Shown here one piece after another: positions 1 to 64,000 of a DNA stretch of 64,000 nt; within the stretch, counting starts at the first letter, position 1, and every line of letters begins with the position of its first letter. Source of the stretch: an uncultured Clostridia bacterium (GTDB lineage Bacteria > Bacillota > Clostridia > TANB77 > CAG-508). The stretch spans positions 39,207 to 103,206 of the forward strand of contig CAQIBN010000002.1 of the NCBI GenBank assembly GCA_948805675.1, read 5' to 3'. Made by a program: the position numbers and the translations under genes. The notes below the pieces were generated by a model. The model saw nothing but the letters and a program-made list of their open reading frames with translations. It was not told the origin of the DNA and did no database searches.

Positions 1-6
1 AATCGT

Positions 7-249
7 ATGGCAAGTACAATTAGACATAATAGAGCAAGAGGAACACACCAAATTATAGATATGTCTAAAATTGTACTAGATTTAACAAATCATAATTGGA
101 CTGAAGAACAAATTTCTAAACATTTAGGTATGGAACTAGATGAAATTATTAGATTAAAACAAGTAAGTGGCCTAAAAGAGGCTTTTGCAGACCATACTTT
201 TAGTAAATCTTGGGAAGAATTTCAGCAAAAAATTGAAAATGAAGAGTAA
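7..249 (+). CDS. small hypothetical protein, possibly the 3' part of a CDS running off the window edge (the frame is open back to position 1); weak HTH-like segment
   Basis: 80-aa ORF followed by a stem-loop terminator; I recognise no confident family. Confidence 0.3.
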   Translation: MASTIRHNRARGTHQIIDMSKIVLDLTNHNWTEEQISKHLGMELDEIIRLKQVSGLKEAFADHTFSKSWEEFQQKIENEE

Positions 250-316
250 TATAAAAATTGCTAGAAAAGTAAGAAACAATCTTAATTATTGTTAACTTTA
301 AATAGAAGTCTTCTCT

Positions 317-365
317 TAAAAATTGCTTTGAACTTTTAAATAATTTCAAAGCAATTTTTATTTAA
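317..365 (+). terminator. rho-independent terminator
   Basis: inverted repeat aaaaattgctttgaa / ttcaaagcaattttt followed by a T-run. Confidence 0.45.
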
Positions 366-451
366 TATTGATTATTATTTCTCCATATATTAATTTGTTT
401 TTATTTATTAAATACTGCTAAATTTTTACTTCTAAATATGTGTCTTTTCTT

Positions 452-2200
452 TTATACTACTAAATTTGTATAATAAGCATTATATAATTTACTATAATAT
501 CCATCTGGATTACACATAAGTTCATTATGATTTCCTTGTTCTATAATTTGGCCATTATCTAATACAATAATTTTATCAACATTTATAATTGTTGACAATC
601 TATGTGCAATAAAGATTGATGTCTTTTCTTTTGAAATTTTATCAATTGAATATTGTATTAGTTCTTCTGTCTTTGTATCTATATTTGCTGTTGCTTCATC
701 TAATATAAAAATTGATGGAGAATGTGCAAATATTCTTGCAAAAGCAATTAATTGTTTTTGACCAGCAGAAAAAGAATTTCCTCTTTCACTAGCTATTTCA
801 TCAATACCATTTGGCAAAGATTTTATAAAATCCTCTGCTGAGGCTAAATGTATTGTTTCCATTATTTCCTCATCTGAAAGTTTTTCATTTAGTTCAATAT
901 TATCTCTAATACTTTTAGCAAATATAAATGTGTCTTGTAATATAATTCCTATTTTTCTTCTAAGTGAATGTAAGTTTATATCTTTAATATTAATACCATC
1001 TATTAAAATCTCTCCTTTTTGTATTTCATAAAATCGATTTATTAAATTAATAATAGTTGTTTTTCCAGAACCTGTTCTTCCTACAAGAGCAATACTCTCT
1101 CCTGGGTTAATTACAAAACTAACATTTTTTAAAATCCAATTTTCCCCTTCATATGCAAACCATACATTTTTAAATTCAATCTTACCATTTACTTTATCAA
1201 TACTTGTTCCTTTTTTAAAATCTTCTAAATATTCTTTATGGTCTAAAATATCATATATCTTATTAATAGAAACAACTGCTTCTTGTATTGTCTCAAAATT
1301 TTCTACTATTCTTTGTATTGGTTCAAATATTTGTTTTAAATATGTAATAAAAATATAAATAACACCAATCTCTAAGTTAATATTAAATAAATGATTTATA
1401 CAAGTCCATATAATAAATGCAACTCCCAAATTTTCAAAAATAACCATAAATGCAATTAAAAAGCCTTCTATAAACGCTACAGGTATTCTCGATTTATAAA
1501 ATTTATTACATAATTCTGAACATTCTTTTTCCTTTTCATATTGTCTATTAAATATCTTTATTAACTTTACGCCATAGATTGACTCATCTAAAAATATATT
1601 TAATTTTGTTTTTACATTTTTAGAATATTCTCTTACATTTTTACTAATCTTGGTTATAATAATTGATGTTAATGCAACAAAAGGAATTAATAAAAAACAT
1701 ATAATAGCTAATTTATAATCAAGTGATAGCATCATTACTGCTAATGCTATAATCATTACAATATCTTTAATAAATGTTGTAACAACATCTTAAAAAAAAG
1801 TAGTAATATCTTCTACATCACTTGTTATTCTAACAAATAATGTTCCAGATGGTATTTTATCATGAAATGGGATATTACTATATTGAACATATTTATATAA
1901 TTTATTTCTTAAAGAATATATAACATCTTCTCCTACCATATTTGTTGCTGTACTAACAATAAAATCTAAAATATTTCCAATTAACATTATAGCAATATAA
2001 ATTATCCCTATAATTCCAATCGTCATAAATCCCTTTTGCCATAATCCATAACTTAAATAATTATCTATTACTATTTTTATTAAATATGGTTTTACAACTT
2101 CTCCAATATTTATAATAATAGCTAAAATAGATATAGTTATTATAGATTTTGTTTTTGGTTTTAACATTATATATATTCTATTTAAAGTTTGACTTTTCAT
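452..2200 (-). CDS. ABC transporter permease/ATP-binding protein (type I exporter half-transporter); interrupted between ORFs 1790-2200 (N-terminal TMD) and 452-1756
   Basis: Walker A GRTGSGKTT, ABC signature FSAGQKQLIAFARI, Walker B ILDEATANID. The upstream 136-aa ORF supplies the first TM helices. The break falls at an A-run (taaaaaaaag). Strong RBS aagggggaag. Confidence 0.8.
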
Positions 2201-2390
2201 TTATCTTCCCCCTTTTTCTTTTGTTTCTTCTCCCAAACGCAAGAATGACAGAAAATTTGGGATACATTTAATAAAAAAATGACTCACATATGAAATGGTA
2301 GCAATTTTTATTAAATTAAATTGACCACAAATTTCCTATCCCTCTTTAGAATATCATTTTTCTTCTGGACTAACATGTTACTCTTGAGTC

Positions 2391-4136
2391 TTAATCTAAA
2401 AAACTAGGTTGGGATTTTGAGGATTGCTGATTATAGAATTCATTATATATGCCTTTATTTCTAATAAGCTCTTCATGTACACCTTTTTCCACAATTCTTC
2501 CATTATCTAATACAATTATCTTATCACTATATTTTACATCAGATACTTTATTAGAAATAATGATACATGTTTTTTCATCTGATAATTCTTTAATATTTTC
2601 TATTAGTTTCTCTGATGTATTATTATCTAAGGCAGAAAAAGTATCATCAAAAATTAATATACTACTATCTTTTAAAAATGCCCTCGATATTGCAACTCTT
2701 TGTTTTTGTCCCCCAGATAAATCTCCACCTCTCTCACCAATTACAGTATTTATTCCTTTTGGCATTTTTCTAATATCTTCATAAACAATAGCTTTTTTTG
2801 TACTTTCTTTAATTTCATCATCATCATATTCCTCTTTAAATAAACTTATATTATCTTTTAATGTAGATGAGAATAAAAAATTATCTTGTGTTATATAGCA
2901 AATATTATTTCTAAGCATTCGAATTGGAATTTCATTTATATCTTTACCATCTATGAATATAATTCCATCTGGTACACTATATAATCTTGTAAGTAAATTC
3001 ATTAGAGTTGTTTTTCCGCTTCCTATAGTTCCTATTATTCCTAAGGTTTCTCCTTTTTTTATTTCTATATTTATATCTTGCAATGTGCCATCTATAATTC
3101 CTGGATAACTAAAGTTTAAATCTTTTATAATAATATGACCTTCCAATTTCTCTTTTGTTAAAGTCACTTTTTCATTAATTCTTTCTGGTTTTAAATCATA
3201 AATTTTTTCTAATCTCTTATAAGAAATTTGTGCTCTTTTAAAACTAGAAATTAATTGTGGAAGCCATGAAACAGGTCCAACAAATAATACTATAAAACCA
3301 TTAAATGTTACTAATTCCCCTACTGTTATTGTCCCATCTAAAACTAACTTTGAACCATATAGTAAAGCAATTCCATAACAAAATCCAAAACATATATTTA
3401 AAGCTAGTTTTAATAAATTAGAAAATATATCTACTGTATTATTACTTTGATATACTCTTCTATTCTTCTTTAAAAATTCTCTTATTTGCTCATTTTTACA
3501 TGAGTATGCTTTCGTAGTTCTTATACTATCTGTACTTTCTTGTATATATTCAGACATATTGGTAAACATTTCTTGAGATTTCTTAAAACTTTTTTCTACA
3601 TATTTTTTAATTTTTACAACCAAAAATGCTCCTATAATAATTGGTAACATTACTGCTAATGATAAGTATAAATTAACACTTTGTACCATTTGAAAAAAAG
3701 CAATAATAAATGTAAAAGTTATTCTTACTCCATGAGATAAAATTCTGAATGCTGCGCTTCTAATCTCATTAGTATCTTTTACAAAGTAAGACATAATTTC
3801 ACCATTTTTAATATTTTGTATATCTTTTAGTTTTAATTTCATAAATCTTTTAAATAAATCAATTTTAATATCTTTTTCAAATCCTCTATTTATATAACAA
3901 TCAATATATTTCCATGTAATTCTTACAACTAGCATAACAACACATACTATCAACAGAAAATATATACTATTCAAAATTCTTTGTTTATTAGGTTCTAAGT
4001 CATATAACATATCTACAATTTGCCCAATAATTTTAGGTGGATATGTTAATAAGTATATATTAACTCCTAATAATATAATTTGAATTAATATTCTCCATTT
4101 ATAATTCTTTAGTGAATCTATTATAACTTTCTTCAT
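2391..4136 (-). CDS. ABC transporter permease/ATP-binding protein (type I exporter half-transporter, probable heterodimer partner of 452-2200)
   Basis: 581 aa; 6-TM N-terminal domain; Walker A GTIGSGKTT, signature LSGGQKQRVAISRAF, Walker B LIFDDTFSALD. Confidence 0.85.
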   Translation of the reverse strand: MKKVIIDSLKNYKWRILIQIILLGVNIYLLTYPPKIIGQIVDMLYDLEPNKQRILNSIYFLLIVCVVMLVVRITWKYIDCYINRGFEKDIKIDLFKRFMKLKLKDIQNIKNGEIMSYFVKDTNEIRSAAFRILSHGVRITFTFIIAFFQMVQSVNLYLSLAVMLPIIIGAFLVVKIKKYVEKSFKKSQEMFTNMSEYIQESTDSIRTTKAYSCKNEQIREFLKKNRRVYQSNNTVDIFSNLLKLALNICFGFCYGIALLYGSKLVLDGTITVGELVTFNGFIVLFVGPVSWLPQLISSFKRAQISYKRLEKIYDLKPERINEKVTLTKEKLEGHIIIKDLNFSYPGIIDGTLQDINIEIKKGETLGIIGTIGSGKTTLMNLLTRLYSVPDGIIFIDGKDINEIPIRMLRNNICYITQDNFLFSSTLKDNISLFKEEYDDDEIKESTKKAIVYEDIRKMPKGINTVIGERGGDLSGGQKQRVAISRAFLKDSSILIFDDTFSALDNNTSEKLIENIKELSDEKTCIIISNKVSDVKYSDKIIVLDNGRIVEKGVHEELIRNKGIYNEFYNQQSSKSQPSFLD

Positions 4137-4555
4137 AAATTCTTCTTCCTATGTATATATTTTTTATTATTTTTAATTTTCTATTTTATTGTGTATAGAC
4201 ATTTTAGACTTTATTTTTATTATAAATTAATTTTATTTCATCAAATTTATTCTAATTATTACATAATTACATATTATTTTGTAATAAAGTAGCTATTATT
4301 TGTCAACTCCACAATATATGTGTTACTTATATCTTTTTTATTAAAAAATATATGATTCTTTAATGAATACGCATATTTGCACATTATAATATTATATATT
4401 TGACATTAAAATTAAATGTTAAAAATGCACTCTTTATTTCTTTTTCTTAAATAAAGAAATAAATGCAAAAATAAAGAGTTAGTACAATTTCTATAAACAA
4501 CCCTTTATCTTTACATTTCTATTATAAAATATTTTACACTATTCTTTATTATACT

Positions 4556-5317
4556 TTAATTAATATCTTTCATCTTTGATTTTTTTATAATAAATATAAT
4601 CATTATTACTATGCAAATACATAAAACTAATAACCATATTGGATTTATACCAGTCTGTGGTAATTTACTTGTAGCAAGATTTTCATTTTGGTTATTTTTT
4701 GATTCTTCTATTTTATTTTCTTCAGAATTTGTTTTATTATTTTCTGTTTCTTGCTTTACTTTTACACCATTTGTAATATATCTATTATCACTTTTTATCT
4801 TTGCATATAATATTTGTGTAGAATCACTTTGAGTATCTATATATACAGCTCTCTTTTCTCTTACATTATCTTTAACTAAAAAACATAATTTTACTAAATC
4901 TACTTTATTATTATCTATAGCTTTTAACCTATTATTTTCCTCATTTCTTCCTAAGAAAACACATTCATTTTCATTAAACTGCATTTTCCAATTATTATTA
5001 TCATATAATTGTATGTAGCTTTGATTATTAAATACACCTTTTTCTCCTAAATCTAGTGTTTTATCTTTTAAATCTAGATATTCTAAATAAGTATTATCAT
5101 ATTCTATTTTACATTTAACACTAGATAATTCTCCTGCATAGGTCTTTGCTGATAATGTTATAACATAATAAAGTTTACCATCCTTTTCAACAAATCCATT
5201 ACTATTACTGGTATCATCAAATTGTAATTCACATGTTACAGCATACACTGTTTTACTAGAACATATAATAAATATTAATATACAAAACATAACACCTAAA
5301 ATACACCTTTTTCTCAT
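4556..5317 (-). CDS. sortase-anchored surface protein (LPQTG) with a cohesin-like domain
   Basis: Signal peptide MRKRCILGVMFCILIFIICSSKTVYA. C-terminal LPQTG + hydrophobic helix + KKSKMK tail. A roughly 140-aa domain with a cohesin-like pattern (VKCKIEYDNTYLEYL resembles the cohesin CDFVFxYDPNVLEII strand). Confidence 0.55.
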   Translation of the reverse strand: MRKRCILGVMFCILIFIICSSKTVYAVTCELQFDDTSNSNGFVEKDGKLYYVITLSAKTYAGELSSVKCKIEYDNTYLEYLDLKDKTLDLGEKGVFNNQSYIQLYDNNNWKMQFNENECVFLGRNEENNRLKAIDNNKVDLVKLCFLVKDNVREKRAVYIDTQSDSTQILYAKIKSDNRYITNGVKVKQETENNKTNSEENKIEESKNNQNENLATSKLPQTGINPIWLLVLCICIVIMIIFIIKKSKMKDIN

Positions 5318-5328
5318 TATATATATTC

Positions 5329-5886
5329 CTACCTTTTCTTTCCTTTTATAATTATAATAGTAATAATTGCTACTATAACAATTAGAGCAACTATATATAT
5401 TATATTAAATTTAGATTGCACACCTATATTTATGTACATATTTTTACTATCTTCCATATTAATTGTACTATCTATAATATTAACTGTCACTTTATCATTT
5501 ATTAATTTAACATTTTCCTTTACTTTCATTGAAATTTCTAATGTATTGTCACCTTTTGTTCCTTCTATTGTATTTAAAATTATGTCACCTTTTCTATTAA
5601 CAGTAGCTACATATACATTTTTACCTGCTGATATTTTGGCCAAATCTTTATAGGCTTCATTTTGTATAATTTCAATTTTATCTTCATTAAAATCTAATTT
5701 ACATTGTATAGTTGCATAATCTTCACTTAAATTAAATTTTAATCTTATTTTAAATTCTTCTCCTGGTTGGATTTTAGTTAAATCTTTATCTGTACTTACA
5801 TTAATAGAATTCGCACTACAACTACTATAAATTGAGAATAATATTAGAAATATAGTTATAGTTATTATAGTAATTCTCTTTTTCAT
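5329..5886 (-). CDS. secreted, membrane-anchored protein with a cohesin-like domain
   Basis: Signal peptide; one domain of about 135 aa (QPGEEFKIRLKF ... ATIQCKLDFNEDKIEII resembles cohesin type I KPGDTVNIPVRF ... ANCDFVFSYDPNVLEII); C-terminal TM helix + KGKKR. Confidence 0.5.
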   Translation of the reverse strand: MKKRITIITITIFLILFSIYSSCSANSINVSTDKDLTKIQPGEEFKIRLKFNLSEDYATIQCKLDFNEDKIEIIQNEAYKDLAKISAGKNVYVATVNRKGDIILNTIEGTKGDNTLEISMKVKENVKLINDKVTVNIIDSTINMEDSKNMYINIGVQSKFNIIYIVALIVIVAIITIIIIKGKKR

Positions 5887-5901
5887 ATTTATCTCCCTTT
5901 A

Positions 5902-8037
5902 TTATTGTTGTGGTATATTTGATATTAGCTCTGCAATATAGTTTATTAAAATTGCAGAATCTGCCAAATCTACTTTTCCATCCATATTTACATCTGCTGA
6001 ACATAGCTGTTCTTCTGTTAATGTTATTGATTCTTTATCTAAAAGATATTGATTTAGAAACACAAGGTCATTTATATTTACTTCACCATTATTATCTACA
6101 TCACCAAATATAGCAGTCATAGAATATTTATTTGCATTTTCAATCTGCTCATCTAATAATCCAGTTGTTGTTTCATCTAACCCTTTTAATGTTTTGGATA
6201 ATTTTACTGCATCAAAAACATCAATTTTTCCATTTCCATCTATATCTGCTTGTTCTAAGTCTATTTCTATTTTGTTATTTACTGTGTATTGTGCAATTAA
6301 ATTTGCATCATAAAAATCTATAATACCATCTTTATTAACATCACCTTTTTGTCCACTTCTTGGTACAATAAAGTAACTTTTTCCTAATAACTCTAAAGAT
6401 TCCCCTTGCAAATATGTATTTGTTTTACCATATTCATCTAATGCTTTAGAAAGTTTAATTGCATCAAAAACATCTACTTTTCCATCCTTATTTATATCTG
6501 AAGCATCGTTATTAATATTTATAGACTCATTTGTGGAATATTCTATTATCATTTTAACATCTGCATAATCTATAATACCATCTCCATTTACATCTCCAAC
6601 TGCATTTTTAAATGCTTTTATATAAGTAACTTTAGATGTATCTCCTGTATATAAAATATTGGTTAATGCTATTTGGTCATAGAAATTTACTATACCATCA
6701 CTATTTATATCTCCTTTTTTATCATTAGAATCTAACTCTGATATTTTAACAACATCATCTATATTTATAACACCATCATTATTTAAATCTGCAGTAGTAT
6801 CCTTAGGTGCCTTTATATATAATAAATAAATTGCATTTTCACTCTCTAATGCTTTATTTATGCATTCTACATCTTTTTTATCTACCTTACCATCACCATT
6901 TACATCTCCTTTTTCTATTGATATAGAAGATAATTTGCTATTTAACATTTCTGCATCTTTATAATTAATAATTTTATCCCCATTTATATCTCCATGTACA
7001 TTTGCAAGATTATTTTGATTTGATGGAATAATAAAATTAATATATTTTAGACTATTATTATTTATAGCTTCTTTTAATGCCTCTTTATCTTCTTTATCTA
7101 TTTTTCCATCACCATTTAAATCTGCAATAGTTTTATCTGTGCATTTTAATATTTCTTGAACATCAAGATTATCAATTCTTAAATCTTTATTTATATCTCC
7201 TCTTGAATTTTCTTTTACTAAAATAAAATTATCAACTTCTCCAAGTTTCTTATTTTTAATTTTAGATTCATAATCCATAGTTACTATTGTATTTTGCTTA
7301 TTAGAATTTATCTCTCCATCTTTTAATAATTCAATTATGATTTCTTTTCCTATATCTTTAATATTAGAAATAAGCATTTTATATGTTATTGAATCATTTG
7401 TTTGAGAATCATATTCTACTCTTCTAATACTATCTCCAATTTTTACTTTTAGTATTGGTGCTTGTATAACTTTTACTGGTTTATCAAATTTTATATTAAT
7501 ATAGTAAGCTCCACCTTTTTCAATCTTATATGTCACATTAGATGCTGTTATTGTAACTTTTTCTGGTGGCGATTCTGGCTGTTCATAATTTGTTTCGTAG
7601 TCTTCATAATATGGATTGTTTCCGCTTGTTTGAGTATATTCAGGTGATTTTATATTATTTTTTTTATTATTTTGAGAATCTGTAGCAACCTCTTTTATCT
7701 TATCAGTAAAAAAATAATATCTTTTATATATAGTTTTATCTTTATCATTTAGATTTCTTCCTGTAACCTCAACAACTCTTGTACATTCTGTTATAGTCTT
7801 TCTCTTCCCACCAATAGTCTTGTTGTACGTTTCATATTTACGAGTATGTGTTGAGTTAATACTTTTCCACATTATACCTGCCATATTGAAATCTTGTCTA
7901 AATTTTTGTTCCGCTTCTTTTATAATTTCACTATCTGTTTTCATTGCTTGTACATCATGAGCACATATAAGTACATTACATAGATTAAATAAAATTATAA
8001 AAGCTAATAAAAAAACTAATTTCTTCATATGTTTCAT
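5902..8037 (-). CDS. secreted protein with six tandem type I dockerin modules (N-terminal 270-aa domain of unknown function)
   Basis: Signal peptide. Twelve calcium-binding segments of the form GDVNGDGKVDKKDVECINKAL / DLNGDGKIDKEDKEALKEAI, arranged as 6 pairs across the C-terminal 440 aa. Confidence 0.8.
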   Translation of the reverse strand: MKHMKKLVFLLAFIILFNLCNVLICAHDVQAMKTDSEIIKEAEQKFRQDFNMAGIMWKSINSTHTRKYETYNKTIGGKRKTITECTRVVEVTGRNLNDKDKTIYKRYYFFTDKIKEVATDSQNNKKNNIKSPEYTQTSGNNPYYEDYETNYEQPESPPEKVTITASNVTYKIEKGGAYYINIKFDKPVKVIQAPILKVKIGDSIRRVEYDSQTNDSITYKMLISNIKDIGKEIIIELLKDGEINSNKQNTIVTMDYESKIKNKKLGEVDNFILVKENSRGDINKDLRIDNLDVQEILKCTDKTIADLNGDGKIDKEDKEALKEAINNNSLKYINFIIPSNQNNLANVHGDINGDKIINYKDAEMLNSKLSSISIEKGDVNGDGKVDKKDVECINKALESENAIYLLYIKAPKDTTADLNNDGVINIDDVVKISELDSNDKKGDINSDGIVNFYDQIALTNILYTGDTSKVTYIKAFKNAVGDVNGDGIIDYADVKMIIEYSTNESININNDASDINKDGKVDVFDAIKLSKALDEYGKTNTYLQGESLELLGKSYFIVPRSGQKGDVNKDGIIDFYDANLIAQYTVNNKIEIDLEQADIDGNGKIDVFDAVKLSKTLKGLDETTTGLLDEQIENANKYSMTAIFGDVDNNGEVNINDLVFLNQYLLDKESITLTEEQLCSADVNMDGKVDLADSAILINYIAELISNIPQQ

Positions 8038-8439
8038 TTCTCTTTTTCCCCCTTGTTTATAAATATATATTTAAAGAATCATACTAATGAAGAAATATGG
8101 CATATTTATATGTCTTTTTCAAATCATTTTGTAATATTATGACAAATATAATCATTTTTTTGTTAAAAATCTAATATACTTTTTTCTTCATTATATTTTT
8201 AACTTATCATAAACTGTAGAAATATAGTATATACATTTGCATTTTATATAATCATTTTGTAATGTAAAATTTTACCTAAAGAAATAGATTTTTTTTATTA
8301 AGAATTTTTCATTATGTATTTTATTCTAATATATGTGTTTAATGCCCAGAGGAATTTAACAAAATTTTCACTCTGAGCAGTTATTATAAAAAACTATATT
8401 ACCATTTCTATAAATTATTTATATCCTAATCTATTGTAG

Positions 8440-8880
8440 TACTTGTTCTTCCTGTTCCTACTACATCCTCTTGTAAAGATCTCCAAGTATTACATCCAAT
8501 AAAACCATCTGCTTGTAAACCTCTACTTCTTTGATAATTAATTGTAGCCTCTCTTGTTCTACTGCCAAATATTCCGGTCTAATCCTCCTGTTCTATATCC
8601 AAGTGTATTTAAATCATCTTGTGCTATTAATACATATGCTCCTTTTGAGCCTTGTGAAATTTGCGGATATCCTGCAAAGCCTTGACAAGCTGGAGTTCCT
8701 CTTCTTTTATCAAAGTGTACCCATGTTGGTGTTAGATATGCTGGTTCCACATAACTCCATACACCAGAATTTATTGCACTATTTCTTAAAGCATTTCTTC
8801 CGAGAATTTGTTAATCTTTGGCCTACATCAAAAGCCACTCCTGCATAATGTTGTGTTTGTGTACACACAGTTGAACATTT
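8440..8880 (-). pseudogene. remnant of a phage-type endolysin (peptidase M15 catalytic fragment + PG_binding_1 domain), multiply frameshifted and 5'-truncated
   Basis: Minus-strand frames give TQHYAGVAFDVG (SxHxxGxAxD zinc motif), WVHFD, and YQRSRGLQADGFIGCNTWRSLQ (peptidoglycan-binding repeat). Local GC is clearly higher than the surroundings. Confidence 0.55.
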
Positions 8881-8918
8881 TTATTTTTAAACTAACTCTA
8901 TTTTAGAAACAGTTTAAT

Positions 8919-10502
8919 TTATATTAATTTTTCTATATCTATTTTTAATTCAAATTTTGCTGATTTATCATGATAAATATAAATTTTATCAATTAGCATG
9001 TTTAATATTGCTTTATCTGGCTCATCAGTTTCTATAATTTGATTAAAATAGTCTATTGTTTGTTTTAATTTTTCTTGCTTTATTTCTAAATCTTCATTTT
9101 GTAATTCTTGCAATTTCTTCTTTACTTTTTCTATCTCTTTATATTTTTCTTCTTCTAAACTCTTATATGTATTTTCTATAAATATCCTTTTGCCTTCTAT
9201 GTTAGAAGCTATTTCTTTTATTCTTTGACTTACTAAAACTTTATATTCCGCTTCTAAATTTTTTAAATTTAATTTTATCTCTTCAAGATTTTTCTTTTTA
9301 GTTGATTTATATTCTTCTAGTTTCAAGTTTTCTATTTCTTCTATATAGTTATCTTTTAGTAGTATCAAAAAATTCTTAAAATTAGCAAGTAATATATCTT
9401 CTCTCACATTATGACATACACATCTTGACTTTCCATATTTTCTATAAGCAACACACTCATATAATTTTTTAGGAACATAATCTTCTTTTTTGCTACGAAC
9501 TCTTGCTACACCTGTAACACTTCCACCACATTCTCCACATCTTAAAAATCCACCAAATAGGTAATCTCTTTTTTTCTTTGTATACATACTTGAATTTTTC
9601 ACTCTTTTTTTCATCATTTCTTGAACTCTTTCAAATTGTTCTTTTGAGATAATTGCTTCATGATGATTTTCAAATATATATTGATCTTCTCTTTTTATTT
9701 TTTTGCCTTGCTTATGAATATCTTTTCTCTCAGTTTTATGAGTAATTGCAGTTCCTATGTATATTTCATCTTTTAGGATTCTCTTTATCATATAAATATC
9801 CCATAATTTCTTAACTGTTTTTTTATAACTTTTTCCTTTTTTACTTAACTCTCTTTCTATAACCTGTGATGGTGTTAAAAAATCATATTCGAAATTTAGC
9901 TTATGACATATTTTTCTCATTCCTAGACCTTGCTCGTATAAATTAAATATTGTTGTTATTGTATCTCTTACATTTTCATCAACTATTAACTCTCCTTTTT
10001 TAGCAGTTTTTAAATATCCAAATTTTGTACCTTGCAACAAGATTCCTTTTTCTAATTGCTTGTGCATACCTATTTTTACTTTTTTGGATACTTCTTTTAC
10101 ATATCTTTCATTAAACCATGTTGAAAGACCTAGTAAATCATCATCTCCTTCTAATAAATTAAATTCTCCAAAAGTATCTTTTGTTAGTATTAGATTTACA
10201 TTTTTCTCTTTTAAATCATCTATAAATGTAAGTGTTCTGCTACCTTTACGACCTATTCTTGATAAGTCTTTTGCCAAAATAATATCTACTTTTCCATCCT
10301 CAATGTCACCCAGCATTTTACTAAATTCTGGTCGCTCATCATTTGAAATATATCCTGATACATTATCATCAATATAATATTTAGATATATCCCAACCTTT
10401 GGAATCTGCATATTCTTTTGCTAATTCTACTTGAGCATCAATACTACTATATCTACTTTTGTTATCATCTTTACTTAACCTACAGTAACATACAACTTTC
10501 AA
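8919..10502 (-). CDS. large serine recombinase (resolvase/invertase-type catalytic domain + recombinase domain + zinc ribbon + coiled coil)
   Basis: 527 aa. N-terminal YCRLSKDD...IDAQ catalytic serine region, central recombinase domain, Cys cluster CGECGG...C..C, Lys/Glu-rich coiled-coil tail. Confidence 0.8.
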   Translation of the reverse strand: MKVVCYCRLSKDDNKSRYSSIDAQVELAKEYADSKGWDISKYYIDDNVSGYISNDERPEFSKMLGDIEDGKVDIILAKDLSRIGRKGSRTLTFIDDLKEKNVNLILTKDTFGEFNLLEGDDDLLGLSTWFNERYVKEVSKKVKIGMHKQLEKGILLQGTKFGYLKTAKKGELIVDENVRDTITTIFNLYEQGLGMRKICHKLNFEYDFLTPSQVIERELSKKGKSYKKTVKKLWDIYMIKRILKDEIYIGTAITHKTERKDIHKQGKKIKREDQYIFENHHEAIISKEQFERVQEMMKKRVKNSSMYTKKKRDYLFGGFLRCGECGGSVTGVARVRSKKEDYVPKKLYECVAYRKYGKSRCVCHNVREDILLANFKNFLILLKDNYIEEIENLKLEEYKSTKKKNLEEIKLNLKNLEAEYKVLVSQRIKEIASNIEGKRIFIENTYKSLEEEKYKEIEKVKKKLQELQNEDLEIKQEKLKQTIDYFNQIIETDEPDKAILNMLIDKIYIYHDKSAKFELKIDIEKLI

Positions 10503-10587
10503 TATATTTATCCTTTCCGAAGATAAATATATTTGTGCTTTTAGATTAGTTATATATTATCTTCTTTTTATGACAAATGCAATCTTT

Positions 10588-20199: not shown

Positions 20200-21998
20200 T
20201 TATCCAAAAATTGCTTCAAATTCATCTCCATCAATTTTTTCTTTTTCCAAAAGAACCCCTGCAACTGCATGTAATTTATCTATATTAGCTTGTAAAATTT
20301 CTGCTGCTGCCCTATAGGCAAAATCTATTATTTTCTTTACTTCTTCATCTATAATTGCTGCTGTTTCTTCTGAATATTCTTTACTTTGAGTAAAATCTCT
20401 TCCTAAAAATACTTCTTCTTGATTTTGTCCAAGAGTAATAGTTCCTATTTTGTCACTCATTCCATATTTAGTAACCATATCTCTTGCAATTTTAGTAGCT
20501 CTTTCAATATCATTACTTGCACCTGTTGAAATATCATCTAATATTAACTTTTCTGCAACTCTTCCACCAAGTAACGAGATAATGTTTTCTTGCATTTCAG
20601 ATTTTGACATAAAAGATTTATCTTCTGTTGGTCTATACATAGTATATCCACCAGCCATTCCTCTTGGAACAATAGAAATTTGATGTACTGCATCTTGTGT
20701 AGGTAAGAATCTACTTACAACTGCATGACCTGCTTCATGATATGCAACTAATTTATTTTCTTTGTCACTTCTTACTCTTGTTCTCTTTTCTGGTCCCATT
20801 GTTACCTTAACCATTGCATCTTCAATTTCTTTCATCCCTATTTCTAATAAATCTCTTCTAGCAGAAAGAAGTGCTGCTTCATTTAATACATTTTCCAAAT
20901 CTGCTCCAGAAAATCCTGATGTATTTTTAGCAATTGTTCTTAAATCAACATCATCTGCTAATCTTTTCTTTCTACTATGGACTTCTAATATTTGCTCTCT
21001 TGCCTTTACATCTGGACTAGAAACTACTATTTGTCTATCAAATCTACCTGGTCTTAATAAAGCTCTATCTAATACATCTGGTCTATTTGTTGCAGCTAGT
21101 ACTATAACACCTTCATTAGCAGCAAATCCATCCATTTCCACTAATAATTGATTTAATGTTTGTTCTCTTTCATCATGTCCTCCACCAAGTCCTGCACCTC
21201 TTTGACGTCCAACTGCATCTATTTCGTCTATAAATATTATACAAGGAGCGTTTTTCTTAGCTTGTTCAAATAAATCTCTTACACGAGAAGCACCAACACC
21301 AACAAACATCTCAACAAAGTCAGAACCACTTATAATAAAAAATGGAACTCCAGCCTCTCCTGCAACTGCTTTTGCAAGAAGAGTTTTTCCTGTACCTGGA
21401 TGCCCGACAAGTAGAACACCTTTTGGTATTCTAGCTCCCATATCTGTAAACTTTTTAGGATTTTTTAAAAACTCTACAATTTCTTGTAATTCTTCTTTTT
21501 CTTCATCTACACCTGCAACATCATTAAAAGTAATTCTATTTTTCTCAATTGCATTTATTAATTTTGCCTTACTTTTTCCAAATGACATCGTTTTACTTCC
21601 ACCTTGGTTATTATTCATTAATAAAAACCAGAAGATAAAGAATATAATCAAAATTCCGAAAGGAGTTAATAAACTAAGTAAAACCATAAAAATTGATTCA
21701 GATTTTTCTGTTACTTTTATATTACCAGCCTTCATTGGTTCTTGCAAAGTATTCATTAAACTATCTATACTTGGTATATTTACTTCTTTGGTTATATTAT
21801 CATTTTTTAATTTCACATTTGCTGATTCACCGTCCGAGAATCTATCTCTATTTCTCTTACATCTCCAGATTCAATTTTTGCAACTAGTTCTGAATAAGCA
21901 AGTTTTGTATCACTATTACCTACTATTGAAGTTAATAATACAATAAATATAATACCTATAATTAGCCAAACAGCTAAAGTTTTTATACTATTTTTCAA
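20200..21998 (-). CDS. ftsH: ATP-dependent zinc metalloprotease FtsH, split by a frameshift in an A6 run near 21810
   Basis: N-terminal TM segment in ORF 21813-21998; AAA motifs GPPGTGKT and DEIDA; zinc site HEAGHA. Confidence 0.9.
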
Positions 21999-22065
21999 AA
22001 TAAATTTTCCTCCTTTATGCTACCATAATAAACATTATTCAATATACCATATTATACCATTCATT

Positions 22066-23055
22066 TCAAGCATTTTTAATAAAGAAAATCTTCTTATTTT
22101 TTACCAAAATTTTAATGCTTTTATTTGGAATTAGATATTTGTTACCAATATTATTTTCACATAACTTTATTATATCCTCTATATTAATTTTTTCTATTCC
22201 TTGTGAACTACCCAAAAGATTATTAATAGTATACAAAATTATTCTAGATTTTATTACTTTTTTTTGTAAATTAAATAATTTTAGATTAAGCACAATTTTA
22301 GTTTCATCATATTCTAATAATAATTGTTTGTATTCTTGTTTCATAACTTCATCAAAATAGTCGTTTTCCTGTTTTAAAAGTTCTGACATACGATTTATTG
22401 TTTCTATAATATTTGGATTAAAATTTTCTTTTAAATATGGTATTAATAGATTTCTAATCTTATTTCTTGTATAAATATTTTCTTCATTACTTTTGTCAAA
22501 TTTCGGATTTAAGTTTAATATATCACAATAATTTTCAATTTCATCTCTTTTACATTTAATAATTGGTCTTATTAAATCATTTTTTATTGGCTCTATACCT
22601 TTCAGTCCAGAACTTCCAGTTCCTCTTATTATATTCATTAAAACTGTTTCCGCATTATCATTTAAATTATGAGCAGTTGCAACTTTGTTTGAATTTGTTT
22701 TTTGTTTAATTTTTCTGAAAAAGTCATAACGAATTTTTCTACCAGTTTCTTCTGTTCCATGCTTACTTTGTTCAGATAATTTTATTACATCAACTCTTTT
22801 TACAAAACATTCTACTCCAATCTTTTTACAAAATTCTTGTACATATTCTGTTTCTAAATCTGCTTCTTCTCTAATCATGTGATTAATATGTGCCACAAAA
22901 ATTTCAATTTTTAAATCTTTTTTCAAATTATTTAATACATTTAGTAAACAAATAGAATCTGGTCCTCCAGACACTCCTATTACAATTTTATCTCCTGTTT
23001 CAATTAAGTTATATTTCCTTATTGTATTTAGTACCTTTTCTTCCAATTCAATCAA
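22066..23055 (-). CDS. tilS: tRNA(Ile)-lysidine synthetase TilS (TTG start, RBS ggagaaag)
   Basis: PP-loop SGGPDS in VIGVSGGPDSICLLN. Confidence 0.8.
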   Translation of the reverse strand: MIELEEKVLNTIRKYNLIETGDKIVIGVSGGPDSICLLNVLNNLKKDLKIEIFVAHINHMIREEADLETEYVQEFCKKIGVECFVKRVDVIKLSEQSKHGTEETGRKIRYDFFRKIKQKTNSNKVATAHNLNDNAETVLMNIIRGTGSSGLKGIEPIKNDLIRPIIKCKRDEIENYCDILNLNPKFDKSNEENIYTRNKIRNLLIPYLKENFNPNIIETINRMSELLKQENDYFDEVMKQEYKQLLLEYDETKIVLNLKLFNLQKKVIKSRIILYTINNLLGSSQGIEKINIEDIIKLCENNIGNKYLIPNKSIKILVKNKKIFFIKNA

Positions 23056-23070
23056 TTCTTTCTCCTTCTT

Positions 23071-23352
23071 CGAACATTGGGTCGAACATTGGGGACGGGG
23101 TTAAATGTTCACTTTTTCTATTATCTCATGAACACTAGGGACAGGGTTAAATACTAGACTTAAAGCCATTTAGAGCAAGAATCAATTAAGTTAATACATT
23201 CACTAAGATTTAACACAATATCGTCTTTTAGTAGATAAATACTAACATTCATCACTGTCCCCAGTGTTCATGACCTTTGTAATTTAAACGAACATTTAAC
23301 CCCGTCCCCAATGTTCGCTTCGCCATTTTCGCTTCGCCATTTTCGCTTCTCC
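23071..23352. repeat. nested inverted-repeat element (MITE-like), copy 1, followed by a tandem repeat of the cgccattttcgctt unit (about 2.5 units)
   Basis: outer IR GAACATTGGGGACGGGGTTAAATGTTCA ... TGAACATTTAACCCCGTCCCCAATGTTCG; inner IR TGAACACTAGGGACAGGGTT ... CACTGTCCCCAGTGTTCA; the second copy is at 41668-41955. Confidence 0.7.
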
Positions 23353-23362
23353 GTTTGTTCTT

Positions 23363-24694
23363 TTATTCTCTATACTTCTCTATATTAGCAAACTTTGTAT
23401 AATTTCCAAGCCATAATAATTCTACTGTTCCAGTTGAACCTGCTCTATGTTTTGCTATAATTACTTCTGCTACATTTTTCTTTTCAGATTCTTCATTATA
23501 ATAATCATCACGATATAAAAACATAACAATATCAGCATCTTGTTCTATAGCTCCAGATTCACGAAGGTCAGAAAGCATAGGCCTATGGTCTGGTCTTTGT
23601 TCTGGTGCACGAGATAATTGTGAAAGAGCAATTACTGGTACATTAATTTCTTTGGCAAGTATTTTCAAAGATCTACTAATTTCTGAAATTTCTTGTTCAC
23701 GGCTTCCACCTTTTTTACTGCTTCCTTGAACTAATTGCAAATAATCTATTACAACTAATCCTATATTCTTTTCTAGTTTCATCTTTCTACATTTTGCACG
23801 AATTTCCATAATAGAAATACCTGGTGTATCATCTATAAATATTTGTGATTCTGAAAGGTCACCAGATGCTAATGCAAGTTTTGCCCAGTCTTCGTCTTCT
23901 ATTTTACCAGTTCTTACCTTATTACTATCTACCATTGCTTCACTACATAAAATTCTGTTACCCATTTGCTCTTTAGACATCTCTAAACTAAATATAGCAA
24001 CTGGAACATTGGCTCTTACTGCCGCATTTGATGCAATATTTAATGCGAATGCAGATTTTCCCATAGCTGGTCTTGCTGCAACTAGTATTAAATCTGAATT
24101 ATGAAGTCCAGCTGTTTTATAATCTAAATCTGCAAATCCTGTTGGTACACCTGTTATATGTTGTTTTCTATTATATAACTCTTCTAATTGAGTAAAAGAT
24201 TCAACTAATATATCTTTCATAGAAGAATATCCTTTTTGATTCTTTCTTTGCATTACATTAAATATCTTTTTTTCTGCAACATCCATAATATCTTCTACTT
24301 CTTGTGTTTGGTCATAACCTAAGACTATAAGCTCATTTGCTGTTCTAATTAATGTTCTAAGCATAGATTTTTCTTCTACAATCTTTATATACTTTTCTAC
24401 ATTTGCAGTTGTTGGAACCTTTTCTGGAAGTTCTGCTAAATATTCTAAACCTCCAATTCCTTCAAATTTACCAAGTGTTACAAGTTCATCTTTAATAGTA
24501 ATAATATCTACTGGCTCTCCTCTATTATATAAATTCATTATTGCATCATATATAACTTTATTATCTTCTCTATAAAAATCTTCTGCTTTTAGTACTTCTA
24601 CTGCAGATATAACAGAATCTTTATCTGTAAGCATACTTCCTATAACAGCTTGCTCTGCTTCTATATCATGTGGTGGCACTTTACCTAAATCCAT
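23363..24694 (-). CDS. dnaB: replicative DNA helicase (DnaB family; DnaC in Bacillus nomenclature)
   Basis: 443 aa; N-terminal EAEQAVIGSML; Walker A GKSAFALN; RecA-like C-terminus. Confidence 0.9.
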   Translation of the reverse strand: MDLGKVPPHDIEAEQAVIGSMLTDKDSVISAVEVLKAEDFYREDNKVIYDAIMNLYNRGEPVDIITIKDELVTLGKFEGIGGLEYLAELPEKVPTTANVEKYIKIVEEKSMLRTLIRTANELIVLGYDQTQEVEDIMDVAEKKIFNVMQRKNQKGYSSMKDILVESFTQLEELYNRKQHITGVPTGFADLDYKTAGLHNSDLILVAARPAMGKSAFALNIASNAAVRANVPVAIFSLEMSKEQMGNRILCSEAMVDSNKVRTGKIEDEDWAKLALASGDLSESQIFIDDTPGISIMEIRAKCRKMKLEKNIGLVVIDYLQLVQGSSKKGGSREQEISEISRSLKILAKEINVPVIALSQLSRAPEQRPDHRPMLSDLRESGAIEQDADIVMFLYRDDYYNEESEKKNVAEVIIAKHRAGSTGTVELLWLGNYTKFANIEKYRE

Positions 24695-24744
24695 TACTTT
24701 TCGCTCCTTCTATTATAAGCAATAATTAGTTTTTATATTTATCC

Positions 24745-25188
24745 TTATGCAATTGTATTTACTTTTAAACTAGCTAGAACGCCTTCATATAGCTTAATAT
24801 CTACATTTACTGTTCCTAAAAGCTTTATAGTTTCTTTTAAAACAATTTTCTTTTTATCTACATCAATATTATATTGTGACTTTAGATTTTCTGAAATTTC
24901 TTTTGAAGTAACACCTCCAAATATCTTTCCATTATCTCCTGCTTTTACTTGTATTTTTAAAGTTATATCTTTTAATTTATCCTTTATTTCTATAGCTTTT
25001 GCTTTTTCTAAATCTTTCTTATGCTGATTTGAATTCTGTTTTGCTTTTAGTTTTACTAAATTATCTTTGTTTGCTTCTATAGCCAATTTCTTAGGAAATA
25101 AAAAGTTTCTTGCATATCCATCACTTGCATTTATAACTTCATCTTTTTTTCCAACACCTTTTATATTATCAAGTAATATTACTTTCAT
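24745..25188 (-). CDS. rplI: 50S ribosomal protein L9
   Basis: [36 protein letters not shown]; the ORF track starts 5 codons earlier (25203). Confidence 0.9.
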
Positions 25189-25390
25189 ATTTAAAACCTC
25201 CAAGTCACTTAAATTTTTTATATTTTATAACAAAATGGGCTTTTTTTCAATACCTTTACAGTATTTTACACCCTATATTTTTTCTATAAATTGCATTTAC
25301 TTTGCAGAATTACTTTTAACTTTTTTACTTTATACTACATTTTCTTTATGTAAAAAAATAAAAAAACATATATCAGAAAATTTTACATAA

Positions 25391-25545
25391 TAGAACAATA
25401 GTAGGCTGGATTTATATCTGTCTTTTAATTAATACTCTTACGATGCATGTTTAATTGTTCATATGCCGATTTTTGAAGAAAATTGTGTGCAATTATTTTA
25501 TATAATTAAGAAGGCTCTATCAATTAATCTTTACTATATTTTGAA
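25391..25545 (+). repeat. copy B of the roughly 150-bp dispersed intergenic element
   Basis: alignment to copies A, C and D. Confidence 0.7.
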
Positions 25546-25602
25546 ACTTTAATATCATATAAAAAAGAACTTATACTTTTATAAAATATAAGTTCTTTTT
25601 AA

Positions 25603-25929
25603 CTATCCTTCAATTTGTTTTCCAAATATAGATTTAGCAATATTTCCAATACCAGGTAGCTCTGGGTTTTCTCCATTATTAGCCTTTACTATACCTAATA
25701 TTATAAAAATAATATATGCAACATATGCTAAACTAGAAAATAACCCTATTCCTGTTATTACAGAAACAACTCCTAGTATAAAACTAATTATTATATATCC
25801 TATAAATATTACTATTGATTGCGCACAGTGAAATTTAACATCTCTACTATTTTCCTTTTGAAATAAAAATATTAATGCACATATAAATACTATATATCCA
25901 ACTATTGACTTAGTTTTGTCATTATTCAT
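25603..25929 (-). CDS. small membrane protein, DUF4870-like
   Basis: FHCAQSIVIF motif and 3 TM helices. Confidence 0.45.
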   Translation of the reverse strand: MNNDKTKSIVGYIVFICALIFLFQKENSRDVKFHCAQSIVIFIGYIIISFILGVVSVITGIGLFSSLAYVAYIIFIILGIVKANNGENPELPGIGNIAKSIFGKQIEG

Positions 25930-26227
25930 TATACTTCTCCTTTATAATATATTTATACCATGAATATACATATATAATTATTGTATATGGAAATACTATT
26001 ATTACTTTCCAATTATATCTAATTGCATCATTAAAATTAAGATGTAATACAGATAAGAATGCCCTTGTCATTCCACAATTAAAGCATTCCTTTCCTACAA
26101 TTCTTTTATATATACATATACTTTCCATAGAATTTTCTATAGGTATATTATATAAAATTATTAATAAAATGAAATTAGTTATCATAAAAAGAATAAGTTT
26201 TTTATTCATTGATGATAGCATTTCCAT
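25922..26227 (-). CDS. DUF2752-like membrane protein
   Basis: CxxCGMTRAF motif (KECFNCGMTRAFLS) with TM helices. Confidence 0.5.
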   Translation of the reverse strand: MEMLSSMNKKLILFMITNFILLIILYNIPIENSMESICIYKRIVGKECFNCGMTRAFLSVLHLNFNDAIRYNWKVIIVFPYTIIIYVYSWYKYIIKEKYNE

Positions 26228-26414
26228 CTTTATCTGTAAACTTACCTGTTATAATCATAATTAAGTCTACTAATGTCCAAATTCCACATCCACCACATGT
26301 TATAAGCATTAATATTCCTGTGCCAATTTTACCTGCATAAAAACGGTGGATTCCTAAAGAACCTACAAATATACATAATAATAATGATGTTAACCAATTT
26401 TTTTCGCTCTTCAT
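26202..26414 (-). CDS. TM2 domain protein
   Basis: GIHRFYAGKIGTGILMLITCGGCGIWTLVDLI matches the TM2 domain. Confidence 0.6.
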   Translation of the reverse strand: MKSEKNWLTSLLLCIFVGSLGIHRFYAGKIGTGILMLITCGGCGIWTLVDLIMIITGKFTDKDGNAIINE

Positions 26415-26705
26415 TTATTTTCCCCCCTTATTCTACTTTTAGTATCATATTTTAATATTACTATTACTTTTCAATTCTGTCAATTATTTATTTTAAAATT
26501 TTACATTTACGTTAGTATTATTCACTATTAACAAATTATTTCATCTTAAAATTTATTTTTAATGTTTTTTAAAAGAACATAAGATTTATTATGAAAACAA
26601 TTCAATGTTGAAAATATATACTAGAAATAATCTGTTTTATTTGAAATAAAAAATATGAATTTATTCTGTTAGATTACTTAACATACACACAAATTAAAAA
26701 TAAAA

Positions 26706-26845
26706 ACAGTAGTGGGCTAGTTTTATATCCACTTCTTAATTAATACTCATACATTTACGTTTAATTGTTTATGTTCCAATAGAAAAAAAACAGTGTAATT
26801 ATTTTTTAAAATAGGAAATCACTCTTTATTAAATTTCACTTTGTA
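26706..26845 (+). repeat. copy C (the most diverged) of the roughly 150-bp dispersed intergenic element
   Basis: alignment to copies A, B and D. Confidence 0.6.
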
Positions 26846-26871
26846 TTAAAACCTTCATATTATATAAAATA

Positions 26872-26950
26872 GAAAGTATTGTAATTATGAACTGAACCAA
26901 AAGAAGTTAAACATTTTTTTGGTTCAGTTCATTATAATTACAATACTTTC
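26872..26950. repeat. 31-bp perfect inverted repeat (gaaagtattgtaattatgaactgaaccaaaa / ttttggttcagttcattataattacaatactttc) with a 14-nt loop
   Basis: read directly from the sequence; lies downstream of gdpP. Confidence 0.6.
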
Positions 26951-27120
26951 TATAATTCTATCTTATTTTAACTATTTATCTTTTGAATAATATATCATTT
27001 TAATATTACCTTTTTAATTCAAAATTATGTATATATTACTAATCTAGTATAATATACAATATATATTTATTTTGTATTAAAATAATAACATATAATTTAG
27101 TTAAAATATTTTATAAACTG

Positions 27121-29145
27121 TTAACTTGATATCTCACTAAAATATTCATTTATTCTATTTATTAATTCATTTTTAACATCTTCTATATCCATTCCTTCAA
27201 CCTGTGCTCCAGCTAAGGTAATATGTCCGCCACCACCAAGTTTTTCTAAAATAACTTGAACATTAATATCCCCTATTGACCTACCACTAATACAAACTTT
27301 ATCTCCTAAATATCCTATAACAAAAGATGCTGTTATATCACTTATAGTTAATAACTCATCTGCAGCCTTTGCACAAATTACATTGGCATTTTTATCTTCT
27401 TTATAATAAATTGAAATTGCAATTGTATCATTAACTATTTTTGCATCAGAAACAATTTCTGATATAGTATTATAAGTTTTTATATCACTTTGAAACCATT
27501 TTTTTACTTTAATTATATCTACACCACATTTTCTTAAATATGCTGCTGCTTCAAAAGTTCTTACACCTGTTTTAAAAGTAAAGTTTTTTGTATCCATCAT
27601 AATTCCTGCATATAGACCTTCAACTTCTATTTCTGACAGTTTAAGTGTTTTTTCGGAATATTCTATTAACTCTGTAACAAGCTCTGATGCTGATGAAGCA
27701 TAAACTTCTTGAAATGTTAATGTTGCATTTTCTATATAATCTGTACTTCTTCTATGATGGTCTATTACAACAATTTTGTTTGTTTTATCTAATAATTCTG
27801 GTACTTCAACATATGTCTTTTTATGTGTATCAACAATAATTAATAATGACTCTTGACTAATTTTAGAAAGTGCTTCATTTTTACTAATAATAATTTCTTG
27901 ATATTCTTTTTGACTTTTAGCCACTTGTATGAAATTATCTAAACTTATACCTGAAGTTTCATTTACTATATAACTGTCTTTTTCTAAGGATTTAGCTATC
28001 CTATATATACCAAGACTTGCTCCCATACAATCTATATCACCATTTGTATGTCCCATTATATACACATCTTTTGCTTCACCAATTAATTCTTCTAAAGCAT
28101 GTGCTACAATTCTTGCTTTTACTCTTGTTCTTTTTTCTACTTCTTGTGCTCTTCCTCCAAAGAATAAATATTTTGTGTTTTCTCTTACAACTGCTTGATC
28201 TCCACCTCTACCTAAAGCTATATCCATTGCAGCTTTAGCAGATTTAAATTTATCATAATTAGACTCACCTTCATTAGAAACTGCTATACTTAATGTAGAT
28301 TGTATTCTTGCAGGTAACTCTAACTCTTTTATTGTATCTAATATGTTAAATTTTTTTTCTTCAATTTCTTTTAAATATTTCTGTTCAAATATACATACAA
28401 AATTATCTCTTTCTTGTTTTAAGACTAAACCTTTAAAAGATGTTGCCCAATCATATATTGTTTTTTCTATTTTGGCAGTTACTTCTGGTTTATCTTCACT
28501 CGAAATTCTTTGCATTATCTCTTCATAATTATCAATCATTATAATTCCAACACACATTTTAGAATTATTAAATTTTTCTAGTAATTCTATATGTTCTGTT
28601 TCATCAATAAAATATAATGTAGCCATATATTCTTTTTGATTTTTCTTGTCATTTTGTTTTGATTTTACATACTCACCTAATATTCTATATTGTCTTTTTC
28701 CAATTCTAGCATGATTATTAATTGTATTTTTTCTATCTTTTTCATTTGAATTTTCAATCTCTAGTTTTAATTCTTTTACTATTGTATTTAAATAAGTATT
28801 TATATCTATATTTGCAAATTCTTGTACAAATTTCGTACTTTTCCAAATTATATTACCATTTGTTTCTACAATTATTAAAGGAAAAGGTGAATTAATTAAA
28901 GATCTTTTTGATACTTTATCTACATTAATAGTAAGATCTTTAATATGTTCAGATAATTCTGCTGTTCTTTTTTTGTTTGTCCAACTAGTATAAACTAATA
29001 TTAAAGAGTATATTATAATTGCTGGCAGAATAAATCTAAATTCATAACAACATAATATAATTAGTAATATTGCAATAATTACTAAATATGCTTTTGTTTT
29101 TGAGACAAGACCATCAAATATTTTTATATTATTATTATTTGGCAT
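27121..29145 (-). CDS. gdpP: cyclic-di-AMP phosphodiesterase GdpP (2 TM, PAS, degenerate GGDEF, DHH and DHHA1 domains)
   Basis: 674 aa; DHH motif region HTNGDIDCMGASLG and VVIDHHRR; DHHA1 GGGGH. Confidence 0.8.
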   Translation of the reverse strand: MPNNNNIKIFDGLVSKTKAYLVIIAILLIILCCYEFRFILPAIIIYSLILVYTSWTNKKRTAELSEHIKDLTINVDKVSKRSLINSPFPLIIVETNGNIIWKSTKFVQEFANIDINTYLNTIVKELKLEIENSNEKDRKNTINNHARIGKRQYRILGEYVKSKQNDKKNQKEYMATLYFIDETEHIELLEKFNNSKMCVGIIMIDNYEEIMQRISSEDKPEVTAKIEKTIYDWATSFKGLVLKQERDNFVCIFEQKYLKEIEEKKFNILDTIKELELPARIQSTLSIAVSNEGESNYDKFKSAKAAMDIALGRGGDQAVVRENTKYLFFGGRAQEVEKRTRVKARIVAHALEELIGEAKDVYIMGHTNGDIDCMGASLGIYRIAKSLEKDSYIVNETSGISLDNFIQVAKSQKEYQEIIISKNEALSKISQESLLIIVDTHKKTYVEVPELLDKTNKIVVIDHHRRSTDYIENATLTFQEVYASSASELVTELIEYSEKTLKLSEIEVEGLYAGIMMDTKNFTFKTGVRTFEAAAYLRKCGVDIIKVKKWFQSDIKTYNTISEIVSDAKIVNDTIAISIYYKEDKNANVICAKAADELLTISDITASFVIGYLGDKVCISGRSIGDINVQVILEKLGGGGHITLAGAQVEGMDIEDVKNELINRINEYFSEISS

Positions 29146-29260
29146 AACAATCTCCTTTTATCATAATAAATATATTTTACCCTTTTTTTGTTATTTTGTC
29201 AAGCCATCAAAATAGAGCAAACACTTGATATTAATAGTGTTTGCTCTATTTTACTATAAT

Positions 29261-32200
29261 TTATTTTGCTACATTTACTGTTTCTTTTTCAGTTTTTCCT
29301 TCATCTTCTTGTGTATCTTCTGTGTCTTCTGTATTTATATGTGTATTTTTATAAACTTGCATACCTGTACCTGCTGGTATTAATTTACCTATAATTACAT
29401 TTTCTTTTAATCCAATTAAGTCATCTGTTTTTCCTTTAATAGCAGCTTCTGTAAGAACTCTTGTTGTTTCTTGGAAAGATGCTGCAGATAGGAAGCTTTC
29501 TGTTGCAAGAGATGCTTTTGTAATTCCAAGTAAAACTCTTTTTCCTGTTGCTGGTCTTAATCCTTCATTAATTACTCTATTATTTTCTTCTTCAAATTCA
29601 TACATATCAACTAATGAACCTGCAAACATATTTGTATCTCCATTATCTTCAACTCTTACCTTCTTAAGCATTTGTCTTGCAATAACTTCAACGTGTTTAT
29701 CATTAATATCAACACCTTGGTTACGATATACTTTTTGTACTTCTTGTACTAAATATTCAAATACTCCTTCTGGCCCCTTAATTGCTAAAATCTCATTTGG
29801 ATTTATTGAACCTTCTGTAATAGGGTCACCAGCCTTAACAATATCTCCATCTTTAACATGAAGTTTAGCTCCAAATGGTATAGTATATTTTTTAGCTTCT
29901 TGGTCTGAAATAATAGATACTTCTTTTCTTGATTTATCATCAGAGATTCTAACTGTACCATCTATTTCTGTTACTATTGCAAGTCCTTTTGGCTTTCTTG
30001 CTTCAAATAATTCTTCGACTCTTGGAAGACCTTGTGTAATATCTGCAACACCTGCAACACCACCAGAGTGAATAGTTCTCATTGTAAGCTGTGTACCAGG
30101 TTCACCTATTGATTGTGCAGCAATAATACCAACTGCTTCACCAATTTGTGCTTCTTCACGAGTAGCTAAGCCCATTCCATAACATTTTGCACATACACCA
30201 TGTTTTGTTCTACAACCTATAACAGAACGTACTTTTACTTTTTCTATTCCGTTACTTATTATTTCTTCAATTACTTTTTCTGTAAGCATTGTATTAGTAT
30301 CTGCTATTAACTCATTATTATTTGGATTAATAATATCTTCTAATGGGTATCTACCAATTAATCTTTCTTCTAATTTTTCAACTATTTGGTTTCCATCTTT
30401 TATATCCCATACTTCAATACCTTCATGTGTTCCACAATCATCTTCTTTTACAATTATATCTTGTGAAACATCAACTAATCTTCTTGTTAAATATCCAGAA
30501 TCGGCTGTTCTTAAAGCTGTATCTGAAAGTCCCTTTCTTGCACCATGTGCTGCGATAAAGTATTCTATTGCATCTAACCCTTCCCTAAAACATGATTTAA
30601 TAGGAATTTCTACAACTTTACCAGTTGTACTTGCCATAAGTCCACGCATACCTGCAATTTGTTTTAATTGGTCAAGGTTTCCGTCTTGCTCCAGACTCAG
30701 CCATCATATAAACTGGGTTTAGACTATCAAAGTTCTCTTTCATAGCTATTTTTACATCATCTGTTGCTTTACTCCAAATTTTAATAACAGCATTATATCT
30801 TTCATCATCTGTTATTAATCCACGTTTATATTGTTTTAATACTGTGTCTACTTGGCTTTGTGCTTCTGCTAAAATTGTCTTTTTAGCCTCTGGTACTTTA
30901 ACATCACTAACAGATACAGTAATAGCACCTATTGTAGAATATTTATAACCTGTTGACTTAATATAATCTAATAATTCAGCTGTTGCACTTAATCCATGAG
31001 CATTTATTGACTTTTCAATTATTTTTCCTAAATTCTTTTTAATTACTGGGAAATTAATTTCTAAATCAAATTCTTTTTCTTCATTTTGTCTATCTACAAA
31101 TCCTAAATCTTGTGGAATACCTTTATTAAACATAATTCTACCAACTGTTGTTTCAATTATTTTATGTTTTTCTATACCATTTACAATTTTAGACATTCTA
31201 ACTTTTATTCTAGCATGCATTCCTAAATCATGGTTTTCATATGCAATAACTGCTTCCTCTGGAGAACTAAAGTAATTACCTTCTCCTGGTTCTCCTTCAA
31301 CTTCCATTGTTAAATAATAACTTCCTAAAATCATATCTTGTGTTGGAACTGTAACTGGTTTACCATCTTGTGGTTTTAAAAGGTTATTTACAGATAGCAT
31401 TAAAAATCTTGCTTCTGCTTGTGCTTCTGGTGATAATGGTACGTGAATAGCCATTTGGTCACCATCAAAGTCTGCATTAAATGCTGTACAAACTAATGGA
31501 TGCAATTTTATTGCTCTACCCTCAACAAGTACTGGCTCAAATGCTTGAATACCTAGTCTATGAAGTGTTGGAGCACGGTTTAACATTACTGGATGGTCTT
31601 TAATAACATCTTCTAATATATCCCATACTTCTGGTCTTAATCTTTCTACCATTCTTTTTGCATTTTTAATATTATGAGCAATTCCACGACCTACTAATTC
31701 TTTCATTACAAATGGTTTAAATAATTCAACTGCCATTTCTTTTGGAAGTCCACATTGGTAAATTTTAAGTTCTGGACCTACAACGATAACTGAACGTCCT
31801 GAATAATCAACACGTTTACCAAGTAAGTTTTGTCTAAATCTACCTTGTTTTCCTTTTAACAAATCTGATAATGATTTTAAAGGTCTATTACCAGCTCCTG
31901 TAACTGGTCTTCCACGTCTTCCATTATCTATTAACGCATCTACAGATTCTTGTAACATTCTTTTTTCATTTCTTACAATAATCTCTGGTGCACCTAATTC
32001 TAATAATCTTTTTAAACGATTATTTCTGTTTATTACTCTTCTATATAAATCATTTAAATCTGATGTAGCAAATCTACCACCATCTAATTGTACCATTGGT
32101 CTTAGTTCTGGTGGAATTACTGGCACTACATTCATAATCATCCATTCAGGTCTATTATTAGATAATCTAAAAGATTCTACAGTATCTAATCTTTTTACTA

Positions 32201-64000: not shown

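Follow-up and report, generated by a model that had tools for sequence, protein, structure and literature searches.

Three consecutive minus-strand genes in the window (the whole 64-kb stretch of DNA that was analyzed), recognized by the domains and anchoring signals that they encode, their operon-like spacing, and their synteny across related loci, encode a protein with six dockerin modules (ORF1) followed by two proteins each predicted to carry a single cohesin or cohesin-like domain (ORF2 and ORF3) (Table 1). The genes, running from 8037 to 4556, are read here with moderate confidence as a self-contained, non-cellulosomal cohesin-dockerin surface system in which ORF1 is held by, and cross-links, its anchors. 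Proteins rich in dockerins, or polydockerins, are already on record from R. flavefaciens and from rumen catalogs, and a 2025 review takes them up as well, each time without an assigned structure or function in the sections that treat them (PMC4081043, PMC7260996, PMC12484212). What is new here is that, in a lineage of gut Clostridia, a polydockerin gene shares a conserved operon with its likely partners and has no glycoside hydrolases around it; these partners are two single-cohesin proteins with unlike anchors.

Table 1. Positions and properties of the polydockerin cassette and associated features in the window.
Feature	Positions	Strand	Properties
ORF1, polydockerin gene	5902..8037	minus	711 aa; signal peptide, variable head, linker, Ig-like domain, six dockerins
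Signal peptide of ORF1	7945..8037	minus	aa 1–31 (MKHMKKLVFLLAFIILFNLCNVLICAHDVQA); by inspection
Variable N-terminal head of ORF1	7684..7944	minus	aa ∼32–118; AF2: helix and three long strands
Disordered Asn/Glu/Pro/Tyr-rich linker of ORF1	7567..7683	minus	aa ∼119–157; AF2 pLDDT <50 at residues 120–155
Ig-like β-sandwich domain of ORF1	7213..7566	minus	aa ∼158–275; AF2 model and fold comparison
Dockerin module 1	7048..7200	minus	aa 280–330; loops 281/306, compact; six-module HMM iE 5e-17; pLDDT ∼90
Dockerin module 2	6832..6993	minus	aa 349–402; loops 350/378, compact; iE 3.5e-22
Dockerin module 3	6637..6792	minus	aa 416–467; loops 417/443, compact; iE 2e-18
Dockerin module 4	6424..6597	minus	aa 481–538; loops 482/514; iE 7e-25
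Dockerin module 5	6172..6345	minus	aa 565–622; loops 566/598; iE 2e-24
Dockerin module 6	5920..6105	minus	aa 645–706; loops 646/682; iE 2.5e-22; best Pfam stretch 645–701
ORF2	5329..5886	minus	185 aa; signal peptide, single divergent cohesin-like domain (∼26–158), C-terminal TM helix, KGKKR tail
ORF3	4556..5317	minus	253 aa; signal peptide, single predicted cohesin domain (∼28–182), low-complexity stalk, LPQTG sortase signal, TM helix, basic tail
AT-rich hairpin and U-run, candidate operon terminator	4429..4479	minus	∼80 nt past ORF3; fold −13 kcal/mol, z = −2.3 vs shuffles; weak
Sortase gene, candidate anchoring enzyme for ORF3	14820..15527	minus	Pfam Sortase, E 9e-28 / 8.8e-28

Six Divergent Dockerin Modules in ORF1

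ORF1 carries six real type I-like dockerin modules. Pfam Dockerin_1 (PF00404) matched the translation in six separate stretches (152.1 bits, E 4.4e-45; gathering cut-off 22.9), and the loop pattern D-x-[DN]-x-[DN]-x-x-x-[DNT]-x-x-D occurred exactly 12 times, at residues 281, 306, 350, 378, 417, 443, 482, 514, 566, 598, 646, and 682, with no further site in the remaining ∼41,500 residues of six-frame open reading frames in the window. Type I dockerins are defined by a duplicated ∼22-residue segment comprising a 12-residue Ca2+ loop, with Asp or Asn at positions 1, 3, 5, 9, and 12, and then a helix; the ligand positions were canonical in all 12 EF-hand-like loops of ORF1, and the AF2 model placed a helix behind each of them. 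The modules superposed on solved dockerins of the three-helix fold and, compared with dockerins of proven cohesin binding, showed 35–40% identity and a superposition of ∼1 Å. Searching the 64-kb window with an HMM of the six modules recovered no additional dockerin. The count of six modules and 12 loops given in the original prediction was borne out by the profile search proposed along with it and by the loop pattern; the three peptides that it quoted were all present in the translation, and the structure prediction of modules that it suggested returned the dockerin-like arrangement described above. Its strand required correction, as ORF1 lies on the minus strand, with positions 5902–7215 encoding residues 275–711.

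The modules differed considerably from one another, with mutual identities of 31–56% in protein (56% between modules 4 and 5) and 60–75% in DNA, and the loop-to-loop spacing was 25–28 aa in the compact modules 1–3 vs 32–36 aa in modules 4–6. Many dockerins carried by enzymes can bind in two modes because their recognition residues (10/11 and 17/18) show internal two-fold symmetry. This symmetry, which is not required for membership in the dockerin family, was absent from ORF1, the two halves differing in all six modules (NL/KE, YK/KK, ID/FY, YA/VF, FY/VF, and IN/LA). The unlike recognition pairs within each module argue for single binding modes, and the variation at positions 10/11 from module to module argues for non-redundant binding roles.

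The N-Terminal Half of ORF1

Secretion of ORF1, as originally predicted, is supported by a signal peptide recognized by inspection, with a basic N-region, a hydrophobic core, and a VQA cleavage-type motif, and by an AF2 helix at residues 3–20. No anchor motif was seen in the translation, and no catalytic domain, including protease domains, was matched in Pfam. The N-terminal region had been described as an unknown domain of 270 aa, which holds in part: residues ∼158–275 are modeled as an Ig-like β-sandwich, the only part of the region for which relatives were found, and the remainder had no Pfam or PDB match. At the sequence level, the N-terminal 252 aa as a whole matched nothing in Pfam or among PDB sequences, and neither did the head by itself, which was modeled at low confidence (AF2 pLDDT 53–72) and was poorly conserved across orthologs. 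The linker varied in length among orthologs and was expanded by 16-residue repeats in P0015. A clustered ORF1 homolog of at least 90% identity, MCI8486088.1, bears only the NCBI label “hypothetical protein.”

Orthologs of ORF1

The six-module layout was common to ten homologs, at 34–45% identity by MAFFT and 36–48% by BLASTP; the second repeat of module 6 was missing from orthologs P0004, P0010, and P0012. Across orthologs, modules at the same position shared 44–60% identity, vs ∼40% to modules at other positions, with on-diagonal values of 60, 51, and 56% for modules 1, 2, and 3, respectively. An independent assembly yielded a 711-aa protein that was 99% identical, and cluster members of the same length (at least 90% identity) were found on other contigs. 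Among 5.8 billion proteins, the ORF1, ORF2, and ORF3 families comprised 18, 12, and 7 clusters, respectively, and were co-distributed. The contigs carrying the cassette have a G+C content of 25–27% and derive mostly, according to their records, from gut-metagenome samples. A contig profile scan with the ORF1 ortholog alignment, in which the generic dockerin pattern was dominant, gave only unrelated dockerin proteins among the matches listed.

Two Putative Cohesin Anchors Encoded Downstream

The original prediction had called both neighbors, at 4556–5317 and 5329–5886, cohesin-like, and family-level comparisons agree with it. Pfam Cohesin (PF00963) matched five of seven ORF2 orthologs (best E 2.6e-6), the copy in the window having no match at E ≤ 10, and a precomputed PF00963 match was present in 8 of the 12 ORF2 family clusters. 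Against the PDB, the ORF2 family profile, after the addition of distant members, had the cohesin 5g5d as its best match (E 0.0017). For ORF3, Pfam Cohesin matched two of five orthologs (best E 0.0029), again without a match for the copy in the window, and the predicted structure, from a model and a fold search, was the nine-stranded β jelly-roll of cohesins. The two families also appear to be related to each other, domain-trimmed ORF2 and ORF3 aligning in hhalign over 102 columns (probability 74%, E 2.9e-5); a first hhalign comparison of the untrimmed alignments had matched the TM helices and nothing else. The family profiles and the ORF3 model are built on shallow alignments of 8–13 sequences, and even shallower profiles of seven (ORF2) and five (ORF3) sequences found no cohesin among PDB sequences. 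Each protein has one such cohesin or cohesin-like domain, and HMMs of the two families detected no second copy of either in the 64-kb window.

ORF2 is thus classified from its sequence as a cohesin-like protein with a putative membrane anchor, and ORF3 is a predicted cohesin with a sortase-type wall anchor. Cellulosomes are anchored to the cell surface by SLH domains or by sortase, and the latter applies to ORF3: its LPQTG signal precedes a TM helix with a basic tail behind it, the protein matched NCBIfam LPXTG models, and the window contains sortase genes. The sortase encoded at 14820..15527 may attach ORF3; a second is encoded at 37549–38271, and a sortase gene is also found near the cassette at locus L083.

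Conserved Synteny and Genomic Surroundings

The three genes are tightly packed, with 15 nt between the ORF1 stop and the ORF2 start and 11 nt between the ORF2 stop and the ORF3 start, all on the minus strand. Nine polydockerin gene copies were compared from eight distinct loci with unrelated flanks (window/L003, L001/L002, L081, L082 with two copies, L083, L084, L087/L088, and L089), and a member of the ORF2 and/or ORF3 family lay directly downstream in all nine. At L089, ORF3 alone followed the polydockerin gene, and at L084, a 132-aa open reading frame occupied the ORF3 position, showing that the ORF2 and ORF3 pair is not strictly obligatory. Relatives also encode extra dockerin proteins beside the cassette, one of 564 aa with six dockerin stretches and others of 529 and 517 aa, none with a catalytic Pfam domain. 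In a second polydockerin family (L085 and L086), the next gene encodes a small secreted TM protein without a detectable cohesin signature.

No glycoside hydrolase, carbohydrate-binding module, or other dockerin or cohesin open reading frame was found among those scanned in the window, in keeping with the earlier remark that glycoside hydrolases are absent around ORF1, and the flanking genes listed for the related loci likewise included no glycoside hydrolase or carbohydrate-binding module. The two hallmarks of a cellulosome were therefore lacking: no multi-cohesin scaffoldin was encoded within the 64-kb window, and dockerins were not attached to carbohydrate-active enzymes, ORF1 having no catalytic domain and the window no other dockerin open reading frame or glycoside hydrolase. 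Megablast of window positions 4400–8300 against plasmids and phages gave no match, and PHROGs returned nothing for ORF1, ORF2, or ORF3, so the cassette is not known plasmid or phage cargo. A consensus scan for promoters and terminators was uninformative in this DNA of 25% G+C (36 promoter-like sites vs 44 expected, and no terminators); the terminator scan is G+C-biased and passed over the hairpin beyond ORF3.

Comparison With Known Cohesin-Dockerin Systems

In published usage, polydockerins have at least three tandem non-identical dockerins and no recognizable catalytic module (PMC4081043, PMC7260996). ORF1 falls within this class, with six modules of 31–56% mutual identity and no catalytic Pfam match, and resembles the reported examples in joining many tandem non-identical dockerins in one polypeptide without a catalytic module. 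The uniqueness implied for ORF1 by the original prediction does not hold, as polydockerins are described in the pertinent sections of three sources. Proteins of R. flavefaciens 007c and 17 (EWM52407 and WP_019680459) carry seven tandem non-identical dockerins (PMC4081043), a bovine rumen catalog has up to 13 modules of “function unknown” (PMC7260996), and a 2025 review, with reference to Chen et al. (2024), mentions triple dockerins as well as sextuple and septuple ones, the sextuple one from an Oscillospiraceae MAG (PMC12484212, section 3.2). Those polydockerins are placed in fiber-degrading or rumen settings with elaborate scaffoldins, and the accounts given there describe no dedicated partner operon (PMC4081043, PMC7260996, PMC12484212). 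Compared by description, ORF1 differs in its conserved three-gene cassette, its Ig-like domain and head, and the absence of carbohydrate-active enzymes nearby. A further comparison is with dDoc_0689 (PDB 8x39; Chen et al., 2024, as presented in PMC12484212), the double dockerin that belongs to the S8 protease Clo1313_0689 of Clostridium thermocellum; it has two modules fused to a protease, whereas ORF1 has six and no protease domain. Superposition of ORF1 on 8x39 covered 85 residues at 4.7 Å, and the packing between modules was not clearly common to both.

The cassette also differs from systems with established cohesins. Classical anchoring scaffoldins include OlpA, OlpC, and SdbA of C. thermocellum and the sortase-anchored ScaE of R. 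flavefaciens. In cellulosomes the scaffoldin has many cohesins; in the ORF1 cassette the high valency lies on the opposite side, with six dockerins on the ligand. ORF2, moreover, would be a second cohesin anchored by a membrane helix, unlike classical anchoring scaffoldins, and the window gives no sign that enzymes take part. Non-cellulosomal pairs include the C. perfringens NagH/NagJ toxin complexes, the Archaeoglobus fulgidus cohesin, and the minimal pair ClcC/ClcD of Cellulosilyticum lentocellum. These are 1:1 and enzyme-attached, whereas the ORF1 cassette is potentially 6:n and has no enzyme.

Proposed Surface System and Alternatives

A role for ORF1 as a multivalent adaptor or cross-linker, as first suggested, is still the most economical reading and is strengthened by the three-gene synteny, which suggests that the ORF1 dockerins bind the ORF2 and ORF3 cohesins; these anchors probably hold ORF1 at the cell surface. 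We infer the stoichiometry, the calcium dependence, and the role of the head domain as follows. ORF1 would be exported by Sec and fold around up to 12 Ca2+; its six type I-like dockerins, which are not equivalent to one another, would lie behind the variable head and an Ig-like stalk. Sortase, acting at LPQTG, would couple ORF3 covalently to peptidoglycan, with one cohesin on a short stalk, and the C-terminal helix of ORF2 would keep one cohesin directly at the membrane. The dockerins would engage both cohesins, and several anchors would therefore grip one ORF1 at once, with the benefit of avidity; ORF1 could in this way cross-link wall-bound with membrane-bound anchors, and the Ig-like domain and head would stay exposed, forming a surface or adhesion structure without enzymatic activity. 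The system would be an inverted scaffoldin, in which the dockerin is repeated and the anchors are monovalent. Such a cassette suggests that cohesin-dockerin pairs serve surface architecture or adhesion in human-gut Firmicutes, besides enzyme assembly, and designer protein assemblies could use the six divergent dockerins and, if they are cognate, the two cohesins as orthogonal parts. Two observations sit uneasily with this surface system: six dockerins against two cohesin types leave room for partners encoded outside the 64 kb, and a membrane-flush ORF2 cohesin would lie beneath the wall, which is awkward for purely outward display.

More tentatively, the cassette may be an inverted scaffolding device without any polysaccharide role, in which hexavalent ORF1 gathers membrane (ORF2) and peptidoglycan (ORF3) anchors, either tethering membrane to wall or building a Ca2+-dependent lattice with a variable adhesin head. 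If true, polydockerins would gain their first functional rationale, and cohesin-dockerin pairs would have a new use, organizing the envelope of gut Clostridia.

It is unlikely that ORF1 is instead released and bridges the ORF2 and ORF3 cohesins of separate cells, within one species or between related ones, causing auto-aggregation or biofilm formation rather than displaying its own head. The same architecture of six non-identical modules and monovalent cell-anchored cohesins would serve this purpose as well, ORF1 has no anchor motif of its own, and cohesin-dockerin binding across species is on record in the review section concerned (PMC12484212, section 3.3); however, this would leave the Ig-like domain, which is conserved, and the head, which varies, without a role, and the results fit binding in cis as well as in trans. 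It is quite unlikely that ORF1 belongs to a true cellulosome or amylosome for polysaccharide degradation, connecting several multi-cohesin scaffoldins that, like the enzymes, are encoded elsewhere in the genome. Polydockerins so far come, in the accounts cited, from fiber degraders and rumen samples (PMC4081043, PMC7260996), relatives have the extra dockerin proteins beside the cassette, and the view taken here spans 64 kb of the genome, but those extra proteins have no catalytic Pfam domain, the window and related flanks lack glycoside hydrolases, carbohydrate-binding modules, and further dockerin or cohesin open reading frames, and the conserved partners are single-cohesin anchors only. Improbable, too, is a function independent of cohesins, with the array serving as a structural or matrix repeat that binds Ca2+, much as EF-hand or thrombospondin-type repeats do, or binding a non-protein ligand, and with the neighboring β-sandwich proteins being surface proteins unrelated to it. 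Dockerin-like repeats are widespread beyond cellulosomes, including CPR bacteria and archaea among the matches listed, several double dockerins that were tested bound no cohesin (PMC5590126), and the second polydockerin family precedes a protein without a cohesin signature; however, the modules closely resemble cohesin-binding dockerins in sequence and structure, and chance is hard to credit for cohesin-fold genes directly after the gene at all nine ORF1-type copies.

An origin of the tandem modules in misassembly or repeat expansion can be dismissed: although the window has sequence defects elsewhere (rpoB, rpoC, and PBP genes split by frameshifts, and a nonsense codon in an ABC transporter gene), such an artifact is ruled out by the divergence of the copies in DNA and protein, by orthologs at 34–48% identity that hold the modules in register, and by the 99%-identical protein of the independent assembly together with same-length cluster members on other contigs. 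An altered genetic code was rejected as the source of these defects, the rpoB, rpoC, and PBP fragments lying in different frames and the ABC transporter break corresponding to a single AAA to TAA change relative to L003.

Six dockerin modules in ORF1

The six tandem type I dockerin modules placed at 5902-7215 by the original prediction lie within the polydockerin gene, ORF1, whose translation contains all of the peptides then quoted. Pfam Dockerin_1 matched ORF1 in six stretches (152 bits against a cut-off of 22.9; E 4.4e-45), and a dockerin/EF-hand loop regular expression, D-x-[DN]-x-[DN]-x3-[DNT]-x2-D, matched it at 12 sites (aa 281, 306, 350, 378, 417, 443, 482, 514, 566, 598, 646, and 682) and nowhere in the ∼41,500 residues of the window's remaining six-frame ORFs. 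Searching the 64 kb with an HMM of the six modules recovered exactly those six and no further dockerin ORF. On these results, the six modules are real and far beyond chance.

The residues at positions 10/11 of each repeat, which take part in cohesin recognition, are unlike between the halves of each module and also between modules (NL/KE, YK/KK, ID/FY, YA/VF, FY/VF, and IN/LA), and many of these signatures are kept among the ORF1 orthologues. In dockerins, unlike 10/11 residues in the two halves go with a single rather than a dual binding mode; from these residues, single binding modes and non-equivalent specificities are predicted for the ORF1 dockerins.

The DNA copies of the modules are only 60-75% identical (31-56% at the protein level), an independently assembled metagenome contains a 99%-identical protein of 711 aa, and the entire layout is in register in ten homologues (689-812 aa; 34-45% identity in the MAFFT alignment and 36-48% by BLASTP); all of this argues against an assembly artefact as the source of the repeats, a reading that was rejected as having a negligible chance of being correct. 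More same-length cluster members (at least 90% identity) are recorded on other contigs. Identity between same-position modules of orthologues was 60, 51, 56, 44, 45, and 47% for modules 1-6, compared with ∼40% for other positions, modules 4 and 5 being the only pair alike across positions. The array is thus old, with individually constrained positions, because modules are closest to their same-position counterparts in orthologues.

Domain layout of ORF1

The layout (see table) is based on a full-length AlphaFold model (mean pLDDT 70.8) and the orthologue alignment. The Ig-like domain had no match in Pfam or PDB sequences; in an exhaustive search, it matched domains that recur, in up to 22 stretches, within giant proteins of 2-6.7 kaa. 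These proteins otherwise match Big_7, Big_10, and Cadherin of Pfam. Because its relatives repeat in such proteins, it is a stalk-type module of surface proteins.

Several features vary among the aligned orthologues. The linker of one (P0015) is expanded by 16-residue SIGEPPLPDTTTE(A/T)TK repeats, and several carry insertions within the Ca2+ loop of segments 3 and 5 (reference aa 350 and 417; e.g., DVDDGSGKGNPDGVINYHD, DIYTTQDEKGVINAKD), where ORF1 of the window has canonical 12-residue loops. The sixth dockerin of three 704-aa orthologues (P0004, P0010, and P0012; L001 10001-12115) stops after the first repeat (…PLTEARVESC), a natural truncation to a single-repeat dockerin that recalls the group 2 dockerins of R. 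flavefaciens (PMC12270676).

Features of the cassette and the surrounding window
Feature	Position	Strand	Details
ORF1	5902-8037	minus	711 aa
ORF1 signal peptide	aa 1-31		By inspection
ORF1 head	aa 32-118		Low-confidence, poorly conserved
ORF1 linker	aa 119-157		Disordered
ORF1 Ig-like beta-sandwich	aa 158-275		Well conserved; pLDDT 84-88
ORF1 three-helix dockerins (six)			pLDDT ∼90 (modules 1-3), ∼70-80 (modules 4-6)
ORF2	5329-5886	minus	185 aa; start 15 nt past ORF1 stop
ORF3	4556-5317	minus	253 aa; start 11 nt past ORF2 stop
ABC transporter	452-2200		Interrupted
Gene remnant	8440-8850	minus	Frameshifted
Mobile-element genes	8919-14295		Directly upstream of cassette
Sortase gene	14820-15527
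RrnaAD	15916-16413		C-terminal 165-aa ORF scanned; profile positions 107-257
PBP	16962-19197		Split, 418 + 332 aa, different frames
rpoC	29261-32819		Split, 715 + 462 aa, different frames
rpoB	33347-37079		Split, 1003 + 255 aa, different frames
Sortase gene	37549-38271
WG-repeat protein	42440-43957
Surface protein	44406-55427		3,673 aa; SpaA, MucBP, GLUG, Big domains, MPKTG sortase signal

Anchored cohesin-like neighbors

ORF3 is accepted as a cohesin, and ORF2, which consists of a signal peptide, a ∼133-aa domain, a C-terminal TM helix, and a KGKKR tail, is very probably a divergent one, judging from profile comparisons. Five of seven ORF2 orthologues matched Pfam Cohesin (best E 2.6e-6), the window copy having no Pfam match, and the extended family profile had cohesin 5g5d as its top match in the PDB (E 0.0017). 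For the domain-trimmed ORF2 family, alignment to the ORF3 family covered 102 columns (74% probability; E 2.9e-5), both family alignments being shallow, and the families have the motifs "K(L/I)(D/E)(F/Y)(N/D)...(I/L)E" and "(K/L)VK(E/D)NV" in common. An AT-rich hairpin with a U-run downstream of ORF3 is a plausible terminator.

Synteny and mobility of the cassette

A member of the ORF2 and/or ORF3 family lies directly 3′ of all nine polydockerin gene copies examined, at eight distinct loci (window/L003, L001/L002, L081, L082 with the cassette duplicated, L083, L084, L087/L088, and L089); at L089 the polydockerin gene is followed by ORF3 only, and at L084 by ORF2, with a short ORF of 132 aa in the ORF3 position. 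Flanking genes vary, including pyrimidine genes, IleRS, glycogen phosphorylase, acetyl-CoA carboxylase, and acetate kinase, with a serine recombinase and an IS element flanking the window cassette. Because relatives hold it in unlike chromosomal contexts, the cassette may move as a unit. The ORF1, ORF2, and ORF3 families are very small, with 18, 12, and 7 clusters, respectively, among 5.8 billion proteins.

The mobile-element genes of the window encode a large serine recombinase (phrog_95 integrase, E 1.7e-92), an IS3-type transposase (rve), a GNAT acetyltransferase, and a Bro-N protein. The remnant in the 880-nt gap upstream of ORF1 contains a peptidoglycan-binding-type repeat, noticed by eye in translation (…YVLIAQDDLNTLGYRTGGLD… / …GLQADGFIGCNTWRSLQ…). 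In relatives, the tandem duplication (L082 2020-12927) has two polydockerins, of 739 and 812 aa, each with a separate cohesin gene. Extra dockerin proteins accompany the cassette there and at L081 11017-12711. One, of 564 aa, has six Dockerin_1 stretches, the others (529 and 517 aa) have two apiece, and catalytic Pfam domains are absent from all three.

Host and genomic context

The window (G+C ∼25%) is chromosomal and contains rpoB, rpoC, dnaB, ftsH, spoIIE, and PBP genes. A "Clostridia bacterium" MAG encodes an identical ORF2 (MCI8486087.1) and at least 90%-identical cluster members of ORF1 and ORF3 (MCI8486088.1 and MCI8486086.1), each annotated as "hypothetical protein"; the FtsH 90% cluster contains Clostridium sp. 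CAG:571, and related contigs come mostly from gut metagenomes, by record names. Consistent with the original prediction, no glycoside hydrolases, and likewise no CBM, were found among ∼30 larger window ORFs searched against Pfam, and no dockerin or cohesin-family ORFs occur beyond the cassette in the 64 kb, the surface, WG-repeat, and two sortase proteins included. The two sortases and the MPKTG-anchored SpaA/MucBP protein indicate a rich sortase-dependent surface proteome in this bacterium.

The ABC transporter is cut by one AAA->TAA change relative to an intact 588-aa copy in the independent assembly, L003; this single change and the different frames of the other fragments led to rejection of an altered genetic code. 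The broken essential genes point to assembly indel or base errors or a decaying strain; these defects lie in other genes, and the cassette is free of them. A ksgA-type rRNA adenine dimethylase (RrnaAD) is apparently split in L003 (1241-2120; 114 + 156 aa), which, if true of both assemblies, is more likely a lineage feature than a sequencing error.

Known polydockerins and proposed function

The architecture itself is not new. Two dockerins per polypeptide are called "rare" (PMC4217186), but larger arrays have been reported: R. flavefaciens 007c and 17 have seven non-identical dockerins in tandem (PMC4081043), and a bovine rumen gene catalogue has up to 13, "function ... unknown" (PMC7260996). 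Structural study is confined to one case, the double dockerin of the C. thermocellum S8 protease, for which a role in attaching the protease to a cell-bound cohesin has been proposed (PMC12484212). The literature search returned no report of a conserved operon, in a CAZyme-free setting, that pairs a polydockerin with two single-cohesin proteins differing in their anchors, and the cassette opens polydockerin function to direct testing.

Given the observed domains, anchors, gene packing, and synteny, we consider it reasonably probable that secreted ORF1 is held at the cell surface by two anchors, ORF3, which would be sortase-linked to peptidoglycan, and ORF2, which would be seated in the membrane. 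Capture would proceed through Ca2+-dependent dockerin-cohesin contacts, the six dockerins would give multi-point attachment and could cross-link anchors, and the Ig-like stalk and variable head would face outward; we infer the binding, its stoichiometry and calcium dependence, and the function of the head. Bridging between cells is an unlikely alternative, a connector role within a true cellulosome or amylosome whose genes are elsewhere is slightly less likely still, and a cohesin-independent Ca2+-binding repeat is the least probable of these.

A second polydockerin family, on 25% G+C contigs from ENA metagenome assemblies (L085 5001-7768 and L086 5001-8228), encodes proteins of 718 and 871 aa that are membrane-anchored at the N terminus and carry about nine dockerin-like modules. 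The product of the gene directly 3′ (199 aa) has the ORF2 arrangement of a signal peptide and C-terminal TM helix, a cohesin signature not being detectable in it, and paralogous small membrane proteins come next; this family may represent a parallel system.

Follow-up and report, generated by a model that had tools for sequence, protein, structure and literature searches.

What are the two GC-rich inverted repeats that lie immediately upstream of tilS and tatD in this 64,000-nt stretch of DNA (the window) from an uncultured Clostridia bacterium? The initial annotation left the choice between a non-autonomous, MITE-like element and a structured 5′ leader. The evidence assembled here makes it likely that both loci are non-autonomous REP/REPIN-like repeats, with a REP-type Y1 (HUH) transposase of the TIRYT/TnpAREP subclass 2.1, carrying a C-terminal HTH, as cognate enzyme. 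The window repeats are a fresh example of an already known sort of small mobile DNA; they are not regulators dedicated to tilS or tatD. To our knowledge, REP/REPIN-RAYT biology has been worked out nearly exclusively in Proteobacteria. The loci add a clean example of this type from uncultured, very low-GC gut Clostridia, in the poorly characterised HTH-bearing TIRYT branch.

Architecture of the two loci

With up to three mismatches, the 19-mer GAACATTGGGGACGGGGTT matches the 64-kb window eight times against 0 expected (0 matches in 100 shuffles of the window sequence), and all eight matches fall inside 23084-23316 and 41688-41938. The shorter pattern GGGGACRGGG, with at most one mismatch, gives nine window matches for an expectation of 0.3. 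Motif counts and arm complementarity thus bear out the description of two GC-rich nested inverted repeats, and with 38% GC against 25.9% for the window the elements are indeed G/C-rich islands in low-GC DNA. Both loci, 237-288 nt in size, share one layout, in which an outer and an inner unit, an AT-rich core (20-25% GC) and the inverted inner and outer units follow one another (Table 1). Each arm consists of two direct units of about 28 nt; the outer one is well conserved and the inner one is a degenerate copy with GGGACAG. Outer arms of element 1 (dnaB-tilS) are 100% complementary over 28 nt (23083-23110 / 23290-23317) and its inner arms 81% over 32 nt; the arms of element 2 (acpS-tatD) are 53-65 nt long and 86-89% complementary. 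Inner inverted repeats are present as first described, although their sequence is more degenerate than was written. The remark that both elements have the same orientation carries no information, because an inverted-repeat element reads 5′ G-rich and 3′ C-rich on either strand.

Each element takes up the entire gap separating a co-directional gene pair, dnaB>tilS or acpS>tatD (names assigned via NCBIfam). The downstream edge lies 0-5 nt from the Shine-Dalgarno sequence of the minus-strand genes tilS and tatD, as had been noticed, and the upstream edge within 0-3 nt of the stop codon of dnaB or acpS. At element 1, the partial terminal copy adjoins the tilS Shine-Dalgarno AAGAAGGAG (minus strand, 23056-23070), and TCGAACATTGGG occurs twice at 23070-23093. 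On the other side the arm terminus is reiterated outward in degenerate form as the 14-nt repeat ATTTTCGCTTCGCC, whose array comes to within 6 nt of the dnaB stop codon (23363-23365) and whose copy number is 2 or 3 depending on the strain, as seen in the aligned 293- and 307-nt spacers. At element 2, the partial copies adjoin the tatD Shine-Dalgarno AGAGGAG (minus strand), the opposite partial copy GTGAACATTGTGCGA overlaps the acpS stop (TGA, 41952-41954), and one outer unit is doubled because of a 36-nt tandem duplication (two copies, 92% identity, 41850-41921). Every tandemly duplicated end reported earlier was recovered, and the 14-nt repeat in three copies is an addition to them.

Table 1. 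Features of the two repeat loci (window coordinates)
Feature	Position	Strand	Source
tilS	TTG start 23055	minus	NCBIfam
Element 1, partial terminal copy TCGAACATTGGG outside outer unit	23070..23081	+	direct repeat search, sequence
Element 1, outer hairpin unit TCGAACATTGGGGACGGGGTTAAATGTTC, G-rich on + strand	23082..23110	+	repeat search, motif scan, DNA fold
Element 1, inner unit ATGAACACTAGGGACAGGGTTAAATACTAG, degenerate copy	23128..23157	+	repeat search, motif scan, arm alignment
Element 1, locus-specific AT-rich core, 91 nt, 25% GC	23158..23248		core comparison
Element 1, inner unit TCATGAACACTGGGGACAGTGATGA, G-rich on minus strand	23249..23273	-	repeat search, motif scan
Element 1, outer hairpin unit GCGAACATTGGGGACGGGGTTAAATGTTCG, G-rich on minus strand	23289..23318	-	repeat search
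Element 1, 14-nt tandem repeat ATTTTCGCTTCGCC, 3 copies	23311..23356		repeat search, strain alignment
tatD	ATG 41647	minus	NCBIfam
Element 2, two partial terminal copies TGAACATT, TGAACATTGGG	41668..41686	+	sequence
Element 2, outer hairpin unit TGAACATTGGGGACGGGGTTCAGTGTTCA	41687..41715	+	repeat search, motif scan, DNA fold
Element 2, inner unit TGAACACTGGGGACAGGGTTGAGTATTCA, contains GGGGACAG	41723..41751	+	motif scan, unit alignment
Element 2, locus-specific AT-rich core, 96 nt, 20% GC	41752..41847		core comparison
Element 2, inner unit ATGAACATTAGGGACAGGGGT, G-rich on minus strand	41848..41868	-	motif scan
Element 2, outer hairpin unit in two copies (41875-41904 and 41911-41940)	41875..41940	-	repeat search, motif scan
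Element 2, degenerate partial terminal copy GTGAACATTGTGCGA (minus strand)	41941..41955	-	sequence

The outer unit (27-29 nt) forms a hairpin with a 7-bp stem and a 13-nt loop. That of element 1 has the stem GAACATT/AATGTTC and a loop holding GGGGACGG, with a DNA folding energy of -3.8 kcal/mol. Compensatory changes are seen at all 7 stem pairs across four stem types, or subfamilies; 90% of the cells of the stem alignment are paired, compared with 28-50% after sliding of the partner. Within the loop, GGGACGG does not vary. The sequences of the covariation set were chosen by the loop motif, so that some selection bias is possible. Units start with (C/T/A)GAACA, and the arm consensus begins exactly at GAACA and ends past the inner unit; neither a GTAG nor a CGTC tag occurs in the arm alignment. 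A G-quadruplex (arm pattern G4-AC-G4...G4-ACA-G3) was rejected as a family feature, since the GGGGACGGTTC subfamilies have no second G-run.

Repeats of this kind create spurious ORF extensions. A 293-aa 'tatD' ORF with a TTG start runs through the repeat arm of element 2 and is such an extension; an exact look-up of the 258-aa TatD for other strains returned no record. A 31-codon ORF in the core of element 1 was discarded, since it lacks a start codon and its frame is not kept in the orthologous copy at L062.

A dispersed repeat family and an associated Y1 transposase

The proposal that related genomes be scanned for further copies proved productive, since the same modules recur there at unrelated intergenic sites. 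Genome and metagenome scans confine the motif to contigs of low-GC gut Clostridia. The MAG UMGS2019 has 4 loci and the gut assembly ORMR01 (3-4x) at least 8; copies devoid of a gene comprise those of the window and at least 15 further loci, and every copy seen is intergenic. Several short contigs terminate within a repeat, as expected of multi-copy DNA, so these repeats break short-read MAG assemblies. A motif scan of viral contigs gave 0 matches, and a phage origin is therefore not indicated; a literature search for the repeat sequence returned irrelevant matches only.

Lone arms or lone units are found at L002, L015 and L033 and compact palindromic doublets at L001 and L072; at the pflB-pflA site, L033 has a single unit and L001 an inverted pair. 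Orthologous acpS-tatD elements differ in unit number. Partial terminal copies similar to those of element 1 lie outside the arms at L015, L020, L036, L061, L062 and L074; GAACATTGGG partial copies recur just outside many arms, and L073 has GGAAAAC six times. A preference for TTGGG target sites was considered and abandoned, as only about 10 of 25 arms have partial copies beyond their ends and many have none.

In relatives, the same modules also bracket a coding sequence. At L036 (1831-2589), a gene for a 252-aa protein stands between outer-inner and inner′-outer′ arms, and the same units, outer as well as inner, also border the genes at L055, L061 and L074. The protein matches Pfam Y1_Tnp over residues 14-124 (39 bits; gathering score 23), has weak HTH_23 matches at residues 216-250 and matches NCBIfam REP_Tyr_transpos (NF047646) with an E-value of 5e-17 and 62 bits, below the curated cut-off of 80. 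All 26 aligned homologs match both Y1_Tnp and REP_Tyr_transpos, the latter scoring better than IS200 and being the best-scoring family in 26 of 26; HTH-type matches occur in many of them, and H59, H61 and Y119 are invariant. A PDB search with the single sequence gave nothing meaningful, and a profile and a predicted structure were therefore required. The best match was in both cases 4ER8, the TnpAREP of E. coli (AlphaFold model with pLDDT 86: E 6.5e-7, TM 0.72), with IS608 and ISDra2 behind. Judged by predicted fold and motifs, the enzyme is RAYT-like and closer to RAYTs than to the IS200 TnpA.

The enzyme has more than 1000 homologs. The same units flank the genes of homologs sharing 95%, 80% and 58% identity; around those at 45% and 40% lie unit variants of their own, which keep GGGGACGG. 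The repeat family is specifically tied to the transposase gene. This gene is single-copy and occupies one syntenic site, minD|gene|porG, the 95% and 80% homologs always lying between minD and porG. All these enzyme features were read from the genes of relatives, tblastn having found no transposase gene in the 64-kb window. The case for its presence in this species is circumstantial: L046 and L079 co-occur in one sample (ERZ13410465) at a similar coverage of about 3x.

By analogy with the IS200/IS605 and RAYT paradigm, the units would fold once the DNA is single-stranded, and the transposase, encoded elsewhere (between minD and porG in relatives), would bind the folded units. Its HUH/Tyr site would cut and rejoin one strand, and arms or whole elements could thereby be moved or copied without target-site duplication. 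The window loci are REPIN-like elements that a Y1 transposase probably moves in trans.

The dnaB-tilS spacer provides a comparison of filled and empty sites. It measures 293 or 307 nt in this species; a lineage whose TilS is 90% identical has 272 nt, with an orthologous decayed copy. The spacer is an element-free 20 nt in a lineage at 88% TilS identity and 44-45 nt in lineages at 66-69%. We infer the direction of the indel (insertion, or deletion in the 88% lineage) from the outgroups only. The suggested check for target-site duplications revealed none, either at the two loci or between filled and empty dnaB-tilS sites. This had been regarded as an argument against mobility; it does not apply here because the associated enzyme is of the Y1/HUH REP type, and the absence of target-site duplications is no ground for dismissing the mobility of such repeats.

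Of the first interpretation, the non-autonomous mobile element stands (modules at unrelated sites and flanking a transposase, empty site in a relative), and the classical MITE does not. An internally deleted DDE insertion sequence moving by cut-and-paste would account for terminal inverted repeats on multi-copy intergenic elements of 237-288 nt. However, the only gene detected inside such arms encodes a Y1/HUH and not a DDE enzyme, target-site duplications are absent, single arms and single units also stand alone (L002, L015, L033), and paralogous copies have no common interior, none of them resembling that of the transposase elements. For these reasons the elements are not classical MITEs, an origin that we consider extremely unlikely.

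Cores, transcripts and host genes

The two window cores show no similarity to each other, in keeping with the unrelated AT-rich segments of about 90 nt first reported. Across the family, cores are alike solely between orthologous loci and never between paralogous ones, the interiors of three transposase elements included. The core of element 1 resembles only the orthologous L062 core and matches neither another core nor the interior of the transposase element; that of element 2 is homologous only to the acpS-tatD cores of L018 and L038.

Such locus-specific cores raise the possibility that two arm insertions, or a compact doublet like those at L001 and L072, trapped native spacer DNA, the core not being cargo. 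This is a variant of the REPIN-like explanation that differs just in what the mobile unit is. The existence of solitary arms, units and doublets speaks for it, as do the single unit and inverted pair at pflB-pflA and a promoter-like site at a conserved position in the core of element 2. Against it, the empty 20-nt dnaB-tilS site contains nothing resembling the 91-nt core, which under an insertion scenario would therefore have arrived with the arms. The trapping of native DNA is a real possibility but the less likely one.

It could also be imagined that the elements are invertons, in which a site-specific recombinase uses the inverted repeats to flip the core and so switches the transcription of tilS or tatD. 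Inverted repeats do bracket an AT-rich segment of about 100 nt, and the gene-sense strand of the element 2 core reads TGGATA-18-TATAAT, a pair of sigma-70-like hexamers whose spacing is unchanged in L018 and L038. This core contains two sigma-70-like sites, a count not above shuffle expectation, and the scan found no promoter-like site in the core of element 1. The latter core lies in one orientation in seven assemblies (6 of 6 independent assemblies of this species and the 90% lineage), the three orthologous acpS-tatD cores are collinear, and the associated gene encodes a Y1 transposase, not an invertase. Essential housekeeping genes would, moreover, be improbable targets of phase variation. 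An invertible switch thus seems hardly credible.

A cis-regulatory RNA leader, whose nested stems would serve to control the translation or stability of tilS and tatD, is suggested by the predicted structure of the transcripts. Minus-strand transcripts fold with -108.3 (element 1) and -122.3 kcal/mol (element 2), far better than shuffled sequences (z -9.0 and -11.1), and these folds reproduce the two long nested stems anticipated in the initial annotation; both elements stop, moreover, at the Shine-Dalgarno sequence of the downstream gene. However, this sequence is left unpaired in the predicted folds, and these modules are also found around a transposase gene and beside unrelated genes. The lineage with 88% TilS identity dispenses with the element, and the arms of the 90% lineage show decay (outer-arm complementarity down to 16 nt, inner arms 76%) with no compensation. 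Rfam gave no match in the whole window at gathering scores, and a permissive search of both loci returned only sub-threshold plant miRNA-precursor models, which are generic long hairpins. The hypothesis of a dedicated leader is accordingly set aside as very unlikely.

Effects on tilS and tatD expression are nevertheless possible. The elements span the interval from stop codon to ribosome-binding site with very stable predicted RNA stems and therefore could influence expression; if they are co-transcribed, their incidental role could be that of a barrier, a processing site or a stabiliser. No intrinsic terminator was detected by scanning either element. We infer that any effect on the host genes would be a by-product and not the reason for the presence of the elements.

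A more specific proposal, which we regard as unlikely, is that the arms are more than relics and form the working ends of a Y1-transposase system unlike both IS608 and classical RAYT/REP, that the loop GGGGACGG is its recognition or nick site and that the two-unit arms carry an arbitrary cargo of about 100 nt, perhaps including promoters such as the conserved TGGATA-18-TATAAT of the acpS-tatD core. Nicking in the loop could resemble that of Rep-type HUH enzymes; cleavage by IS608 falls outside the hairpin. The GAACATTGGG partial copies and the six GGAAAAC of L073 would then be footprints of cleavage. If true, this would make the elements small cassettes or promoter carriers that, in gut Clostridia, rewire the transcription of essential genes from within operons.

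Comparison with known systems

Classical MITEs such as Correia/NEMIS, RUP and ERIC share with these elements small intergenic inverted repeats that can be co-transcribed as long RNA hairpins. They differ in having target-site duplications, a conserved interior and DDE-type parents, none of which is seen here. Members of the IS200/IS605 family (IS608, ISDra2) have the same Y1 HUH fold and hairpin-forming ends, and no target-site duplication is expected of them. However, their hairpins are on the same strand whereas the ends described here are inverted repeats, and they are multi-copy and autonomous whereas the present gene is single-copy at one syntenic site.

The resemblance extends further to the E. 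coli REP/BIME-TnpAREP and Pseudomonas REPIN-RAYT systems (Nunvar 2010; Bertels & Rainey 2011, PMC3116915; Ton-Hoang 2012; 4ER8). In both, short palindromic units lie outside genes, frequently as inverted pairs, and are placed in intercistronic operon spacers; target-site duplications are absent; and the Y1 transposase, bordered by such units, is single-copy, syntenic and inherited vertically. The outer unit, at 27-29 nt, falls within the 20-40 nt of the imperfect palindrome that defines a REP, and structural and profile comparisons alike rank 4ER8 first for the enzyme. Classical REPs number tens to hundreds per genome; the 64-kb window has 2 loci, and the contigs that break at the repeat suggest multiple copies. 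In contrast to REPs, the units have no GTAG or CGTC tag, and a short AT-rich stem with a long G-rich loop replaces the long GC-rich stem. The spacer of about 90-180 nt is unique to each locus, whereas that of REPINs is short and conserved; unlike true REPINs or MITEs, no paralogous copies have the same core. The enzyme differs from RAYTs by its extra HTH domain and scores below the NCBIfam RAYT cut-off.

The TIRtrons and their TIRYT transposases (Di Nocera 2013, PMC3733652), exemplified by ORFs 1152 and 4509 of Stenotrophomonas maltophilia K279a, correspond to TnpAREP subclass 2.1 (Quentin 2018, PMC6006769), the enzymes of which have a C-terminal HTH_23/HTH_28/DnaA_C domain. The likeness is manifold: a RAYT-like Y1 transposase, longer than RAYTs and with a C-terminal HTH; a gene flanked by inverted repeats and not by GTAG REPs; and copies dispersed as singles, dimers and clusters. 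TIRYT repeats carry the motif GGGGWSAS (Di Nocera 2013, PMC3733652), to which GGGGACAG of the inner units conforms exactly and GGGGACGG of the outer units at 7 of 8 positions. The host sets the present family apart, being an uncultured lineage of low-GC gut Clostridia; 'Clostridi' does not appear in the main text of Di Nocera 2013 (PMC3733652). REP-like structures were not found near subclass 2.1 genes (Quentin 2018, PMC6006769). In the present family, unlike in TIRtrons, the outer repeat forms a small hairpin whose stem covaries and whose loop contains the conserved motif, and two-unit arms bracket locus-specific cores. We know of no biochemical demonstration that a TIRYT cleaves its own repeats; the 27-nt hairpin, with its invariant GGGGACGG loop and covarying stem, offers a candidate substrate for this branch.

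Paired repeats in two intergenic spacers

The repeat shared by the dnaB-tilS spacer (element 1) and the acpS-tatD spacer (element 2) is a real feature that goes beyond chance. With up to three mismatches allowed, GAACATTGGGGACGGGGTT was found eight times in 64 kb, every time within one of these loci, and in none of 100 dinucleotide shuffles of the window. The nested inverted repeats described in the initial annotation were recovered at both loci by direct reading and by repeat and pattern searches. The outer arms of element 1 are perfect over 28 nt and its inner arms match at 81%; those of element 2 extend over 53-65 nt at 86-89%. The repeat search also returned the duplicated ends, together with a third tandem array (Table), and both elements are indeed G/C-rich islands (38% GC, against 25.9% for the window and 20-25% for the cores, the AT-rich DNA between the arms). 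Their "same orientation" is correct as a description but uninformative, since an inverted-repeat element is G-rich then C-rich whichever strand is read.

On the minus strand, the gene orders are rplI-dnaB-element 1-tilS-ftsH and acpS-element 2-tatD (neighbours named by NCBIfam). Each element occupies the whole spacer, from 0-6 nt past the upstream stop codon to the Shine-Dalgarno of tilS or tatD (the adjacency initially noted), and a partial copy belonging to element 2 overlaps the acpS TGA. Many arms, those around transposase genes among them, have partial copies of the arm terminus directly beyond their ends (for example GAACATTGGG, and GGAAAAC six times in contig L073). Folding energies of -108.3 and -122.3 kcal/mol (z -9.0 and -11.1) are predicted for the minus-strand transcripts, which would form the anticipated nested stems and leave the Shine-Dalgarno unpaired in both. 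An influence on tilS or tatD, if there is one, would be incidental.

A frameshift interrupts the acpS gene: ...IEIKNDEE then RKAYFLYK* is read in one frame, and the C-terminal part, GRPTFYINKPEK...ISISHIKEYAIASVTILTK*, in another. The gene is broken at the same place in related contig L018 and intact in L038 (...NDENGRPTF...). A true pseudogene, a recoding site and an error common to both sequences are all conceivable. FtsH is encoded by two ORFs, a split also called in lineages with 90%, 88% and 83% TilS identity (56-61 aa plus 518 aa); it is one 603-aa gene in the 66-69% lineages. The longest tatD ORF begins at a TTG and reads across the C-rich arm of element 2, and the start backed by the family model and a Shine-Dalgarno is an internal ATG. 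Exact look-up of the resulting 258-aa product gave no record, so automated gene calls may begin elsewhere.

Positions of repeats and neighbouring features
Feature	Sequence	Position	Strand
GAACATTGGGGACGGGGTT matches, element 1	window	23084-23316	
GAACATTGGGGACGGGGTT matches, element 2	window	41688-41938	
12-nt unit x2, element 1 end	window	23070-23093	
14-nt unit x3 (ATTTTCGCTTCGCC), element 1 end	window	23311-23356	
36-nt unit x2, element 2 end	window	41850-41921	
TGGATA-18-TATAAT, element 2 core	window	41794-41823	minus (gene-sense)
FtsH, 538-aa AAA/peptidase	window	20200-21816	minus
FtsH, 61-aa N-terminal FtsH_ext	window	21813-21998	minus
tatD, longest ORF (293 aa)	window	40871-41752	minus
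tatD, ATG start (258 aa)	window	41647	minus
acpS	window	41952-42330	minus
acpS break	window	near 42060-42075	minus
Single 3673-aa ORF	window	44406-55427	minus
Other hairpin subfamilies	L007	1925-1965	
	L028	6840-6880	
	L066	2385-2480	
	L012	7185-7215	
	L055	3905-3935	

The hairpin unit and its distribution

Copies in related genomes, which the initial annotation proposed to look for, were found. Exact matching against one genome per GTDB species gave a single low-GC genome, the uncultured gut Clostridium MAG UMGS2019 (four loci); the remaining matches were single, in high-GC genomes, and about as numerous as expected by chance. A metagenome scan added many more human-gut contigs (25-30% GC). 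The recurring anatomy is an outer unit, (C/T)GAACATTGGGGACGGGGTTAAATGTTC(A/G), first in the arm, a degenerate inner unit, TGAACAyTrGGGACAGGG..., about 35 nt after it, a core, and then both units inverted. Reduced forms include solitary arms (L002, L015), a solitary unit (L033), a single pair (L012) and a compact hairpin (L001). Other hairpin subfamilies of the same kind were noted (Table); type B (TTGCCATTAGGGACGGGGAATTTTGGCA) and type D (ATGGACAAAGGGACGGTTCTCTTGTCCAT) share genomes with the GAACATT type. Many short-read contigs from these organisms end within repeat units (3' ends of L052-L054, 5' ends of L056-L060). The elements therefore fragment MAG assemblies, and MAG-based copy counts are underestimates. 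A literature search found no paper describing this repeat.

Among all GGGAC[AG]G occurrences in low-GC loci, outer units are nearly always closed by a stem of 5-9 bp, and the same loop is carried by at least four different stems (GAACATT/AATGTTC, TGCCA/TGGCA, TGGAA/TTCCA and TGGACAA/TTGTCCA). In an ungapped 27-column alignment, all seven stem pairs have compensatory changes, and the paired fraction of cells is 90%, falling to 28-50% with the partner slid. GGGACGG is invariant in the aligned units, a set picked by this loop motif. At the level of aligned sequences, the outer unit is shown to be a hairpin with a covarying stem, with some bias possible from that choice. A single unit folds weakly as DNA (-3.8 kcal/mol).

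Presence, absence and composition of the elements

The dnaB-tilS spacer forms a graded series of lengths among TilS relatives. It measures 293 or 307 nt in six assemblies of this species (a difference of one 14-nt repeat), 272 nt in the 90% TilS-identity lineage, which has an orthologous element with a homologous core and decayed arms, 20 nt in the 88% lineage (TAA-CCCAAAAGAGGAGAGAAACA-TTG), 134 nt in the 83% lineage, with a different, type-B-like inverted repeat, and 44-45 nt in the 66-69% lineages. Presence of the element differs between lineages; judging by the outgroups, it was more likely inserted in an ancestor shared by the window species and the 90% lineage, with deletion in the 88% lineage as a less favoured possibility. 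The target-site duplication suggested as a check was absent from this comparison of filled and empty dnaB-tilS sites. Terminal repeats also vary at strain level: the 14-nt unit, present three times in the window, has two copies in three other same-species assemblies. Read on the sense strand, this unit (GCGAAAATGGCGAA) is similar to the opening 14 nt of the arm (GCGAACATTGGGGA).

The acpS-tatD element is orthologous in two more lineages (L018, L038), with homologous cores and different unit numbers. The sigma-70-like motif in its core keeps its spacing in both, and its -10 block lies within a 20-nt stretch identical in L038 and with one mismatch in L018; it may be the tatD promoter, which is suggestive only.

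Core similarity is confined to orthologous loci and is absent between paralogous loci or with the interiors of transposase-bearing elements. The elements are therefore not REPINs with a shared spacer, and this absence of common core sequence rules out internally deleted derivatives of a gene-bearing element. Nothing resembling the element 1 core is present in the 20-nt empty site, an argument that this core came in together with its arms; the solitary arms argue that arms are able to land independently.

Associated transposase and comparison with known systems

The repeat family is specifically associated with an enzyme resembling RAYT, the REP-type Y1 (HUH) transposase, which is single-copy and syntenic in relatives. 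In contig L036, the same nested arms bracket a 252-aa ORF matching Pfam Y1_Tnp (39 bits, gathering score 23) and the NCBIfam REP-associated tyrosine transposase (E 5e-17; 62 bits, below the cut-off of 80), with a weak C-terminal HTH. All 26 homologs match both models and score better with the RAYT model than with the IS200 model; H-x-H and the Tyr of Y-I-H-N-N-P-V-K are invariant. The best solved relative by profile search is E. coli TnpA_REP (4ER8), also the top match of the AlphaFold model (pLDDT 86.4; E 6.5e-7, TM 0.72), ahead of the IS608, ISDra2 and IS200 transposases. At 95% and 80% identity, homologs are invariably located between minD and porG and bounded by the arms. A 58% homolog occupies a different site flanked by the same unit, and those at 45% and 40% have their own flanking variants, which retain GGGGACGG. 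In L072 the flanking variant is a perfect palindrome of 52 nt; in L073 it consists of GGAATTGGGGACGGTTC units, with an extra outer-plus-inner doublet 5 kb off. The 64-kb window contains no transposase gene of the L036 type.

By analogy with IS200/IS605 and TnpA_REP, the units would fold on single-stranded DNA, and the enzyme would bind them and cut and rejoin one strand via its HUH and Tyr residues. Arms or whole elements could be moved or copied in trans as a result.

The initial mobile-element reading was right in substance, and its "MITE" label is here replaced by RAYT/TIRYT-type hairpin repeat. Unlike classical MITEs, these elements have no target-site duplication, shared interior or DDE parent, and are rejected from that class. 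They are likewise rejected as classical REP/REPIN: they lack the GTAG tag and a shared spacer, and the enzyme in relatives falls below the curated protein score. The closest described class is TIRtron/TIRYT, RAYT-like enzymes flanked by inverted repeats with GGGGWSAS, whose copies are dispersed as singles, dimers or clusters (Di Nocera et al. 2013, PMC3733652). TIRYT has been treated as equivalent to TnpA_REP subclass 2.1, whose enzymes carry a C-terminal HTH_23/HTH_28/DnaA_C domain (Quentin et al. 2018, PMC6006769), and RAYT Group 1 has been recorded in Clostridia (Bertels et al. 2017). Against this background the novelty is modest: the host lineage, the conserved motif displayed in the loop, and the locus-specific cores.
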